Below the pieces are notes generated by a model that was not told where the DNA came from, made no database searches, and saw nothing but the letters and a program-made list of their open reading frames with translations. Below are positions 1 through 64,000 of a stretch of 64,000 nt of DNA, piece after piece. The DNA comes from an uncultured Pseudomonadales bacterium (GTDB lineage Bacteria > Patescibacteriota > Microgenomatia > UBA1400 > PJMF01): the NCBI GenBank assembly GCA_964645645.1, contig CAZYBC010000001.1, positions 6,064 to 70,063 of the forward strand, given 5' to 3'. Every line of letters begins with the position of its first letter. Positions within the stretch are counted from its first letter, which is position 1. The translations under genes were made by a program, and so were the position numbers.

Positions 1-1907
1 ATTTCATCGTTGTCTGCTTCATTTAGAGATTGCTCAAACTTGGAAATACGCCCAGCCAGTGAAGCAAGACCATCTTCGTCAATCGTTCGTAATGCCGCTT
101 TTTCAAGTAAAGACTTGAATGATACAAAAGGCTGGCGTTCTAAGGTTCTTGAGTCAGTCTTAATACTCTCCGTCACTCCCACAGCATCAAAAATCACGAA
201 TCTATTTTTGTATTCAGCGTCAGGTGTTACTGCTTTTAAGTCATCTTCGCCAATTGTGCGAGTACCACGACCCTTCATCTGTTCAAAGTACACCCGAGAC
301 TTAACATCACGCATGAAGATAAGACATTCTAGAGGCTTGATATCAGTACCAGTCGAAATCATGTCCACTGTAACTGCAATGCGAGGGAAATATGAGTTGC
401 GGAAACTCTGAATCAACTCCTCTACATTTTCGCCCGTTCGATAAGTAATCTTTTTAGCAAAGTCATTGCCCTTGCCAAACACCTCACGCACAATATGCAC
501 GATCTCCTCTGCATGGTTGTCGTCTTTAGCAAAAATTAAAGTTTTAGGTACAGTCTCACGGTCAGGGTAAATATCAGGCAACCAGTTTTTGAAGACTTTA
601 ATAACTGTTCTTATCTGGTCTGGTGCTACCACACTTCTATCAAGCTGGCTGGCTTCGTAAGTTAGTGCCTCGTCCAACTTCTCCCATCTGACTTTGCGAG
701 TCTCACGATTGCGCACATCAACAAATGTACCCTCATCAATGGTATTGCCCTCTTCACCAATTTGGGTCTTAATGCGATACACATCGTAGCCAACATTGAT
801 TCCATCGGCGACCGCTCGTTCATGCGAGTACTCCATGATGAGATTGCTGTTAAAGAATCCAATGGTCTGTTTTGATGGTGTGGCAGTCAATCCGATTAAA
901 TGAGCATCGAAGTATTCAAGAACTTGTCGCCATAAATTGTAGATGGAGCGGTGACACTCATCAGTCACAATAAAATCAAATGCTTCGATGGGAAGTTGAG
1001 GATTATATTCGACAGGCACTTTGTCTTCGTATGTGAACTCAGGAGCGTTGTCAAATTGAGATGTTTCCTCAAGTGACTCATCAAACTCTGGGTTCCCAGA
1101 AAGAATTGAGTACATGCGTTGAATAGTTCCAATACAAACTTTACTTACTGGATCAATGCTTGGGCTTTTAAGGTGTTGAACATTGTATAGCTCGGTAAAC
1201 TTACGACCATCATCAGGGATAGTAAACTTTTGAAACTCTTTGAGTGTTTGTCTGCCTAGATTTCCTCGGTCAACTAAGAATAAAACTCGTTTGGCTTTAC
1301 CAAACTTGAGCAAGCGGTAAATGAACGAAACAGCGGTGAATGTTTTTCCACTTCCCGTAGCCATTTGAAGTAATGCCCGAGGATCATCTTTAGCAAGCGA
1401 CCTTTCTAAATTAGTGACTGCCTCAATTTGGCAACCACGAAGACCATACACATTGAGTTCTGGATAATTTTGTAAACGCTTGCGCAGTGTTTCTTCTTCC
1501 TGCAACCACTCCTGTATTGTCTCTGGTTTGTGAAAGGCAAACAATCGCCTCGATCTTGGTTGTGGGTCTCGTTCGTCTCTAAAAAAAGTTTCTGATCCAG
1601 TGCTTTCGTATGCAAAAGGGAGATGTTCATCAACTTTTGGTAAGTTGGCATCCGTGCTTGTTATGTACTTGCCTGATTGTTCTGCGACACCGCTAAGAGT
1701 CGTACCAGCAGGCTTTGCTTCAACCACACCCACTGCTTTGCGATCAACAAACAGCATGTAATCGGCGGGACCTTTTTGTGTTGGGAACTCGCGAACAGCA
1801 ACCCCAAGTTTCGCCCCTAGATTTAATCTAGAACGATCTTGTATATCCCATCCTGCTTGAATGAGCAATTTATCAATGTCTTGTCGAGCCTTTTCTTCTG
1901 GTGTCAT
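1..1907 (-). CDS. hsdR: Type I restriction enzyme R subunit (HsdR-like). It has an N-terminal PD-(D/E)xK nuclease domain followed by a DEAD/SF2 helicase. The 3' end runs off the window.
   Basis: Manual translation of the minus strand from ATG at 1907 gives an uninterrupted ORF of more than 630 aa. The N-terminus (MTPEEKARQDIDKLLIQAGW...DYMLFVD...VVEAKP) matches HsdR_N/PD-ExK. Helicase motifs are present: QMATGSGKTFT (Walker A), VTDECHRS (DEAD), LTATP and QMKGRGTR. The ORF track omits it because there is no in-window stop. Confidence 0.75.
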   Translation of the reverse strand, partial: MTPEEKARQDIDKLLIQAGWDIQDRSRLNLGAKLGVAVREFPTQKGPADYMLFVDRKAVGVVEAKPAGTTLSGVAEQSGKYITSTDANLPKVDEHLPFAYESTGSETFFRDERDPQPRSRRLFAFHKPETIQEWLQEEETLRKRLQNYPELNVYGLRGCQIEAVTNLERSLAKDDPRALLQMATGSGKTFTAVSFIYRLLKFGKAKRVLFLVDRGNLGRQTLKEFQKFTIPDDGRKFTELYNVQHLKSPSIDPVSKVCIGTIQRMYSILSGNPEFDESLEETSQFDNAPEFTYEDKVPVEYNPQLPIEAFDFIVTDECHRSIYNLWRQVLEYFDAHLIGLTATPSKQTIGFFNSNLIMEYSHERAVADGINVGYDVYRIKTQIGEEGNTIDEGTFVDVRNRETRKVRWEKLDEALTYEASQLDRSVVAPDQIRTVIKVFKNWLPDIYPDRETVPKTLIFAKDDNHAEEIVHIVREVFGKGNDFAKKITYRTGENVEELIQSFRNSYFPRIAVTVDMISTGTDIKPLECLIFMRDVKSRVYFEQMKGRGTRTIGEDDLKAVTPDAEYKNRFVIFDAVGVTESIKTDSRTLERQPFVSFKSLLEKAALRTIDEDGLASLAGRISKFEQSLNEADNDE

Positions 1908-2123
1908 ACATATTTTTCCCTATGGATTGCTTAGGATTTTGTAAGAACAATTATACCAGTGAACACTCGATTAGCGGAACGCAATGTGAAGAATAAAAAA
2001 GTTGATGACTAGCAGATTTAACCTTAAAACAGAGTGAGTATTGTGAGGGTCACCCAATTATAAATAGAAACCATTGAGCCAGTTTTAAGGTTAGTAGAAA
2101 GTTTCAGAGAGCATGAAAACCAG

Positions 2124-2984
2124 TTAATAGTGCTGGTATCCACCATCGTCCTCTTCCTCATCTGTAAGTCTGCCCGATAAGAAATCTGGCAACCATTTCT
2201 GCACTGTACCCATTGTCCAGAACTTCAACCACTCAAACTTCTTCTCGTCTTTGTTTTCCTCAATCCATTCCATGAAGTCTATAATCTGCTTTGGAGTACG
2301 CCCTGCCAAGAACATCGCCCTCGTATAGTTTAAAGCTGTTTTTAGCTCACTACCCCTACGATCCGTACCACTAATTCGTTTATAAGCCATCAATACTTGG
2401 TTGTACTGTATCCGTGGAAACCTTTTGATATTAGGGTTTTTCTTTTTAGGAATCTGCAAATGATTCCCTTTAGTATTAACACTATTATTATTTGTATTAC
2501 TTATATTAAGAGTATTAGTATATATATTATATGGAAGAGTTAGCGATTCTTGATCGGGGACTTTAGAGACTTTTACTAGATTTTTACCGAGTAAATCAAT
2601 GTTTTTTAAATCATCTTCATTGTGAAGATTTTTCTTCATTGTAAACAATTTTCTTACCTGTTCATCGGTGAGTAGCTTTGGGGGAACAGTTAGTTGAAGT
2701 GTAACTTCTCTGCCACTGTGCTTCTTTTTAACCAATCCCAAATCTTCCAGCTGTTTGATTATCTTTCCAAAGTGTTGCTTTGTGATACCAAGGTGGTGTG
2801 CCAATTTAGAACTTACAAGATTTTCTAAGCCAAAGGTGTAATCAAGGAGAATCAACCTTGTATAAGCCCTTAGAAGGGGTGCTTCATCTTGCAGGAGTAG
2901 TAGTATAGCAACAGGTAAACTTATATTCTCAATTGATACACCTTGAGTTGTGTCTGCATGTAGTAATTGTGATTGTTCGGTCAT
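2124..2984 (-). CDS. Winged-HTH DNA-binding protein. It may be a replication or regulatory protein of the integrated element.
   Basis: 286-aa ORF. The N-terminal segment LAHHLGITKQHFGKIIKQLEDLGLVKK resembles a MarR/wHTH fold. The C-terminal domain is unknown. The gene lies inside the G+C-richer segment and overlaps the next ORF (ATGA junction). Confidence 0.5.
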   Translation of the reverse strand: MTEQSQLLHADTTQGVSIENISLPVAILLLLQDEAPLLRAYTRLILLDYTFGLENLVSSKLAHHLGITKQHFGKIIKQLEDLGLVKKKHSGREVTLQLTVPPKLLTDEQVRKLFTMKKNLHNEDDLKNIDLLGKNLVKVSKVPDQESLTLPYNIYTNTLNISNTNNNSVNTKGNHLQIPKKKNPNIKRFPRIQYNQVLMAYKRISGTDRRGSELKTALNYTRAMFLAGRTPKQIIDFMEWIEENKDEKKFEWLKFWTMGTVQKWLPDFLSGRLTDEEEDDGGYQHY

Positions 2985-3436
2985 GAGGTTGCTCCTTCTG
3001 TGTTGGTATCTTGTGATAATTCACTAATTTCATTCTTAATTCTGTGAAGCTCCGCATCTACATCAAATGGTTTAACCCCTTGAATGTCGCGACCAAACTC
3101 TTCTTTACAGTGGATTGAATTAGTGGCTACCCACATTACAAATTGAAGATCTTTCCAGTCAATTTCAAAACCTGCTTGTTGGCGTGCATATATTCTGTAC
3201 AACTGCTTTGCGATCACGGTTGAAGTAATCAAAGAGATGTAAGTCTGAAATGCCCTTATTTGGTCTCTCAAATAGCGACTCTTTTTCATCATTCTGTATA
3301 GCGTTGCTCTTGAAACACCAGATTGCAAACAGGCAATTCTAATAGAAAGCCCCGACCTTAAATATGGCTCTAATTTTGAGACCATTAGGTCTGCTTGTTC
3401 TTTCGTAAATGGTTGATTTCCCTTTTTTCGGTTCAT
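2981..3436 (-). CDS. HTH-domain protein (resolvase/terminase-small-subunit-like HTH).
   Basis: 151-aa ORF. LSIRIACLQSGVSRATLYRMMKK is a classical helix-turn-helix. Confidence 0.5.
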   Translation of the reverse strand: MNRKKGNQPFTKEQADLMVSKLEPYLRSGLSIRIACLQSGVSRATLYRMMKKSRYLRDQIRAFQTYISLITSTVIAKQLYRIYARQQAGFEIDWKDLQFVMWVATNSIHCKEEFGRDIQGVKPFDVDAELHRIKNEISELSQDTNTEGATS

Positions 3437-3497
3437 GTCGATATACTAGCAATTGATGGCTATTGACAGTCTCTCAAATGAGTGTTAAATTGTCAAT

Positions 3498-3812
3498 ATG
3501 AACGAAAATGTAGAAGACAAAATCCGATCACTATCGCTTCCTCAGCTTGAGATCCTAATGGTCATGGCGAAATCAAATGAGCCAGTTTCTACCAGCAGAG
3601 AGATCATGCAGACCACAGGAACAAGCTCTTATACTTTTGGTGCAATCATCTCTCCACTCAGAAGACATAAAGTAGACGGTCAAAGCCTTATAGTCCAAGC
3701 TGGTAAAGATGGCGCAAATGGGGTCAGATGGCAAATAAATGAGAAGCTTGTAAGCAAGCAAGACTTACTAATTTTATTAAATAGCATGGGGGTGCAAATC
3801 GAAGAAAACTAA
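3498..3812 (+). CDS. Small hypothetical protein, possibly a winged HTH.
   Basis: 104-aa ORF transcribed divergently from the HTH gene. No recognisable catalytic motifs. Confidence 0.4.
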   Translation: MNENVEDKIRSLSLPQLEILMVMAKSNEPVSTSREIMQTTGTSSYTFGAIISPLRRHKVDGQSLIVQAGKDGANGVRWQINEKLVSKQDLLILLNSMGVQIEEN

Positions 3813-4078
3813 ACTCAACTCAACACAAGTAAACAAAATTAAGTAATGACGACTTTGCTCGGTCACAAGTAGACCCAGCTTTATATCAAGAAATGACAGT
3901 AGACGATTTAGGTATAAAGTTGGGTTTTTTTGATGCAAAAAAGACATGAGTAATAAAAAAGATAATAAAAAACTAGATGAGGGTCTGCACCAATGGTTCG
4001 AACTGGTATTGGCACACATCCAGCATAAACAAGTAGTACAAAACACAACAAAAAAAGTTGTAAGTGAAAGGAAAGAAT

Positions 4079-4261
4079 ATGCCAAAAGTGTTAATCAAAG
4101 AAATTAGAGGCTACATCGGAGCAAAAGAATACTTTTGCCCCAATTGTGGTGAAGAATTAGGATTGAACGCACACATTGACCATCTGTTAATGGACAGTGA
4201 CCTTGAAAAGATTCAGGCGTACTTTCTCTACTGCAATCGGTGCGGAGAAAAGATCGAGTGA
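4079..4261 (+). CDS. Small zinc-ribbon protein (two CxxC pairs).
   Basis: CPNCGEE...CNRCGEK. The ATG at 4079 is preceded by GAAAGGAAAG (Shine-Dalgarno). The ORF track starts earlier, at GTG 4064. Confidence 0.45.
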   Translation: MPKVLIKEIRGYIGAKEYFCPNCGEELGLNAHIDHLLMDSDLEKIQAYFLYCNRCGEKIE

Positions 4262-4422
4262 AACCTTTTGAAGTTGAGCCAAATCAAACCTGAAAATAAA
4301 ATATAGGTATATAAAAAAAGAGGCTGTGTCCGTCTAAAGAAACAACCTCTTTTACATTACAAACAGCGTTTCCGCCGTTAGTGAATATAATATCACACAC
4401 GACGGAGCCTAGAAAGGAAGCT

Positions 4423-4926
4423 ATGACAACGGGCTTTGTATCCGTCGGAAGACGCCATTTAGAAATTGACCCCACAGATGTGGCAGTTAGAGATTACTTC
4501 GGAGTATCCCAACTATTCCGCTACTCCCTCGCTTTTTCCGAAAAAGCATACGACCAAACATTGATACTTGTTCCAGGGCATGATTGGGTACTTCATCCAG
4601 ATATAGCGGTACCTGACGACTTGAACCCCAACCTTAGAGGACAAGACTTGAACCTACAAGATCAAACTCAGTGGTTTTCCAGCATTGCAGATCAGATTCG
4701 TGAGTATTGCCCTGCTGAATCTGAATTATTTTTCCATTCTGGGAAATGGTTTGACCAGCTATTCACCTATCTCAGTCAACCAGATCCGATTTCAGGAAGT
4801 CCAACCTGTTATACCTTCCACACGCCAATGCGAGATCAACATTTAAGAATAGGAAAACAGTTGGCGTTCTATAAGTCGATGGTCGGGCAATTACCCTCAG
4901 TAAAAAATGAAAGGAGGGCTAAATGA
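4423..4926 (+). CDS. Hypothetical protein translationally coupled to the serine recombinase. It could be an accessory or directionality factor.
   Basis: ATG at 4423 is preceded by GAAAGGAAG. Its stop overlaps the recombinase start (ATGA at 4923-4926). Confidence 0.5.
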   Translation: MTTGFVSVGRRHLEIDPTDVAVRDYFGVSQLFRYSLAFSEKAYDQTLILVPGHDWVLHPDIAVPDDLNPNLRGQDLNLQDQTQWFSSIADQIREYCPAESELFFHSGKWFDQLFTYLSQPDPISGSPTCYTFHTPMRDQHLRIGKQLAFYKSMVGQLPSVKNERRAK

Positions 4927-6491
4927 ACAACAACGGAGCTAATACCGCCTATGCATACTGTCGAGTAAGTACAGACCGCCAAGCCAAAGAAGGATTTTCA
5001 CTTGAACAACAAAAGAAGTCCTGTGAACAACTCGCCAAAAGTCATTCAATTAAAATACTCGATTTTTATATCGATCGAGGAGAAACCGCCACTGCCTCGA
5101 ACCGCAAACAGTTTATGCAGATGTTAGAAGACTGTGAGCGCAAAGAAGTGAAGTACATCTTGGTATATCATACCGACCGATTTGCAAGAAATAGCCTAGA
5201 CCACCTCGTAATTAAGGACAGGTTAGCAAAACTTAACATTGCACTTCTGTCAGTCACCCAACCAATGATTGACTCATCTCCAGAGGGTAAGTTGCTCGAC
5301 ACTATGATGGCTTCCATCAACCAATTTTACAGTGACGATCTATCTAGAAAAACAATGCGTGGCATGTATGGTCGCTGGGAAAAGGGCTGGTGGGTATCTG
5401 GTGCACCACACGGCTATATGAATATTAATAAAGAAAATAGAATCACTAAAACATCTTTTACAGTCGAGAAGCAAAAGTACCTAGACTCGCTAGGTCGACC
5501 AATTATGCCAATTGAACAAGACCCTTTCGTAGCACCTTACATCAAGCAAGCATTTGAATTGTACGCCACAAATAACTACTCATATTTTAATCTGGGTCAA
5601 TACTTATTTGAAAAAGGACTAAAGACAGCAAATGGTAAACCCTTAGCCCACAGCACCATTCACCAGATCATAACGAACAGTTTTTATTTTGGAAAAATGC
5701 GCTGGAACAATGAAGAGAGGATGGGAAAACATGAACCACTTATTGATGAGGCACTTTTCAAACACTGTCAATTGATCGCAGCTCAAAAAAGGCACTTCAT
5801 CATTCGTCAACGCAAACATGACTTCTTACTGCGTGGTGTAGTTTTCTGCAATAGGTGTGGTCTGCGGTATACGGCCGAGTGGCACAAAATAAACTCTACT
5901 AGCTCAGACAAAATAGCCTATTACCACTGTGCTAAACGCCAGCCATGTAAATCCCCTTATGTAGAGATGGAAGAACTTGAATCTCTAGTTGAGAAACAAC
6001 TGCGTAAAGTTAAGTTCACCGATGAGTTCATCCAATTACTCAGTGACAAGGTAAAAGAGTACTTAGAGAATCAAGGATCCCGTAATAGTGAGGTGGAACA
6101 AATTCTAGTTAAACGCCGAGCAGAACTCAAAAAACAGAAAAGTGAGTTACTGTCTTACTTGGTTAACAAAGTGATTGATAAGGATGACTTTGCCGAGAAA
6201 AAAGCCGAGATTGAGAATGAAATTGAAGGTATCAATGAAGAGGTTGGTAAGCTAGATCGAACCAGCAATTTCGATTTTGACCTACTAGAGGAGGTACTAA
6301 AGTTAACTATGGACATTCCAGCCACCTACAATGACGCACCTCCAGAGCTCAAGAGACAGTATTTGAAGTTCTTCTATAATAAGGTGAAAGTGGACAACAA
6401 AAAAATTATAGCAGTTGAATTTTCTGATTTATTACTTGAGCTAATTTCTTTTAAGCGTCTTATAATAATCAGTAGAAGGCTCCCCGGGTAG
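4923..6491 (+). CDS. Large serine recombinase (resolvase/invertase catalytic domain, recombinase domain and zinc ribbon).
   Basis: YAYCRVSTDRQ catalytic serine motif. Length 522 aa. A C-terminal Cys cluster (CNRCG...YHCAKRQPC) is present. A strong SD (AAAGGAGGG) precedes the start. The stop TAG at 6489-6491 lies inside the 3' end of tRNA-Asn. Confidence 0.85.
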   Translation: MNNNGANTAYAYCRVSTDRQAKEGFSLEQQKKSCEQLAKSHSIKILDFYIDRGETATASNRKQFMQMLEDCERKEVKYILVYHTDRFARNSLDHLVIKDRLAKLNIALLSVTQPMIDSSPEGKLLDTMMASINQFYSDDLSRKTMRGMYGRWEKGWWVSGAPHGYMNINKENRITKTSFTVEKQKYLDSLGRPIMPIEQDPFVAPYIKQAFELYATNNYSYFNLGQYLFEKGLKTANGKPLAHSTIHQIITNSFYFGKMRWNNEERMGKHEPLIDEALFKHCQLIAAQKRHFIIRQRKHDFLLRGVVFCNRCGLRYTAEWHKINSTSSDKIAYYHCAKRQPCKSPYVEMEELESLVEKQLRKVKFTDEFIQLLSDKVKEYLENQGSRNSEVEQILVKRRAELKKQKSELLSYLVNKVIDKDDFAEKKAEIENEIEGINEEVGKLDRTSNFDFDLLEEVLKLTMDIPATYNDAPPELKRQYLKFFYNKVKVDNKKIIAVEFSDLLLELISFKRLIIISRRLPG

Positions 6492-6551
6492 GACTCGAAC
6501 CTACAACCTTGAAGTTAACAGCTTCCTGCTCTGCCATTGAGCTACCGAGGA
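6480..6551 (-). tRNA. tRNA-Asn (anticodon GTT).
   Basis: Hand-folded cloverleaf. Acceptor TCCTCGG/CCGGGGA, D-arm GCTC-AATGGCA-GAGC, anticodon loop CTGTTAA (U33, GUU, A37), T-arm GTAGG-TTCGAGT-CCTAC, discriminator G. The acceptor and anticodon loop match the E. coli tRNA-Asn pattern. Confidence 0.85.
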
Positions 6552-6603
6552 TTATTAAAGAACAGACCAAATTATACCAGTCAATTTTTCAAAATACCAG
6601 TCA

Positions 6604-7299
6604 TTAATCCCAACTTTTTTGGCTATCGCCAGTGATCGGAATTTTTTCCCCTAAAAATTTTGGTTTGGCATGGAAAAGGATATCTTTAAAGGCTTTAATT
6701 TTAGCGAAAAATTCGCGGAAGTTGTTATATTGTTGGCCATAATAAATGCGCTTGTCTGCGCTTATCCCCACAGCTTTAATGCCTAAACTATTAGCCAAGT
6801 ATAAGCTTCTATTTAAATGGAAATTTTGGCTAACAATAATTAAAGATTCCACATCAAAGATATAATCTGCTCGATAAACGCTATCGTAAGTGTCAAAGCC
6901 GGCGTGATCCATAAAAATATCTTCGGCTTTAACGCCTTTTTCTAAAAGGTAATTTTTAATGGTATTAACTTCATCATAATTTTTGCGGCCATGATCGCCA
7001 CTGATTAAAATCTTTTTTACTTTAGCGTTTTGATATAACTCAATAGCCGTGTCAGCACGATCTTGCATAATTGGACTTAACTTACCATTGTCATAAACTA
7101 AAGAACCTAAGAGCAGCGCAGTTTGCGCAGCCGGCACGGTTTTAGAATCAGCATAAATCTGGGCTTGCGTAGATTGATCAAGATAAAAATTAATTAAAAA
7201 TGGAATTGTGCCCAGCAAAAACATAAGAACTGTTAAACTTAAAAACAGCTTCTTTTTAGCTTGCAAAATTTGTTTAAAAATCGCTTTTACCTTTTTCAT
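6604..7299 (-). CDS. SanA/YdcF (DUF218) family membrane protein.
   Basis: N-terminal TM segment. KKILISGDHGRKNYDEVNTIKNYLLEKGV...DHAGFDT is typical of DUF218. Confidence 0.6.
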   Translation of the reverse strand: MKKVKAIFKQILQAKKKLFLSLTVLMFLLGTIPFLINFYLDQSTQAQIYADSKTVPAAQTALLLGSLVYDNGKLSPIMQDRADTAIELYQNAKVKKILISGDHGRKNYDEVNTIKNYLLEKGVKAEDIFMDHAGFDTYDSVYRADYIFDVESLIIVSQNFHLNRSLYLANSLGIKAVGISADKRIYYGQQYNNFREFFAKIKAFKDILFHAKPKFLGEKIPITGDSQKSWD

Positions 7300-8391
7300 T
7301 TACTCTAAAAAGTCTTGGAGTTTTTTACGGCGGCTAGGGTGTTTGAGTTTGCGTAAGGCTTTAGCTTCAATCTGACGAATCCGTTCACGGGTAACGCCAA
7401 ATTTACGGCCAACTTCTTCTAGGGTCATACTTTTATTGCCCATCAAGCCAAAACGCATTCTCAGCACAGCAGCTTCGCGGTCTGAAAGGGCTGATAAAAC
7501 CTCTTCCACATTTTCCCGCAACATTTGTTTGCTGGTGGAATCGTAAGGACTAATTTGCTTATCATCAGCAATAAAGTCACCTAAAATGCTATCATCTTCG
7601 CCATCACCAACTGGAGTTTCCAAAGAAGTGGTATTTTGAGAAATCTTAAGAATTTCGCGAACTTTATCAGGTTCAAGCTCCATTTTTTCGCCAATTTCTT
7701 CTGGAGTAGGTTCTCGGCCTAAATCTTGCATTAATCTTCTGGCTGTTCTCATCAATTTATTGATGGTTTCAACCATATGAACTGGAATACGGATTGTCCG
7801 GGCTTGATCAGCAATAGAACGAGTAATAGCTTGACGAATCCACCAGGTGGCGTAAGTAGAAAATTTAAAACCTTTGGTCCAATCATATTTTTCTACGGCT
7901 CTAATTAAACCTTTATTACCTTCTTGAATTAAATCAAGGAAAGTTAAACCACGGCCAATGTATTTTTTAGCAATAGACACCACTAATCTTAAGTTAGCAT
8001 CAATTAATTTTTTCTTGGCTTTTTCACTACCAGCCTCTACTTCTTGAGCTAACCGAATTTCTTCTTCACGACTTAACAGTGGAATCCGGCCAATCTCCTT
8101 GAGATACATGCGGACAGGATCAGAAACCCCAACACTACCTAGTGAAGATAAAACATCTAATTCTTGTTGAAGATTGTCGCTTTCTTCTTCTTTAGTACTG
8201 GAAACTGATTCAAAGATATCAACTCCAGCAGTCATGATATCATTGTAAAAATCGTCTAATTCTTCTAAATAAAGTTCTGGCTCAACAAAAGTGTCCAACA
8301 CATCTTCTTGAGTTACAAAACCCTGACTTTTAGCTTTTTTGAGCAAACTTTTAATATCTTCTGCTAAAGCCTTAGGAAGTTTTTTTGCCAT
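7300..8391 (-). CDS. rpoD: RNA polymerase sigma-70 factor RpoD.
   Basis: Region 2 is [49 protein letters not shown]. Region 4 is [28 protein letters not shown]. Confidence 0.92.
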
Positions 8392-8580
8392 AATACATAT
8401 TCTCTAATTGAAGTTAATTGATAAATTACGTTTTATTTCCAGCGATTAGCTGCGAATGCCTTTAGGCTTAATAGATTGAACGTAATTTTTTAAAAAACAA
8501 AAACAATGCCGATTTTCATCGGATTCTATAATTATAATGGAAAATAGAAGATTTGTTAAGCTTAATTTACAATTGCTAAT

Positions 8581-9360
8581 TTAAGCATTAACCAATGGCC
8601 AATCTAAAGTAGGGGTTAAAAAAGTAGCTTTTCTTTTACCTACTACCACCATATATTCAAACATGGCTGCTTTGGCTCCATCAGCGGTTTTAATTGTCCA
8701 GCCATCTTCTGCCTGATAAATTTGATCACTGCCAGCCACAATTTGACATTCCACACACAAGACCATGCCTTCTTGTAAAGCTGGACCGGTATGAGGTTTA
8801 CCATAAGAAGGAATAGCTGGATCATCATGTAAGGTGCGACCAATACCATGACCAACAAATTCTTTTACGGTTTCAAAATTATCTTTGCGAGCAGTCTTAG
8901 ACATTAAACTAGATAAATCACCTATATAATTACCAACTACTGCCTTAAAAGCCGCCTTTTGAACAGCTTCCCGGCTGGTTTTAAGTAAACGCAAATCTGC
9001 ATTACTTACTGCTCCCACCCCCACTGTAAAACAATGATCTGTATATAGGCCCTGATAAATAATCCCAAAGTCCACCTTTACTAAATCTCCATTTTTAAAA
9101 GGAGTTTCATTAGGTATACCATGCAAAACCGTATCATTGACACTAATACAAGTGGCATACTGATAACGATTATTTTTAGGACCAACTCCCATAAAGCTAG
9201 GTTTAACTTGATATTCAGCACATAAATTTTGCGCCAACAGTTCAATTTGCATGGGAGTAACACCTACTTCAATGGACTCACGAAGTTCTCCTAAAATTTT
9301 GGCTGATAGTTTGCCAGCTTCTTTGTATTGGACTAGAGTTTTTTCATCTTTAATAATCAT
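8581..9360 (-). CDS. map: Methionine aminopeptidase type I.
   Basis: DLVKVDFGIIYQGLYTDHCFTVGVG and the metal-ligand His/Glu pattern. 259 aa. Confidence 0.9.
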   Translation of the reverse strand: MIIKDEKTLVQYKEAGKLSAKILGELRESIEVGVTPMQIELLAQNLCAEYQVKPSFMGVGPKNNRYQYATCISVNDTVLHGIPNETPFKNGDLVKVDFGIIYQGLYTDHCFTVGVGAVSNADLRLLKTSREAVQKAAFKAVVGNYIGDLSSLMSKTARKDNFETVKEFVGHGIGRTLHDDPAIPSYGKPHTGPALQEGMVLCVECQIVAGSDQIYQAEDGWTIKTADGAKAAMFEYMVVVGKRKATFLTPTLDWPLVNA

Positions 9361-9411
9361 TGTAGTTCCTCAGCTGACCATCTAAATGACTTTTGCTGAT
9401 CTGCCTATATT

Positions 9412-10635
9412 TTAAACCTTAAACTGCCCATTTTGATAAATAATTTTTTCACTGCCATCGGCCAAAATAGCGGTGACTGTACGATCAGTGGTTTGAACAA
9501 TGTCAGTGTGTTCGGCTGAATCATTAAAACCTAATTTGGCCCAGGTTCTTTTGCTTACTTGGCTTGCATCGCCACGATAACAGTCATGATATGACATCCC
9601 AATCGCTAAGTGCATATTGCCAAATTTACCACCCATATTTTCATCAAATAAGGTTTCAGCCATTGGATGAGTAATCCGGCTCATCCGGCCATCGGTCAAG
9701 CTAAACTCACCTAATTTATTAGCATTGGGCGTTTTTAACATCGCTTGTAAAAATTGATCGCCTTTTTTAGCCTGAGCCTTAACGACCACACCTTCTTCAA
9801 AAACTAAATCAATATCTTCAATCAAATTGCCATAACGATACAGTGGTTCATTAAAATGGATATGACCTTCTGTACCACGCCAATCTGGTGACGTAAAAAT
9901 TTCAAAACTAGGAATATTCCGTCCACCGCCGCCATTCCAAACACGATCAGCCCCAATTTTTAACCAGATATCAGTGCCTTCACCAACCACATGAAGTTTG
10001 TCGATTTTTAAATCATTTAAAGTTTGCCGAATTTTATGTTGTTCTTGACTAATTGTTTGCCATTGAGCAATTGGATCAGCCACATCTAAATAACAGGCCA
10101 AAATAATTTGTTGCCAATATTCCTCTAAGCTCAAACCCACTTCCTTGGCCTTAGCCAAAGTGGCCCACATGGCAATCGTCCAGGTAAATTTACCCTCATT
10201 TTCTTTTTTGGTCAGCCAATCACGATAGGCTTTTTTACTATTACGCGCTTGTAAAATACGATTGGGATCAACGTCTTTTAATTCAAAAGGATCAACCTCA
10301 GCAATAATAACAATTTGATGATCAATTAAATTGGCTTTAGCTTGAAGATATTTTTTAGGAAAAAAAGTTAATTGATCATTATCAGCAAAATCATAAAAAT
10401 CTTTATCAAACTGAGTTGGTAAAAGTTGCAAAATAGGATGAGCGCCGGCTCTTAAAACCTCCTTGTGTAATTCTTTAGCTAAAGGCTTAGCTACATCTGG
10501 GACCACAATATTAACCACTTCTTTTGGCTTTACCCCAGCTCCAGAATTAAGCGCATAATTAACCAACACTTTAGCATATTGATTTAAAATTTCAGCTGAA
10601 GGTTGGTAATTTGTAGAATTTTGCGTAATAGACAT
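9412..10635 (-). CDS. Aminopeptidase, M29 family (AmpS/PepS-like).
   Basis: 407 aa. The N-terminal region and overall length fit thermophilic-metalloprotease M29 family members. Confidence 0.7.
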   Translation of the reverse strand: MSITQNSTNYQPSAEILNQYAKVLVNYALNSGAGVKPKEVVNIVVPDVAKPLAKELHKEVLRAGAHPILQLLPTQFDKDFYDFADNDQLTFFPKKYLQAKANLIDHQIVIIAEVDPFELKDVDPNRILQARNSKKAYRDWLTKKENEGKFTWTIAMWATLAKAKEVGLSLEEYWQQIILACYLDVADPIAQWQTISQEQHKIRQTLNDLKIDKLHVVGEGTDIWLKIGADRVWNGGGGRNIPSFEIFTSPDWRGTEGHIHFNEPLYRYGNLIEDIDLVFEEGVVVKAQAKKGDQFLQAMLKTPNANKLGEFSLTDGRMSRITHPMAETLFDENMGGKFGNMHLAIGMSYHDCYRGDASQVSKRTWAKLGFNDSAEHTDIVQTTDRTVTAILADGSEKIIYQNGQFKV

Positions 10636-10697
10636 AAATATTTTCTAAAACCGACTTGGGCTAGCCAGCCGATTGATTTATAAATATAATCAACTTT

Positions 10698-11306
10698 ATG
10701 CAAGAACCAATTATTTATCAGCCTACCTCAGAATTACAACTTAGCCAACATATTTTTCGCACTCCCATTGACGGGCTTTATTATATAACGATTGACAAAA
10801 AAAATGACGAACGGGGTTTTTTTAGCCAAATTATTGAATTACAAGAATTAGAAGCAATTATTGGTCAACCTTTTACAGTAAAACAATTTAACTATTCTAA
10901 AAGCCAAACTAATGTGGTGCGTGGTTTGCACGCTGAAGGTTGGAATAAATTAGTGACAGTCACTCACGGAACCGCTTTTAGCGCTTTGGCTGATATTAGA
11001 CCTCAGTCTGCTACTTTTAAACAAGTTGTTTATTTTAAATTAGGTTTTGACCTTAATCCTGATCTTGGCTTTGCTCTTTATATTAGCCAAGGCATCGCCA
11101 ATTCAATTTGTGCCTTAGAAGGGCCTGTAGAATATCTTTATTTAGTGGATAAACTGTATAGCGAACGCAGCCAAAAAGATAATGCGGCCCTATCAATTTT
11201 TGATCCAGAATTAAATATTCAATGGCCCATTGCCAAAGAACAAATGATCATCTCACAACGAGATACTCAACCTAAAAAATTAAGCGAAATGTTAGCGGAA
11301 AAATAA
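10698..11306 (+). CDS. dTDP-4-dehydrorhamnose 3,5-epimerase-like cupin (RmlC family).
   Basis: DERGFF...VRGLHAEGW...KLV.VTHG...DIRP.S.TF are RmlC signature segments. The second catalytic His region is diverged (ANSICALEG). Confidence 0.6.
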   Translation: MQEPIIYQPTSELQLSQHIFRTPIDGLYYITIDKKNDERGFFSQIIELQELEAIIGQPFTVKQFNYSKSQTNVVRGLHAEGWNKLVTVTHGTAFSALADIRPQSATFKQVVYFKLGFDLNPDLGFALYISQGIANSICALEGPVEYLYLVDKLYSERSQKDNAALSIFDPELNIQWPIAKEQMIISQRDTQPKKLSEMLAEK

Positions 11307-11318
11307 CTTGATTGTTTT

Positions 11319-11885
11319 TTAGCTAAATTCTTCGTTGCTCTCCATGTCTTTTTCAATCAAATCTCTAAGATAAACAGAGCGAGGAATTTTTTTATTTTTA
11401 GCAATCCAATCTAAATAGTTTTGATGTCTAGGTGAAATGAAAAAGTTAAAACGAGTATCTTGTTGTTCAGCGGCATAATCAATAGCAGTGGAAAGCACTT
11501 CAATTAAATTAGCTTCTGAATATTCAATCAACTGTAATTTATCATTGACGATACCTTCTACAAAACTAGGACGAAAATCTTTTAAATAAAGAGCAATGAC
11601 TGGTTTATTAAGCTGTAAAGATCTTTCCATGATATAACCCATAGATAAACTATTCATGGAAACTTCAAGAACAATTAAATCAGCTTTTTTAATATATTCG
11701 ATAGTTTTTTTATAATGATCAACTCGACTTTCATGAGAACCATTATAAAACTTTTCTCGGTATTCAAGACTAGTTATTCCTCTTAAATGACTATGACCTA
11801 GTCTTTCAATCTCTTTATAAATGGCGTCGTAATATTTACCGAACTCTTTAATGCCTCGTCCGGATTGATCAAAATAAATTTTCAT
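11319..11885 (-). CDS. Nucleoside 2-deoxyribosyltransferase-like domain fused to a C-terminal ribbon-helix-helix (RHH) DNA-binding domain.
   Basis: ADLIVLEVS...GYIMERSLQLNKPVIAL matches the NDT/Rcl-like fold, with a Glu in the GY.ME motif. The C-terminal RFNFFISPRHQNYLDWIAKNKKIPRSVYLRDLIEKDM has a beta-alpha-alpha RHH pattern. The start was chosen at MKIYF (ATG 11885). The ORF track extends to 11918. Confidence 0.5.
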   Translation of the reverse strand: MKIYFDQSGRGIKEFGKYYDAIYKEIERLGHSHLRGITSLEYREKFYNGSHESRVDHYKKTIEYIKKADLIVLEVSMNSLSMGYIMERSLQLNKPVIALYLKDFRPSFVEGIVNDKLQLIEYSEANLIEVLSTAIDYAAEQQDTRFNFFISPRHQNYLDWIAKNKKIPRSVYLRDLIEKDMESNEEFS

Positions 11886-11939
11886 AATTAAAATTATATT
11901 ATATACCAACCGAGGCAAAGACTAAACCTTAAATTTATC

Positions 11940-11960
11940 AATTCTACAATTTGTAGAATT
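11940..11960. promoter_or_regulatory. Perfect 21-bp palindrome (candidate operator) in a divergent promoter region.
   Basis: AATTCTACAA-T-TTGTAGAATT. Located between the NDT-RHH fusion gene (minus strand) and the ribA-like gene (plus strand). Confidence 0.5.
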
Positions 11961-12046
11961 AATAATAATTTATTACTTTTGAAGCCTAGACTAAAAAATG
12001 TTATAATTTTTTACGAAAAAAATAACATTATTAAGATTATTTTATT

Positions 12047-12676
12047 ATGCGTACTAATTTTAAAAAAACCACTACTATCAATTTGGACACTCCTCATGGC
12101 AGATTTTTAGTTCATTTATATGAAGATCCTAGCTCTAAAGATAAAGATGATCCTTTTATTGTTAAACATCATCTAGCTTTAACTATGGGGGAAGTCAACA
12201 ATAAAGCAAATGTTTTAGTAAGAGTTCAATCTAAATGTTTATTAAATGAAACTTTTGGTGACTTAGAATGCGATTGTGGTCAACAATTGCATCATGCCAT
12301 GGAATTAATCGCTCAAAAAGGTGAAGGCATCATCGTCTACTTAATGCAGGATGGCAAAGGCATCGGCTTGGCTAATAAAATTAAAGCCATTAAAGTTTGT
12401 CAAGAAAAAGGGATGGATATGTATGATGCTTTTATTGATCTTGGCTTTAAACCTGATGAAAGAAGTTACGATGTCGTGGCTGATATTTTGGAAGACTTAG
12501 GGGTGCAATCTCCTATTCAATTAATGACCAATAGCCCAGATAAAATTCAACAATTAGCAGAATGTGGTATTCAAGCCAATCGCGTGGCTATTGAAATGCC
12601 AGTTACTGACTATAATCGTAAATCATTGACTTACAAAAAAAATAAAATGGGGCATTTACTCCACGAAATTATTTAG
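12047..12676 (+). CDS. ribA: GTP cyclohydrolase II (RibA) homolog, standalone.
   Basis: RVQSKCLLNETFGDLECDCGQQL (zinc-binding C..C.C) and LMQDGKGIGLANKIKA...LMTNSP are clearly alignable to RibA. The Arg of the conserved EGRNIGL motif is replaced by Lys. Confidence 0.7.
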   Translation: MRTNFKKTTTINLDTPHGRFLVHLYEDPSSKDKDDPFIVKHHLALTMGEVNNKANVLVRVQSKCLLNETFGDLECDCGQQLHHAMELIAQKGEGIIVYLMQDGKGIGLANKIKAIKVCQEKGMDMYDAFIDLGFKPDERSYDVVADILEDLGVQSPIQLMTNSPDKIQQLAECGIQANRVAIEMPVTDYNRKSLTYKKNKMGHLLHEII

Positions 12677-15600
12677 TTGACTGGTTTAAAAACTCCAAAT
12701 TTCTAATTTCTGTCATAACTTGAATAATCAGCTCTTTTAATAAAGAGACATCTTCATCTTTTAATTCAAATTGAGCTTGCTTAATTTTATCAGTCTCTTT
12801 TTTAGCTTCCACAAATTCAAAAACTCCATATTTTACTGTCGGCAAAAATGATTTATCTAAATCAGCTAATAATTTATAAAACAATAGCTGGCGCTTATAC
12901 TGCCCTCTAATTTCTTCGGGTAAAGCTAATTCTCTGGCACTGTATTGATCAATGCCTACTTTGCCATCAATCTGATTAGCGGATTTTGCTGACCCAGTTT
13001 TATAATCAATAACTTTAACAATTTTTTTCTCTTCATCCACCCAATCAATTCTATCAATTCGGCCATTTAAACGAATATCGTTTAGCATCACGTTATGACC
13101 GCTTTTTCCAAAAGCACGTTCAATGAACATGGGCTGAGCAATGGGCTGAATTTGTTCGGTAAAATATTGATAATATTTATTTAACATCACTTGTCCATGT
13201 TTTAATCTTTTTTCTAATTCACTAGGGCTAAGAATTTCTTTTTTTAAAGCTTGTTCAAAATTAGCCAAAAAAGTTTCTACACTAATCGGTAATTCTTGAT
13301 TTAATAAAGGTCGATATAAACTTTCTAAAGCAGCATGGACCGCTGTCCCAAAAGCCATTACGGCTGGTTTAGATTTAGGAACTCGTAATAAAAAATTTTC
13401 TGTAAATTCTTGCGGATCACGTAAATAAGAATTTAAAGCTGTCACTGATAAAGAAAAATTTTTGACTAAATGGCTAAAAAAAGCTTGCTGATCTGCTTGA
13501 ACTGTCTCTGCCAAAACTTGCGAACTAACTGGTTGTAATAAAACTGGCAAAAATGATTCTGCTTGTTGTTCTATGGTTGGATTTTTTAATTCCTCAAAAT
13601 TAGTCAGTTCATGTAAAAACAAACTACTAATTTTGGCCTTACTCTGATTATTGCCCACTTCAATCAAACTTTTAGGATAGCTAATCATTAATTGTTTTTT
13701 GGCCCTAGTTAAAGCCACATAAAATAACCGTCGCTCATCATCATTTTTTTCTTTTAAATCGCCACTCGTAAAACTTAAAATTTTATCAGGCAAAGGAATA
13801 ATTTCTTTATTACTCTTATTACCCCATTTTTTATCCATCACTTGATATAAGAAAACATAATCCCATTCTCTACCTTTTGCTTTATGAACCGTGGCTAAAG
13901 TAACTCGATTATCAATAACATTAAAATCTTCGGCCTGAATAATCATTCCGTGTTCCTGCATCGTATCAATTGCTTGAATAAAATCAGCTAATTTAAAAGC
14001 CTGATTTTGATAAACTAAATTCTTAATCTGACTATAAAGTGCATTTAAAGACAACAATAAAAGAGTTTTTTGTTGATGCTGCAAAACCCAATCTAAATAG
14101 CCAGAATCTTTTAAAACTTGTTCAAACCATTGCGTAAAAGGTACTTGAAAATCAAGCTGACTCCATTGAGTTAATTTTTGCAAAACCTCAGCAACACTTT
14201 GCCATTCTGCCTTAGTGATTTGCAACTCTAGCTTTTTTTCTTCAATATTTAGCAAAGCTTGATCATAACCAGCTTCAATCAAATCATAAATACTGACATC
14301 TAACTTGCCAGCTAAACGACCTAACTTCATAATTAATAAACTATCTAAATGCAACCATTGATATTGTAAAAGTTGATAAAACAAGCCTTTTTCTTCAACA
14401 TTGCGAATAGCTAAAATAGTTTTAAATAAATGTAAAAGCTGGATTATTTCTTCATTAGTTAAAACATTATTGCCCCCATTCACTTCAAAAGGAATTTGCC
14501 ATTTGGCTAAAATATTAGCTAAATCAACCATATCCGCATTATCACGATAAAGGATAGCCACTTTATCAGCCTTTACGCCTTTAGCTAATAAAGTCTTAAC
14601 TTGATCAGCGACAAATAAAGCCTCTACCATTTGCGAAGGAGCGGCATAAAGTTGTACTTGCGTCTTAACTAAACTAACACTTTGCAAAGGTTCTTGAGAT
14701 TGCACTAAATCACTAATTTGTTTTTTAGCTTGAGAATCAATTTTATCTAAATTGACTAAATTATGGCTAATAAGTTGATGAGCTTGATTATAAATTTCTT
14801 GCGGACAACGATAACCTGTTTCTAAATAAACATGTTTAGCTTGAGGATAAAGATCAAAAAAACCCAACATATTTTCCACTGAAGCACCTTGAAACCGATA
14901 AATAGCTTGATGTGGATCACCCACTACACAAACATTAGCCTGATCCTGCCAATAATTAGCTAATAATTGCAAAATTTTATTTTGCGCATTATTAGTATCT
15001 TGATATTCATCTACCAAAAAATAATGAATGTTTTCTTGATAATCTCTTAATAAAATTTCATGTTGCTCAAAAGCTGATACCACAAAATTAATCATGTCAT
15101 CAAAATCAAATCTGTTTAATCGCTGCAAGTTTTGTTGATAAGAAGCATAAATTTGATAAAGCTCTTGGTTTTTAATTACCTTCTGGGTTTGTTTAGTAAT
15201 TTTAACTTTTTTACCTTTTGGATTAGCTTGTAATTCAGCCAAATAAGCTGATTCATCTTTGATTAATTGTTCATAAACTGCCAAACTAATTCCTTCTCGT
15301 TTTAAATCTGAAACCGCAGTAATAATCTTTTTTAAGAACATGTAAGGATCATTTAAGGGGCGTAATTTCAGTAAATCTAATTTATCAATAATTGTTCGAA
15401 ATAATTCATAGCGCTCTAAATCCGTAATTGCCTGACTATCATGAGCCAAAGAAAAATATTCTGGATTATCTTGAATAACTTCTTGAGCAAAACCATGAAA
15501 AGTGCTAATCCTAACGTAATAGGCAGCTTGACCAATCAGCTTAATCAAACGCTCCCGCATATTTTGAGCAGCGGATTGAGTAAAAGTTAAAGCCAAAATA

Positions 15601-15785
15601 GAACTAGGATTTGTATCAGTTTTTTTGAGAATATTAGCAATTCTCATGGTTAAAACTTGAGTTTTACCAGTCCCCGGACCAGCACTGACCAACATTGGCC
15701 CTTCAATTTGATCAACAGCCTTTTGCTGAGCAGGATTAAGTTGTTGATAATTTTGCTCAAATTCAGTTTGCAATTGTTTTAACAT
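12669..15785 (-). CDS. UvrD/PcrA-family ATP-dependent helicase fused to a C-terminal PD-(D/E)xK (RecB-like) nuclease domain.
   Basis: N-terminus AGPGTGKTQVLTMRIANIL (Walker A, UvrD motif I). 1038 aa. The C-terminus RIDRIDWVDEEKKIVKVIDYKTG matches the RecB-family nuclease motif. Confidence 0.8.
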   Translation of the reverse strand: MLKQLQTEFEQNYQQLNPAQQKAVDQIEGPMLVSAGPGTGKTQVLTMRIANILKKTDTNPSSILALTFTQSAAQNMRERLIKLIGQAAYYVRISTFHGFAQEVIQDNPEYFSLAHDSQAITDLERYELFRTIIDKLDLLKLRPLNDPYMFLKKIITAVSDLKREGISLAVYEQLIKDESAYLAELQANPKGKKVKITKQTQKVIKNQELYQIYASYQQNLQRLNRFDFDDMINFVVSAFEQHEILLRDYQENIHYFLVDEYQDTNNAQNKILQLLANYWQDQANVCVVGDPHQAIYRFQGASVENMLGFFDLYPQAKHVYLETGYRCPQEIYNQAHQLISHNLVNLDKIDSQAKKQISDLVQSQEPLQSVSLVKTQVQLYAAPSQMVEALFVADQVKTLLAKGVKADKVAILYRDNADMVDLANILAKWQIPFEVNGGNNVLTNEEIIQLLHLFKTILAIRNVEEKGLFYQLLQYQWLHLDSLLIMKLGRLAGKLDVSIYDLIEAGYDQALLNIEEKKLELQITKAEWQSVAEVLQKLTQWSQLDFQVPFTQWFEQVLKDSGYLDWVLQHQQKTLLLLSLNALYSQIKNLVYQNQAFKLADFIQAIDTMQEHGMIIQAEDFNVIDNRVTLATVHKAKGREWDYVFLYQVMDKKWGNKSNKEIIPLPDKILSFTSGDLKEKNDDERRLFYVALTRAKKQLMISYPKSLIEVGNNQSKAKISSLFLHELTNFEELKNPTIEQQAESFLPVLLQPVSSQVLAETVQADQQAFFSHLVKNFSLSVTALNSYLRDPQEFTENFLLRVPKSKPAVMAFGTAVHAALESLYRPLLNQELPISVETFLANFEQALKKEILSPSELEKRLKHGQVMLNKYYQYFTEQIQPIAQPMFIERAFGKSGHNVMLNDIRLNGRIDRIDWVDEEKKIVKVIDYKTGSAKSANQIDGKVGIDQYSARELALPEEIRGQYKRQLLFYKLLADLDKSFLPTVKYGVFEFVEAKKETDKIKQAQFELKDEDVSLLKELIIQVMTEIRNLEFLNQSTK

Positions 15786-15792
15786 AAAAATC

Positions 15793-16869
15793 TTAATCTA
15801 GACTTAATAAACCAGATTCTTTAAAAATCTGCGCTACTTCTGCAGAATTATTAGTTAACACCAAGCGAGATCTCAATTCAGCTGCACCAGCAATCCCTTT
15901 AATATACCAAGCTAAATGTTTGCGCATTGGTAAAAAACTATTTTTTTCATAACCGGCATTTAATTGTTCAAACAGTTGAGCATGCTCTAACGCCACCTTG
16001 GCTCTTTCTGCCACAGTTACTTGTTGACGAATAGCTTCTGGCTGAAAAACCCAAGGATTACCCCAACTGGCCCGACCAATCATCGCGCCATCTAAATGAT
16101 AGTCCGCTACTTTTGTCAAAGCTTCTTCTCTAGATTTTAGATCACCATTGCCAATAAATTTAATATTAGCTGACTGAACTAGCTGAGCGGCTTGACCAAT
16201 GGCTTCCCAATCAGCCATTCCAGTATAAGCTTGTTTGAAAGTTCTACCATGTAAAGTGATCACGGCTGGTTGTTTTTCTATCAACTTAGGCAACCATGTT
16301 TCCAAAATGTCTTTTTCATAACCAAGCCGAGTTTTAACACTAACGGGAATAGCTCGATGTTGTTGATATTGAGCTGGTAGCTGAGCTTGGACTCTTTCTA
16401 CCCAAATTCTCATTCTAGGTTTTAAATCTGGACAATCTGCCACAGTTTTACCATTGGCCCAATCACGCACGCCATCTTGAACAGCCTGAATAATTTCTTG
16501 AGCTAAATCTGGAGTTTTAATTAAACCAGCTCCTCCGCCATGACCAGCTACTTTGGGAGCAGGGCAACCCATATTAATATCTACTCCATCAAAACCAAGT
16601 TGGCAAACTAAAATAGTGGCTTGATAAAAACAAGCTGGAGTTTTACCAAATAACTGAGCCACTAACGGACGTTCCACTTCTTGATAATCAAAAGTTCTTA
16701 ATAAAGCCTTGGCACCACTGCACAAACCTTCCACATTCACAAATTCAGTAAACATTACCGCTGGCTGACCATATTTTTTACAAATTTGGCGAAAGCTATT
16801 ATCTGCCACTCCATCCATAGGCGCTAAAACAAGTAAAGGTTGAGGGCTTTGATACCAAGGTGTAATCAT
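15793..16869 (-). CDS. dus: tRNA-dihydrouridine synthase.
   Basis: LAPMDGVADNSFRQICKKYG...FDGVDINMGCPAPKVAGHGGGAGL is the Dus catalytic-Cys signature. Confidence 0.88.
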   Translation of the reverse strand: MITPWYQSPQPLLVLAPMDGVADNSFRQICKKYGQPAVMFTEFVNVEGLCSGAKALLRTFDYQEVERPLVAQLFGKTPACFYQATILVCQLGFDGVDINMGCPAPKVAGHGGGAGLIKTPDLAQEIIQAVQDGVRDWANGKTVADCPDLKPRMRIWVERVQAQLPAQYQQHRAIPVSVKTRLGYEKDILETWLPKLIEKQPAVITLHGRTFKQAYTGMADWEAIGQAAQLVQSANIKFIGNGDLKSREEALTKVADYHLDGAMIGRASWGNPWVFQPEAIRQQVTVAERAKVALEHAQLFEQLNAGYEKNSFLPMRKHLAWYIKGIAGAAELRSRLVLTNNSAEVAQIFKESGLLSLD

Positions 16870-16880
16870 CTTATGCTATT

Positions 16881-16956
16881 AGACTTACTGCGAAATAAAA
16901 TTTCGTAGCGAAAAATTGATATTTAAGAGCGAAAAGGTTTGTTTCGCAGTAAGTCT
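16881..16956. repeat. MITE/REP-like hairpin repeat, copy A (76 bp), with 15-bp perfect terminal inverted repeats.
   Basis: AGACTTACTGCGAAA...TTTCGCAGTAAGTCT. Internal GCGAAAA subrepeats are present. The copy is intergenic between dus and the C39-like gene. Confidence 0.85.
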
Positions 16957-16963
16957 ATTATAA

Positions 16964-18859
16964 CTAATTCTGTAAATTTTCTGGCTTGAGAAATTCCTGT
17001 AGCTGATTAAAAGCCAAATCTGTCATCAAATTTTGGCCAGTTTTTAATAAAGCTAACAAATAATTTTGATATTGAGTTAAATTTGCTTCAGTTAAATGCT
17101 GCGCATAGCAAGCAATTTTATCCAAACGTTGATAAAAATAATATTTTTTTAACTTTTGAGTGAAAAAGAAATTTTTTAATACTCTCCGCCATAAAGATAA
17201 ATCTTGATCATTAGTTAACCAATCAGTAATCTGACAAGGATTTTCAGTTTCTGGATCTACCGGGAGAAAAGTGACTGAATTTAACTCCGCTGCTTGGGCT
17301 GGCTGATATGCTAAATTAAAAGCTAAATTTGCACCAAGCCCTTCAAAATTAAATTCTGATACTTGAGCCTGTTGATTATATAGAAAAGCTTGAAAAATAA
17401 AGTTCGCTGGCTGAGTAAAAGCTTCATCAAGCTGAAAAATTAATTGATAATTTCCGGCTAAAGGTTTAGCAAAATAATGATGATGATTAGGAGCAGGCTG
17501 AATTTCACCATCATTAGCTTGTATTTGATCAGCTAAAATAAACCCTGGTACTTCCAGCCCCCGCTCATCTAGCACTGTTAAATTATATTGGTGTGGATAA
17601 ACCAATACCCAATAACTCAAATCTGTTTGACTAGGAGTAAATATCCGAGCTGATTGTAAAGGGCGTTGATGTTGAGACAACAAATTATAATCATAAGCCG
17701 GGTCTTTAATTAATAAATCTTGAGTTTGATATTGATAACCATCAATTAAGAAAAAATGCCCACTAATTGCCCCAATCACTGGCTGAGCTTTTTTAATTTG
17801 ACTAATAATTTTTTGTAAATCAGTATTATTTTTTATATCTTGATAACTAAATTCTAATTTGGGTAAAAAGAATCTTTCATTTTTATTGCTATAAGCTAGA
17901 CTAATTTCCTTGGCCAACCGAGTTGCTGCTACCCAATTAAGAAAACCATCCACTGAATAGCCATCAGCTTGAGCCACTAACCATTGATTTAAAACTGCTG
18001 GAGTTAAATTTTCACCACTCCCTGGCATTTTATCAAGACCATAATGGCGCATTAACATCACTAAACTGGTTAATGCACAACCCCAACGACTAATGGTAGG
18101 AGCAGCACTAGACCAAGTAGTAGCTCGATCATAAGTATCATTGGCCCAACTAGAATTAGTTTGTTTTGAAATCGGAACATTGAGATCTAAACCATTTAAA
18201 AGAGTAACCTTAACTTTAAAAAATTGAATGATTGTTTTAGGCGATAAACCTGTACCAGCCTCCAACATAATTTTTCCTCCTGGTTGAAAAAAATTCCATC
18301 GATCATAAAAAGTAAAAAGCAATTGATTATTAAGCCAAATTTGATGGCATCCAGATTGAAAAATAATTTTTAGATAATAAGATTGTCCATTTATCAAACC
18401 AGTTGGCACTGTCACACTTTGGCGAACATCATAATCAACTTTATGAGTTAATTCAAAAAAATCATTTAACCAATGAATTGCATAATAATTACCATCATCA
18501 ATCCTGCCCCACACAAAATTACGATCAATACCTGATATTGGTTTAAACCAAATTTCATAAATATAGCCAGGCCAAAGATCATTCCAGTATTGGTCTTTAG
18601 GTAACAAACTTGTATGGCTAAACATCCCTATGACATTAGCTTGCACAAAAGGATTCAACCCATCTGAGCCTAGCTGCCACATCCCTAATTGACCAGTATT
18701 AATTTGCCATTTATTTAAACCTGAAGCAAAATCATCCTCAAAAACTACTTGGGCTGGCTGTAAATTAACTGCGCCAGCAAAAACTTGCTTGATCCAATAT
18801 TTACAGAAAAAAATTAGACCAAGTAATAAAATGAGTAAATTACGCAATAAAATTAACAT
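16964..18859 (-). CDS. Membrane-anchored protein with a LamG/jelly-roll-like region and a Peptidase_C39_2-like cysteine peptidase domain.
   Basis: N-terminal TM segment. RWGCALTSLVMLMRHYGL (catalytic Cys context) and a downstream GHFFLIDGY (His). 631 aa. Confidence 0.5.
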   Translation of the reverse strand: MLILLRNLLILLLGLIFFCKYWIKQVFAGAVNLQPAQVVFEDDFASGLNKWQINTGQLGMWQLGSDGLNPFVQANVIGMFSHTSLLPKDQYWNDLWPGYIYEIWFKPISGIDRNFVWGRIDDGNYYAIHWLNDFFELTHKVDYDVRQSVTVPTGLINGQSYYLKIIFQSGCHQIWLNNQLLFTFYDRWNFFQPGGKIMLEAGTGLSPKTIIQFFKVKVTLLNGLDLNVPISKQTNSSWANDTYDRATTWSSAAPTISRWGCALTSLVMLMRHYGLDKMPGSGENLTPAVLNQWLVAQADGYSVDGFLNWVAATRLAKEISLAYSNKNERFFLPKLEFSYQDIKNNTDLQKIISQIKKAQPVIGAISGHFFLIDGYQYQTQDLLIKDPAYDYNLLSQHQRPLQSARIFTPSQTDLSYWVLVYPHQYNLTVLDERGLEVPGFILADQIQANDGEIQPAPNHHHYFAKPLAGNYQLIFQLDEAFTQPANFIFQAFLYNQQAQVSEFNFEGLGANLAFNLAYQPAQAAELNSVTFLPVDPETENPCQITDWLTNDQDLSLWRRVLKNFFFTQKLKKYYFYQRLDKIACYAQHLTEANLTQYQNYLLALLKTGQNLMTDLAFNQLQEFLKPENLQN

Positions 18860-18956
18860 TAAATCTTATTAAACTCAGTAAACTGACTTGCTAGCTGACA
18901 TTTCAACATCTGAACCTTTAAAGTTAGAAAAGTAAAAACCAGCTATAATAAAGCCA

Positions 18957-19880
18957 ATGACTACAGATGTAATTATCACTACCTATAACGAATCAGACAA
19001 TATTGTTGCCTTATTAAAACATCTCAAACGTCAACACACACCAGCTCAACAAATCATCATTGTGGATAATTGCTCACAAGATAAAACAGCACAATTAATT
19101 TTAGAATTTGCCCAAAAAAATCCTCAACTAAAGATTCAGTTAATCAGCCAAAAAACTACCCGCAGTCAAGCTAGAAATCTAGCTATCCAAAAATCACAAG
19201 CTGATTTAATTGCCATCACTGATGCTGGTTGCTTGCCTCATTCAGATTGGTTAACTAAATTAGTCAATTGCTATCAGCAACAAAGTAAAAAACTCAAAGA
19301 TAAAAATATTGTGATTGCTGGCTTTTACCAAGGTTTAGCTAAAACTGCTTTTGAACAGGCAGTTATTCCTTACGCTTTAGTAATGCCAGATCGCTTAAAT
19401 TTAACTACATTTTTACCAGCTACTCGTTCCCTGTTGTTGCCAAAAAAAGTTTGGCAAACTCTGGGCGGTTTTAATGAAAAGTTAAATTTCAGTGAAGATT
19501 ATGAATTTGCCCAAAGATTAGTTAAACAACAAATTAAAATTGTGGTTGAACCAACAGCTATTGTCGATTGGTTACCAAGAAAAAATTTCTTGCAATTTCT
19601 AAACATGATTTTTAATTTTGCCAAAAGTGATATGTTAGCTAAAACTTATCGACCAAAAGTGGCTTTAATTTTTTTACGTTATTTGCTGGGAATAGCTTTG
19701 TTTTTTTATCAACCTTATTTAGGGTTAACAGTAATTTTACTTTACTTAATGTGGGCCATTAAAAAAAATTATCGTTATGCCAAACAAGCTTGGTTTTATT
19801 TACCACTCTTACAAATCGGCGCTGATTGGGCAGTAATGAGCGGAACTATAACTGGAGGTGTAGAAAGTTGGCTGAAATGA
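18957..19880 (+). CDS. Glycosyltransferase family 2.
   Basis: DVIITTYNESDNIVALL...IIIVDNCSQDKT plus a C-terminal membrane segment. Confidence 0.8.
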   Translation: MTTDVIITTYNESDNIVALLKHLKRQHTPAQQIIIVDNCSQDKTAQLILEFAQKNPQLKIQLISQKTTRSQARNLAIQKSQADLIAITDAGCLPHSDWLTKLVNCYQQQSKKLKDKNIVIAGFYQGLAKTAFEQAVIPYALVMPDRLNLTTFLPATRSLLLPKKVWQTLGGFNEKLNFSEDYEFAQRLVKQQIKIVVEPTAIVDWLPRKNFLQFLNMIFNFAKSDMLAKTYRPKVALIFLRYLLGIALFFYQPYLGLTVILLYLMWAIKKNYRYAKQAWFYLPLLQIGADWAVMSGTITGGVESWLK

Positions 19881-20944
19881 AAATTGTTCACCTAGCTCAA
19901 TTCTATTATCCTCATCTTGGCGGAGTGGAACAACATCTTAATCAGATTAATCAACTTTTAAGTCCAGAGCATCGTGTAACAGTGATCACTCGTCAGCATC
20001 AAAAAAATTTGCCTTTACAAGAAAAAATCGAACAAGTAAATGTATTACGTTTGCCAGTTGATGAGGCCAATAATCCTAAATGGCTGTATAAATTACAACT
20101 TTGGCGAGCGCTGTGGCGATATAAAAAAGTTTTGCAACAAGCTGACATCATTCAAGTTCATGATGTCTTTTTTTGGTTATTACCTTTTTTACCATTCTTA
20201 AAGCGACAAAAAATTTTTATCACTTTTCATGGTTATGAAGGTCATTGTTTACCCAATAAACGCCAAATTTTTTGGCACAAATTAGCCGCTTGGTATTGTC
20301 ACAAAAATCTTTGTATTGGTGATTTTCACCAAAAATGGTACGGGATTAAAGCTGATGCCATTAGTTATGGAGCTGTGGCTGATATTAAGTCACCCCCCAG
20401 TCAATTTGCAAATAATCAGCCACTTAAAATTATTTTTCTGGGTAGATTGGATTACGATACCGGACTAATGACTTATCTAAAAGCTATTCACTTAGCTCAA
20501 AGCCAGCAATTAAAAATTAAACTCGATATTTATGGCGATGGACCATTAATGGCCAAAGCTCAAGATTACGTAAAAACTAATCAGCTACCTGTAAAATTTT
20601 ATGGTTTTATCAAAAATGCCTCCAGCAAACTGCCCAATTATCACTTAACTTTTGCTAGCCAATACTTAAGCATTTTAGAAAGTTTAGCTTATCACATTCC
20701 AGTTATTGCTGTTTACCATAATCAATTAAAAAAAGATTATTTAGCTATGACTCCTTTTGTAAGTTGGATTGAAATTGTAAATGATCAGAACGAAGTTTTT
20801 GATAGACTCAAAAAAATAGCTAAAAACTTAAGCAAAAAAAATCAAACCTTTATTCAACAATTAAAAACTGCTCAACTTTGGGCACAACAACAAAACTGGC
20901 AAAAATTAGCGGAAACATATTTACAACTTTGGGGCCAAACTTGA
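19877..20944 (+). CDS. Glycosyltransferase, GT-B fold (GT1/GT4-like).
   Basis: MKIVHLAQFYYPHLGGVEQHL is the N-terminal GT-B signature. ATG 19877 overlaps the upstream stop (ATGA). Confidence 0.75.
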   Translation: MKIVHLAQFYYPHLGGVEQHLNQINQLLSPEHRVTVITRQHQKNLPLQEKIEQVNVLRLPVDEANNPKWLYKLQLWRALWRYKKVLQQADIIQVHDVFFWLLPFLPFLKRQKIFITFHGYEGHCLPNKRQIFWHKLAAWYCHKNLCIGDFHQKWYGIKADAISYGAVADIKSPPSQFANNQPLKIIFLGRLDYDTGLMTYLKAIHLAQSQQLKIKLDIYGDGPLMAKAQDYVKTNQLPVKFYGFIKNASSKLPNYHLTFASQYLSILESLAYHIPVIAVYHNQLKKDYLAMTPFVSWIEIVNDQNEVFDRLKKIAKNLSKKNQTFIQQLKTAQLWAQQQNWQKLAETYLQLWGQT

Positions 20945-21018
20945 GTTTTCTTAGGCAAAATTTAGCGAGCAAAATTTTTTCTATTTCATAATCAAAAAAT
21001 TAGCAATATAATGCTTTT

Positions 21019-21957
21019 ATGTTAGGTAATCCTACTGAATTTAAATCACAATTTTTTAAGCCTATTGATTTACTTTCACAATCCAACCAAATTCAAACAA
21101 AAGAAACTTCCACACTTGAACATAAACTTAATATAACTACTCTAGATTTGCCTGAAGAAATTAAAGAAGCACTGGTTAAACCTGAATTAGCTGGAATTAA
21201 AGTAAGAGATTTAGGTTACGAAGTTATTCCTCCTCAAGGAAATATTGTGGATACTTTTCCTGAAGAATTAAGAGAGTCTTTACAGATTTGTTTACCTATT
21301 TTTATAAGGTATATAAAAAAAATTCTTTTTACTGATAAATTTATAAGACATGAAAGAGAATCAAAAGCCCAAACTCCACGTCAAATTTTAGAAAAATTAT
21401 TAAAAAAACGTTTTTTTGCTGACAAGGAAACAGAACAAATAAGAGAACAAGATACACAAATTTCTCGTCGTGATTGGAGAAAATTACAAACAACAGAAGT
21501 TCAAAAATTTTTGGAAAATAACCGTATCTCTCTTAATAGTCTATCTACAGTAACAACTGCTCTAAAAATATTAAATGATAAACTACAAACTTTTGATTAT
21601 CCAGATATTGAAATAATAGCTAATTTGATTAATGAAAACAGCCAAACTTTAGTCCAAGAACTTATTGGTTATGCTGACCCAATGACAGAAGTAAAGATAT
21701 CAGCTAAAAAAATTGCTTTAGAATTAGGCCTCCCAATAAATAAATTAGATCAAACAGAATTACTAGAAGAACTCGCTAAATATAATTATTTTCCAGATTC
21801 AGATGGCATGTTTACTCGTAAAGAAGAAATGGAAAATCCTAGCACAGGCTATGACACTTTAACCCTAGAACAAAAACTTGATGTAGTTAATAGAACAACC
21901 CAACTCTGTATCCAAATTTTAAGTCTTTTTGGCTATGAAGCGCTGAAGGTTACTTAA
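21019..21957 (+). CDS. Hypothetical protein.
   Basis: 312-aa ORF with coding-like composition. No recognisable motifs. Confidence 0.5.
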   Translation: MLGNPTEFKSQFFKPIDLLSQSNQIQTKETSTLEHKLNITTLDLPEEIKEALVKPELAGIKVRDLGYEVIPPQGNIVDTFPEELRESLQICLPIFIRYIKKILFTDKFIRHERESKAQTPRQILEKLLKKRFFADKETEQIREQDTQISRRDWRKLQTTEVQKFLENNRISLNSLSTVTTALKILNDKLQTFDYPDIEIIANLINENSQTLVQELIGYADPMTEVKISAKKIALELGLPINKLDQTELLEELAKYNYFPDSDGMFTRKEEMENPSTGYDTLTLEQKLDVVNRTTQLCIQILSLFGYEALKVT

Positions 21958-21995
21958 TAAAAAACGCTCCCGTTTTTGAACGGTGTTTCAGTTGC

Positions 21996-22083
21996 TGGCG
22001 GAAGTGACAGGATTCGAACCTGCGAAGCCCTTTCGGACTCTGGTTTTCAAGACCAGTGCAATTGACCGCTATGCGACACTTCC
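21996..22083 (-). tRNA. tRNA-Ser (anticodon TGA), CCA encoded.
   Basis: Type II tRNA. Acceptor GGAAGTG/CACTTCC, anticodon stem CTGGT/ACCAG with loop CTTGAAA, long variable arm, T-arm GCAGG-TTCGAAT-CCTGT, then G-CCA. Confidence 0.85.
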
Positions 22084-22160
22084 TTATTTTTAACTTTAAT
22101 ACTGTATTTTAACATTTTAGCTGGTTTCAAGCAGAGTAAAATTCGTGTATATTATTATTA

Positions 22161-22817
22161 ATGATTGAGCCAACTTCTTCATCCAGCGATTATCTTCAGA
22201 ATCCTAATGCTGAACAAACAACTCAGCCAGCTAATACAGCCGTGGATTCTACAGCTACTCAGCCTAATCCTTACTTGCCTCCTGATTATCAAATGCAAGA
22301 ATCTTTAGTTGCTCCAGGCATGATGAAACCATTACCAGAAGAAGAAATTCTGGTTTGGCAAGCGCCTAGCCGACCATTTAAAAAACAAAAACGTAAATTT
22401 TTTAGCACCATTATTGTTATCGGTTTACTAGTTTCTTTAATTTTTTTCTTTGCCGGACAAGGTTTATTACCAACTGCCGTGATTGGCGCCGTAATTTTTT
22501 TGGTTTATGTGCTCTATACTATCCCACCTCAATTAATTACTCATAAAATTACTACCTATGGTATTAGAGTAGAAGACTCTCTCTATTATTGGGAAGAATT
22601 AGGCCGCTTTTGGTTTGAAACAAAACATCAACAACGAATCTTACTAATTGAAACAGTGCGCTTTCCAGGTAGAGTTACTTTGCTTTTAGGAGATCAAACC
22701 GAAGATACCTTAAAAATGATTTTATCTGAAGTGCTACTTAATAAAAGACCACCACTGACTTTTTTTGAAAAAGCCGCTAAGTGGCTGGGCAAAAAAGTTC
22801 CCTTAGATTTTGAATAA
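22161..22817 (+). CDS. Hypothetical membrane protein (two TM helices, PH-like C-terminal region).
   Basis: 218-aa ORF with a hydrophobic segment FFSTIIVIGLLVSLIFFFAG...AVIGAVIFLVYVLY. Confidence 0.5.
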   Translation: MIEPTSSSSDYLQNPNAEQTTQPANTAVDSTATQPNPYLPPDYQMQESLVAPGMMKPLPEEEILVWQAPSRPFKKQKRKFFSTIIVIGLLVSLIFFFAGQGLLPTAVIGAVIFLVYVLYTIPPQLITHKITTYGIRVEDSLYYWEELGRFWFETKHQQRILLIETVRFPGRVTLLLGDQTEDTLKMILSEVLLNKRPPLTFFEKAAKWLGKKVPLDFE

Positions 22818-22824
22818 AAAATTG

Positions 22825-23475
22825 TTAATTTAAGCTCTGTAATTTTTGAAAAGCTGTATATAATTCTTTTTTTACCACAGATGTATTTATCTCTAAAGAA
22901 TGTTTTTCAAATAATTGCTGTAACTGATGATGTTGCTGAGAATGATTTTGCCAATAGCTAGGACTAATTTGCAGTACTTTTAATAATAAATCTCCAGGGT
23001 ATAAGTCACCTTCAACCAAAATATTTTTGTCTAAAATTTCCAAAGCAATCGGTATAATAATGTCTAAAGCCAAACTTTGGCCAATTAATAAACGTAATTG
23101 TTCGATACTTAAATTTCTCAATGGAATTTTGCCACAAGCTTTAATTTTATTAATTAATTCTGATTCAAAATCAAATTTTTCCCAATCCGATCCCAATAAT
23201 TGTTCTAAAGTTTTAAAACGCTCATCATTGGGAGGATTCTTAACATTTATGAATCTAGATTCTAACGTTCCCAATGAATGAGGAGCCAATAAATTTTTTA
23301 GCTCTTGCTCATCAATGATTTTTTGTTCATCCTGACCGGTTTGATAATTTCTTAGCCAATACTGATATTGGCCATTACCTAAATAACGTAAACCCCACTC
23401 ATCTTCTTGATGACGAGTATAAAACTCTACACCTGGCTGTTGCAGACGATTTAAAAAGGAGTTAAGGGTTAACAT
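22825..23475 (-). CDS. Hypothetical protein.
   Basis: 216-aa ORF with no recognisable motif. Confidence 0.45.
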   Translation of the reverse strand: MLTLNSFLNRLQQPGVEFYTRHQEDEWGLRYLGNGQYQYWLRNYQTGQDEQKIIDEQELKNLLAPHSLGTLESRFINVKNPPNDERFKTLEQLLGSDWEKFDFESELINKIKACGKIPLRNLSIEQLRLLIGQSLALDIIIPIALEILDKNILVEGDLYPGDLLLKVLQISPSYWQNHSQQHHQLQQLFEKHSLEINTSVVKKELYTAFQKLQSLN

Positions 23476-23478
23476 ACC

Positions 23479-24009
23479 TTATTTATACAACACTTTTGCC
23501 AATTCTGTTTGCAGAAATTCTGTACTCTTGCCCCATTTTAAGTATTGAGTTAAATCTTTTAAATCAACAAATAATTGATGTTTAACATCGCCATAATCAG
23601 GATCTACAATAAATTTATCTTGCTTAGCAATTTTAGTTAAAAACCTCACTTGCGTTTCACGATATTGCCAACCTTGTTGATAATGATAAACTTCCTGAAA
23701 AAAGAATGGTTCAATAAAATTCTCATCTACAACAATAGCCGACTCTTCGTAAACTTCACGTTTTAATGTATCAATGAAATTTTCACCTTCTTCCATACCT
23801 CCACCAGGCAACATCCATTCTTGATCAGCCTTAGCCACAAGTAAAAGTTGATTTTGAGAGTTAAGCACTAACCCAGAAACTTGTTTAATATGATGGTTAT
23901 TAAGTTCAGTAAAAGAAGAAGTTAAATAAAGGTCAAAACGGTATAAGTCATTATTAACTTGAACTTCTTGTTGAAGGGAAGGTAGGTGGTTAAATGGTAT
24001 GTTTTTCAC
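23479..24009 (-). CDS. NUDIX hydrolase.
   Basis: Nudix box: LPGGGMEEGENFIDTLKREVYEESAIVV. Confidence 0.8.
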   Translation of the reverse strand: MKNIPFNHLPSLQQEVQVNNDLYRFDLYLTSSFTELNNHHIKQVSGLVLNSQNQLLLVAKADQEWMLPGGGMEEGENFIDTLKREVYEESAIVVDENFIEPFFFQEVYHYQQGWQYRETQVRFLTKIAKQDKFIVDPDYGDVKHQLFVDLKDLTQYLKWGKSTEFLQTELAKVLYK

Positions 24010-24092
24010 TTTGTTTTAAATAATTATCTAAATAATATGACAAGTTCAATTGTTAGAAAAAATTTTTTAAAACAATCTCTTTTAATATCTAA

Positions 24093-24581
24093 CTAAATCT
24101 CTTGCGTAAAAACAGTCACTCGCTCATGTTTACGATTAAGAGTATCTATAAAACCAAGAGTTACAGAATCAGCAGAAGCTTCAACCGTATAAACTCCTTG
24201 AACACTTATTCCAAGTTTAGCCCCTGCCATATCATTTTTAACTTTAGCAAGAACTTTTTCAATAGAATCTGGATCAAAATTTTCTACTGCATAGAAACCA
24301 TAATGAGCTAATCTAGCAAGATTCATTGTTTCAGTAATTTTACCAGCTTCTGTTAATGAAGCGATGTGAAATCCCATCCCCATCCCAACTTCAACAAAAT
24401 TGCTAGGGACAGCTTCATTCATTAAAACTTTAATATATTTACCTCCTGATAAAGCTTTAACTCCATCTATAAAATGTTTGCCTTTATTGTGCAAAAATCT
24501 AATCAATCCATTCATTTGTTCTTCATCTTTGGTATTGTCATGAAGTAATTCAACATAAGGTGGTTTAATCTTCTCGGACAT
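24093..24581 (-). CDS. Hypothetical protein.
   Basis: 162-aa ORF. Confidence 0.45.
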   Translation of the reverse strand: MSEKIKPPYVELLHDNTKDEEQMNGLIRFLHNKGKHFIDGVKALSGGKYIKVLMNEAVPSNFVEVGMGMGFHIASLTEAGKITETMNLARLAHYGFYAVENFDPDSIEKVLAKVKNDMAGAKLGISVQGVYTVEASADSVTLGFIDTLNRKHERVTVFTQEI

Positions 24582-24614
24582 TTCTCCTTTAAAATTGGGT
24601 TAAATAAAACTTTG

Positions 24615-24688
24615 TCGGGCTGACAGGACTCGAACCTGCGACCTCTCGCACCCCATGCGAACGCTCTAGCCATCTGAGCTACAGCCCG
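24615..24688 (-). tRNA. tRNA-Pro (anticodon GGG).
   Basis: Acceptor CGGGCTG/CAGCCCG, D-arm GCTC-AGATGGCTA-GAGC, anticodon stem TTCGC/GCGAG with loop ATGGGGT (U33, GGG, G37), T-arm GCAGG-TTCGAGT-CCTGT, discriminator A. Confidence 0.8.
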
Positions 24689-24930
24689 TTTAAATCTGAA
24701 CTATTAATCTGCCCGTTGGCAACAAAGTTATTTTACACCATTTGTCGCAAATTAAAGATATAAGAAAATAATTGTAACCACTTTCTTAATTGTCAGTTAA
24801 ACCGTCAGCTAAAAGCTTAAACTAAATTTAACATTCAAAAATATTATAAATTAGTGGTTCTCAATCACCTGTAACTGTACTATATTTAGAAAAAACCCTA
24901 AAAAAGTACAAAGCAGTTAAAAAAGGATTT

Positions 24931-25980
24931 ATGAACAAAAAACCTCAAGAAAAACAAGAAAAAACCGATAAAGTAACCCCAGTAGTTGATACTGGCCGTT
25001 CTCAGGCTGTTAGTATCGCTATGCAACAAATTGAAAAACAATTTGGTAAAGGTTCAATCATGAGGATGGGTGAATCTTTACGTGATATGCCTAAAATTCC
25101 AGTGGTTTCTACTGGTTCTTTAGCTCTTAACTTAGCTTTAGGCGTGGGTGGTTATCCTAAGGGAAGAATCATTGAAATTTATGGTCCTGAAGCTTCTGGT
25201 AAAACTACTTTATGTTTACATGCTATTGCTGAAATTCAAAAAAATGGTGGCACTGCTGCTTTTATTGATGTAGAACATGCGCTTGATCCAGTTAGAGCAG
25301 AAAAAATTGGCGTTGATTTAGAAAATCTCTTAATTTCTCAGCCAGACTATGGTGAACAAGCCTTAGAAATTGCTGAAACTTTAATTAGATCCGGTGGAGT
25401 TGATATTTTAATTATCGACTCAGTTGCCGCCTTAGTCCCTAAATCTGAGATAGAAGGTGAAATGGGAGCTTCACAAATGGGCGTTCAAGCTCGTTTAATG
25501 TCACAAGCCATGAGAAAACTTACTGCGGCAATTAATAAAACTAAAACTTTGGTAGTTTTTACCAATCAAATCCGTAATAAAATTGGCGTCATGTTTGGTA
25601 GCCCTGAAACTACCACTGGTGGTAATGCCCTAAAATTCTATGCCTCCGTGCGTTTAGATGTTAGAAAAATAGGCAATATCCAAGAAGGCGAAAACGTCAT
25701 TGGCAGTCGCCATCGCGTTAAAGTCAAAAAAAATAAAGTAGCCCCTCCTTTTAAAATGGCTGAGTTCGACATGGATATTAATGGTATTTCTAGAGTTGGA
25801 GATGTGGTTGATATTGGAGTTGAGAAAAAAGTTTTAGAGAAAGCTGGAAGTTTTTACAAATATCATGGCGAAGTTTTAGCTCAAGGTAGAGAAGCTACTA
25901 AAGATGTTCTTAAAGAAAATGAAAAATTAATGAAAGAAATAGAAAAAGAGATTTGGCAAAAAATCCAAGAAACTATGTAA
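24931..25980 (+). CDS. recA: Recombinase RecA.
   Basis: [17 protein letters not shown] (Walker A), LIIDSVAAL, and conserved loop L1/L2 regions. 349 aa. The start is preceded by the SD AAAAAGGA. Confidence 0.95.
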
Positions 25981-26270
25981 TCTCTATTTGCGTAATTAAT
26001 ATGCAAATAAATTAACATTGAAAAATCAAGTTATTTTTTAATAACCAGATCTTTTTCTAAAATTGACTAAGTCAAGATAAAAAGTTATAATAATTTACTT
26101 TTGAAACAGAGTCTAATAACTAGCAAAAGTCAAGAACAATAAATGAAATTAGCATTAGTAAATACAAATAAAATCTTTTATTCTTCTAGGGGTCGAGCTA
26201 AATAAGTCTTTCTTATTTATTACTCCACTCTTTTTATTGATTTAAGCTCAACGTGTTTCAAAGGGACAGT

Positions 26271-26307
26271 AGACTTACTGCGAAATAAAATTTCGTAGCG
26301 TAAGTCT
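26271..26307. repeat. MITE/REP-like repeat, copy B (37 bp, internally deleted).
   Basis: The first 30 nt are identical to copy A and are joined to the last 7 nt (TAAGTCT). Located between recA and rny. Confidence 0.8.
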
Positions 26308-26336
26308 AATTATCTAAACTGTTTAAGAAAGGCATT

Positions 26337-27947
26337 ATGTCATTTTTTGGAAATTTATCAAATCTTTTTAACGCGGATAGTGTTAAAAACGCTCCAGAAC
26401 AAAAACCAGAATTAAGTAAAAAAATCTTTGCTAAGAAAAAAGTTCTAACTAAAAAACCAGCTAAAGCTGCTCCTGGATTAAACCCTAATCAGATTAAGCA
26501 ACTTAAAGATCAGGCTATCAGAGAAGCTCAAATTGAAGCTGATGCTCAAGTAAGAGAAGCCAAAGCCAAGGCTAGAGAAATCATTGTTGAGGCTAAAGAC
26601 GAAGCTTTAGCAATTCGCTCTGATTCTGAAAAAAAAGCTAGAGAACTAGAACAACAATTAGTCAAACAACAAACTATTCTCGAAGGCAAACTAGATAGAT
26701 TGGACAACCGTTTCAACCAAATGGATGAAAAGGAAAAAAATCTTTCTAAACAACGCGAAGAATTAAATAAAATTAAAGAAGAATTAGAAAAACAAAAGGC
26801 TAAAACTCTCAAGAAACTTGAAGAAGTTTCTTCCATGACTAAAGATGAAGCCAAAACTGTTTTATTTGATGGTTTAGAAAAAAAACTTCGTAAAGAAATG
26901 GCACAAGTTATCCGCCAAACTCAAGAAGAAGCAAAAAGTGAAGCTGATTTAAGAGCTAAAGAAATTTTAATTGATGCCATGAAACATGGGGCAACTGATT
27001 ATGTTGCTGAATACACTGTTTCTACAGTGGAATTACCTAGTGAAGAAGTCAAAGGTAAAATCATTGGTAAATCAGGTCGCAATATTCACACCTTTGAAAA
27101 AGTTACTGGTGTAGATGTCGATCTTGATTCTTCTGTGACTGAAGTTAAATTGTCTTGTTTTGATCCAATCAGAAGAGAAATTGCTAAAGTTTCTATGGAA
27201 AGATTAATTAAAGATGGTCGTATTCAACCAGCAAGAATTGAAGAAGTTGTAGAAAAAGTCAAAGCTGAAATTGATAAAACTATTTTTGAAGCTGGTCGTT
27301 ATCTTTGCCACGAGGTTGGTGTTTATAACATTCCTCATGGTTTAATGAAAATTTTAGGTCGTTTTAAATATCGTTTCTCTTATGGTCAAAATATGATTTC
27401 TCACACTTTAGAAGAAACTAAATTGGGGATTAAATTAGCACATGAATTAGGTGTTGACGTTAATGTTGTCAAATTAGGTTGTTTATTGCATGATGTGGGT
27501 AAAGTTTCTGAAGAAACAGAAGGTAGCCACGTTGAATTAGGTGTCAAAATTGCTAAGCAATATAGCATGCCAAAAGAAGTGATTGATTGTATCGCTCAAC
27601 ACCATGAGGATGTGCCTTTTTCTGGCTTAGAACAAATTGTTGTTTACATTGCCGATGCTATTTCTGGAGCTAGACCAGGTGCTCGCTATGAAAACTTAGA
27701 TGAGTATGTTAAACGTCTAGAAACTTTAGAAGAAATTGCCACTGCTCATAAAGAAGTTAAAGAAGCTTTTGCTATTCAAGCTGGTCGTGAATTAAGAGTT
27801 ATCTTAACACCAGAACAATCTAAAGAAGATGATGTTACTGCCATTTCTTTAAAAATCAAAGATGAGGTGCAAGAAAAAGTCACTTTCCCTGGGACTGTAA
27901 AAATTACAGTTATTCGTGAAACTCGAGCAACCAGTGAGGCTAAATAA
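26337..27947 (+). CDS. rny: Ribonuclease Y (coiled-coil, KH and HD domains).
   Basis: KH domain: GKIIGKSGRNI. HD domain: LLHDVGK...HH. 536 aa with an N-terminal TM/coiled-coil. Confidence 0.9.
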   Translation: MSFFGNLSNLFNADSVKNAPEQKPELSKKIFAKKKVLTKKPAKAAPGLNPNQIKQLKDQAIREAQIEADAQVREAKAKAREIIVEAKDEALAIRSDSEKKARELEQQLVKQQTILEGKLDRLDNRFNQMDEKEKNLSKQREELNKIKEELEKQKAKTLKKLEEVSSMTKDEAKTVLFDGLEKKLRKEMAQVIRQTQEEAKSEADLRAKEILIDAMKHGATDYVAEYTVSTVELPSEEVKGKIIGKSGRNIHTFEKVTGVDVDLDSSVTEVKLSCFDPIRREIAKVSMERLIKDGRIQPARIEEVVEKVKAEIDKTIFEAGRYLCHEVGVYNIPHGLMKILGRFKYRFSYGQNMISHTLEETKLGIKLAHELGVDVNVVKLGCLLHDVGKVSEETEGSHVELGVKIAKQYSMPKEVIDCIAQHHEDVPFSGLEQIVVYIADAISGARPGARYENLDEYVKRLETLEEIATAHKEVKEAFAIQAGRELRVILTPEQSKEDDVTAISLKIKDEVQEKVTFPGTVKITVIRETRATSEAK

Positions 27948-27960
27948 TAATTATTAATCT

Positions 27961-27996
27961 AACTAGTAATGAGGGTGTTTTCCCTTATTACTAGTT
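27961..27996 (+). other. Long stem-loop between rny and secG.
   Basis: AACTAGTAATGAGGG-TGTTTT-CCCTTATTACTAGTT is a 15-bp stem with one G.T pair. No T-run follows it. Confidence 0.5.
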
Positions 27997-28020
27997 AGTA
28001 AAAACTTATATAATAGAATC

Positions 28021-28239
28021 ATGAAAAATATTTTTTCAGTTTTACAAATTGTGCTTTCAGTAATCTTGGTCATTTTTATTTTGATGCAAGCTCAAGGTTC
28101 TGGTTTAGGAACAACTTGGAATGGCGGCGGTGAGACTTATCATACTCGCAGAGGTTTAGAAAAAGTTATTTTTTACGCCACAATTGTGGGGATTGCCCTC
28201 TTTGCAATAGTGTCAATTTTAGCGGCAATCAATCAATAA
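28021..28239 (+). CDS. secG: Preprotein translocase subunit SecG.
   Basis: 72 aa, two TM helices, MQAQGSGLG...GGGE...RRGLEK matches the SecG pattern. Confidence 0.75.
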   Translation: MKNIFSVLQIVLSVILVIFILMQAQGSGLGTTWNGGGETYHTRRGLEKVIFYATIVGIALFAIVSILAAINQ

Positions 28240-28243
28240 AAAA

Positions 28244-29662
28244 ATGCGCAAGCTTTATTGGTATTTTACTGCCTACTTAAAAAAACATGGTTGGATTTTT
28301 ATTGTTTCCTTAATTCTAGCGTTGGTTTTTTTCTGGTTTACTATTCCTTTTATTGTCAATAAACTCAGTATCAGCCAAAAAAAATATATTGGCTTAATTG
28401 GTGAATATACTCTTGATAACTTACCTCTTGAAGTGACTTCATTATTAAGTTCTGGTTTAACCAAAGTTAAAGAAGACGGTAGTGTAGTGCCAATGCTGTC
28501 TCAACGTTGGGCAATTGAGGATGATGGCACTACTTATCGATTTATTATTAAAAAAGATTTGCTCTGGCAAGATGGTAAAGAATTTAAGCCCGAAGATGTC
28601 GTTTATAACTTTACTGATGTAGAAACTATCGCAACACCTAATGATGTAATTTTTAAATTACCAGCTAGTTTTTCTCCATTTCCTAGTGTAGTTTCAGCTC
28701 CATTATTAAGAGATGGCACTCAACAATATCTTTTATTTTTCAAAAGACCAACTTTAATTGGAATTGGAAAAAATAAAATTATTAGCTATAAAAAACAAGG
28801 TAAAAATATTAAAGAAATTACAATAGACACACCTGATAAGCGTCTAATTTTCCGTTTTTATCTCACTGAACAAGAATCTCTCCTAGCTTTAGCTAAAGGT
28901 GAAATAGATATTTTAGATAAAATTCATGATATCAGTTTGGTAGAAAATTGGCCTAACATTGCTATTGATCATCAAATTAATCATGATCAGTACTTAGCTT
29001 TGTTTTTTAATAATACTCATCCCAATCTTACTAAAAATATCCGTCAAGCAATGGCTTACGCTATAGAAAAACCAGCTGATAAAACTCGTGCTTTAGGTCC
29101 AATTAGCCCTGATTCTTGGGCTTATTTACCAGGAGGCAAATCCTACGATAAAGATTTGACTAGAGCCACTGATAGAATTTTAGAAAACTTGCCTAGTCAA
29201 ATAATGGATTTTACTTTAACCACGACTTCCCTATTTACTCAAGAAGCTGAAGCGATTAAACAACAATTAGAAGAATTGTTTACTCTAGCGCAAAGTGAGT
29301 GTCAAACTAGTAAAAAAGTAGAAAACAAAGAATTGTGTGATAACTTAAATGGCAAAATTAATATTAAAATTAACAACTTCCCAGATACTAATGATTATCA
29401 ACTGCTGTTAATTGGCCAAGAATCTCCACTTGATCCTGATCAATATTTTTTGTGGCATTCTGATCAACCTACTAATTTTACTCACTACAAAAACACAAGA
29501 ATTGATAGTTTGCTAGAAAAAGGCCGTCAGGAAACTGATCAAAAAGAAAGAACTACTATTTATCAAGAATTCCAACAGTTTTTGCTTGAAGATCCTCCAG
29601 CAGTATTTTTAAATTATTTAGACAGCTATAAACTAACAAGAAAAAGTCTTAAAGTCTTCTAA
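28244..29662 (+). CDS. Membrane-anchored solute-binding-protein family 5-like protein.
   Basis: N-terminal TM segment. LSQRWAIEDDGTTYRFIIKKDLLWQDGKEFKPEDVVYNF resembles SBP_bac_5 (Dpp/Opp-type). Confidence 0.5.
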   Translation: MRKLYWYFTAYLKKHGWIFIVSLILALVFFWFTIPFIVNKLSISQKKYIGLIGEYTLDNLPLEVTSLLSSGLTKVKEDGSVVPMLSQRWAIEDDGTTYRFIIKKDLLWQDGKEFKPEDVVYNFTDVETIATPNDVIFKLPASFSPFPSVVSAPLLRDGTQQYLLFFKRPTLIGIGKNKIISYKKQGKNIKEITIDTPDKRLIFRFYLTEQESLLALAKGEIDILDKIHDISLVENWPNIAIDHQINHDQYLALFFNNTHPNLTKNIRQAMAYAIEKPADKTRALGPISPDSWAYLPGGKSYDKDLTRATDRILENLPSQIMDFTLTTTSLFTQEAEAIKQQLEELFTLAQSECQTSKKVENKELCDNLNGKINIKINNFPDTNDYQLLLIGQESPLDPDQYFLWHSDQPTNFTHYKNTRIDSLLEKGRQETDQKERTTIYQEFQQFLLEDPPAVFLNYLDSYKLTRKSLKVF

Positions 29663-30695
29663 GCTTTTTTCTACATAATTCAAATAAATGTGTTAACCAA
29701 AAACTCCAATTAACAGGTACGTCTTGAGCTGGTAAATAGAAAACTTCTTCACCGCCAAAACCTTTTTTGAAAACGGTTACACCTGCAAAACGATGATTTT
29801 TTTTGTTGGGAGGAGCAATTCCCCAAAAATTATAACGCAAACATCCTCGTTTTTTAGCTTCATTAATTGCCGCCCACTGACAAGCATAAGCTCCTGGTAA
29901 ATGATCATTAGCCGGAGTAGAGATACCATAATGATAGGCAGCCTGTTGATTATAAAAAATTACAAAAGCACTAGCTAATAATTTACCTTGATAAAAACTA
30001 GAAAAAAGTAAAGCCTTATTATGGCTAGCAAATTCTTTAAATTGCTCAAATAAAAAATTATAGCTAAAAGGCACAAAATGATGCTTTTGAGCTAATTGGA
30101 CTTGATATTGATAAAATTCTTTAATAGCCTTGGGGTCAGTCGTTGTTTTAACTTCTACACCTAATTTTTCTGCTTTTCTAATTTCATAGCGAGTGTTTTT
30201 ACGCATTTGAGCTAACAGTTGTTCTTGGCTTAAACTTAGATCTAATTGTAAAGTTAAATCTGCAGTTAAATGAATTGGTGACTGTACAGCCCCAAGTTTT
30301 TTAACCAAACTTTCTAAAGGTTGAGAAGCCAAAGCCTGAGGGCGAAAACGAATTAAATTACAATGTTCTTGTTTAGCCAAACTTACTAATTGATTAAAAA
30401 TTTCTTTTAGTTGTTCAATACCAATTTTTTCCCAATCTAATAATGGCCCACCGGCAATTGTTAAATAATCACCTCGTTTTGCCACTTCTTTAATTAATAA
30501 AGCTGCGCCAATTTGTTTTTTTGGTTGATTCTGATAAATAGCTAAAGGAAAAACTTTTTTACCAATTTTTTGTTGAAACACTCCCCAATGCCAAGATTGT
30601 AAAAAGTCAGCTTCTTTTCTGGACGTTAGATATTTTTCCCAATTTTTCTGGTCTACTATTTGAATTAAACTGATATTAGACATAAAAACTTTCAA
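29649..30695 (-). CDS. FemAB-family aminoacyltransferase (peptidoglycan cross-bridge formation).
   Basis: 348 aa. The N-terminal WEKYL..........FLQSWHWG pattern and overall length match FemAB. Confidence 0.65.
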   Translation of the reverse strand: MKVFMSNISLIQIVDQKNWEKYLTSRKEADFLQSWHWGVFQQKIGKKVFPLAIYQNQPKKQIGAALLIKEVAKRGDYLTIAGGPLLDWEKIGIEQLKEIFNQLVSLAKQEHCNLIRFRPQALASQPLESLVKKLGAVQSPIHLTADLTLQLDLSLSQEQLLAQMRKNTRYEIRKAEKLGVEVKTTTDPKAIKEFYQYQVQLAQKHHFVPFSYNFLFEQFKEFASHNKALLFSSFYQGKLLASAFVIFYNQQAAYHYGISTPANDHLPGAYACQWAAINEAKKRGCLRYNFWGIAPPNKKNHRFAGVTVFKKGFGGEEVFYLPAQDVPVNWSFWLTHLFELCRKKLRRL

Positions 30696-31875
30696 TTAAC
30701 TGACAAATTTTTTCAGCTTTAGCTGGAGTAATTTCTTGATGAGTAGGTAAATTAATAATTGTTTTAGCTAATTTTTCGGCTTGAGGGCAACTACCAGCTT
30801 GATAAACGCTATGACAAACGCTGCTACCACAATCCACGGCACTACGATACCAACGATCCGCTAAATAAACATGATTTTTAGCCAAAAAATCTAATAAGAT
30901 TTTAGGATTAGCTACTGCAAAAGCAAAGCGCAAATTACTACCATAAGCTAAATCTTTTGGTTTAGTAAGCAAGGTTAATTGAGGAATATTTTGAAGAGTT
31001 TGCCAATAAATTTGAGCTATTTGTTGACGATGTTTTAGTTGCTGATGAACAGTTTGTAATCTTTGACTAATTAAAGGAATCAAAAAATCTGGCAATGGCC
31101 AATAATGTTGATTAAAGGTATATAAAGCATTCTTAAACCACTGAATTTTTTTCAAAAATAAATGTAATAATTTACCTAGACCAATTGCATAACTTGCTCT
31201 AATGAAACAAGTTAAAATTGGATAAGTAGCAATTTTCCAAAGTTCTAAATTAGATAAATATTGCGATGTTAAATTAATTTTTTTAAGTGGCGATTTTTTT
31301 AAAATTACAGCTCCGCCACTTACTGTATCCAAAATTTTATCTCTTCCAAAAGATAATAAAATAGCATCTGCATAAGTACCTAATTTTTGTTCATCCCAAT
31401 CTTTACCGCCAAAACTTTGTGCTAAATCCTCAATTAGTAATAAATTGTTTTTCAAGCAAAATTGTTTAAATTGTTTTGTTGCTAAACTACTTCCCAAACT
31501 ATATTGTAAAATTAAAGCCTTAGCTTGATGTTTTTTTTGTAATTGCTGGATATGAGTTAAATCAGCTTCTAAACTATCAGCCTGCAAATCAAAATACACT
31601 GTTTTAGCACCAACTCTTTTGATTGCTTCTTCTAAAGCAAAACAAGCAAAAGCTTGAGTTAAAACCACATCATCAGCCCCAATGTTATAACTTAACAGAA
31701 TATACTCTAAAGCATCTCTGCCTTTAGCTAATAGAATTGCTTCTCCACCAAAACGTTGAGTTAGCTGATTAAGCAGCTTTACTTTATTGTGTGGCCGGAA
31801 TTGTAATTTTGCTTGCAATGTTTTCCAAGCAAAAGACCAAGTGTAATTAGAACCTAAACTATTAAAAATTATCAT
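30676..31875 (-). CDS. DegT/DnrJ/EryC1/StrS-family PLP-dependent aminotransferase.
   Basis: 399 aa. AKGRDALEYIL...DDVVLTQAFACFALEEAIKRVGAK fold signature. Confidence 0.7.
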   Translation of the reverse strand: MIIFNSLGSNYTWSFAWKTLQAKLQFRPHNKVKLLNQLTQRFGGEAILLAKGRDALEYILLSYNIGADDVVLTQAFACFALEEAIKRVGAKTVYFDLQADSLEADLTHIQQLQKKHQAKALILQYSLGSSLATKQFKQFCLKNNLLLIEDLAQSFGGKDWDEQKLGTYADAILLSFGRDKILDTVSGGAVILKKSPLKKINLTSQYLSNLELWKIATYPILTCFIRASYAIGLGKLLHLFLKKIQWFKNALYTFNQHYWPLPDFLIPLISQRLQTVHQQLKHRQQIAQIYWQTLQNIPQLTLLTKPKDLAYGSNLRFAFAVANPKILLDFLAKNHVYLADRWYRSAVDCGSSVCHSVYQAGSCPQAEKLAKTIINLPTHQEITPAKAEKICQLIESFYV

Positions 31876-33355
31876 GAGTTACCTTTGCTAAACTAAGTAA
31901 AAATTTATTAATTTTTTTGGACATTCGTCCTTCAATTAAAATAGCTGTTTTAGCTGGAGATTTAGCCAAAACCTGCATTGCTTTTTCTTGATTTTGACTT
32001 AAACGCTTATTAAAAATCTTTTTAAAAACTTCTAAACCATCATTGCCTAAATAATAAACTTGATCTACAAAAGCTGTTGCTGCTTGAGCCAAATCTTGAT
32101 GAAGCTGATTGCTCTGCTCACCTAAATCAATCATGCCATTAGTTAATAAAACAGTTTGATAATTTAACTGTTTAAAATGTTTTAAAATTGCTAAAGCCGC
32201 TTTAAAACCTTTGGGGTTACTACTATAGCTATCATCAATCAGCAAAGCTTGTTGTGCATTTTGTCTTAACTGTACAAAACGTTCTGGAATAACTAAATTT
32301 TCTACTGCTTTAATAAATTGAGTGGATGAAATATTCAATGCTTGGCCAACTTTGATTGCTAAAGCTAATGCTTGTAAATATTGTTTACCTAATAAAGGAG
32401 TTTTAACAATTTTTCCCTGCCAATTAAAACTTAAATAAGCCCGACTATCTAAATGACCAACTAAATCTTTTTGACTATAAGCAATGGGCTGCCTAGCACC
32501 ACCCAACTGGCAGATTTTTAAAACTTGAGGGTCATCGGCATTAGCATAAACTTTGTTTTTATCCTTTACAGCCTTAACTAATTCAGCTTTAGCTTGCAAA
32601 ATAGCGTCAACACTCCCAAATAAGGCTAAATGTTGCGGAGTAAAACCAGTCACAATTGCTAAATCTGGAATAAAATGTTTAGCTAAACGAGCAATTTCTC
32701 CTCGACCATAAGCAGCATATTCTAAAATCATAATTTCTTCACCATGATACAAATTAGCAATGGCTTTAGGAAAACTTAAAAAATTATTAAAAGATTTGGG
32801 GGTAACAAAAACTGAATATCTAGTTTTTAAAACTTCTGCCAAAATAAATTTGCTGGTAGTTTTACCATAACTGCCAGTAATTCCAATAATTAAGGGATGA
32901 TGCTGTTTTAATAATTTTTTTGCTCGCCATAAATAATAAGTGGCAACTAATAATCTGCCTAAAGCTGAAGGCAAACTCGCTACAAATAATAAAAGAGGTA
33001 ATAACTGATACCAAACCAAAGCAGTAATTAAAACTATAAGCCAATTATTAAAATCACTTTGCAAAACTTGCCAAGCAATTAAATCATAAACAAAAAATTT
33101 TATAATGAAAAAAAATCCCAAAACACTTAAAGAGCGCCAAGTTAATTTTGGTCTTTTTAAACCATGATAACTTAGATCTTGAAGACTAGGCCAATATTTA
33201 CGCAATTCTCGTTGCGCTTCTTCAGTTTTTAAAAAAGCTCTTAAACGATCTACCCGATATTCTTTTTGTTGAATAATAGATAAACAACGTAAACTTCGCC
33301 ACAGATAAAGTAAGTTATAAAATAAAAAAATAATTAGAATTACTAAAGTATTCAT
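31862..33355 (-). CDS. murF: UDP-N-acetylmuramoyl-tripeptide--D-alanyl-D-alanine ligase (Mur ligase family) with an N-terminal membrane extension.
   Basis: IIGITGSYGKTTSKFIL (P-loop) and Mur ligase middle and C-terminal domains. 497 aa. Confidence 0.75.
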   Translation of the reverse strand: MNTLVILIIFLFYNLLYLWRSLRCLSIIQQKEYRVDRLRAFLKTEEAQRELRKYWPSLQDLSYHGLKRPKLTWRSLSVLGFFFIIKFFVYDLIAWQVLQSDFNNWLIVLITALVWYQLLPLLLFVASLPSALGRLLVATYYLWRAKKLLKQHHPLIIGITGSYGKTTSKFILAEVLKTRYSVFVTPKSFNNFLSFPKAIANLYHGEEIMILEYAAYGRGEIARLAKHFIPDLAIVTGFTPQHLALFGSVDAILQAKAELVKAVKDKNKVYANADDPQVLKICQLGGARQPIAYSQKDLVGHLDSRAYLSFNWQGKIVKTPLLGKQYLQALALAIKVGQALNISSTQFIKAVENLVIPERFVQLRQNAQQALLIDDSYSSNPKGFKAALAILKHFKQLNYQTVLLTNGMIDLGEQSNQLHQDLAQAATAFVDQVYYLGNDGLEVFKKIFNKRLSQNQEKAMQVLAKSPAKTAILIEGRMSKKINKFLLSLAKVTHDNF

Positions 33356-34047
33356 TAAATAAAACTTTCAATTAAATTAGCTACTTGTTCTGGATGTGTA
33401 AACTGAGGAGAATGCTTAGCAGACGCTAGAATTTCCAAACGACTGTGAGCAATTTGTTGATGATAAAAATGTCCCATCCATAAAGGAGTATAAGTATCTC
33501 GTTGACCCCAAATCAATAAAGTGGGACAGCTAATTTTAGACAGATCAGTTTTTACTTCATCAGCTAGTACATTTCTCATTGTTAGCTTCATATTAGGAGA
33601 AGCAACAAAATAATCTTGTTCCCTAGCCAATTTATAAAGAAGCCGCTTTGCTAAAGCTTGATTGGTAAAAATTTTACCGATCTTAGCTAAATAATAAAAA
33701 ATTTGTCTTTTTAGCACTGGCCAAGGTCGATTATTTCTAATACCTGCTGCCCCAATCAAAATTAACTTAGCTACTTTTTCTGGATACAAACTAGTAAAAC
33801 GGCTGGCTAATTGGCCACCAAAAGAATGCCCTAATAAAATCACCTTTTCTTTAGGCAACTGCGTTTTTAACCAATTAACATAATCAGTTAAAGTCCAAAC
33901 GTCACTTAAAGGAGTAGACAAACCAGGGATAGCCAAAAAATGAGTATCAATTTGTTTAGCTTTTAGTAAAGTGCGCAACTTTTGCCATTTAACTTCATTC
34001 TCAGCATCAATTGCCCAACCATGTAAAATGTAGATACTAGTTTTCAT
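33355..34047 (-). CDS. Alpha/beta hydrolase.
   Basis: GHSFGG nucleophile elbow (GxSxG). 230 aa. Confidence 0.7.
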   Translation of the reverse strand: MKTSIYILHGWAIDAENEVKWQKLRTLLKAKQIDTHFLAIPGLSTPLSDVWTLTDYVNWLKTQLPKEKVILLGHSFGGQLASRFTSLYPEKVAKLILIGAAGIRNNRPWPVLKRQIFYYLAKIGKIFTNQALAKRLLYKLAREQDYFVASPNMKLTMRNVLADEVKTDLSKISCPTLLIWGQRDTYTPLWMGHFYHQQIAHSRLEILASAKHSPQFTHPEQVANLIESFI

Positions 34048-34096
34048 AGATTTTTCTAGTTATATTATCAAGCAGAAAGAGATAAAGCTCAAGCTC

Positions 34097-35587
34097 ATGA
34101 AAAAACAGCTCGTGATTGTTTTTAGTCTTATTATTATCAGTTTAACTTTAAGCTGTCTGAGTTTATTTCTACCTCTATATTTATATACTAAAGATTTAAT
34201 TATCCACAGCCAAAATTGGCAACAAACTTTTTTTCAAAACGACAATAAAGAAAATTTAGCACCAATAATTCTTCAAGATCTAAAATCATTAACAAAACAA
34301 CTTAATTATTTAAAAACTGTTCATCAAATTTTTGGCGGTGATAGCCAAGCCCAATTAGCTATTCAACAACTTTATGATCATTTGACTCAATTACAAACTT
34401 TATTAGATTATTTTTTTTCAGACCAAAAATCCATTTTAGCAGTTTTACAAAATAGCCAAGAAATTAGAGCCACGGGTGGCTTTATGGGCTCTTATGCCCG
34501 AATTGACTTAGAAAATGGACAACTTAAAAACCTAGTTTTTAATGATATTTATGAAGCTGATGGCCATTTTAATGCTTATCAAACACCACCTCCAGGAATC
34601 AAAGAATATTTAGCCAATGGTCAAAGCTGGCGCTTACCAGATAGTAATTGGTCACCAGATTTTCCAACTAGTAGCCAAAAAATTTTACAATTTTTTGCTG
34701 ATTGTAATGAAAAAAATGTTCATAATTTATTAGCTGTTAATCTAAATTTGATGGAAGAATTATTAAAAATTACTGGGCCAATCTACCTTCCTGATTATCA
34801 AATCAATGTAACAGCGGAAAATTTTGCTCAAGTAGCGAGAAGTGAACGCAGCGAATTTTTTCCTGGTACTCAACAAAAAAAATTCTTTTTTACTTTATTT
34901 TTTAATCAATTAAAATTCAAATTAGCTAAACTCAATAAAGACCAGCAACTCGCTGTTATTAATTTAATTATCAAACAAATTGAAAATAAAAATTTACAAT
35001 TTTATTCATCAAACTCACAAATTCAAGAAATTCTGTCTAAGTATCAATTAACTGGGGCCATGACTCAAATTTCTGAGGCTAATTATTTATTTTTAGTAGA
35101 ATCAAATGTGGGCATTAATAAAGCCAACGCTAAAATCGAACGCAACGTTCAACTCAAACTTAATGGTCAACAACTAGACGTTATTATTAATTTTTCTAAT
35201 CAAAATACTGTTCCACCTAAACAAATGGTTATTAATCGCTTTATTTCTAAAGCTGATAATTTAAGCTATGTCAATTATTTTAGAGTCATTTTACCGGCTG
35301 ACGCTTTTTTAAATCAAGCTATGATAGATCAACAAATCGTTACTGACCTCGATGAAAATTTAATTACTAACAGCCAAGGACAACTGTTTAAGCAATATGG
35401 TTTTTTAGTTGTGGTCAGTGAACAAACAAAAAATTCTGTTAATCTAAAAATCACTTATCCAGAAATTAAAACTCAACTTTTTATTCAAAAACAAGCTGGA
35501 TTACCAGCCACTGATTATCAATTACAAACTCCTTGGCAACAACTTGAATTTTCCCTAACTAAGGATAAACTGATACAATTGCAATAA
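34097..35587 (+). CDS. DUF4012-domain membrane-anchored protein.
   Basis: N-terminal TM segment. QNSQEIRATGGFMGSYARIDLENGQLKNLVFNDIY is the DUF4012 hallmark. Confidence 0.65.
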   Translation: MKKQLVIVFSLIIISLTLSCLSLFLPLYLYTKDLIIHSQNWQQTFFQNDNKENLAPIILQDLKSLTKQLNYLKTVHQIFGGDSQAQLAIQQLYDHLTQLQTLLDYFFSDQKSILAVLQNSQEIRATGGFMGSYARIDLENGQLKNLVFNDIYEADGHFNAYQTPPPGIKEYLANGQSWRLPDSNWSPDFPTSSQKILQFFADCNEKNVHNLLAVNLNLMEELLKITGPIYLPDYQINVTAENFAQVARSERSEFFPGTQQKKFFFTLFFNQLKFKLAKLNKDQQLAVINLIIKQIENKNLQFYSSNSQIQEILSKYQLTGAMTQISEANYLFLVESNVGINKANAKIERNVQLKLNGQQLDVIINFSNQNTVPPKQMVINRFISKADNLSYVNYFRVILPADAFLNQAMIDQQIVTDLDENLITNSQGQLFKQYGFLVVVSEQTKNSVNLKITYPEIKTQLFIQKQAGLPATDYQLQTPWQQLEFSLTKDKLIQLQ

Positions 35588-35590
35588 CCC

Positions 35591-36685
35591 ATGACTAATA
35601 TTGATCAAACCACTCTCAACCATCTAATTAAAAAAGCGGAAAGCCTTATTGAAGACGGTCTTTTAATGGAAAAAGTTGAACAACATAAGATTTTACAAGC
35701 ACAAACCCTCGCCCCAGATTTTTGGCAAAAAGTTGATAGCAAACAAATTATGCAAAAAATTGCTCATTTGGAAGATGAGATTGCTCAAATTAAAGAATTA
35801 CAAAAATTACATGATGATATTTTAGCTTTTGAAGAACTTAAAACCCAACTAAATGAAACTGAATTACAAAGTTTAGAATTAGAATTAAGTAAAAACTGTA
35901 CACAGCTAAAAAGATTACTTAAAACTAGAGAATTAAAACAATACTTAGCTGGTAAATTTGATACTAAAGGAGCAATTTTATCAATTCATTCTGGACAAGG
36001 TGGGACTGAAGCCATGGATTGGGCAGAAATTTTATCCAGAATGTATATTCGTTTTTTTGAAAAAAAAGACTGGCCTTATCGCTTTGTTAGTGAATCACGG
36101 GGTGAAGAAGCTGGCATTAAAGAAGTTGTTTTTGAGATTAATGTTCCTTATGCTTATGGTTATCTAAAAAAAGAACAAGGTACTCACCGTTTAGTCAGAC
36201 TCAGCCCTTTTAATGCGGATAGTCTTCGTCAAACCTCCTTTGCTTTAGTAGAAGTTTTACCTTTAATTGATGATGATACTAGCGTAGAAATTAAAGACAG
36301 TGATCTGGCTTGGAATTTTACCAGAGCCGGTGGTGCGGGTGGTCAAAGTGTTAACAAACTCAATACGGCTGTGGAATTAACTCATTTACCCACGGGAATT
36401 GTCGTCAACTGCCGTGAAGAACGTAAACAATCACAAAATAAAGAACGAGCCTTGCAGATTTTGAAAGCTAAATTAGCCGCTTTACAAGAAGAACAACAAG
36501 CTGCTGAATTAGCTCAGGCAAAAGGCAAATATACTCCAGCTAGTTGGGGAACCCAAATTAGAAACTATGTACTTCATCCCTATCAATTAGTAAAAGATAC
36601 TCGCACTAAAATTGAAACTGCCGATACTCAAGGAGTACTGGCTGGAGATTTAGATCAATTTATTGAAGCAGAAATTAAACTTTAG
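35591..36685 (+). CDS. prfB: Peptide chain release factor 2. The ORF is continuous with no programmed +1 frameshift.
   Basis: SPF tripeptide (RF2-specific) and GGQ motif (GGAGGQSVNK). Confidence 0.9.
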   Translation: MTNIDQTTLNHLIKKAESLIEDGLLMEKVEQHKILQAQTLAPDFWQKVDSKQIMQKIAHLEDEIAQIKELQKLHDDILAFEELKTQLNETELQSLELELSKNCTQLKRLLKTRELKQYLAGKFDTKGAILSIHSGQGGTEAMDWAEILSRMYIRFFEKKDWPYRFVSESRGEEAGIKEVVFEINVPYAYGYLKKEQGTHRLVRLSPFNADSLRQTSFALVEVLPLIDDDTSVEIKDSDLAWNFTRAGGAGGQSVNKLNTAVELTHLPTGIVVNCREERKQSQNKERALQILKAKLAALQEEQQAAELAQAKGKYTPASWGTQIRNYVLHPYQLVKDTRTKIETADTQGVLAGDLDQFIEAEIKL

Positions 36686-36761
36686 TTAATTTTTATTACC
36701 TTTGCACAATTTATAGCAGTTTGCATTAGCCAGCCACTAAATTTTTTAGTATGATAAATAT

Positions 36762-37340
36762 ATGCAAAAATTAGATTTATCTAACACTCCTAATTTTGAT
36801 AATAACCAAGCTGGTCTTGACGAATCAGCTCAATTCAGTCAAAATCTAAATTCGTCAGTTAATACTGATTCTATTAATCAATCTGGATCTGCAACTATGA
36901 ACCAATCTCAAAAAACTCTCATGATTATTGCTTTAAGTTTAGCTGTTATAGCTGGAACTGCAACTGGTTATGGAGCATACAGATTAAAAAACAAAAACAC
37001 AATTAGTGGCGGAAAAAATTCAATTCAAAAAGTAGCAACTGATAATATTAAAAATGGTGATATTTTTGGTGTTCATGATGAAAAAACTTTTGCAGATAAT
37101 GCTCAAGGCTATTTAGCTAAGGGTGGAGTTGATGGAGAAGGTTCTCACCAATTATTAAGAGCTGGTGGAGTAAGCCAAACTGTTTATTTAACTTCTTCCG
37201 TTACTGATTTAGATAAATTTGTAGGAATGGAAGTCAAGGTTTCTGGTGAAACTTTTAAAGGTCAAAAAGCTGGTTGGTTAATGGATGTTGGCCGTGTAGA
37301 GATTATTAATACTCAGGCCGAAGCTCCAATTGAAGAATAA
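36762..37340 (+). CDS. Hypothetical membrane-anchored protein.
   Basis: 192-aa ORF with a TM segment LMIIALSLAVIAGTATGYGAY. Confidence 0.5.
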   Translation: MQKLDLSNTPNFDNNQAGLDESAQFSQNLNSSVNTDSINQSGSATMNQSQKTLMIIALSLAVIAGTATGYGAYRLKNKNTISGGKNSIQKVATDNIKNGDIFGVHDEKTFADNAQGYLAKGGVDGEGSHQLLRAGGVSQTVYLTSSVTDLDKFVGMEVKVSGETFKGQKAGWLMDVGRVEIINTQAEAPIEE

Positions 37341-37421
37341 TTGATTTTTATTAAAAAACTATTTACAAATTAATAGCAAAATCAAACTTGCTAGTAGTTA
37401 AAAAGAAATGGTTTAATAAAC

Positions 37422-38354
37422 TTGCCTATGTTGAAATTTTCTAATGTTAGTAAAATTTTTGGAAACACGACTGCCCTTGATAATCTTAATTTTGGAGTAG
37501 ATGATCACGACTTTCTTTTAATTACTGGGCCATCTGGGAGCGGTAAAACTACTCTAATGAAATTATTAATTAGAGAATATTTACCTACCAAAGGTGAAAT
37601 TTACTATTTAGGCAATCCTTTAAATAAACTTCCTCGTAGACAAATCCCTCAGCATCGCCGACAAATTGGCGTAGTTTTTCAAGATTATAAATTGTTACCA
37701 GATTATAATATTTGGGAAAATATTGCTTTACCCCTTTATATTGCTAATAAAAGTGAAACCGAAATTGAACAACGGGTAACTGATTTACTAAAATTAGTCA
37801 AATTAACTGATAAAGCTTTGGCCTTTCCTAGTCAGCTTTCTGGCGGAGAAGCCCAACGAATTAGTATTGCTCGTTCTTTAGCAACTGGCCCTAAATTAAT
37901 TTTTGCCGATGAACCAACCGGTAATCTTGACCCAGCCATTAGTCTTGAAATCGCAGAACTATTACAAAAAATTAATCAATTAGGGACTACAGTTTTACTT
38001 GCTACCCATGATCAAGTAATTTTAGACTACCTTAAAAAAACTAGAAAAATTCGTTTAGAAAAAGGCAAATTAGTAGAAGATACACAACCCAAAATAAAAG
38101 TTGAAGAAATTAAACTTGATGATAAACCGCTAGAAAAAAAAGCGGTAGATAAAAAACCTGAACCTAAAAAAAATATTGAGAATAAAGCTGAAACCAAAAA
38201 AATAATTACTACTAAAGAAAACGAAGCTAAAAAACCAATCAATGAACCAGATAAAAAAATAAAAACTGATAAAGAAGAACCTAAGAAAAAAACTAGAGCT
38301 TTTTTAGGTTTTAATAAACTTAGACAACTCTTTGGGAAGAAAAAATCATTATGA
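37422..38354 (+). CDS. ftsE: Cell-division ABC ATPase FtsE with a roughly 90-aa Lys/Glu-rich C-terminal extension.
   Basis: GPSGSGKTT (Walker A), LSGGEAQRISIARSL (signature), ILFADEPTGNLD (Walker B). Residues 220-310 are low-complexity K/E-rich. Confidence 0.85.
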   Translation: MPMLKFSNVSKIFGNTTALDNLNFGVDDHDFLLITGPSGSGKTTLMKLLIREYLPTKGEIYYLGNPLNKLPRRQIPQHRRQIGVVFQDYKLLPDYNIWENIALPLYIANKSETEIEQRVTDLLKLVKLTDKALAFPSQLSGGEAQRISIARSLATGPKLIFADEPTGNLDPAISLEIAELLQKINQLGTTVLLATHDQVILDYLKKTRKIRLEKGKLVEDTQPKIKVEEIKLDDKPLEKKAVDKKPEPKKNIENKAETKKIITTKENEAKKPINEPDKKIKTDKEEPKKKTRAFLGFNKLRQLFGKKKSL

Positions 38355-39220
38355 AAGCGCTAAAAACTTCTCTGATTAATATTCGACGAGCTCCTTATCA
38401 AGCTTTTATTGCTATTGTAATGATGACCTTAACCTTTTTTGTTAGTTATTGTCTTTCAATTACTTTAGTAGGGGCTGATCAAATTTTAAAATTTTTTGAA
38501 TCAAGACCTCAAGTAATAGGCTTCTTCCAAATTACCAGCAACCAGACTACGATTGATAATTTTGTTAAAGAAATTAAAACCAAACCTTTTGTCGCTGAAG
38601 TTAAAGTAGTTAGCAAAAATGAAGCTCTAGAATTATATAAAAAAGAAAATCAAGATAATCCGCTACTTTTAGAATTAGTCACGGCTGACATTTTACCAGC
38701 TAGTATAGAAGTCTCAGCTACTGATATTACTCACTTGCCAGATGTTAAAAGTTACCTTGATCAATCAACAGATATCGAAGAAGTAGTTTTACAGCGAGAT
38801 ATTATAGATACCTTAATAAATTGGACAAATTCTATTAGAACCATTGGTTTAGCCATTATTACTGTTTTAGGCATTACCTCTTTCTTTATTGTTACTATTG
38901 TCATTGGTTTTAAAGCTGCTAATCATAAAACAGCCATTGGCATTATGAGTTTAATTGGCGCCACTCCTAGCTATATTGTTATGCCGTTTATGTATGAAGG
39001 CGCAATTTATGCTATGTTAGGTTCTATCTTTGGTTGGCTAGCTATGTATTTGACCTTACTATATACCTCACCTTGGTTACAAAATTTCTTAGGAAATATT
39101 ATTACTTTTCCTCTGCCCAGTGAAATATTTTTAATGCAATTAGGCATTGGCACAGCCACTGGGATCTTCTTTGGTTCTTTAGCTAGCTTAACCGCAGTAA
39201 AAAGAATGATCAAAAAATGA
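38351..39220 (+). CDS. ftsX: Cell-division permease FtsX.
   Basis: Translationally coupled to ftsE (ATGA). An extracellular domain is followed by four TM helices. Confidence 0.8.
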   Translation: MKALKTSLINIRRAPYQAFIAIVMMTLTFFVSYCLSITLVGADQILKFFESRPQVIGFFQITSNQTTIDNFVKEIKTKPFVAEVKVVSKNEALELYKKENQDNPLLLELVTADILPASIEVSATDITHLPDVKSYLDQSTDIEEVVLQRDIIDTLINWTNSIRTIGLAIITVLGITSFFIVTIVIGFKAANHKTAIGIMSLIGATPSYIVMPFMYEGAIYAMLGSIFGWLAMYLTLLYTSPWLQNFLGNIITFPLPSEIFLMQLGIGTATGIFFGSLASLTAVKRMIKK

Positions 39221-40440
39221 GTTTTAAAAAACTAAAAAGTAAACTAGCAATTTTAATCCTAGGACTATTTTTAAGTCTTTTTGATTTTAATGGGTTAAAG
39301 CCTCAATTAGTTTATGCACAAAGTTGCGAAGAAATTCAATGTAATGATAAAGAAAAACTCCTAGAATGTAATCAAGAAAAACAACATTGCTGGGAAGAAA
39401 AAATTTCTCAAACTCAACAAGCCCAAGTAAGTTTAAAAAATACCATTAATATTCTTAATGGCAAAATTAGTTTACAAACTCTCCAAATTGAACAAACCAT
39501 TGCCGAAATTGATCAACTTAACCAAGAAATTACAGAACTATCCCAACGCATTCATGGTTTAAGTTTGTCTTTAGACCGCCTCAGCAGTATTTTAATTGAA
39601 AGAATTCAAGCTACTTATAAACAAAAACAAACCGCTCCTTTATTAGCACTCTTTGCTCAACAATCATTTAATGATTTCGTCACTGAACTTAAATATTTAA
39701 AACTTGCTCAAAATCAAACTGTTTATGCCATGCAACAAGCAGAAACTCAACGCTTAGAATATGATGAACAAAAAACCATTAAAGAAAATAAACAAACTGA
39801 ATTAGAAGCTAAAGAAAATAAATTAAAGCAACAACAAACGCAACTCACTCAACAAAAAGCTGATCAACAGTTTTTACTCACTCAAACCAAAAACAGTGAA
39901 AGTCGCTACCAAGAAGAACTAGCCAAAACTTTAGCAGAGATTCAAGCTATCCAATCGATTATTGCTGGCAATGGCAATGAAAATAAAATCAGAGATGTTA
40001 ATGAAGGAGAAAAAATTGCTAGCATTATAGCCGGAGCCTCAGCTTGTTCTACTGGCACACATTTACACTTTGAAATTGTAAAGGATAAATCTCATACTAA
40101 TCCAGCTAATTTGCTAAAAAATGTTGATGTTACTTGGTATAACAGTCCTGATGGGCCATTTGGCTTTTCAGGTGATTGGAGTTGGCCTATTAACAATCCA
40201 GCTATTGTCACTCAAGGTTATGGCATGACTAGTTTTGCAAGAACCGGCTTTTATGGTGGTGGGCCTCATACTGGGATTGATATGCTTAGTAAATCTCAAA
40301 GTGATTTAAGCATTGTGGCTGTTAAAGGAGGAGAACTTTATCGTGGTAGTATTGCTTGTGGTGGAGGGATGCTCAGATATGTTAAAGTAAAGCATAAAGA
40401 TAGTGACTATAGTACTTATTATTTGCACGTTAATTATTAA
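39217..40440 (+). CDS. Coiled-coil M23-family peptidase (EnvC-like partner of FtsEX).
   Basis: Long N-terminal coiled coil. C-terminal M23 motifs HTGIDM and YLHVNY. Confidence 0.75.
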   Translation: MSFKKLKSKLAILILGLFLSLFDFNGLKPQLVYAQSCEEIQCNDKEKLLECNQEKQHCWEEKISQTQQAQVSLKNTINILNGKISLQTLQIEQTIAEIDQLNQEITELSQRIHGLSLSLDRLSSILIERIQATYKQKQTAPLLALFAQQSFNDFVTELKYLKLAQNQTVYAMQQAETQRLEYDEQKTIKENKQTELEAKENKLKQQQTQLTQQKADQQFLLTQTKNSESRYQEELAKTLAEIQAIQSIIAGNGNENKIRDVNEGEKIASIIAGASACSTGTHLHFEIVKDKSHTNPANLLKNVDVTWYNSPDGPFGFSGDWSWPINNPAIVTQGYGMTSFARTGFYGGGPHTGIDMLSKSQSDLSIVAVKGGELYRGSIACGGGMLRYVKVKHKDSDYSTYYLHVNY

Positions 40441-40454
40441 CTTAGAAGAGCAAT

Positions 40455-40757
40455 ATGACTCAAAAACCACAATATTTAGATCAAGCCTTTAAAGAAGAAC
40501 TAGATAAAATGCTAGTTACTTTTATTCAAAAACATAAAGATTATGGTAAAGGTAACATTTTAGATACTGGCGAACTAGGGATTATTTTTCGCGTTAATGA
40601 TAAAGTTAACCGACTAAAAAACTTATTAAGTAAAGACCAAGATCCCGCCAATGAATCAATTAATGATACCTGGATGGATATTGCTGTTTATGGCATCATT
40701 GCCTTATTACTGCGCAATGGTAAATTTGATAAATTAAATTTAGACCCTAAAAAATAA
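40455..40757 (+). CDS. Small hypothetical protein, possibly MazG-like all-alpha NTP pyrophosphohydrolase.
   Basis: 100-aa ORF. KHKDYGKGNI...RVNDKVNRLKNLL loosely resembles the MazG-like fold. Confidence 0.4.
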   Translation: MTQKPQYLDQAFKEELDKMLVTFIQKHKDYGKGNILDTGELGIIFRVNDKVNRLKNLLSKDQDPANESINDTWMDIAVYGIIALLLRNGKFDKLNLDPKK

Positions 40758-40778
40758 ATATTAAAACTAAAAACAAAA

Positions 40779-40804
40779 AGCCGGCTAGTGAGCCGGCTTT
40801 TTTA
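40779..40804. terminator. Bidirectional intrinsic terminator between convergent genes.
   Basis: AGCCGGC-TAGTGA-GCCGGCT is a perfect 7-bp GC stem flanked by an A-run upstream and a T-run downstream. Confidence 0.7.
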
Positions 40805-40819
40805 ATTTAAATTCTAAAA

Positions 40820-41449
40820 CTATTCAGCTTTTTCTAATCTTGCTAAAAGTTTATTGTAAATCAAATAATAAGTTAATGAAGCTACTGGAGCGGTAATCAA
40901 TAAGCCAATCCCCAAAGCAAACATTCCTGATAAGGAAAATAAGGCGATCAATAAATAAAGAACAAATAATTTCCATTTAATACCCTCAGTCATCTTAGCA
41001 CTCATATCCATGGCTTCTTTAGCTTTCACTCCTTTGTCAACAATTAACAATAAAGTAAACATATATTTAATTGTCCAGATAATTCCAGGGACAATTAACA
41101 AGAAATAACCAAGACAAATCACTAAAGCCACTCTAATACTTCCCCAAATATATTTCCATAAATCATGGTAAGTAGAAAAAATTAAGTCTAAATTTACTTC
41201 TTTACCGCGAGATAAATAAATTAAAGCCTTTACCAATCCCATACTCAATACCATGCTAGCTATCCACATAACTACGTTAAAAATAAAATAAAGAAAAGCT
41301 GAATCTTCTAGTAAAACTGAAACTGCTGATATTAGAGCAGAAAACATAAAAGAAGCTGAAAATAAACCATAAATTATAGCCCATTTTTTCTTAAAAATTT
41401 CCCAGCTTTCTTTAATGGTACTGGAAAAACCCAATTCTGGCATCGACAT
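40820..41449 (-). CDS. Polytopic membrane protein (DUF975-like).
   Basis: Start chosen at MSMPELG. The ORF track extends to 41623. Multiple TM helices. Confidence 0.5.
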   Translation of the reverse strand: MSMPELGFSSTIKESWEIFKKKWAIIYGLFSASFMFSALISAVSVLLEDSAFLYFIFNVVMWIASMVLSMGLVKALIYLSRGKEVNLDLIFSTYHDLWKYIWGSIRVALVICLGYFLLIVPGIIWTIKYMFTLLLIVDKGVKAKEAMDMSAKMTEGIKWKLFVLYLLIALFSLSGMFALGIGLLITAPVASLTYYLIYNKLLARLEKAE

Positions 41450-41637
41450 GTTGTCCTTTGCTATTTTATAAAATAAAAGCATTAACTTGCTTTCTTTTTT
41501 TATTATATATGAAAAAGAATAATAATTTCCAGATGTTATTCTCAGCATTTTTTTGTATAATTGAAAAGTTAAACCTAAACTTCTCAAAAAGTTAACTAAA
41601 AATTTGTTACAATAGCCAAGCAAATTAAAATTTTAAT

Positions 41638-41672
41638 AGACTTACTGCGAAATAAAATTTCGTAGTAAGTCT
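41638..41672. repeat. MITE/REP-like repeat, copy C (35 bp minimal hairpin).
   Basis: AGACTTACTGCGAAAT-AAA-ATTTCGTAGTAAGTCT is a 16-bp stem with one G.T pair. It lies 8 bp upstream of tRNA-Ser(GCT). Confidence 0.8.
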
Positions 41673-41680
41673 AATATTAA

Positions 41681-41768
41681 GGAAGCGTCGCATAGTGGCC
41701 AATTGCACAGGTTTGCTAAACCTGAGTCCTTTTGGGCTTCGTGGGTTCGAATCCCACCGCTTCCGCCA
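41681..41768 (+). tRNA. tRNA-Ser (anticodon GCT), CCA encoded.
   Basis: Acceptor GGAAGCG/CGCTTCC, anticodon stem CAGGT/ACCTG with loop TTGCTAA, long variable arm, T-arm GTGGG-TTCGAAT-CCCAC, then G-CCA. Confidence 0.85.
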
Positions 41769-41770
41769 AT

Positions 41771-41800
41771 AAAAAAACTACCGAAAGGTAGTTTTTTTTT
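41771..41800 (+). terminator. Intrinsic terminator after tRNA-Ser(GCT).
   Basis: AAACTACC-GAAA-GGTAGTTT hairpin followed by a T9 run. Confidence 0.75.
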
Positions 41801-41831
41801 GGCAAAAAATGGGTGGATGATAAGACGCTAA

Positions 41832-42812
41832 TTATAAAATTGCGTTAAATAAATACCCCATAAACATTATGGCTAAGATTGTTATTCCAAAAAAAGCAAA
41901 AAGTAATTGCTTTTTCATAAGTTTTGCTAACATTAAACCCTCTGGAATAGAAATTGTGACGGTTGCAGTCATAAAGGCAAGTGCTGTCCCCATCGGAACA
42001 CCTTTATTAATTATTGCCTCAACAATCGGGATTACGCCTACAGAATTAGCATAAAGCGGCGCCCCAATTATTACTGCCATTGGTACTACCCACCATTCTT
42101 TACTAGACAAATATTTTATTACCAAAATTTCTGGCACTAAGCCATGAATTAAAGCCCCAATTCCCACCCCTAATACAACATAAGGAAAAACTTTTTTAGT
42201 AATTCCCCAAGCTTCGTTAGTCCAATGTTTAAATAAATCCTTAAATGGAACTGTGGCATTTTCATATTCTGCTTCAATTTGTTTTTTAGATTTAAATTTT
42301 AAAAATTCTGGCTGAATATATTTTTCCATCTTTAATTTTTGAATGACCATACCACCGATTACACTAGCTAATATTCCCACCAAATTATATAAAAGAGTAT
42401 TTTTTAGTCCAAAAATAGCCGGAAATAAATAAAGTGATGATTCATTAACTAATGGCGAACTAATTAAAAAAGTAAAAGTTACACCTAATGGGATGCCTGC
42501 TGAAAGAAAACCAATAAAAAGTGGAATAGACGAACAAGAACAAAAAGGAGTAACAACACCTAATAATGCAGCTAGCAAATAATCAAAACCATACCAATTT
42601 CTTTTAGTTAAAATATCTCTCACTTTCTCTATCGGAAAATAATAACGAGTCATAGCCATAATATAATTAATAACAATCAGCAGTAAACTAATTTTGATAA
42701 GATCGTAAACAAAAAAATTAACTCCATTACCTAAGTATGATCCTTCTTTAATTCCCAACCATTGATATGTGGCCAAATCGGCAAACTGTTGAATAGGAGT
42801 AAAGATACTCAT
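41832..42812 (-). CDS. Predicted permease (DUF318-type).
   Basis: 326 aa, polytopic, with a conserved FCSCSSIPL motif. Confidence 0.6.
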   Translation of the reverse strand: MSIFTPIQQFADLATYQWLGIKEGSYLGNGVNFFVYDLIKISLLLIVINYIMAMTRYYFPIEKVRDILTKRNWYGFDYLLAALLGVVTPFCSCSSIPLFIGFLSAGIPLGVTFTFLISSPLVNESSLYLFPAIFGLKNTLLYNLVGILASVIGGMVIQKLKMEKYIQPEFLKFKSKKQIEAEYENATVPFKDLFKHWTNEAWGITKKVFPYVVLGVGIGALIHGLVPEILVIKYLSSKEWWVVPMAVIIGAPLYANSVGVIPIVEAIINKGVPMGTALAFMTATVTISIPEGLMLAKLMKKQLLFAFFGITILAIMFMGYLFNAIL

Positions 42813-42815
42813 AAT

Positions 42816-43070
42816 TTATTCTTTTACTAATTGAGTAATTATTGTTTTAAGTTTATTTAAATCACGATTAAAACCAACCATGGCAATTTTATCATTAATA
42901 ACTAGAACTGGACTGCTCATCGCGCCTAATTCAATAATCCTTTTAGTGCCATCTGTACCGGTTAAATATTCTACCTCTACTTTAATACCTATCTCTGCGA
43001 CAATTTTTTGAACAGCTTCGTGTAGTTGAGAACAAGTGGGGCAACCAGAACCTAATACTTGAATTTTCAT
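42816..43070 (-). CDS. Thioredoxin-fold redox-active disulfide protein (CPTC motif).
   Basis: MKIQVLGSGCPTCSQL. 84 aa. This is the usual partner of DUF318 permeases. Confidence 0.7.
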   Translation of the reverse strand: MKIQVLGSGCPTCSQLHEAVQKIVAEIGIKVEVEYLTGTDGTKRIIELGAMSSPVLVINDKIAMVGFNRDLNKLKTIITQLVKE

Positions 43071-43075
43071 AAATT

Positions 43076-44152
43076 TTATCTTTCTAAATACCTTTTTAAT
43101 ATTTTTTCTCTTTCCTGCTGAAAAAGTTGTGCATATTTTTTAATAATTGGATTGCTTGCAAAAGTTACTGAGTCTAATAACTTATGACCAACCTCAGCTA
43201 TTAAAGCTATCATCGTCATTTGATTATCAGTCAACTTATCTGAACCAATGTTACTCCAAGCTGGATCTGCTGTAAAAAATTTTTCAACTGGCCCTAGATT
43301 TTTATCTTGATCTTTTTGTGGCAACCATTCTTGAATGGCTAAACGAGTAAACTTTAATTTCAAAGCTATTAACTCAGCCTTTAGATCAGCAGATCCCTCT
43401 TTTGGCATTCTTTCTAACCAATGTCCCAATTCATGAATTAATACTCCTATTACTTTTGGGTAATCAAATACTTTTCTATTTTGACCATTAGCGTCAAGCT
43501 GTATAAATAGTGAACCAAAAGCACTAACTAAAATTTCAATAATTCCACCATTATTATAATCAATCATGGCTCCAGCATTATCAAGGTTTCCACTACCTGA
43601 AAAACTATCCACTAATTTAATCTTGGCTGGTAAAAAATTGGATAGAATTCCTAAATCAATTAGAATTTCATCAGTAGAAAAATCAAGTTCTAATTCTTTA
43701 ACAGTTTCTGATTCACATATAATTTGGCAATTTTTATTTACTAGCGAAGTAGATTCACTTTCTTTATCGAGCTCTACTGAAGAAGAACTATCTATACCAT
43801 TGATCAGTAAATCATAGGCAGTCCGAGTTTGTAAAACAAAACTCAAATTACTGTTACTTATTTGAGTTTGTAAAGCATCCATATATTGAGAAATATTGCA
43901 CAACATTTTAGCTAATTGTAAATGTTCATAAAGCACTAAAGCACAGTTCCTATAATTAGCCGGTAAGGCTTGCTGCAATTGTTCTAAAGTCAAATCTGCC
44001 ATTTCTTCTGGAGTATAAGCTGATTTTTTAGTTTCAATTCCACAACCAGCTAAAACAGCCGTAGCAGCTGAACCTAAAAACAAAGTCCAGATTAATTTTA
44101 ATAATTGCCTTCTAGTTATTTTTTTAGGCTCAACAGTATTAGCTTCTTTCAT
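43076..44152 (-). CDS. Lipoprotein with an HExxH zinc-metallopeptidase motif.
   Basis: LAGCG lipobox and VLIHELGHWLERMP. Confidence 0.5.
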   Translation of the reverse strand: MKEANTVEPKKITRRQLLKLIWTLFLGSAATAVLAGCGIETKKSAYTPEEMADLTLEQLQQALPANYRNCALVLYEHLQLAKMLCNISQYMDALQTQISNSNLSFVLQTRTAYDLLINGIDSSSSVELDKESESTSLVNKNCQIICESETVKELELDFSTDEILIDLGILSNFLPAKIKLVDSFSGSGNLDNAGAMIDYNNGGIIEILVSAFGSLFIQLDANGQNRKVFDYPKVIGVLIHELGHWLERMPKEGSADLKAELIALKLKFTRLAIQEWLPQKDQDKNLGPVEKFFTADPAWSNIGSDKLTDNQMTMIALIAEVGHKLLDSVTFASNPIIKKYAQLFQQEREKILKRYLER

Positions 44153-44261
44153 CTTATCTATTAAATAACTTTTTAAAAAGGTCTGTCAAAAGGGAAATAC
44201 ATTTAATAATATTCTGTTATATAATAGATATGTTTCTGCCCAAATCCCAAAAGGGAAACAA

Positions 44262-45329
44262 ATGACCAGAACTTTTAGTATCATTATTATTTTTCATAAT
44301 GAACAAGCTGGCTTAAAAAATTGCCTCCTATCTGTTTTAAAACAAAATTACCCTCAAAATAAATATCAAATAATTTTAGTAAATGATTCTTCTAAAGATA
44401 ATTCTGTTAAAACTATTCAAACTCTGCTTCAAGAACCAAATATTTCATTAATTAACTCCGATAAACCTTTAGGTATTTCTACTGCTAGAAATCTTGCTAT
44501 TAAAAAGGCCAAAGGAGAAATTTTATTTTTTATAGATGCTCATATCTATTTACAAAGAAATACTCTTTCAATAATTAATCAAAAATTAAATCAATATCCT
44601 CAAATTTCTGGAGTCTGTGGACAATATTCTGCTAAAGAAAAAAATGACTATAATGTTATTAGAGATTTACGAAGAATAATCAATTTTAAAAAAGCCGAGC
44701 AAGATTTTATTATTGATTTAGAAAATTTTACTACTTTTTCTATAGCCGTAGGCGCATATAAAAAAGAAGTTTTTAAAAATAATTTTTTCCCAGATCATTT
44801 TGAAAATAGTGCTGGAGAAGATGTTTATGTGCAATTAAAAGCTCATCATAATGGACACAAATTTCTTTATACCTCAGATATATCTGCATATCATGACGCA
44901 AAATTAAGTTTAAAAAAATTATTGACTAAATTAACTCAAGAGATAAAAGGCACTATTAATATAATTATTCATTCTATTGAAAATAATGATCACTTTAACT
45001 TACCTTTCTTGGAACATTTTTTAGATTATCCAATTTTAATTTATGTATTTTTAATTTCCTTTTTATTAACTAAAAATATTTATTTAGGAATAATTTTTTT
45101 ATTAGCCTTTATCATTAGATACAGTAAAACTGTACAAGCAATAAAAATTAAACCACAGTTTTTTATTCAATATTTAATTTTTTTAATTATTAAAGATTTT
45201 TTACAATTTATTGCTTTAACAACTCTATTATTCAATAAAAATGCAAAAATCTTTAACTATCTAATTACTATTAAAAAAAATCAATTAAAAAATTATTTTA
45301 AAATCTTACCATGTGTAAGTAGAAGATAA
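44262..45329 (+). CDS. Glycosyltransferase family 2 with a C-terminal membrane domain.
   Basis: FSIIIIFHNEQAGL...IILVNDSSKDNS...FIDAH. Confidence 0.75.
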   Translation: MTRTFSIIIIFHNEQAGLKNCLLSVLKQNYPQNKYQIILVNDSSKDNSVKTIQTLLQEPNISLINSDKPLGISTARNLAIKKAKGEILFFIDAHIYLQRNTLSIINQKLNQYPQISGVCGQYSAKEKNDYNVIRDLRRIINFKKAEQDFIIDLENFTTFSIAVGAYKKEVFKNNFFPDHFENSAGEDVYVQLKAHHNGHKFLYTSDISAYHDAKLSLKKLLTKLTQEIKGTINIIIHSIENNDHFNLPFLEHFLDYPILIYVFLISFLLTKNIYLGIIFLLAFIIRYSKTVQAIKIKPQFFIQYLIFLIIKDFLQFIALTTLLFNKNAKIFNYLITIKKNQLKNYFKILPCVSRR

Positions 45330-45339
45330 ATAAAAAAAT

Positions 45340-46506
45340 ATGTTAAAGAAAAAAATAGACTATACTAATCCTGGACATCTTAAACTTTGTATTCTTTCAG
45401 AAGGAATTAATGTCCAAGCAATTAAAACTTACCAAAAAATTCAATTTGCAGAAAATACTTATCAGTATGGCAATGGTAATAAATTAGATGAAATTAAATC
45501 AAAATATCCGGCCTATCTAATTTTAGCTGATGAAACTAATGTTGGGCTTAATTATAATAAAACTTCTCCTTGGTCATTAACTTATCAAGATAAAACTAAA
45601 AAATTATTATTAACTTATCAAGATAAAATTATTACAGAAGCTTGGCTTTCTCCACAACCTAATTTTTATTGTAAAAAATTAAGTAATGGTCAAGATATTA
45701 CCAGTGTTTTAGGCCTTTATGGTCTCCATTGCTTAACCTTTTTTGTCAGAGGTTGGTGTATGTTTATTAATAAAAATCAAGCCTGCCAATTTTGTTCTTT
45801 AGGTTTAGCCAGAAAAGAAGTTGGTAAAAAGAATGTTTTAACAACCACCCCACAATTAGCTAAAGAAGCATTAAAGATTGCTTTAGCTAGTGATAAAAAC
45901 ATTGTTGAATATATCAACTATAGTTCTGGTACTTATCCAGATTTTGATAAAGGTATAGAAGACCAATATTTAATCTTAAAAGAAATTAAAGATATTCTAC
46001 CTAAAGATAAATATATTAAACAACACATGTTAACTTTCCCTCCAGCTAATAAAAAATGGATTGAAAAATTATTCGAAGCTGGTTTAGGAAGCTTAAATTA
46101 TTCACTAGAAATCTTTGACCGTGATTTGTTTGCTAAAATTTGTCCAGGAAAAAATAATTTTTTTGGTTATGATCGTTTTATTCAATCATTTAAAGAAGCT
46201 GTTGAGATTTTTGGCAAAGGAAAAATGTATGTTAATTTTGTTGGAGGACTAGAACCTTTAGAATCTTTATTAACTGGCATTAATTATTTTGCTGACTTGG
46301 GTATCGCGTCTTCAATTAATGTCTTTCATCCAGATAAAGGCACTCCATTAGAAAATCATCCTAAACCTTCAATTGAATATTTATTTGCCATGGTAGAAGA
46401 AATGCATCGTATTTATAAAAAGCATCATTTCACTTGTATTTATCCAAAAGGAGGAACTAGAAATTCTTTAGATACTGAGGTTTGGAAAGGATATTTTGCT
46501 AACTAA
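45340..46506 (+). CDS. Hypothetical protein with a Cys cluster (Cx8Cx8Cx2C), possibly radical-SAM-like.
   Basis: CLTFFVRGWCMFINKNQACQFC, and a later VGGLEPL that resembles a GGEP motif. The spacing is non-canonical. Confidence 0.45.
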   Translation: MLKKKIDYTNPGHLKLCILSEGINVQAIKTYQKIQFAENTYQYGNGNKLDEIKSKYPAYLILADETNVGLNYNKTSPWSLTYQDKTKKLLLTYQDKIITEAWLSPQPNFYCKKLSNGQDITSVLGLYGLHCLTFFVRGWCMFINKNQACQFCSLGLARKEVGKKNVLTTTPQLAKEALKIALASDKNIVEYINYSSGTYPDFDKGIEDQYLILKEIKDILPKDKYIKQHMLTFPPANKKWIEKLFEAGLGSLNYSLEIFDRDLFAKICPGKNNFFGYDRFIQSFKEAVEIFGKGKMYVNFVGGLEPLESLLTGINYFADLGIASSINVFHPDKGTPLENHPKPSIEYLFAMVEEMHRIYKKHHFTCIYPKGGTRNSLDTEVWKGYFAN

Positions 46507-47497
46507 TCAACAAATTATTAACCAGCTAAAGAATAGAATAAACTCTTTAAAAAAAATTCAATTAAATGATTATTATGATCAATTACAAAAAAAAATTCCT
46601 TTAGAAGAATTAATTTTTAAAATTATTACTTCTTCCAAATTTAGAAAATGGGCAATTAATCAAGAAGTTAAAGATAAAATAAAAGAAGCAATTAAATTAA
46701 ATATAGAAAAAAATGAACCGATAAAAATTTCCTTTACTTTTGGTGGTTATAAGTTATGGAGAATTCCTTCTTATCCATTGGCAGATTGGGCAGAATTTTT
46801 TGCCTTACTTTTTTATTATGATTGGTTAAAATTAATCACCATTTTTTATAAACCAGGTATAATTTTTAATTTTTATTCTGATGATGTAATTGTTAACCAA
46901 ATAAACAATGTTCCAAATTCAGACATCAAAAAATATATTAGTTCTTTTGAAGAATTACTTGATTTCATTAACTCAAAAATAATGAGAAACTTTAAATTTA
47001 AACTTATCAGAATTAAAAATATTTACTCATCGTTAGAATTCAATCAAGAGTTATTAAAAAATCTAAATCAAATCAAAGAATTAAAACTTCAACCTACAAA
47101 TAATGAACTAAAAGCTACTCAATTAAATTATAAATTTAATAATCAAAATCTTGTTGATCAAAAAAAACGATTTTTATTATTACAATCATTTGAACTGCAT
47201 GCAGCTTATAGAAATTTAAGTAAAAGAAAACAGATCTGTAAAACCACTGATCAAATTATTGTTTATGCTGATCATTTTCCTACGGCAATTGGATTAGGGA
47301 CTACTAAGGATTCTATTACTAAATTTTGGATTGGCACTGGTATAATTCAAGCTAATCAAAAAAATATTCAATATACAATTTATTCACCAGTAACTTATAA
47401 AGAAAAAGTTAATTTTATAACTGAAATCAAAACAAATTTAATTAATTTAAAAAATCCAAATTTTTCTAAATTATTAATTTTAAGAAAGGAAAAATAA
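46496..47497 (+). CDS. Hypothetical protein.
   Basis: 333-aa ORF overlapping the upstream gene, extremely AT-rich. Confidence 0.45.
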   Translation: MLTNQQIINQLKNRINSLKKIQLNDYYDQLQKKIPLEELIFKIITSSKFRKWAINQEVKDKIKEAIKLNIEKNEPIKISFTFGGYKLWRIPSYPLADWAEFFALLFYYDWLKLITIFYKPGIIFNFYSDDVIVNQINNVPNSDIKKYISSFEELLDFINSKIMRNFKFKLIRIKNIYSSLEFNQELLKNLNQIKELKLQPTNNELKATQLNYKFNNQNLVDQKKRFLLLQSFELHAAYRNLSKRKQICKTTDQIIVYADHFPTAIGLGTTKDSITKFWIGTGIIQANQKNIQYTIYSPVTYKEKVNFITEIKTNLINLKNPNFSKLLILRKEK

Positions 47498-47499
47498 AT

Positions 47500-47685
47500 A
47501 TGAAAACTATAGAAGATGGCAAAAATGCTTATATTCATCAATCTGATGGATTACTAGAATGGGTTAAACAACAAGCTAAACAAAGAAGGCAAGCTAGACA
47601 AGAACGAAAAAAAAGACAAGCCGAAAGAGATGAAGCGAACCAAACTAAAGAAAGAGCAAAAGCTCAACATCATAAAATAGATTAA
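47500..47685 (+). CDS. Small highly basic protein.
   Basis: 61 aa with a KRQ-rich C-terminus, followed by a terminator. Confidence 0.4.
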   Translation: MKTIEDGKNAYIHQSDGLLEWVKQQAKQRRQARQERKKRQAERDEANQTKERAKAQHHKID

Positions 47686-47732
47686 GAATTTTTCAAAGTA
47701 TCTATACTTAGATGCTGATCTCTCTAGCTATC

Positions 47733-47762
47733 AAAAGCGCCAATACATTTGGCGCTTTTTTG
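47733..47762 (+). terminator. Intrinsic terminator.
   Basis: AGCGCC-AATACATTT-GGCGCT followed by T6. Confidence 0.7.
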
Positions 47763-47900
47763 TGCTATAATATTTAGTCTCGGCCACATTCCACGTATTG
47801 AGAGAAAAGGTATCAAATTTCAAGTTTCCTCTTAATCTTATTTATCAAAGCTTTGCTTTGAAATTATTGTTATTGGTTAACCCCAAACAAGGAGGTCAAA

Positions 47901-49187
47901 ATGCTATTTAATCTAAGCACAACCTACCGGTCTAAGAGTAACTTTTATGAACACAATCTAAAATATATTAAGTGGTTGGAGTTAGCTGGTTCATTGATGT
48001 TTTTAATCCCAGTTTGGGTAAATTTTGAATTGCGTTATCTCAATTTAGCTCAATTAGCTATCATTGAAGCGGCAATTTCATTTACTCAATTAATTTTAGA
48101 ATTACCTACTGGCGCTTTAGCGGATTTATTAGGTAGAAAAAAAACTATTACTTTTGGCTATTTATTGCATGCCACTGGTTTTTTATTTTTCTGGTCTGCC
48201 AAAACTTTTAATGGTTTTTTATTTAGTTCACTGTTTTTTGGCTTTGGTGAAGCATTAATTAGTGGCGCTAAAGAAGCTTTAGTATTTGATACATTAAAAC
48301 AAGCTCATCAAGAAAAAACTTTTACCAAATTAATGAACTTTTTACAAAAGCGGTTTTATTGGGGAATGGCAATTGCTACTTTAATTGGTGGATTAACTTA
48401 TCAAATTAATATTCATTTGCCACTTTTCTTAAATATTTTAGCAATTTTAACTTGCGCCTATTTTGCTTCTCAATTACGTGAACCAATTTTGGATAGTGAA
48501 AAATTTACTTTAGCTATTTATCTTAAACAAACTAAGCAAGGTTTTAGTGAATTATTTAAAACACCTAAATCTCGTCGCATTTCTTTTTACTACATTTTAT
48601 TAGCCGCAGTGAGTTGGCCAATGGTAATTAGTTTAAAAAATATTGCCATGAGTAAAGTGGGTTTAACGGAATTACAAATTGGTTTAATTTTACCAGTGAT
48701 GAATTTATTAAATGTTTACTTTTTTCATTTTATGTTAAAAAAGCAAGCCTTTAAAAATTTGCCTGCAACTTTTATTGCTTTAGCTTTGGTAGCTGGTCTA
48801 AGTTGGTTGGGGTTAGCAGCTAACTTTTCTATTTTCATGGTTTTAATCGTAGCCTTTACCTTGTCATTTATTTCTAGTTGCCGCTGGAATGTTATTGGGG
48901 AATTAACTAATAGTTGTTATTCTAGTAAAAATCGAGCCACTGCTATTTCTACTTTAAGCATGATTATTGGCTTAAGTTATGGCAGCGTGATGATTTTATT
49001 TAGTATTTTCAGTAATTCAACAATTAATCCTGTGATTTTAATTGCTTTATTTATGGCCGGTTTAGCTGGCATAGTTTTACTACCTTTAGCAATTAATTTA
49101 AGCAATAACTTAGCTAACAAAAAAATCAATTTTGAACCTCAAATAGAAAATCCTTTAGAAAAAAGTATTAGCCTTACTGCAAAATAA
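47901..49187 (+). CDS. MFS transporter.
   Basis: TGALADLLGRKKTI (MFS motif A), 12 predicted TM segments, and a strong SD (AAGGAGG) upstream. Confidence 0.75.
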   Translation: MLFNLSTTYRSKSNFYEHNLKYIKWLELAGSLMFLIPVWVNFELRYLNLAQLAIIEAAISFTQLILELPTGALADLLGRKKTITFGYLLHATGFLFFWSAKTFNGFLFSSLFFGFGEALISGAKEALVFDTLKQAHQEKTFTKLMNFLQKRFYWGMAIATLIGGLTYQINIHLPLFLNILAILTCAYFASQLREPILDSEKFTLAIYLKQTKQGFSELFKTPKSRRISFYYILLAAVSWPMVISLKNIAMSKVGLTELQIGLILPVMNLLNVYFFHFMLKKQAFKNLPATFIALALVAGLSWLGLAANFSIFMVLIVAFTLSFISSCRWNVIGELTNSCYSSKNRATAISTLSMIIGLSYGSVMILFSIFSNSTINPVILIALFMAGLAGIVLLPLAINLSNNLANKKINFEPQIENPLEKSISLTAK

Positions 49188-49388
49188 AATTTCGTAGCGA
49201 AGAATTGATATTTAAGAGCGAAAAGGTTTGTTTTCGAACGAAGTAGTAGCTGTGCTACTTCGAGCGAGAAAACAACCTTTACAGCCTTAAATAGCAATTC
49301 TGTAGCCGAAAGGCTTATTTTACAGTAAGGCTATTTAACAACAAGGCCTTAATAGCCTTGCTACAAAATTTTATTTCTCAGTAAGTCT
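49170..49388. repeat. MITE/REP-like repeat, copy D (219 bp composite).
   Basis: The first 64 nt are about 95% identical to copy A. The right end, GCTACAAAATTTTATTTCTCAGTAAGTCT, is the inverted left TIR. Inside is a nested element with AGCCTTACTG/CAGTAAGGCT ends and a long nested palindrome (CGAAGTAGTAGC-TGTG-CTACTTCG). Confidence 0.8.
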
Positions 49389-49439
49389 AACATTTCTGTT
49401 ATGATAATTAAGAATCAAAAATAGAGAAAGAAAGGACAG

Positions 49440-49673
49440 ATGAAAAAAATCGTCACCAGTCAATTTGTTGTTTTATTAATTGGCACCATTTTTGCTTGGT
49501 CTAATTTTGGCTATGAACTTTATAGCTATTTAAATAACAAGCCATGCGAATTAGGTTGTTCTGCTTCTCCTGCCGTGGTTAATCCTTTTTATACCCCTTG
49601 TTTTTATGGCGCTTTATTCTTTCTTACTGCCTTTGTGCATAGTGTGTTGTTATTAAAAAAAGTTAAAAAATAA
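49440..49673 (+). CDS. Small Cys-containing membrane protein.
   Basis: 77-aa ORF with two hydrophobic segments and four Cys. Confidence 0.4.
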   Translation: MKKIVTSQFVVLLIGTIFAWSNFGYELYSYLNNKPCELGCSASPAVVNPFYTPCFYGALFFLTAFVHSVLLLKKVKK

Positions 49674-49693
49674 CTTTACTACCTAAAAATTAT

Positions 49694-50731
49694 ATGGCGA
49701 AAAAAAAAGTTTTATTAGGTATGAGTGGCGGAGTTGATAGCTCTGTAACAGCGGCCATTTTATTAAAACAAGGCTTTGAAGTTATTGGCGCAACTTTTCA
49801 GCTACAAGAAAAACAGACCAGTACTAATGATGCTGCTAAAGTGGCTGAACAATTAGGAATTGAGCATCTTTTTTTAGATTTAAAAAATCAATTTAAAGAT
49901 CGCGTTATTGATTATTTTATTAATAGTTATCTTCATGGTGAAACACCAAATCCTTGCACCACTTGTAATCGCTTCATTAAATTTGACGCTTTGTTGAATA
50001 AAGCTTTAGCCATGGGGATTGATTACATTGCCACTGGTCATTATGCCAGAGTGGAATTTGATGAAAACAAACAAAGATACTTACTAAAAAAATCTTTGGC
50101 TGGGGGCAAAGATCAATCTTATGTTTTATATGCTTTAACACAAGCTCAATTAGCCAGAGTAATTTTTCCTTTAGGTAATTTTACCAAACCAGCCATTCGT
50201 GCTAAAGCTAAAGAGTTAGGCCTTAGTGTAGCTGATAAACCAGATAGTCAAGAAATTTGTTTTATTCCTGATAATAATTATCGCCACTTTATTCAAAGCC
50301 AAAATACAAGCAAAATTAAACCAGGCAATTTTGTTGATCAAAACGGCAAAATTTTAGGTCAACATACTGGCATTACTAATTACACCATTGGTCAAAGAAC
50401 TGGTTTAGGGATTGCTTTAGGTTATCCAATTTACGTTACTAAAATTGATCCAGTCAAAAATGAAGTAGTGCTCGGCACTAATCAACAGCTCTTTACTACC
50501 ACTCTTTATGCTAAAGATTTAAATTTTATTGCTATTAAAAAATTAGAAGAACCTTTAAAAATTAAAGCCAAAATCCGTTCTAGCGCTTTAGCAGAATCAG
50601 CCACTATTTACCCAGCTGACAATGAGCAAATTAAATTAGTTTTTGATCAAGCTCAACGCGCCATTACTCCTGGGCAAGCTGTGGTTTTTTATGATGACGA
50701 TGTGGTAATTGGCGGTGGAAAAATAATCTAA
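49694..50731 (+). CDS. mnmA: tRNA-specific 2-thiouridylase MnmA.
   Basis: LLGMSGGVDSSV (PP-loop) and a catalytic Cys in PCTTCN. Confidence 0.9.
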   Translation: MAKKKVLLGMSGGVDSSVTAAILLKQGFEVIGATFQLQEKQTSTNDAAKVAEQLGIEHLFLDLKNQFKDRVIDYFINSYLHGETPNPCTTCNRFIKFDALLNKALAMGIDYIATGHYARVEFDENKQRYLLKKSLAGGKDQSYVLYALTQAQLARVIFPLGNFTKPAIRAKAKELGLSVADKPDSQEICFIPDNNYRHFIQSQNTSKIKPGNFVDQNGKILGQHTGITNYTIGQRTGLGIALGYPIYVTKIDPVKNEVVLGTNQQLFTTTLYAKDLNFIAIKKLEEPLKIKAKIRSSALAESATIYPADNEQIKLVFDQAQRAITPGQAVVFYDDDVVIGGGKII

Positions 50732-50749
50732 ATGTTATAATGAACATCT

Positions 50750-52459
50750 ATGCTAAAAAAAATCTTAGCTCTTTTAATTGCTTTAACTAGCTTCAATTTA
50801 TTCTTTTACAAAAACAATCAAAATTACTTAGGCACTATCGCTTTTGTAATTCTAGTTTTAACCACTCAAGCTTTTTTATGGATCGCTTTTTATCAAAAAG
50901 ATAAAAAAGAAATTAAACATAAGTTTGCTTTAGTAACGAGTGGTTTAACAATCGTTACTAGTATTTTTTCCTTGTTTAGAGCTAGTGAAGTAGATCAATT
51001 TTTACTTAGTAGTCTTACTTTAGTTTTAACTTTAATTAGTACTTATTTATTAACAATCTCTTATTCAATTTTTGGGGCAATTAGTGAACTTTTTTATGTG
51101 CCTAAACAACTAGTGGCAAACTGGTTAGATAATTTTTTTACCATGATTCCTAGTTTACCTAGACAAACTAAAAAGCTATTCAGTTTAAATAAAGTTTTAC
51201 CTCAACAAAAATCTCCTTCTAAAAATACAGTTTTTTCTTTAATTAGGGGAGCTGTCATTACCCTGCCTATCATCTTAGTCATTACCTATTTGTTAGCTCA
51301 GGCTGATCCGGTTTTTTCAAAATTAGTTAATGAAATTTTAAATATTAAAATTAATTTACCTGACTTTTTATCCAATATTCCAGAAAGATTTATTCATTCT
51401 TTAATTTTACTTTTGTTATTAATTCCAATTGCCATGCTGAAAATTGAACAGCCTTTTATTTCACCGCTTAAACATGAAAAATTTGCTAAATATAAAAATG
51501 AGCTTTCCGTTTTAGTATTAAGTTTAGTGGCAGTTTTAGCTGTCTTTTTAGCTATTCAATTCCGTTATTTATTTGCCAATGTAGCAGAAACTCAATTACA
51601 CCAATTTGGCATTAATACTTATTCAGAATATGTTCGTAAAGGTTTTGTGGAAATGCTGATAGTTTCAGTAATTGTCTATTTAGTATCTGCAAGTAGTTTT
51701 GTGGTTTATCGTTCTTTAAATCAAAGTAAAAATTGGTTAAGAAGATTTAACTTTTTATTATTAGCAGAAATGTTAATTTTTATTATTTCAATTTTCCGCC
51801 GGGTGCTGCTTTATCAAAATTATCATGGTTTAACTAGAGTTAGAATTTATGGTTCGATGTTTTTAATAATGCTAATTGGTCTAACTATTACCTTAGCTCT
51901 TAGACAAATCAAAAAACAATTTTCTAATTGGTATCTTTATGAAATAGGGATTGTGATTGGCACTATGTTGCTTAGTGTTTTCCTAAAAACAGATCGCTTA
52001 ATTGCAACTACTTTTCCCCCACATGTAAATAATGAAATCGATTATATTTATATTTCTCGCTTATCTGCGGATGGGGTTGATGGTTGGATTAAGGCTTACC
52101 AAGATGCCAAACAATCTATGGAAGAAATTCAGCAAGATGGTGGAACACGACTTACTGTTTACACCTATCTTTCCATCAGCCAACTCAAAGAAAAATACAC
52201 ATTTTTAATCAAACATTATGGTTCTAAAGAAGATAAAGCCTTATTGAACTATTCGGTTGATGATAAATATAACTTTACTAAATTTAACTTTAGCGAGTGG
52301 CAGGCTTATCAACAATTAAAAAACAATCTTAGCTATAATGAATTAATGGAAACTTACCAAAAGTTAGATGACATATATTATTCATTACCCAAAGAAGAAA
52401 GCAGTAAAAGTTTTGACCGATCTTTAAATTCACCATTAATGGAAGCAATAGAAAGATAA
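50750..52459 (+). CDS. Hypothetical polytopic membrane protein.
   Basis: 569-aa ORF with many TM segments. Confidence 0.5.
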   Translation: MLKKILALLIALTSFNLFFYKNNQNYLGTIAFVILVLTTQAFLWIAFYQKDKKEIKHKFALVTSGLTIVTSIFSLFRASEVDQFLLSSLTLVLTLISTYLLTISYSIFGAISELFYVPKQLVANWLDNFFTMIPSLPRQTKKLFSLNKVLPQQKSPSKNTVFSLIRGAVITLPIILVITYLLAQADPVFSKLVNEILNIKINLPDFLSNIPERFIHSLILLLLLIPIAMLKIEQPFISPLKHEKFAKYKNELSVLVLSLVAVLAVFLAIQFRYLFANVAETQLHQFGINTYSEYVRKGFVEMLIVSVIVYLVSASSFVVYRSLNQSKNWLRRFNFLLLAEMLIFIISIFRRVLLYQNYHGLTRVRIYGSMFLIMLIGLTITLALRQIKKQFSNWYLYEIGIVIGTMLLSVFLKTDRLIATTFPPHVNNEIDYIYISRLSADGVDGWIKAYQDAKQSMEEIQQDGGTRLTVYTYLSISQLKEKYTFLIKHYGSKEDKALLNYSVDDKYNFTKFNFSEWQAYQQLKNNLSYNELMETYQKLDDIYYSLPKEESSKSFDRSLNSPLMEAIER

Positions 52460-52469
52460 GAAAGGACTA

Positions 52470-53060
52470 ATGAAAAAAATTATTTTATCTTTGGCATTAT
52501 TAGCCACTGGGGCAGTATTATTAGCTGGTTGTGGTAAAGCTCAACCCACTCCTTCTGTCTCAACTGGGACCAAAGTAAAATTTGAAAAAGAAGTAGCTTT
52601 GAATGAAGAAGCTATGGTTGAATTTCAGATGATGGAAGGTAGCGAAAAAACTACTGGTAAAGCCACTTTTAAAGCCAAAGAATTTGGAGAAAAAGCTAAG
52701 ATGGGTGAAACCCAACCAATTGCTGGTCAAACTTTTTATTATTTAGTTTATGACTTTAAAGCTGATGCTACTAATTCCACAACTGCTACACCAAGCTTAT
52801 TTTTAGACCCAGCTGCTCCTCAAGTAGTTATGTTAGAAGCTAACACTATGCCAGAATTAGGCGGCATGATTAGCGGTGCTTATAATTCTAATTTACAAGA
52901 AGAAATGGGCTTGCAAGCTTTTGAATTGGTAAAAATGAATCAAGCTGATTGGGTGAGCACAGTTGCCACTTGGTACACCACTAAAGTAGAAAAACCAGTA
53001 GTGGCTTTACAATACAACGATGCCAGTGGAAGCAAAAAATATATTAAAATTAATTACTAA
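52470..53060 (+). CDS. Hypothetical lipoprotein.
   Basis: LAGCG lipobox. 196 aa. Confidence 0.5.
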   Translation: MKKIILSLALLATGAVLLAGCGKAQPTPSVSTGTKVKFEKEVALNEEAMVEFQMMEGSEKTTGKATFKAKEFGEKAKMGETQPIAGQTFYYLVYDFKADATNSTTATPSLFLDPAAPQVVMLEANTMPELGGMISGAYNSNLQEEMGLQAFELVKMNQADWVSTVATWYTTKVEKPVVALQYNDASGSKKYIKINY

Positions 53061-53071
53061 ATTAATTTAAG

Positions 53072-54205
53072 ATGCTAACTAAATTCTGGTCAAAATTAAT
53101 CTTTATTGTTATTTTATTAAGTGGGCTTTTTTTAAAGCCCACTTTGGTTTTAGCTCAAGATTCCGAAATACCAGAAACCGAAACTTTACAAGGTAAAATT
53201 TTAAAAATCAGTGAAGAAGGTAAGGAAACTATTAATGACCAGCTAGTAGATTACCAGATTTATGAAGTCTTAATTACTCAAGGTAGTTTAAAAGGCCAAA
53301 CTATTCAGCTTAAACATTCAGCTGCTAGCAGTGGTTTAATGGCCACTAATTTTCAAACTTACCAAGCTAATGACAAAATTAGCATCCAACTTGCTTATGA
53401 TTGGCAAGGTCAGCCAATTTATAATATTTTAGGTAAAATAAAAATTTACGGTCTAATCAATTTAGCCATTTTATTTTTAATTGTGGTGTTATTAATTGGC
53501 AGATGGTGGGGGGCACTCGCCACGGCTGGATTGATTTTTTCTTTTGTGGTAATTTTTAAAGTGGTCATTCCTTTATTAATGAAAGGCGTTGATCCAATTT
53601 TAACTACTGTCATTGGTTCAATATTAATTATTCCTGCTACTTTTTATATCTCTCATGGTTTTAATGCTAAAACTCACACCAGCGTTATTAGCACCTTTAT
53701 TAGTTTAATTATTACTAGCTTACTATCAATTTACTTTATTAATCAAACTTATCTCACCGGCTATGCCAGCGAGGATGTTAATTTTTTGCAAGTAGAAATA
53801 GGTGACGTAATTAATATCAAAAACTTATTATTAGCGGGAATGATGATTAGTGCGCTAGGTATTTTGGATGATATTACCATTGGCCAAGCTTCTACGGTAG
53901 AACAACTAAAAAAAGCTAATCCAAAAATGAAAAAACTAGCGCTTTTTAAACAAGCCATGCATGTAGGCCAAGATCATATTTCTTCCATGGTCAACACACT
54001 TATCTTAGTTTACGCTGGAGCCAATCTTCCTTTGCTCTTATTATTTTCTGATAGCCAACGTCATTTTGGAGAAATCATTGAATTAGAAATGGTGGCTCAA
54101 GAAATCGTCAAAATGCTGGTGGGGAGTATTGGACTCGTTTTAGCTGCTCCGTTAGCTACCGGAATTGCTGTTATAATGTTCCAACCAAAAGAAGTGAAAA
54201 AATAA
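53072..54205 (+). CDS. YibE/F-family membrane protein.
   Basis: Signal sequence and extracellular domain followed by multiple TM helices. Overall architecture is that of YibE/F. Confidence 0.55.
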   Translation: MLTKFWSKLIFIVILLSGLFLKPTLVLAQDSEIPETETLQGKILKISEEGKETINDQLVDYQIYEVLITQGSLKGQTIQLKHSAASSGLMATNFQTYQANDKISIQLAYDWQGQPIYNILGKIKIYGLINLAILFLIVVLLIGRWWGALATAGLIFSFVVIFKVVIPLLMKGVDPILTTVIGSILIIPATFYISHGFNAKTHTSVISTFISLIITSLLSIYFINQTYLTGYASEDVNFLQVEIGDVINIKNLLLAGMMISALGILDDITIGQASTVEQLKKANPKMKKLALFKQAMHVGQDHISSMVNTLILVYAGANLPLLLLFSDSQRHFGEIIELEMVAQEIVKMLVGSIGLVLAAPLATGIAVIMFQPKEVKK

Positions 54206-54209
54206 ACCT

Positions 54210-54602
54210 ATGTTAAAAAAATCTCTATTTTTAATTTTAGTTAGTGCTGTGTTTTTAACTGGCTGTACAGCCAAGCCTCAGCCAAACAATAATTTACCTT
54301 TACCAACTCCAACCGTTACCCAAGCTGAAGTCAGCCCCACTTACACTTTTGTTGCTGAAACAGACGGCCAAACTGCCGCTGACTTATTACAAGCTAACTT
54401 AACTTTAGAAACTAAAGATTACGGTGAAGCTGGCTTATTTATCACTGCCATTAATGGCTTAGCTGGTGATAATCAAAACTACTGGGCTTTCTATCTTAAT
54501 GATCAGTATGCCCAAACTGGAATTAGCCAAACTGTCCTTAAAAAAGGTGATAAAATTACCCTTGTCTATGAAAAGATTGTCTTCGATCAATTATCAGAAT
54601 AG
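54210..54602 (+). CDS. DUF4430-domain lipoprotein.
   Basis: LTGCT lipobox. C-terminal ...WAFYLNDQYAQTG...LKKGDKITLVY. Confidence 0.55.
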   Translation: MLKKSLFLILVSAVFLTGCTAKPQPNNNLPLPTPTVTQAEVSPTYTFVAETDGQTAADLLQANLTLETKDYGEAGLFITAINGLAGDNQNYWAFYLNDQYAQTGISQTVLKKGDKITLVYEKIVFDQLSE

Positions 54603-54624
54603 CTTCGCTAATTTAGCAGTTTTT

Positions 54625-55059
54625 GTGTCTCGCTTAGGCTTATTACCAGCTAATATTAGTCCTTTGGGAAGTTTAGGTTTTTTCTCTAATAACCTAGTTT
54701 TATTTATCTTAAATATTATTATTTTTGATTGGCTAGTGGGTGGTTTTTATCCTAATTGTTGGGTCACCTACTTAGGCTTTTTGATGTATCCATTAATGAG
54801 TCATTTAGCCAAAAAAAATCTCAAAAAACAAATTGTTTTTTTGCCGCTCGCCTCTTTGTTGTTTTTCTTTGTTTCTAATTTGGGAGTTTGGTTCTATTGG
54901 TATCCTCACACTCTCACTGGCCTAATTCGCTGTTACCTATTAGCGCTCCCTTTTTATCAACGTACTTTAATGGGTGATCTAGTATTTGGCTATACCTACT
55001 TAGCACTAAAAGAAGGTTTAAAACGCTGGAATATTAATCATCTATTAGCTCGTAATTAA
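54625..55059 (+). CDS. Small polytopic membrane protein. The start is uncertain.
   Basis: GTG 54625 is the first plausible start after the upstream stop. Four or five TM helices. It may be an ECF-type substrate-capture component, given the DUF4430 neighbour. Confidence 0.35.
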   Translation: MSRLGLLPANISPLGSLGFFSNNLVLFILNIIIFDWLVGGFYPNCWVTYLGFLMYPLMSHLAKKNLKKQIVFLPLASLLFFFVSNLGVWFYWYPHTLTGLIRCYLLALPFYQRTLMGDLVFGYTYLALKEGLKRWNINHLLARN

Positions 55060-55061
55060 GC

Positions 55062-55805
55062 ATGGTCAGTCAAAAAAATTTTTACAATCTTTTTCATCAC
55101 AAAAACAAAAAGTTTAATAAAGTTATCAAACGACCTAATTTTACTTACTATTATCATTTAGAAATTTTGCACCATTGGTTTAAAAATTTTACAAATTTAC
55201 GTGTTTTAGATGTAGGCTGTGGAGTTGCCCCAATCTCTTTATATTTAGCCAATCAGCAAGCTAAAGTCACCGCCATTGATATCTCTACCCGCGCCATTAA
55301 ACTCGCCCAACAAGCTGCTAAAGATTTAGGTTTAAAACTTACCCTCAAAGCCGAACAACTTCACACTGGCCAACAACAAAATGATTTATTAATTTGTTCG
55401 GAAGTGCTAGAACATATTGCTCACGAAAGTGATTTTCTCAAAAAATTAAATTCTCAACTCAAAAAAACTGGCCTATTATATTTATCTGTACCCAGCGATC
55501 AAAACTGTTTGTTTAAATTAGGATTACTTAATAAATTTGATCAACAAGTAGGACACTTACGCCGGTATAATACTGAGAATATTCAAAAACTTTTAACCAA
55601 ACATGGGTTTAGAATTTTGACCTTAAAAAAAGCAGAAAGCCCCTTAAGAAATTTATTATTTATCAGCCCGCTAGGATTTTTAATCAAATTTATTCGCGGC
55701 CCGCTAATTAAAATTTTTCATTGGCTAGATGAATGTTTAATTCCACTGCTTGGTTATTGTAATATTATTGTCATAGCTAGAAAGAAAACATCATGCAACC
55801 CTTAG
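55062..55805 (+). CDS. Class I SAM-dependent methyltransferase.
   Basis: VLDVGCGVAPISLYLA is the SAM-binding motif I. Confidence 0.75.
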   Translation: MVSQKNFYNLFHHKNKKFNKVIKRPNFTYYYHLEILHHWFKNFTNLRVLDVGCGVAPISLYLANQQAKVTAIDISTRAIKLAQQAAKDLGLKLTLKAEQLHTGQQQNDLLICSEVLEHIAHESDFLKKLNSQLKKTGLLYLSVPSDQNCLFKLGLLNKFDQQVGHLRRYNTENIQKLLTKHGFRILTLKKAESPLRNLLFISPLGFLIKFIRGPLIKIFHWLDECLIPLLGYCNIIVIARKKTSCNP

Positions 55806-56266
55806 CCCCTAACAGAAGAATGCGCCCCGGCACTAAAGCCTTAATTGTGCACCAAAACAAAATTTTAGTGGTTCACGAAAAAGTTAATTATAACGGCCAA
55901 CCCGTAATAATCACTGACTTTCCCGGTGGCGGAATTGAATTTGGTGAAAACCTCATAGACGCTCTCAAAAGAGAAGTTTACGAAGAAACCTGCTTAGAAG
56001 TTGAAGTCCAAAAAGTCGTTGGCGCATGGGCCTTTGTTTTAGGCGATACCGAAAAAGATGACCCTAATCGCGAAAAAGTTCATATCGTTTGTATTGGCTA
56101 TCAATGCAAATTAATTGGCGAACCCAAAATTGATCTCAGCAAAAATCCCGCTCCAGAAAATATTGTGGAAGCCCGGTGGTATAGCAAAGAAGAATTGTTA
56201 AGCGACCCCGCGTTGTTAAGAAATTCCCCAGGGATGATTCAGGCGGTGGAAAACATAGAATTGTAA
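55793..56266 (+). CDS. NUDIX hydrolase.
   Basis: Nudix box: FPGGGIEFGENLIDALKREVYEETCLEV. Confidence 0.8.
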   Translation: MQPLAPNRRMRPGTKALIVHQNKILVVHEKVNYNGQPVIITDFPGGGIEFGENLIDALKREVYEETCLEVEVQKVVGAWAFVLGDTEKDDPNREKVHIVCIGYQCKLIGEPKIDLSKNPAPENIVEARWYSKEELLSDPALLRNSPGMIQAVENIEL

Positions 56267-56361
56267 ATCAGGCTTATTAAACCTACCCAGTGATTTCAAC
56301 TTTTCGCCAGGTTTTTAAAGAAAAATTTGTTATAATTAAGATCTAATTTGATAAATTTTAA

Positions 56362-56446
56362 GGAAGTGTCGCATAGTGGTCGATTGCACACGCCTGGAAA
56401 GCGTGAGCTCGCAAGGGCTTCGTGGGTTCGAATCCCACCACTTCCG
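56362..56446 (+). tRNA. tRNA-Ser (anticodon GGA).
   Basis: Acceptor GGAAGTG/CACTTCC, anticodon stem CACGC/GCGTG with loop CTGGAAA, long variable arm, T-arm GTGGG-TTCGAAT-CCCAC, discriminator G. CCA is not encoded. Confidence 0.8.
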
Positions 56447-56454
56447 CAGTTACA

Positions 56455-56484
56455 AAAAGGTCAAGCGCAAGCTTGATTTTTTTG
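56455..56484 (+). terminator. Intrinsic terminator after tRNA-Ser(GGA).
   Basis: TCAAGC-GCAA-GCTTGA hairpin with a GNRA loop, followed by T7. Confidence 0.7.
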
Positions 56485-56683
56485 TAACTGTTGGTGGTGG
56501 ATGATGAAAAGCCAAGGTGCGCGTTATTCAGCCTAATAGTGCACATGAGGAGTCAATCCTTTAGAAACTAAACGAAACGACGAGGCGCACTATGCTGAAT
56601 AATGTGAGGAAGCGCAAGCGAAGACAGGTGTATAATTGTAGCGATTAGCGGAAATTATACTGTCTAAGCGAGCAAACTCACTC

Positions 56684-56698
56684 TCCCACCACTTCCGC
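56684..56698 (+). repeat. Direct repeat of the tRNA-Ser(GGA) 3' end (15/15 bp identical to 56433-56447).
   Basis: TCCCACCACTTCCGC occurs at the tRNA 3' end and again 236 bp downstream. The second copy continues with CAATAAAAAA, as found after tRNA-Ser(GCT). Confidence 0.8.
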
Positions 56699-56736
56699 CA
56701 ATAAAAAAGTATTTAGCCCGCCCTAGTAAAGGAAAT

Positions 56737-57021
56737 ATGTCAAATAATTGGAAAGAATCTACAACTGGCCAATTTAATGAAACAGAATTAGCCCGTTTAC
56801 AAACTGGAACTGCTGAAGAATTAACTACAGCTTTTATGTCTTCTGCTGACAATGTTATCCTTAGAGCTCTTTATGAATTAATGACTCATGGTGAAGATGA
56901 AAAATTAAACGCAATAATAAACAATCCTGCTATTAAAAATAGAATTGAAAGAGCTTGTGTAGGTTTTGGCCCTGATATGATTATTCTTCTTAGTTTGATG
57001 AGCAGATTTGGGCTGCATTAA
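56737..57021 (+). CDS. Hypothetical protein.
   Basis: 94-aa ORF. Confidence 0.4.
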   Translation: MSNNWKESTTGQFNETELARLQTGTAEELTTAFMSSADNVILRALYELMTHGEDEKLNAIINNPAIKNRIERACVGFGPDMIILLSLMSRFGLH

Positions 57022-57024
57022 TAA

Positions 57025-57642
57025 CTAAATTTCAACTATCTTTGCTCTGTCATCGCTTATAAGCACAGCTTGATCATTGGTTAAAGTCACCACTTCAAAA
57101 CCCTTGTCTTTCATTTCGGCTGTTGTATCTTTTATTCTCTGAGCATATTTGGCTTCATGGGCGTGGGGAATAATAACTTTATCGAAAAAATTTAAGCCCT
57201 GATAATCAGTTAAAGCTGGAGCCTCATTAGGATCATCAAATCTTTTCGCTCCTTCAATAGTGGGACAACAAATAATTGAACCGGCACTAGAGCCAACATA
57301 GATGAGACCGTGGTCAACTAATTTTTTGATGACTTTATCAAAACCACTTTTCTTAACCCAATCTAGTAAATAAAAAGTATTACCACCTGCAACCAACACC
57401 AAATCAACCTCAGATAATTGTTGTTCTAATGACGTTTCTGAAGCTAACTTTAGATCTATGTCCACCACTTCAAAACCCATGGCCACCAATTTTTCACGAT
57501 CTACTTCCATAAAACCTTTATCTTGGTAAGGATCTGCCGCCGTGGGGATAAAAGCCGCCTTTAGTGGTGATTTGTTGGGTAACAACTCTTTAATAAGATC
57601 TAAAGTAACTGCGGCAAAAGAGGCTAAAAAAAGTTTTTTCAT
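57025..57642 (-). CDS. Peptidase S51 (dipeptidase E-like).
   Basis: VAGGNTFYLL...YVGSSAGSIICCP matches the S51 Ser/His context. Confidence 0.75.
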   Translation of the reverse strand: MKKLFLASFAAVTLDLIKELLPNKSPLKAAFIPTAADPYQDKGFMEVDREKLVAMGFEVVDIDLKLASETSLEQQLSEVDLVLVAGGNTFYLLDWVKKSGFDKVIKKLVDHGLIYVGSSAGSIICCPTIEGAKRFDDPNEAPALTDYQGLNFFDKVIIPHAHEAKYAQRIKDTTAEMKDKGFEVVTLTNDQAVLISDDRAKIVEI

Positions 57643-57866
57643 ATTGTTGATAAGGTAGATTATATGCTAGAAATCAGTAGTTAAAGGGGATAAGATGAAA
57701 AAATGGAATTTAAAATTTTGTGATTACCTAGGGATGAATTGTCCCTAAGTAGTAATAACTAATCATTAAACTATTAAGCAATACTTAATAGTTCAAAATC
57801 GCGAGTAAAAAACTTTTTTTTAGCCTGTCCCATTTGCCCAATTTTTCTATATAATACCTTGGGTAA

Positions 57867-57969
57867 GCATTCATAGTTCAATAGGATAGAATAGGGTTTT
57901 GACTAAGGACATAATCTATTTATGATTTTAGTTAAGCCTCAGCTGGCAGTTCGAATCTGCCTGAATGCA
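57867..57969 (+). other. Non-canonical tRNA-like element, possibly a pseudo-tRNA or att remnant.
   Basis: Canonical T-arm GGCAG-TTCGAAT-CTGCC followed by TGAATGC + A. A perfect 7-nt complement, GCATTCA, lies 95 nt upstream. The D-arm and anticodon arm cannot be folded canonically. The total is 103 nt. Confidence 0.4.
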
Positions 57970-58037
57970 CAATACTTAAGCAACATACAATTTACTCATA
58001 TGTTCTAGTAAAAAACCGCTTAAAATCTTACATTAAA

Positions 58038-59630
58038 ATGACAAAAATATTAAAAACACCAACTTCAAACACTAGCAAAGAACAAGAACGTGCCGAATTG
58101 CACCGAACTATCTGGCAAATTGCCAATGATCTACGTGGGAGTGTTGATGGTTGGGATTTTAAATCATATGTATTAGGAATGCTTTTTTACCGCTTTATTA
58201 GTGAAAATCTAACTAACTATATTAATGATGACGAACGCCGTTCTGGAAGCTTAAACTTTGACTATGCAAAACTTACAGACAAAGAAGCAGAATTTGGTCG
58301 GACCGATACTGTAAAAGAAAAAGGCTTCTATATTTTACCCAGCGAATTGTTTGTTAACGTCTGCAAGAAAGCCAAAAACGACAAAAATCTTAATGAGACA
58401 CTAGCAAAAATTTTTGCGAACATTGAAAATTCAGCTAAAGGTTCAACAAGCGAAGATGATCTCAAAGGTTTATTTGCTGACTTAGACGTTAACTCAAGTA
58501 AACTTGGCAATACTGTTGAACACCGCAATCAAAAACTGGTTAAGATTATTGAGGCAGTCAGCAATCTTCGCCTTGGCAATTACTCAGACCATACCATTGA
58601 TGCTTTTGGAGACGCTTACGAATTTTTAATGACCATGTATGCCTCTAATGCTGGTAAATCTGGAGGTGAATTTTATACACCTCAAGAAGTAAGTGAATTA
58701 CTGGCAGAAATTACTACCGTTGGTAAAAAAGAAGTCAATAAAGTTTATGACCCGGCTTGTGGCTCTGGTTCTCTGCTTCTTAAATTTGCCAAAGTGCTTG
58801 GTAAAGAAAATGTCCGCCAAGGATTTTTTGGCCAAGAAATTAATCTCACTACTTACAACTTATGTCGCATCAACATGTTTTTGCACGACATTAATTACAA
58901 TAATTTTGATATTGCCCTTGGCGATACTTTGCTTGAACCAAAACATTGGGATGATGAACCATTTGATGCAATTGTATCCAATCCTCCCTATTCAATTAAA
59001 TGGGAAGGAGATGCTAATCCGCTTCTTATCAATGATCCCCGCTTCTCACCGGCTGGAGTACTCGCCCCAAAAGGCAAGGCTGATTTAGCTTTTACCATGC
59101 ACATGCTTTCCTGGTTATCTACCGGTGGTACAGCCGCAATTGTTGAATTCCCAGGAGTTCTTTACCGCGGAGGAGCTGAACAAAAAATTAGAAAATATCT
59201 TCTTGAAAATAACTATGTCGATACAGTCATTCAATTGCCACCAGATTTGTTTTTTGGGACTACAATTGCAACTTGTGTCATTGTCCTTAAAAAAAGCAAA
59301 AAAGATAATAAAACTTTGTTTATTGACGCTTCAAAAGAATTTATCAGAAATGGCAATAAAAATAAATTAAGCGAAACAAACCGTCAAAAAATTTTAGAAG
59401 CCTTTATGGCTCGTCAAGATAGCAAATATTTTGCCAAATTAGTGGATAACAAAGCAATTGCAGAGAATGAGTACAACATCTCGGTTTCTAGCTATGTGGA
59501 ACAGGAAGATACACGAGAAGTAATTGATATTACCAAGTTGAATGCTGAGATAAAGCAGATTGTGGCTAGACAACAAGAGCTAAGGTTAGCGATTGATGGA
59601 ATAGTAAAGGATATTGAAGGAAAAGATTAA
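58038..59630 (+). CDS. hsdM: Type I restriction-modification N6-adenine DNA methyltransferase subunit M.
   Basis: HsdM N-terminal domain, the SAM motif DPACGSGSLL, and the catalytic NPPY (IVSNPPYSIKW). Confidence 0.9.
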   Translation: MTKILKTPTSNTSKEQERAELHRTIWQIANDLRGSVDGWDFKSYVLGMLFYRFISENLTNYINDDERRSGSLNFDYAKLTDKEAEFGRTDTVKEKGFYILPSELFVNVCKKAKNDKNLNETLAKIFANIENSAKGSTSEDDLKGLFADLDVNSSKLGNTVEHRNQKLVKIIEAVSNLRLGNYSDHTIDAFGDAYEFLMTMYASNAGKSGGEFYTPQEVSELLAEITTVGKKEVNKVYDPACGSGSLLLKFAKVLGKENVRQGFFGQEINLTTYNLCRINMFLHDINYNNFDIALGDTLLEPKHWDDEPFDAIVSNPPYSIKWEGDANPLLINDPRFSPAGVLAPKGKADLAFTMHMLSWLSTGGTAAIVEFPGVLYRGGAEQKIRKYLLENNYVDTVIQLPPDLFFGTTIATCVIVLKKSKKDNKTLFIDASKEFIRNGNKNKLSETNRQKILEAFMARQDSKYFAKLVDNKAIAENEYNISVSSYVEQEDTREVIDITKLNAEIKQIVARQQELRLAIDGIVKDIEGKD

Positions 59631-59635
59631 AAACT

Positions 59636-61921
59636 ATGGAAATCAAAAGTATAAAAGAAATAAAAAACATTGGCATATTTGCAAATTTTGCAAATGGAGC
59701 AACTTTTCGCTTTGATGAAAAGATTACTTTTATTTATGGATTAAATACTTTTGGAAAGACTACACTTACGGATATTTTTCAATCTTTAAAAGACAATAAC
59801 TCAAATATAATAAATTCAAGAAGAACAATCCCCACACAACAAGGAAATCAAAAAGTAGTAATCTCAATATTTGATCAAAATCCTCCTGAAAAAGATTTAA
59901 TATTTCAAAACAATAATTGGGGACAAAATAGCTTATCAGAACATCTTGAAGTTTTTGGAACAGAATTTATTCATAGGAATCTATTTACAGGGTTATCTAT
60001 TGAAAGAGAAAATAAGGAGAATTTTACAGATTTTATTTTAGGAGAAGAAGGAGCAAAAATCGCTGAAAATATAGAAAATGATAAAAAAATTCTCGGGGAA
60101 AAGACAAGAAATAAAATAAATAAATTACCAAGGTTCATTAAAGAAAAATCAGAAAAAGAAATTACAGATTTTTTAAAGTTGGATATTTCAAGTTTAGATA
60201 AAAACAAAATTGAAGCAGATTTATTTAAATTAAAAACCGAAAAACAGGAAGAAGAAAGAAGATTGAAAGAACCTCAAAAAATTCTTAATTTAGAAAATCC
60301 AATTAAAGTAGTAATTCCTGAATTTACAATTTTAGAGAATTTAGAAAAAATAAATGATTATCTACAAAAAAATTATTCAAATATTAAAGAAAAGTTTTTA
60401 AAACGTTTAAACGAACATATAAATGAAAATTCTCTAAATCAAGATATCGCTGAAAACTGGATAAAACAAGGTTTTCATAATACAAAAGATAAAAACGGTA
60501 ATTGCTTGTTTTGTGGTCAGCCTTTAGTAAATGCAAAATATATTATTAATCTTTACGATAAATATTTTGATGTAAATTATTCAAACTATATCACGGAAAT
60601 AGAAACAGGTCTTAAAACAGAATTTAAAAATATTGAAAGTGCTTATTTTAACTTTCAAATTAAATTTACAAATCAATTTACTAGTGCTTCAAAATTTAAA
60701 GAGCTTATTTTAGATCAGTCATTTCAGGAGATATTAAATAATTTTGAAAAAAAACTTAAATGTATTAGTGATGATTCATTGGAAAATCAAAGGAAAATGC
60801 TAATACAAGCTATTAAAAAGAAAGCTGAACAGAAAAACAAAAAACCTTATATTTCAATAGATAAAATTAGTTTTGATGAATTTAAAAATAATCTGCAATC
60901 CTATATTAAATACTTGGCAGAAATAAATGATTTAATTGAAGAAACAGAGGAAAATATAAATAGTTTTAAAGAACAATACAAAGACACTTCAAAAATAACA
61001 GGCAAAATAAATGAGTTAAAGAAAAATATTGAAATTTTAGAATATCAAAAAGCAAGAATAGATCAAAACAAAGATTGTGAAGTTTATTTACAGGAAATTA
61101 AAGATATTAAAATTTTAAGCAAAAAAATTGATGAAAATAGGAAAAATCTCGAAGATAATCAAGATGAGTATTTAAAAAAATATTTTGTAAAAATAAACGA
61201 ATTATTTAAAAAATTTGGAAGTCATAATTTCATACTTGATAAAGTACAAGAAAACTTAGGGAATAAACCAGTTTATACTCTAAAAGTTAAATTTCATAAT
61301 CAAGAAATTTCAAATGAACAAATGAAAACTGTTTTTAGTGAGTCAGATAGAAGAGCTTTGGCTTTATCAATATTTTGGGCAAAAATTGAACTAAAAAAAG
61401 AAGTAGAAAAGCAAAAAACAATTGTTGTTTTAGATGATCCGATTACTAGTTTTGATGATAATAGAACGATGAATTTTATTTATTATATTAAAGATAATCT
61501 GCAAGAACTAAAGCAAATAATTATTTTTACTCATTACAATAAATTTCTATCAGATTACAATAAATTCACACAAGAAAAACACAAAACATATAAAATAGTA
61601 AGTGGAGGGAAACTAGATAATTTTGATTTAGATACTTTTTTAAAGAGCGAGTATGTTCAAACACTTGAAAAAATAGAAAACTTTATTAATGGAAAATCTA
61701 AAATTGATCCTGCGATTTTTAGATCATTTATTGATGTTTTATATAAACCTATATTTTCTGGAATAACACCAAATAACATTATTAATGATTTATATACAAA
61801 ATGTTGTACATTTAATCACAATGGTTTTAATTATGAACAAGAAGAAGAGAATGTAAGAAATTTTGCAAAAGAAATGAAAGAAAAACTTTATTCTTTTGAA
61901 TATAGAAATAATTCCGATTAA
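59636..61921 (+). CDS. AAA_13-family ATPase (PrrC/RloC-like) inserted between hsdM and hsdS. Candidate anticodon-nuclease or abortive-infection ATPase.
   Basis: N-terminal Walker A GLNTFGKTT. A central CxxC (GNCLFCGQPL) sits within a predicted coiled-coil. Walker B TIVVLDDPITSFD and H-loop IIIFTHYNKF are present. 761 aa. It sits in the classic hsdM-x-hsdS position. Confidence 0.6.
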   Translation: MEIKSIKEIKNIGIFANFANGATFRFDEKITFIYGLNTFGKTTLTDIFQSLKDNNSNIINSRRTIPTQQGNQKVVISIFDQNPPEKDLIFQNNNWGQNSLSEHLEVFGTEFIHRNLFTGLSIERENKENFTDFILGEEGAKIAENIENDKKILGEKTRNKINKLPRFIKEKSEKEITDFLKLDISSLDKNKIEADLFKLKTEKQEEERRLKEPQKILNLENPIKVVIPEFTILENLEKINDYLQKNYSNIKEKFLKRLNEHINENSLNQDIAENWIKQGFHNTKDKNGNCLFCGQPLVNAKYIINLYDKYFDVNYSNYITEIETGLKTEFKNIESAYFNFQIKFTNQFTSASKFKELILDQSFQEILNNFEKKLKCISDDSLENQRKMLIQAIKKKAEQKNKKPYISIDKISFDEFKNNLQSYIKYLAEINDLIEETEENINSFKEQYKDTSKITGKINELKKNIEILEYQKARIDQNKDCEVYLQEIKDIKILSKKIDENRKNLEDNQDEYLKKYFVKINELFKKFGSHNFILDKVQENLGNKPVYTLKVKFHNQEISNEQMKTVFSESDRRALALSIFWAKIELKKEVEKQKTIVVLDDPITSFDDNRTMNFIYYIKDNLQELKQIIIFTHYNKFLSDYNKFTQEKHKTYKIVSGGKLDNFDLDTFLKSEYVQTLEKIENFINGKSKIDPAIFRSFIDVLYKPIFSGITPNNIINDLYTKCCTFNHNGFNYEQEEENVRNFAKEMKEKLYSFEYRNNSD

Positions 61922-61924
61922 ACT

Positions 61925-63154
61925 ATGCCAACTCACCAATCCAAAATCGACCGCCTCATTAGCGACCTTTGTCCCAACGGTGTTGAGTATAAAACCCTGG
62001 GTGAGATAGGAACTTTCGTTCGAGGTAGCGGTTTACAAAAAACTAACTTTACTGAAACTGGAGTAGGATGCATTCACTATGGTCAAATCTACACCTACTA
62101 CAAATTATTTACTAAAAAGACAAAATCTTTTGTATCTTCTGAGCTTGCAGATAAATTAAAAAAGGTTCAAAAAGGAAACCTTGTAATTGCTTGTACTAGT
62201 GAAAATGTTGAAGATGTATGTAAATCTATTGTTTGGCTTGGGGATAAAGATATAGTTACTGGTGGTCACTCAACTATTTTTAAACACAACGAGAACCCGT
62301 TATACGTTGCTTATTTTTTTCAATCTAAAAATTTTTTTGATCAGAAAACAAAATACGTTAAGGGTACCAAAGTAATAGAAATGTCAGCTAAAGACTTGGC
62401 TAAAATAAAAATCCCCCTTCCTCCCCTTCTAATTCAAGCCGAAATCGTCAAAATTCTTGATAATTTTACAGAGCTGGAAGCAGAGCTGGAAGCAGAGCTG
62501 GAAGCAAGGAAGAAGCAATATGAGTACTATCGAGCAAGCTTGTTTGGAGTTAAAGATGCTATTTATAAAAACTTAGGGGATGTGTGTTATATAACATCTG
62601 GGGGGACTCCATCTAAATTAAAAAAGGAATATTGGGATAGTGGGGATATTCCTTGGATAAAATCTGAATCATGTAAAAATCAACCTGTGTATTCAGCGAC
62701 AAACTTTATAGCCGCAGATGGTTTGAAGAACTCTGGTGCCAAACTATTAGATTCTGATACCACGTTAATGGCTCTTGTTGGTGCAACCATTTTTAAAACC
62801 GCATTTTTAGAATTTAAAGCCAGCACAAATCAAAATATTGCGAGTATTAAGTCAAAAGATAAATTAATATTGAAGGATAAGTTCATCTTTTATTATTTAA
62901 CTCAACTTTATTTCGATTTAAAAAATAAAATGAAAAATTATGGAATGCTCAATTTAACAACACTAAGATCATTTAAAATTCCCATACCACCAATTAAAGA
63001 ACAACAACGCATCGTTTCCATTCTCGATAAATTTGACGCCCTCGTTAACGATATCTCTATTGGCCTACCAGCCGAACTTAGTGCAAGACGACAACAATAC
63101 GAGTATTATCGAAATAAGCTGCTGACATTTAAACCATTAAAAAATTATGCCTAA
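61925..63154 (+). CDS. hsdS: Type I restriction-modification specificity subunit S, with two target-recognition domains.
   Basis: Two TRDs are separated by the conserved spacers LPPLLIQAEIVKILD...KKQYEYYR and LPAELSARRQQYEYYRNKLL. The central region contains the tandem ELEAELEAELEA. Confidence 0.88.
   Translation: MPTHQSKIDRLISDLCPNGVEYKTLGEIGTFVRGSGLQKTNFTETGVGCIHYGQIYTYYKLFTKKTKSFVSSELADKLKKVQKGNLVIACTSENVEDVCKSIVWLGDKDIVTGGHSTIFKHNENPLYVAYFFQSKNFFDQKTKYVKGTKVIEMSAKDLAKIKIPLPPLLIQAEIVKILDNFTELEAELEAELEARKKQYEYYRASLFGVKDAIYKNLGDVCYITSGGTPSKLKKEYWDSGDIPWIKSESCKNQPVYSATNFIAADGLKNSGAKLLDSDTTLMALVGATIFKTAFLEFKASTNQNIASIKSKDKLILKDKFIFYYLTQLYFDLKNKMKNYGMLNLTTLRSFKIPIPPIKEQQRIVSILDKFDALVNDISIGLPAELSARRQQYEYYRNKLLTFKPLKNYA
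62471..62506 (+). repeat. Perfect 12-bp tandem repeat x3 (GAGCTGGAAGCA) inside hsdS.
   Basis: Read directly from the sequence. It encodes (ELEA)3 in the central conserved spacer of HsdS. Confidence 0.95.
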
Positions 63155-63953
63155 AATAACCGTACAACAAACAGAAATTTCAATCCTTACTAAGCTCGGA
63201 AATGATTATATTTCTTTGACTGATATTGCAAAATATAAGAGTGATGATCCAACTGCAACAATTTCAAACTGGATGAGAAATCGTAATACTATCGAATATT
63301 TGGGCATCTGGGAGACCTTATATAATTCTGAGTTTAAACCCCTCGAATTCGAGGGGTTTAGAAAACAAGCAGGACTCAATGCTTTTACTATATCACCTCA
63401 AAAATGGATAGAAAAAACGAATGCAAAAGGAATCATCTCCAAATCAGGTCGCTATGGAGGCACCTATGCTCATAAAGATATTGCCTTAAAATTTGCTGCC
63501 TGGATTTCTATTGAATTTGAACTGTACTTTATAAAAGAATTTCAAAGACTTAAAGAGGCAGAGCAAAAACAGCTCGGTTGGTCGGCCAAACGTGAATTGG
63601 CTAAAATCAATTATCATATCCACACCGATGCCATCAAGAAAAATCTTATCCCACCAAAGCTTACTAAAGCTCAAATTAACTTTGTTTATGCCAACGAAGC
63701 CGACGTGCTTAACGTTGCTTTATTTGGCATAACTGCCAAACAATGGCGAGATATTAATGCTAATTTAAAAGGTAACATTCGCGACTACGCCAATATTCAT
63801 CAACTGATTTGTTTGTCTAACCTAGAAAATCTTAATGCCGTTTTTATTAACGATAAATTACCTCAAAGTGAACGTTTGGAAAAACTAAACAATATTGCCA
63901 TCGGCCAAATGAAAGTGTTACAAGAAATAGAAGGAAGAAAATTACTCAAATAA
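63147..63953 (+). CDS. KilA-N/Bro-N-like domain protein.
   Basis: N-terminal YISLTDIAKY...ISNWMRNRNTIEYLGIWE resembles the KilA-N domain. It overlaps the hsdS stop. Confidence 0.45.
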   Translation: MPKITVQQTEISILTKLGNDYISLTDIAKYKSDDPTATISNWMRNRNTIEYLGIWETLYNSEFKPLEFEGFRKQAGLNAFTISPQKWIEKTNAKGIISKSGRYGGTYAHKDIALKFAAWISIEFELYFIKEFQRLKEAEQKQLGWSAKRELAKINYHIHTDAIKKNLIPPKLTKAQINFVYANEADVLNVALFGITAKQWRDINANLKGNIRDYANIHQLICLSNLENLNAVFINDKLPQSERLEKLNNIAIGQMKVLQEIEGRKLLK

Positions 63954-64000
63954 CTATGTCAAATCAAATAACTTATTACAACTTGGTTGCACAAGGATCT

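What the first reader, a model, noticed from the sequence alone, without database searches (positions are those of the whole stretch)
59636..61921. RloC/PrrC-like AAA_13 ATPase with a CxxC zinc-hook candidate embedded between hsdM and hsdS
- The 761-aa ORF in the canonical restriction-linked position (hsdM-x-hsdS) has ABC/Rad50-like ATPase motifs: Walker A GLNTFGKTT, Walker B VVLDDPITSFD and an H-loop FTHY.
- A long central coiled-coil-like insertion contains CLFCG.
- This is the architecture of RloC-type anticodon nucleases. RloC is a PrrC relative carrying a Rad50-like zinc hook.
- Such proteins act as a suicide back-up defence when phage inhibits the restriction-modification system.
- The C-terminal ~140 aa lack an obvious PrrC Arg-Glu-His triad, so the effector could be different or novel.
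Basis: partly seen in the sequence, partly recalled or inferred. Interest (0 to 1): 0.65.

Follow-up and report, generated by a model that had tools for sequence, protein, structure and literature searches.

The report
RloC-type tRNA nuclease inside restriction operon
This gene encodes a member of the known RloC family (a Rad50-like ATPase with a zinc hook, fused to a tRNA-cutting domain) sitting inside a type IC restriction-modification operon; it is probably a back-up "suicide" defence against phage, and is ordinary except for an unusually short, altered nuclease domain.

Summary

- **Family.** It scores far above Pfam's AAA_13 cut-off and matches PADLOC candidate PDC-S06 at E 1.5e-165.
- **Conservation.** K41, C290/C293, D600-D601, H633, R696 and H728 are invariant across its homologues.
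- **Zinc hook.** The hook region reads like the experimentally studied G. kaustophilus RloC. Its best solved-structure matches are the Rad50 zinc hooks, with the cysteines in register.
- **Context.** The flanking restriction system is type IC, the class that hosts PrrC. The operon reads hsdM-rloC-hsdS-kilA-N-hsdR, and the nearest relatives have the same layout.
- **Correction.** The C-terminal domain is not foreign. It is a shortened version of RloC's nuclease domain. The triad reads Arg-x3-Asp-x27-His instead of Arg-x3-Glu-x36-52-His, and the equivalents of two further PrrC-essential residues are replaced.
- **Activity.** The matching E324D change abolishes toxicity in E. coli PrrC, yet this domain is under purifying selection (dN/dS 0.14-0.24). 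Nuclease activity is therefore likely but unproven.

Verdict: a new member of a known kind, with modest interest.

The parts
57899..57926 (+). Sigma-70-like promoter candidate (TTGACT-16-TATGAT, 10/12) about 110 nt upstream of hsdM. It is the best + strand candidate for the operon promoter. It lies inside the 27-nt insert of a tRNA-like sequence.
   Evidence: This is a consensus match only. The region as a whole has no more promoter-like sites than shuffled sequence.
58038..59630 (+). hsdM, the methyltransferase subunit of a type IC (EcoR124 family) restriction-modification system.
   Evidence: TIGR00497 E 6e-230. Pfam N6_Mtase and HsdM_N. The best solved relative is the EcoR124II M protein at E 1.6e-192 over the full length, against EcoKI M at 8e-15.
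59636..61921 (+). rloC-like gene, 761 aa: ABC ATPase, zinc-hook insert and C-terminal nuclease-type domain.
59738..59764 (+). Walker A / P-loop, GLNTFGKTT (residues 35-43). K41 is the counterpart of GkaRloC K44 and EcoPrrC K46.
   Evidence: Positions. N37, K41 and T43 are invariant in 104 sequences and T42 is at least 90% conserved. The reference residues come from PMC3458546 and PMC3025547.
60005..61213 (+). All-helical insert (residues 124-526) that splits the ABC head. It has long helices at 124-163 and 414-526 and is Rad50/SMC-like.
   Evidence: AlphaFold model, mean pLDDT 85. The best Foldseek PDB hits are Rad50 (7zr1, E 1.7e-8), cohesin/SMC heads and Lamassu LmuB. The heptad signal is significant only at residues 326-356 and 412-450.
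60503..60514 (+). CxxC zinc-hook motif: C290-L-F-C293, within the conserved W-I-K-x-G...C-x-F-C-G-Q-x-L.
   Evidence: C290 and C293 are invariant. The hook profile's top PDB hits are Rad50 hooks 1l8d and 6zff, E 0.013 and 0.019, with the cysteines in register. The GkaRloC hook reads CAFCGN, and C291G activates its nuclease.
61334..61366 (+). ABC-signature-like segment FSESDRRALAL (residues 567-577).
   Evidence: S568, S570, D571, R573 and L577 are invariant. Position. The functional assignment is inferred from its place before Walker B.
61424..61456 (+). Walker B and D-loop, VVLDDPITSFD (residues 597-607). It carries an Asp-Asp pair, as in PrrC, rather than Asp-Glu.
   Evidence: D600, D601, P602, T604, S605, F606 and D607 are invariant. 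EcoPrrC Asp215 and Asp216 are essential. GkaRloC D572N was used as the ATPase mutant.
61526..61537 (+). H-loop / switch histidine, FTHY (H633).
   Evidence: H633 and Y634 are invariant. EcoPrrC His251 is the counterpart.
61586..61918 (+). C-terminal domain (residues 651-761): a beta-hairpin plus four helices. It is a shortened version of the RloC anticodon-nuclease (HEPN-class) domain.
   Evidence: Domain model pLDDT 82. Alignments A3 and A4. dN/dS 0.14-0.24. Foldseek found no significant match in the PDB or among viral structures.
61721..61735 (+). R696-S-F-I-D700. This corresponds to the Arg-x3-Glu part of the PrrC/RloC triad, with Asp in place of Glu.
   Evidence: R696 and F698 are invariant. 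The acidic position is Glu in at least 90% of the family but Asp in all eight full-length closest relatives. EcoPrrC E324D is non-toxic.
61799..61819 (+). K722-C-C-T-F-N-H728. H728 aligns with the family's invariant His of LNPDSH. The family's Arg at -8 and Asn at -4 are Y720 and C724 here, and K722 sits at -6.
   Evidence: EcoPrrC R349, N352 and H356 are essential and are reported as conserved in RloC.
61925..63154 (+). hsdS, the specificity subunit (409 aa, two target-recognition halves).
   Evidence: Pfam Methylase_S E 1.3e-43 in two stretches. PADLOC Specificity_I E 1.4e-147.
63147..63953 (+). KilA-N domain gene (268 aa). It overlaps the end of hsdS by 8 nt and is a second passenger gene in the operon.
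   Evidence: Pfam KilA-N E 3e-23. PADLOC PDC-S22 E 3.7e-132. It is absent from the otherwise collinear relatives L081 and L082. Homologues lie close to rloC in L017 and L012.
63956..64000 (+). Start of hsdR, cut off by the end of the window: MSNQITYYNLVAQGS...
   Evidence: It resembles the N-termini of the HsdR proteins of L081 (MSVNNKYNLVAES...) and L082 (MSNNNKYNLVAES...). L081's HsdR carries the EcoR124_C domain.

Best explanation
The ORF encodes a member of the RloC family. It has a Rad50-like ABC ATPase whose two head halves are separated by a roughly 400-residue helical insert carrying a CxxC zinc hook, followed by a small helical nuclease domain of the PrrC/RloC (HEPN-class) type. It is co-transcribed, and probably translationally coupled, with a type IC restriction-modification system, in the order hsdM-rloC-hsdS-kilA-N-hsdR.

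**Most likely mechanism**
1. The protein is made at a low level.
2. It dimerises through its ATP-binding head and its zinc hook.
3. In that state, and possibly also through contact with the Hsd complex, the nuclease is kept silent.
4. A phage either disables restriction or generates DNA ends.
5. The DNA-dependent ATPase and hook switch then releases the nuclease.
6. The nuclease cuts tRNA anticodon loops and shuts down translation before phage progeny are made.

**Shown here:** family membership by full-length homology and motifs, the type IC context and its recurrence in the nearest relatives, and purifying selection on every domain.

**Inferred from published RloC and PrrC work:** tRNA as the substrate, the trigger, and silencing by the hook or by the R-M enzyme.

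**Uncertain:** whether the altered catalytic constellation of this clade (Arg696, Asp700, Lys722, His728) still cleaves tRNA in the canonical way.
For: **Family assignment**
- Pfam AAA_13 at 124.5 bits against a cut-off of 36.
- PADLOC PDC-S06 at E 1.5e-165.
- 173 homologues, several of which JGI names 'wobble nucleotide-excising tRNase'.

**Published RloC criteria** (ABC motifs, coiled-coil/zinc-hook insert, C-terminal Arg-x3-Glu-x36-52-His with Ser before His, 658-897 aa)
- Most aligned homologues meet these, with DLRPFLE...LNPDSH and a Glu-to-His spacing mostly of 50-54.
- Landmark residues fall almost where they do in GkaRloC: K41 vs K44, C290 vs C291, R696 vs R692, D700 vs E696, H728 vs H737.

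**Zinc hook**
- The motif WIKQG...CLFCGQ compares with GkaRloC WVREG...CAFCGN.
- The top PDB hits of the hook profile are Rad50 zinc hooks, with the cysteines aligned.

**Fold**
- Rad50, SMC and LmuB heads are the best matches.

**Genomic context**
- HsdM is type IC, the class that carries prrC.
- The three nearest relatives all sit inside type I operons. Two have the same gene order and HsdM proteins 79-83% identical to this one.
- About 13 of 30 closer genome homologues have an HsdM-like gene within 10 kb, against 4 of 49 distant ones.

**Selection**
- dN/dS in the C-domain is 0.14-0.24, against 0.20 for the whole gene.
- The gene's GC3 is 13%, against about 29% in its neighbours. This fits the rare-codon, low-expression trait reported for rloC.
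Against: **Altered catalytic residues**
- The Glu is Asp here, and E324D is non-toxic in EcoPrrC.
- The residues that align with the family's conserved Arg and Asn upstream of the His (which I take to be the equivalents of PrrC R349 and N352) are Tyr and Cys here. R349K, N352A and N352D are non-toxic in EcoPrrC.
- The acid-to-His spacing is 27, outside the published 36-52.

**Weak recognition of the C-domain**
- Pfam AAA_13 stops aligning at residue 652, whereas it runs to about residue 760 in long-form relatives.
- The C-domain model has no significant structural match, HEPN or otherwise, in the two libraries that could be searched.

**Limits on the comparisons**
- No full-length GkaRloC or PrrC sequence was available. 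The link to them rests on published motif descriptions and a partial supplement sequence.
- Heptad periodicity is significant on only one side of the hook.
- No experiment has shown anti-phage activity for PDC-S06 or for any cis-linked RloC.
Confidence: 0.65

Rival explanations
1. It is an RloC homologue whose nuclease centre has been remodelled or inactivated. The protein still senses DNA ends or the state of the R-M enzyme through its ATPase and hook. Its C-domain either cleaves a different RNA target or uses different chemistry, or it acts without catalysis, for example by binding tRNA or modulating HsdR.
For: - In this clade D700 replaces the Glu, Y720 the Arg and C724 the Asn.
- The corresponding EcoPrrC changes E324D, R349K and N352A/D abolish toxicity.
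- A helix of about 25 residues is deleted between the two halves of the triad.
- A new, strictly conserved KCCTFNHN motif has appeared.
- The Pfam profile no longer aligns the domain.
- Purifying selection shows the domain still does something.
Against: - R696, H728, E738 and R741 remain conserved, so a catalytic pocket is plausible.
- Short-form relatives with Glu and LNPxxH (P0016, P0075) bridge to the canonical form.
- K722 lies 5 residues before H728, which fits a [R/K]x4-6H HEPN-like spacing.
- The PrrC mutational data come from a distant homologue assayed in yeast.
Confidence: 0.2
2. It is a Rad50/SMC/LmuB-like DNA sensor with no effector of its own. It works with a separate partner encoded nearby (HsdR, the KilA-N protein or another gene), as Lamassu LmuB does with LmuA.
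For: - Weaker PADLOC hits to LmuB models (E 2e-11).
- Foldseek hits to Lamassu LmuB structures.
- A KilA-N gene (PDC-S22) sits in the same operon and recurs close to rloC in L017 and L012.
Against: - The PDC-S06 model scores about 150 orders of magnitude better than the LmuB models.
- The KilA-N gene is absent from the collinear relatives L081 and L082 and from L080, so it is not an obligatory partner.
- The protein carries its own conserved C-terminal domain. That domain is found almost only in this architecture: 212 representatives, nearly all at about residues 640-785 of roughly 785-aa proteins.
Confidence: 0.08
3. It is a housekeeping DNA-repair ATPase (RecF/RecN/SbcC-like) that merely happens to lie in the operon.
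For: The family profile gives weak hits to RecF and Rad50 ATPase heads (E about 3e-4).
Against: - No NCBIfam repair-family model reaches its cut-off.
- The distribution across phyla is patchy.
- Base composition is strongly atypical in almost every host.
- The gene is tightly embedded in R-M operons.
- It has an additional C-terminal domain that Rad50 and SbcC lack.
Confidence: 0.02

Closest known systems
RloC of Geobacillus kaustophilus (GkaRloC, YP_146738; Davidov & Kaufmann 2008; Klaiman et al. 2012)
   Same: - The overall plan and size are alike (761 vs 804 aa): a split ABC head, a helical insert with CxFCG[QN] at residue about 290, an Asp-rich Walker B, a switch His and a C-terminal helical nuclease domain.
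- Landmark residues lie within a few positions of each other, apart from the His: K41/K44, C290/C291, R696/R692 (H728 vs H737).
- The sequence before and after the hook is recognisably the same.
   Different: - The acidic triad residue is Asp, not Glu.
- The acid-to-His spacing is 27, against 40 in GkaRloC.
- Asn rather than Ser precedes the His.
- The residues aligned with the family's upstream Arg and Asn are Tyr and Cys.
- GkaRloC lies in a transposon beside an hsdR relic, whereas this gene is inside an intact type IC operon.
- No activity data exist for this protein.
PrrC anticodon nuclease of E. coli (EcoPrrC) in the EcoprrI type IC locus
   Same: - The gene is embedded in a type IC hsd operon.
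- It combines an ABC NTPase with a C-terminal nuclease domain.
- Walker B is Asp-Asp.
- The acid-to-His spacing is short: 27 here and 31 in PrrC.
   Different: - PrrC is about 400 aa and has no helical/zinc-hook insert.
- PrrC has the PrrC box and a lysine-anticodon recognition peptide, neither of which was seen here.
- My C-domain profile did not reach any PrrC-sized protein.
- By my own recollection, prrC lies between hsdS and hsdR.
Rad50 (Mre11-Rad50) zinc hook and ATPase head
   Same: - It has a split ABC head with a protruding helical insert.
- The motif CxxCG[RQ]xL aligns with P. furiosus Rad50 CPVCGREL.
   Different: - Rad50 has no C-terminal nuclease domain and works with Mre11.
- Its coiled coil is much longer.
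- The sequence similarity here is marginal (E about 0.01).
PADLOC phage-defence candidate PDC-S06
   Same: The best model, PDLC04895, covers residues 3-708 at E 1.5e-165.
   Different: PDC-S06 is an untested computational candidate label rather than a characterised system. Its model does not cover the last roughly 50 residues, which hold H728.
Lamassu LmuB (SMC-like sensor)
   Same: It is an SMC/Rad50-like ATPase that senses DNA ends in defence, and it gives structural and weak profile matches.
   Different: LmuB needs a separate effector, LmuA. There is no CxxC hook homology, and the scores are far weaker than for PDC-S06.

Membership tests
RloC (Davidov & Kaufmann 2008 definition) | ABC-ATPase motifs shared with PrrC: Walker A Lys, signature, Walker B/D-loop and switch His. 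| tested here: met
   GLNTFGKTT (K41), FSESDRRALAL, VVLDDPITSFD (D600, D601) and FTHY (H633). The key residues are all invariant in 104 sequences. Pfam AAA_13 scores 124.5 bits.
RloC (Davidov & Kaufmann 2008 definition) | A largely alpha-helical insert that splits the ATPase head, with a central loop carrying CxxC (zinc hook). | tested here: met
   The helical insert spans residues 124-526, and C290/C293 lie in a loop between helices. Both cysteines are invariant. The motif matches the GkaRloC hook and the Rad50 hook structures.
RloC (Davidov & Kaufmann 2008 definition) | The helices flanking the hook form an antiparallel coiled coil. | tested here: inconclusive
   The crude heptad score is significant only at residues 326-356 and 412-450. 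The family profile hits coiled-coil proteins only over about residues 320-526. Model coordinates could not be inspected, and pLDDT is 63-70 around the hook.
RloC (Davidov & Kaufmann 2008 definition) | C-terminal Arg-x3-Glu-x36-52-His, with Ser often before the His (the catalytic triad). | tested here: inconclusive
   The Arg (R696) and His (H728) are present and align with the family's invariant residues. The Glu is Asp (D700), the spacing is 27 and Asn precedes the His. Long-form homologues at 35-53% identity meet the motif fully.
RloC (Davidov & Kaufmann 2008 definition) | Size of 658-897 aa. | tested here: met
   761 aa.
RloC (Davidov & Kaufmann 2008 definition) | Wobble-nucleotide-excising tRNase activity regulated by the zinc hook and a DNA-dependent ATPase. 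| not testable with these tools
   This needs biochemistry. Only GkaRloC and A. baylyi RloC have been assayed.
PrrC | A protein of about 340-416 aa, an ABC NTPase without a coiled-coil insert. | tested here: not met
   761 aa with a 400-residue insert.
PrrC | Invariable linkage to a type IC R-M locus. | tested here: met
   HsdM matches EcoR124II M at E 1.6e-192. The gene lies between hsdM and hsdS with gaps of 5 and 3 nt.
HEPN superfamily (as assigned to PrrC/RloC by Anantharaman et al. 2013) | A four-helix core with an Rx4-6H motif. | tested here: inconclusive
Pfam AAA_13 (PF13166) | Score above the gathering threshold. | tested here: met
   124.5 bits against 36, covering residues 13-652 and profile positions 3-588 of 713.
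Lamassu LmuB | Best match to LmuB profiles, with a partner effector LmuA next door. | tested here: not met
   The best LmuB hit is E 2e-11, against 1.5e-165 for PDC-S06. No LmuA-like gene lies in the operon.

The most novel reading that the evidence does not exclude
The window's clade comprises nine 90%-identity clusters (the window's own, which holds only this protein, plus eight at 66-83% identity). All three relatives whose context could be read sit in type I operons. This clade may represent a re-engineered RloC effector. The nuclease domain has lost a helix and swapped three of the residues that are essential in PrrC (Glu to Asp, Arg to Tyr with a nearby Lys, Asn to Cys). It has also gained a strictly conserved Cys-Cys-x-x-x-His motif.

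This could give a new cleavage specificity or a metal- or redox-gated active site. Alternatively it could be a catalytically silent module that reports DNA ends or anti-restriction to the type IC enzyme instead of cutting tRNA.
Probability: 0.15. Interest if true: 0.55.

Novelty: new member of a known kind. Interest (0 to 1): 0.3.

Why it matters
RloC and PrrC are the classic 'guardian' nucleases that back up restriction enzymes. However, RloC has been studied biochemically in only two species, it has no solved structure, and it has never been shown to protect against phage in a natural cis-linked setting.

This locus is a compact, intact type IC operon with rloC translationally wedged between hsdM and hsdS. 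Its closest relatives appear to come from small-genome, candidate-phyla-type bacteria. It could therefore serve as a clean test case for whether a cis-linked RloC is silenced by its R-M partner, as PrrC is, in addition to its internal zinc-hook switch.

The Asp-for-Glu, shortened nuclease domain is a natural experiment on which triad residues are truly required.

None of this changes the picture of how such systems work. The practical value is correct annotation: this is RloC-type, not a generic 'AAA family ATPase'.

Tried and rejected
**Searches that found nothing useful**
- The window's own contig could not be fetched beyond the window end. P0001 is 100% identical, but no gene position is on record. 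hsdR is therefore inferred from 15 residues plus relatives.
- Sequence searches of the PDB found no RloC or PrrC structure, with either the single protein or the family profile.
- No NCBIfam model reached its cut-off. PHROGs gave only a weak SbcC-like hit.

**C-terminal domain**
- Fold search of the domain on its own gave nothing significant and no HEPN match, against either the PDB or viral structures.
- A C-domain profile search of 1.84 billion representatives was meant to reach PrrC-sized proteins. The hits of about 395 aa turned out to be N-terminally truncated RloC fragments.
- The first full-length MAFFT alignment put F731 under the family's His, suggesting the His was lost. Realigning the C-terminal part alone shows that H728 is the equivalent, followed by a 2-residue insert.

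**Readings I considered and dropped**
- Recent horizontal insertion as the cause of the low G+C. I rejected this as the sole explanation because hsdM and rloC are about equally diverged from L081 (83% and 80%). In addition, rloC is AT-richer than its flanks in nearly every host.

**Side checks**
- A narrow Rfam scan failed to reproduce the tRNA-like hit seen in the whole-window scan. ARAGORN with introns allowed did find it.
- The plasmid search returned only distant 'AAA family ATPase' genes.
Full report
**1. The observation**

The ORF lies at exactly 59636..61921 on the + strand and encodes 761 aa. All quoted motifs are present:

| Motif | Sequence | Residues |
|---|---|---|
| Walker A | GLNTFGKTT | 35-43 |
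| Hook | CLFCG | 290-294 |
| Walker B/D-loop | VVLDDPITSFD | 597-607 |
| H-loop | FTHY | 631-634 |

- hsdM (58038..59630) ends 5 nt upstream and hsdS (61925..63154) starts 3 nt downstream.
- Both neighbours are unambiguous: TIGR00497 at E 6e-230 for hsdM and Methylase_S at E 1e-43 for hsdS.
- The gene is real. 173 homologues were found, many full-length at 35-83% identity.
- In a 104-sequence alignment K41, C290, C293, S568/S570/D571/R573, D600/D601, H633, R696 and E738 are invariant.

**2. What family it belongs to**

- PADLOC's candidate family PDC-S06 matches at E 1.5e-165. LmuB models score only 2e-11.
- An AlphaFold model (mean pLDDT 85) shows an ABC head split into residues 1-123 and 527-650 by an all-helical insert at 124-526. 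The CxxC lies in a loop between helices 269-282 and 297-310.
- The best solved-structure matches are Rad50 (7zr1, E 1.7e-8), cohesin/condensin/SMC heads and Lamassu LmuB.

Davidov & Kaufmann (PMC2610378) define RloC by four features: PrrC-like ABC motifs, a coiled-coil/zinc-hook insert with CxxC, a C-terminal Arg-x3-Glu-x36-52-His motif with Ser often before the His, and a size of 658-897 aa. In G. kaustophilus RloC the key residues are K44, C291, D572, R692, E696 and H737.

- The homologue family found here fits this description. Its consensus runs ...DLRPFLExLY...(about 50 aa)...FRxxLNPDSH...EDVRNFA.
- Even 26-33% identical genome homologues from Pseudomonas, Herbaspirillum and others keep CxxC at about residues 280-290, together with LR.F.E...LNP..H.
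- The supplement of that paper gives the GkaRloC hook region as LQEWVREGLGLHKGLECAFCGNKI...LDRHF. The window protein reads AENWIKQGFHNTKDKNGNCLFCGQPL...LYDKYF.
- A profile of the hook region, searched against all PDB sequences, returns the two P. furiosus Rad50 zinc-hook structures as its top hits (1l8d and 6zff, E 0.013 and 0.019). CxxCG[QR]xL aligns on CPVCGREL.
- Walker B is Asp-Asp, as in PrrC, where Asp215 and Asp216 are essential (PMC3025547).

I conclude that the protein is an RloC-family member.

**3.

The first full-length alignment misplaced the histidine. When the last 121 residues are aligned on their own, R696, F698, H728 and E738 are invariant, and H728 sits under the His of LNPDSH, followed by a 2-residue insert. 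So two of the three triad residues are retained unchanged.

The window protein and its eight full-length closest relatives (66-83% identity) nevertheless form a distinct short-form clade. Their motifs are FR[ST]FID..Y and KCCTFNHN. They differ from the family in four ways:

- The Glu is Asp (D700).
- A helix of about 25 residues between the two motif halves is missing, which gives a spacing of 27. The family's spacing is usually 50-54 by my rough regex count, the published RloC range is 36-52, and PrrC has 31.
- The family's Arg at -8 is Y720 here, with K722 at -6.
- The family's Asn at -4 is C724 here.

Other observations on this domain:

- Short forms with Glu and LNPxxH (P0016, P0075) bridge the two types.
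- In EcoPrrC the changes E324D, R349K and N352A/D all abolish toxicity (PMC3025547 Table 1). Canonical catalysis in this clade is therefore not assured.
- Against decay, dN/dS in the C-domain is 0.14 and 0.24 in two comparisons, against 0.20 for the whole gene.
- Pfam's AAA_13 profile aligns through the C-domain of long-form relatives (to profile position about 690 of 713) but stops at residue 652 in the window protein.
- The isolated domain models as a beta-hairpin plus four helices (pLDDT 82). It has no significant structural neighbour in the PDB or among viral models. The published HEPN assignment (PMC3710099) could be neither confirmed nor refuted here.
- A profile of the domain finds only 212 representatives among 1.84 billion proteins. 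Nearly all lie at about residues 640-785 of proteins of about 785 aa. The shorter hits are truncated fragments, not PrrC-like proteins.

**4. Genomic context**

- HsdM is of the EcoR124 (type IC) family: E 1.6e-192 to EcoR124II M, against 8e-15 to EcoKI M. Type IC is the class in which prrC is embedded.
- After hsdS comes a KilA-N gene (63147..63953; PADLOC PDC-S22, E 3.7e-132). It overlaps hsdS by 8 nt.
- Two nt after its stop an ORF begins MSNQITYYNLVAQGS. This resembles the HsdR N-termini of two relatives.
- The operon is therefore hsdM-rloC-hsdS-kilA-N-hsdR.

The three nearest relatives whose contigs could be read are all inside type I operons:

| Locus | Gene order | HsdM identity to window |
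|---|---|---|
| L081 | hsdM-rloC-hsdS-hsdR | 83% |
| L082 | hsdM-rloC-hsdS-hsdR (hsdR cut off by the contig end; identified from its N-terminus) | 79% |
| L080 | hsdM-GmrSD-hsdS'-orf-rloC-hsdR | 26% |

- Among 79 genome loci, an HsdM-like gene lies within 10 kb of about 13 of the 30 closer homologues, but of only 4 of the 49 distant ones. This fits the published statement that RloC is only occasionally R-M-linked (8 of 72).
- The gene has 23% G+C (GC3 13%), against 34-37% for its operon partners.
- The same contrast appears in L080-L082 and in most other hosts, for example 40% against 58% in a Pseudomonas.
- hsdM and rloC are equally diverged from L081. The low G+C is therefore a family trait rather than a sign of recent insertion. 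It is consistent with the rare-codon, low-expression feature noted for rloC.

**5. Mechanism**

The best-supported model is the published RloC and PrrC logic applied to this locus.

- A dimeric, Rad50-like ATPase holds its nuclease domain silent through zinc-hook joints. Here it may also do so through the type IC complex with which it is co-expressed.
- Inhibition of restriction by a phage protein, or the appearance of DNA ends, drives an ATP-dependent change that frees the nuclease.
- The nuclease cleaves tRNA anticodon loops and stops translation.
- Only the architecture, context and selective constraint are shown here. Substrate, trigger and silencing are inferred from GkaRloC, A. baylyi RloC and EcoPrrC.

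The main rival, which I rate at about 0.2, is that the remodelled centre (Arg696, Asp700, Lys722, Cys723-Cys724, His728) has a different specificity or is non-catalytic. The readings as an LmuB-like sensor with a separate effector, or as a housekeeping repair ATPase, are poorly supported.

**6. Novelty and verdict**

RloC is a described family, is included in defence-system catalogues, and is known to occur as a 'restriction-linked ORF'. PADLOC already has a model that matches this protein at E 1.5e-165. This is therefore a new member of a known kind.

The only unusual feature is the shortened nuclease domain with Arg-x3-Asp-x27-His. It is conserved in a small clade, and the closest relatives suggest candidate-phyla-type bacteria, some using a UGA-recoded genetic code.

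Interest is about 0.3: a useful annotation and a good experimental model for cis-linked RloC, but not surprising to a specialist.

Noticed in passing
window 57867..57970 (+): A tRNA-like gene lies about 70 nt upstream of hsdM. The whole-window Rfam scan scores it at 44.7 bits over 103 nt. ARAGORN finds it only when introns are allowed, as 'tRNA-Leu(tag)' with a 27-nt insert in the anticodon loop and a short variable loop, which is unlike a real tRNA-Leu. The insert contains the best sigma-70-like promoter match on the + strand (TTGACT-16-TATGAT, 57899-57926), and it points at the operon. It may be a disrupted tRNA or an integration-site relic.
   Followed up: partly
window 63147..63953 (+); L017 8055-8822; L012 18461-19228: A KilA-N domain gene (PADLOC candidate PDC-S22, E 3.7e-132) is inserted between hsdS and hsdR and overlaps hsdS by 8 nt. 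The otherwise collinear relatives L081 and L082 lack it. A 76% identical copy sits between hsdM and rloC in Gelidibacter japonicus, where RloC itself is only 35% identical, and a 58% identical copy lies near rloC in a gammaproteobacterial MAG. It looks like an independently mobile passenger of type I operons.
   Followed up: partly
L006, L009, L012, L022, L034, L053, L080-L082 and the window: rloC-family genes are much more AT-rich than their surroundings in almost every host examined. Examples are 23% vs 35% here, 40% vs 58% in a Pseudomonas and 37% vs 55% in Aeromonas media. The two Bacteroidota loci L016 and L017 show little or no contrast.
   Followed up: partly
P0008 / L082, P0015, P0017: Several close homologues carry Trp where every other sequence has Gly, including in the Walker A motif (NTFWKTT). 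The L082 gene also 'does not translate to the query' under table 11. These database proteins probably come from UGA-recoded bacteria (code 25, Gracilibacteria/Absconditabacteria) and were translated with the wrong table.
   Followed up: no
L025 (Planctomycetota MAG), match 10001-12352: When the frame is read on from the start of the tblastn match, one RloC-like homologue continues about 290 residues past the usual C-terminus (1077 aa read, cysteine-rich tail). This may be an extra fused domain.
   Followed up: no
L080 1679-3463: In the closest relative's locus a GmrSD-type (modification-dependent) restriction gene is also embedded in the type I operon, between hsdM and a half-size hsdS. That operon therefore carries two passenger defence genes.
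   Followed up: no

Follow-up and report, generated by a model that had tools for sequence, protein, structure and literature searches.

A perfect in-frame 12-nt tandem repeat within the conserved central region of a Type IC-like hsdS gene, a candidate determinant of target spacing

Gene content of the locus and features of HsdS

The 64-kb stretch of DNA analysed in this study (hereafter the window) ends in a Type I restriction-modification (RM) gene cluster, the features of which are listed in Table 1. HsdM of this cluster contained the N6_Mtase and HsdM_N domains (Pfam) and scored 764 bits with the hsdM model TIGR00497. It matched the M protein of EcoR124 over its full length (7bst_D; E = 1.6e-192), and its match to the M protein of the Type IA system EcoKI was far weaker (E about 1e-14). 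Similarly, the top PDB match of HsdS was HsdS of EcoR124 (7bst_A; E = 1.4e-48). HsdM and the conserved regions of HsdS were thus much closer to their EcoR124 counterparts than to those of the prototypes of Types IA, IB and ID. A tetrad repeat in the centre of HsdS, which is a typical feature of Type IC (PMC10030836; bioRxiv 10.1101/2022.09.01.506293), was also found, as ELEA x3 at residues 183–194 aligned to the TAEL region of EcoR124. Judged from these sequence matches, the RM system belongs to the Type IC (EcoR124) family.

Table 1. Features of the RM gene cluster and of the hsdS gene (positions in the window)
Feature	Position	Strand	Basis
hsdM, Type I methyltransferase subunit, EcoR124-like	58038..59630	+	Pfam, TIGR00497, 7bst_D
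AAA_13 ATPase gene, 761 aa, between hsdM and hsdS	59636..61921	+	Pfam AAA_13 (E = 7.7e-36); PADLOC
hsdS, Type IC-like specificity subunit, 409 aa	61925..63154	+	ORF, Pfam, PADLOC, 7bst_A match
Central long helix with the repeat, residues 168–206, 39 aa	62426..62542	+	AlphaFold2 model
Tandem repeat GAGCTGGAAGCA x3, encoding ELEA x3	62471..62506	+	Sequence, Tandem Repeats Finder, shuffle control
C-terminal long helix, residues 357–399, 43 aa	62993..63121	+	AlphaFold2 model
Gene of a 268-aa KilA-N domain protein, located between hsdS and probable hsdR	63147..63953	+	Pfam KilA-N (E = 3.3e-23); PADLOC
Probable hsdR start (MSNQITYYNLVAQGS...), first 45 nt in the window	63956..64000	+	Comparison with metagenome locus L102

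Two accessory genes are inserted in the cluster. The AAA_13 protein matched the PADLOC candidate defence family PDC-S06 (E = 1.5e-165), possessed a CxxC motif in its middle part (NGNCLFCGQPL) and had no relative in the PDB by sequence search. The GC content of its gene was 0.20–0.24, compared with about 0.33 for the neighbouring genes. Its position recalls that of the PrrC/RloC-type genes that are embedded in Type IC loci, and a role of this kind was considered from the CxxC motif. The AAA_13 gene lies outside the repeat mechanism discussed below. The other accessory gene encodes a KilA-N protein, which matched the PADLOC candidate family PDC-S22 (E = 3.7e-132). In the metagenome locus L102, a homolog that was 86% identical to this protein is also found between hsdS and hsdR (4235–5041). 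The ORF that follows the KilA-N gene in L102 begins with MPNNNKYNLVAENS..., and the sequence after this start is that of a typical N-terminal domain of HsdR. From the order hsdS, KilA-N gene and hsdR in L102, the ORF starting at 63956 of the window is probably the start of hsdR, most of which lies beyond the window end, and the RM system is presumably complete. In the related loci L068, L070 and L191–L193, HsdR carries the EcoR124_C domain (PF12008).

Just upstream of hsdM, a tRNA was called by Rfam at 57867–57969 (+) with 44.7 bits, with a 32-nt insertion in its anticodon-loop region; ARAGORN made no call at this position. This tRNA could contain an intron. Together with the tRNA-Ser at 56362–56447, it suggests that the RM cluster occupies a tRNA-linked insertion site.

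HsdS of the window matched Methylase_S in two stretches (Pfam; E = 1.3e-43) and the PADLOC model Specificity_I (E = 1.4e-147). It consists of an N-terminal conserved region (residues 1–30), the first target recognition domain (TRD1, about 31–158), a central conserved region (about 159–212), TRD2 (about 213–352) and a C-terminal conserved region (353–409). Thus, a central conserved region lies between the two TRDs, and a similar C-terminal one comes after TRD2, as in the Type IC family. The similarity of the two regions is apparent from their motifs, which are ...IVKILDNF-x13-RKKQYEYYR in the centre and ...IVSILDKF-x17-RRQQYEYYR at the C-terminus. The linker between ILDxF and RxxQY therefore measures 13 aa in the central helix, whereas that of the C-terminal helix (DALVNDISIGLPAELSA) is 17 aa long, a difference of four residues. 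The AlphaFold2 model of HsdS (m046f5ea8b6cc; built on 62 sequences, mean pLDDT 93.4) comprised a pair of long helices in addition to two TRDs of globular shape, and ELEA x3 was located inside the central helix. In Type I HsdS proteins, the central helix, which is the first one, packs antiparallel to the C-terminal helix, and the distance between the TRDs is set by this pair (Loenen et al., 2014; PMC3874165). The C-terminal helix of the window HsdS is expected to be the antiparallel partner of its central helix accordingly.

No second copy or fragment of hsdS was found in the window, as tblastn of HsdS against the window returned the gene itself only, and no long stretch of repeated DNA was common to the central and the C-terminal conserved region. 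An hsdS shuffling system within the window was thus ruled out.

The repeat array and its counterparts in known Type IC systems

The tandem array consists of three perfect copies of GAGCTGGAAGCA at 62471–62482, 62483–62494 and 62495–62506 (+), read directly from the window, and an earlier note on this DNA had described it correctly as three copies with 100% nucleotide identity. Tandem Repeats Finder reported it at 62469–62506 with a period of 12, 3.2 copies, 100% matches and a score of 76, the highest of any tandem repeat in the window. The two bases (CA) on the 5' side of 62471 are also periodic, so that the array is slightly longer than first described. It is also the sole perfect three-copy tandem with a period of 6 to 24 in the window. 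No such tandem occurred in 200 shuffles of the window, and about 3e-9 per window are expected from the base composition; chance was thereby ruled out as the origin of the array.

The array is in frame with hsdS, and its product, ELEAELEAELEA, is flanked by ...LPPLLIQAEIVKILDNFT on the N-terminal side and RKKQYEYYR on the C-terminal side. The placement given in the earlier note, between the first conserved spacer and the KKQYEYYR motif, therefore agrees with the translated ORF. In the HMMER alignment, the linker TELEAELEAELEA was opposite to the TAEL region of EcoR124I without any gap, including the flanking ILDNF and RKKQYEYYR. Therefore, the position of the repeat is homologous to that of the TAEL repeat.

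In EcoR124, a 12-bp repeat encodes TAEL, and two copies (EcoR124I) result in recognition of GAA N6 RTCG, while three copies (EcoR124II) result in recognition of GAA N7 RTCG (PMC3874165). The copy number changes by unequal crossing-over, a unit corresponds to approximately one helical turn, and copy number also determines gap length in EcoDXXI hybrids (PMC3874165). The earlier note had drawn the parallel with EcoR124I/II. The homology of position sustains this parallel; equating the three copies of the window with the three of EcoR124II does not hold, as the 13-aa linker of the window HsdS has the length of that of EcoR124I (N6). Similar to EcoR124I, the window system has a 12-nt unit encoding four residues in the first helix between the TRDs, a highly similar HsdM and a 13-aa linker. 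Different from EcoR124I, in which two perfect TAEL units are accompanied by degenerate edge units (TAL... and ...NM), the window linker contains three perfect ELEA units. The TRDs also differ, as do the gene order, which in the window includes two inserted accessory genes, and the genetic background, which is an enterobacterial plasmid for EcoR124 and a genome of 33% GC for the window.

The tetra-amino-acid repeats TAEL, LEAT, SEAL and TSEL are characteristic of Type IC HsdS and set the spacer length (Adamczyk-Poplawska 2003, as cited in PMC10030836). The amino-acid repeat of the window has a described counterpart in hsdS of XfaII from Xylella fastidiosa, a 12-base LEAE repeat whose copy number within a single allele lies between 0.75 and 3.75, with an outlying strain of 11.75 copies (bioRxiv 10.1101/2022.09.01.506293). 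ELEA x3 of the window, read one residue later, is LEAELEAELEA, or 2.75 LEAE units as counted in that study, and both repeats are located in the core conserved region. The two systems differ in organism and TRDs. Moreover, variation between strains was observed directly in Xylella, whereas the window is a single sequence. In Neisseria gonorrhoeae, the copy number of LEAT goes with N6 or N7 motifs in the methylomes (PMC6789123). NgoAV is also of Type IC with a tetra-amino-acid repeat (LEAT) in the centre of HsdS; its hsdS, however, is truncated by a homopolymer frameshift and yields a half-subunit dimer (PMC6789123; Adamczyk-Poplawska 2003, as cited in PMC10030836), whereas hsdS of the window is full length with two TRDs.

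Repeat copy number and unit sequence among related hsdS genes

The window HsdS was absent from a collection of 5.8 billion proteins, in which the best full-length identity was about 63%. No protein hit exceeded about 66% identity, and the hits at that level covered one TRD only. The TRD1 peptide VIEMSAKDLAKIK, searched for as a degenerate pattern of 38 nt, had no match in metagenome contigs, and neither TRD of the window HsdS was found at ≥60% in any of 67 genome loci with the repeat unit. The hsdS gene of the window is a previously unseen allele of a known mechanism.

The central linkers of the best 120 homologs were overwhelmingly 9, 13 or 17 aa long, of which 13 aa was the commonest. Where it was detected in these 120 homologs, the C-terminal linker was 17 aa long in all but one (P0016, 13 aa). 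An exact 24-mer of two GAGCTGGAAGCA units was identified in 67 species genomes from many phyla, including Patescibacteria, Gammaproteobacteria, Actinomycetes, Bacteroidota and Chlamydiales, and always at this position of hsdS. These 67 loci contained two (23 loci), three (32), four (11) or nine (1) perfect copies. Together with a metagenome scan, they gave at least 171 distinct contexts carrying the GAGCTGGAAGCA unit. Among the contexts listed, the linkers were 13 aa (76), 17 aa (70), 21 aa (4), 9 aa (2), 25 aa (1) and 41 aa (1) long; seven were off-step (10, 16 or 20 aa) and two were unmeasurable. In a codon-unbiased sample of 79 IMG/VR loci, which were retrieved with degenerate peptide patterns, the central linkers were 17 aa (40), 13 aa (36), 9 aa (1) or 14 aa (1) long, and the C-terminal segment was 17 aa in nearly every locus. 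Thus, across P0001–P0120 and L194–L272 the central linker varies by steps of four residues and the C-terminal segment is nearly constant at 17 aa, and the two helices therefore differ in length as a rule. In PMC3874165, the way in which the helix pair copes with a change of one turn on one side only was called unresolved. The 13-aa linker of the window HsdS falls into the most common class.

The longest array was that of an Actinomycetes MAG (L012; JAKAZZ010000021.1, 6865–6972, −), in whose assembled hsdS nine perfect GAGCTGGAAGCA units and one imperfect unit form a linker of 41 aa, well above the customary 13 or 17 aa, and which parallels the Xylella strain with 11.75 units. In five other loci (L011, L018, L027, L051 and L063), the hsdS ORFs were only 198–214 codons long, with a stop about 20–25 residues past the repeat. 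They contained TRD1 and the central conserved region only and were natural half-size S subunits, of the kind that dimerises on palindromic targets (EcoR124I delta-50, NgoAV).

The earlier note had suggested a comparison with related hsdS genes, and alleles that are nearly identical were found to differ by exactly one unit. Between L068 (JGI) and L070 (ENA), the alignment of 13,245 nt was free of mismatches, and its only gap, of 12 nt, corresponded to one repeat unit of hsdS. Two EcoR124-like loci with TAEL x2 and x3 (L214 and L217) also differed by one 12-nt gap in 4,281 nt without any mismatch. In addition, L074 and L088, whose unit is GAGCTGGAAGCA as in the window, carried four and three copies, respectively, between identical flanks of 550 and 700 nt (1.25 kb). 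Further differences in unit number were found between L161 (x3+1) and both L173 and L181 (x2+1) as well as between L101 and L112. L191 and L192 were 98.8% identical over 7.9 kb with the repeat unit as the only gap, and several protein pairs that were 95–99% identical had a single 4-aa gap. Every variant observed among the relatives keeps the reading frame. Rather than being fixed at three diverged copies, the arrays of the related genes ranged from 2 to 10 units. Conversely, the copy number was the same in many loci whose flanks are identical, some of these loci being a single contig present in two collections. Given these loci, the array is not wildly unstable; it is a hot spot but not a chaotic one. 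The TRDs were also exchanged in one allele family. The upstream part (TRD1) of L089 was 100% identical to those of L161, L173 and L181, but its TRD2 was different and it carried x4+1 units, compared with x3+1 or x2+1 in the others. Hence, TRD swapping and spacer change both occur in this family.

The units were homogeneous within arrays. Of the 106 adjacent tetrads identical in amino acids in the IMG/VR sample, 85 were also identical in nucleotides, and the exceptions were mostly the unit at the 3' edge, which differed at its last base. Other lineages carry other perfect units, such as GAGCTGGAGGCG, GAGCTTACAGCC, GAGCTTACCGCT and GAACTTGAGGCT. Such homogeneous, lineage-specific units support concerted evolution by repeated unequal exchange or slippage and a dynamic array in general. 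The earlier note had regarded the perfect identity as a sign of recent or ongoing slippage. Because perfect units are the norm in the family, they speak for array homogenisation in general, and perfect identity was dropped as an argument for a recent duplication in this genome.

The codons of GAGCTGGAAGCA are rare in the host genome, where GAG accounts for 15% of the Glu codons and CTG for 4% of the Leu codons. Moreover, the GC3 values of hsdS were 0.50 for the N-terminal, 0.35 for the central and 0.32 for the C-terminal conserved region, compared with 0.23 for TRD1 and 0.25 for TRD2. The rare codons in the unit and the higher GC3 of the conserved regions suggest that the conserved modules and the TRDs of hsdS have different histories.

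Interpretation of the repeat and its biological meaning

The array is most probably the tetra-amino-acid tandem repeat that Type IC HsdS subunits typically carry in their conserved centre, with ELEA/LEAE as the counterpart of TAEL, in which a change by whole units would create a new specificity; we estimate the probability of this interpretation at about 0.85. The repeat is part of the first of two long helices, which, by the structures of the family, pack antiparallel and keep the distance and rotation of the TRDs constant. A 12-nt unit adds four residues, or about one helical turn, and one added unit would make the bipartite target 1 bp longer in its non-specific gap, as it does in the characterised members. 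Whole units would be added or removed by unequal crossing-over or replication slippage, and the reading frame would be kept because the units are identical and their length is a multiple of three. A change in unit number would therefore result in a new specificity rather than in an on/off switch. At the level of the family, this interpretation is supported by the homology and position of the repeat, its helical context, the quantised linkers and the one-unit differences between natural alleles. For the window allele itself, the target gap would be predicted to change with copy number, and such variants may arise in its lineage.

It is possible, but rather doubtful, that the repeat is a static structural element, which was inherited as a ready-made module with the horizontally spreading conserved regions of hsdS, is fixed in the 13-residue state as the optimal and common one and does not vary in the present population. 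In favour of this, 13 aa is the modal linker length, copy numbers are equal in many loci whose flanks are identical, and no variant of the window allele was found either in the protein collection or in the metagenome scan for TRD1. The rare codons (GAG and CTG) and the GC3 of the conserved regions, which exceeds that of the TRDs, also fit an imported module better than a local duplication. However, three otherwise identical locus pairs differ by one unit, which means that unit change can outpace point substitution in this family, and the homogeneous, lineage-specific units need ongoing exchange between units.

An extension in the opposite direction, that the array is a high-rate contingency locus in a bacterium with a small genome and low GC content, possibly of the Patescibacteria type, with cells carrying two, three or four copies, is considered improbable. 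The same low likelihood applies to its second element, by which GAGCTGGAAGCA would be a module shared across phyla at the nucleotide level and kept as a recombination substrate for TRD swapping and spacer change. GAGCTGGAAGCA does persist in more than 170 hsdS contexts of many phyla, even against the codon usage of the hosts. If the array were such a contingency locus, cells with two, three and four copies would differ in their methylomes and in their barriers to phages or plasmids.

An error of assembly in the copy number, by which a short repeat would have been collapsed or expanded, is very improbable. Nothing specific points to it, except that the window may be metagenome-assembled, as are most of the related loci, but ordinary sequencing reads and k-mer chains exceed the 36-nt array in length, linkers of 13 aa are the most frequent ones across independent assemblies, and the reading frame is intact with a confident HsdS model. 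Finally, frameshifting simple-sequence repeats are known from hsdS (PMC7383803), but an on/off tract that switches hsdS expression or truncates the protein was ruled out for practical purposes, given that the 12-nt unit is a multiple of three and keeps the frame, that such repeats were excluded from the candidates in PMC7383803, that all variants seen are in frame, and that the window offers no second hsdS copy or fragment to support shuffling.

As a counterpart of TAEL, the window repeat would share with phasevarions (PMC7383803) a reversible change, mediated by repeats, in the methylation specificity of a Type I system. Different from phasevarions, which turn expression on or off or shorten the protein by units not divisible by three, or shuffle TRDs by site-specific recombination, the frame is kept in the window and only the spacing of the TRDs would change. 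The principle dates back to EcoR124I/II, and the LEAE repeat was described in Xylella; the window thus adds an allele and no new idea. The one-unit pairs without any mismatch, the dominant 13- and 17-aa linkers next to a partner segment of almost always 17 aa, and the units homogenised in nearly all arrays, however, indicate that in-frame hsdS repeats are a widespread and fast-changing source of variation in Type I specificity. This class was deliberately left out of a large published screen of phase-variable hsdS genes, in which the exclusion of repeats divisible by three was named as a limitation (PMC7383803). If the copy number varies in the lineage of the window, the restriction barrier and genome-wide methylation would differ between otherwise identical cells, which would bear on the resistance to phages and on gene flow within the community.
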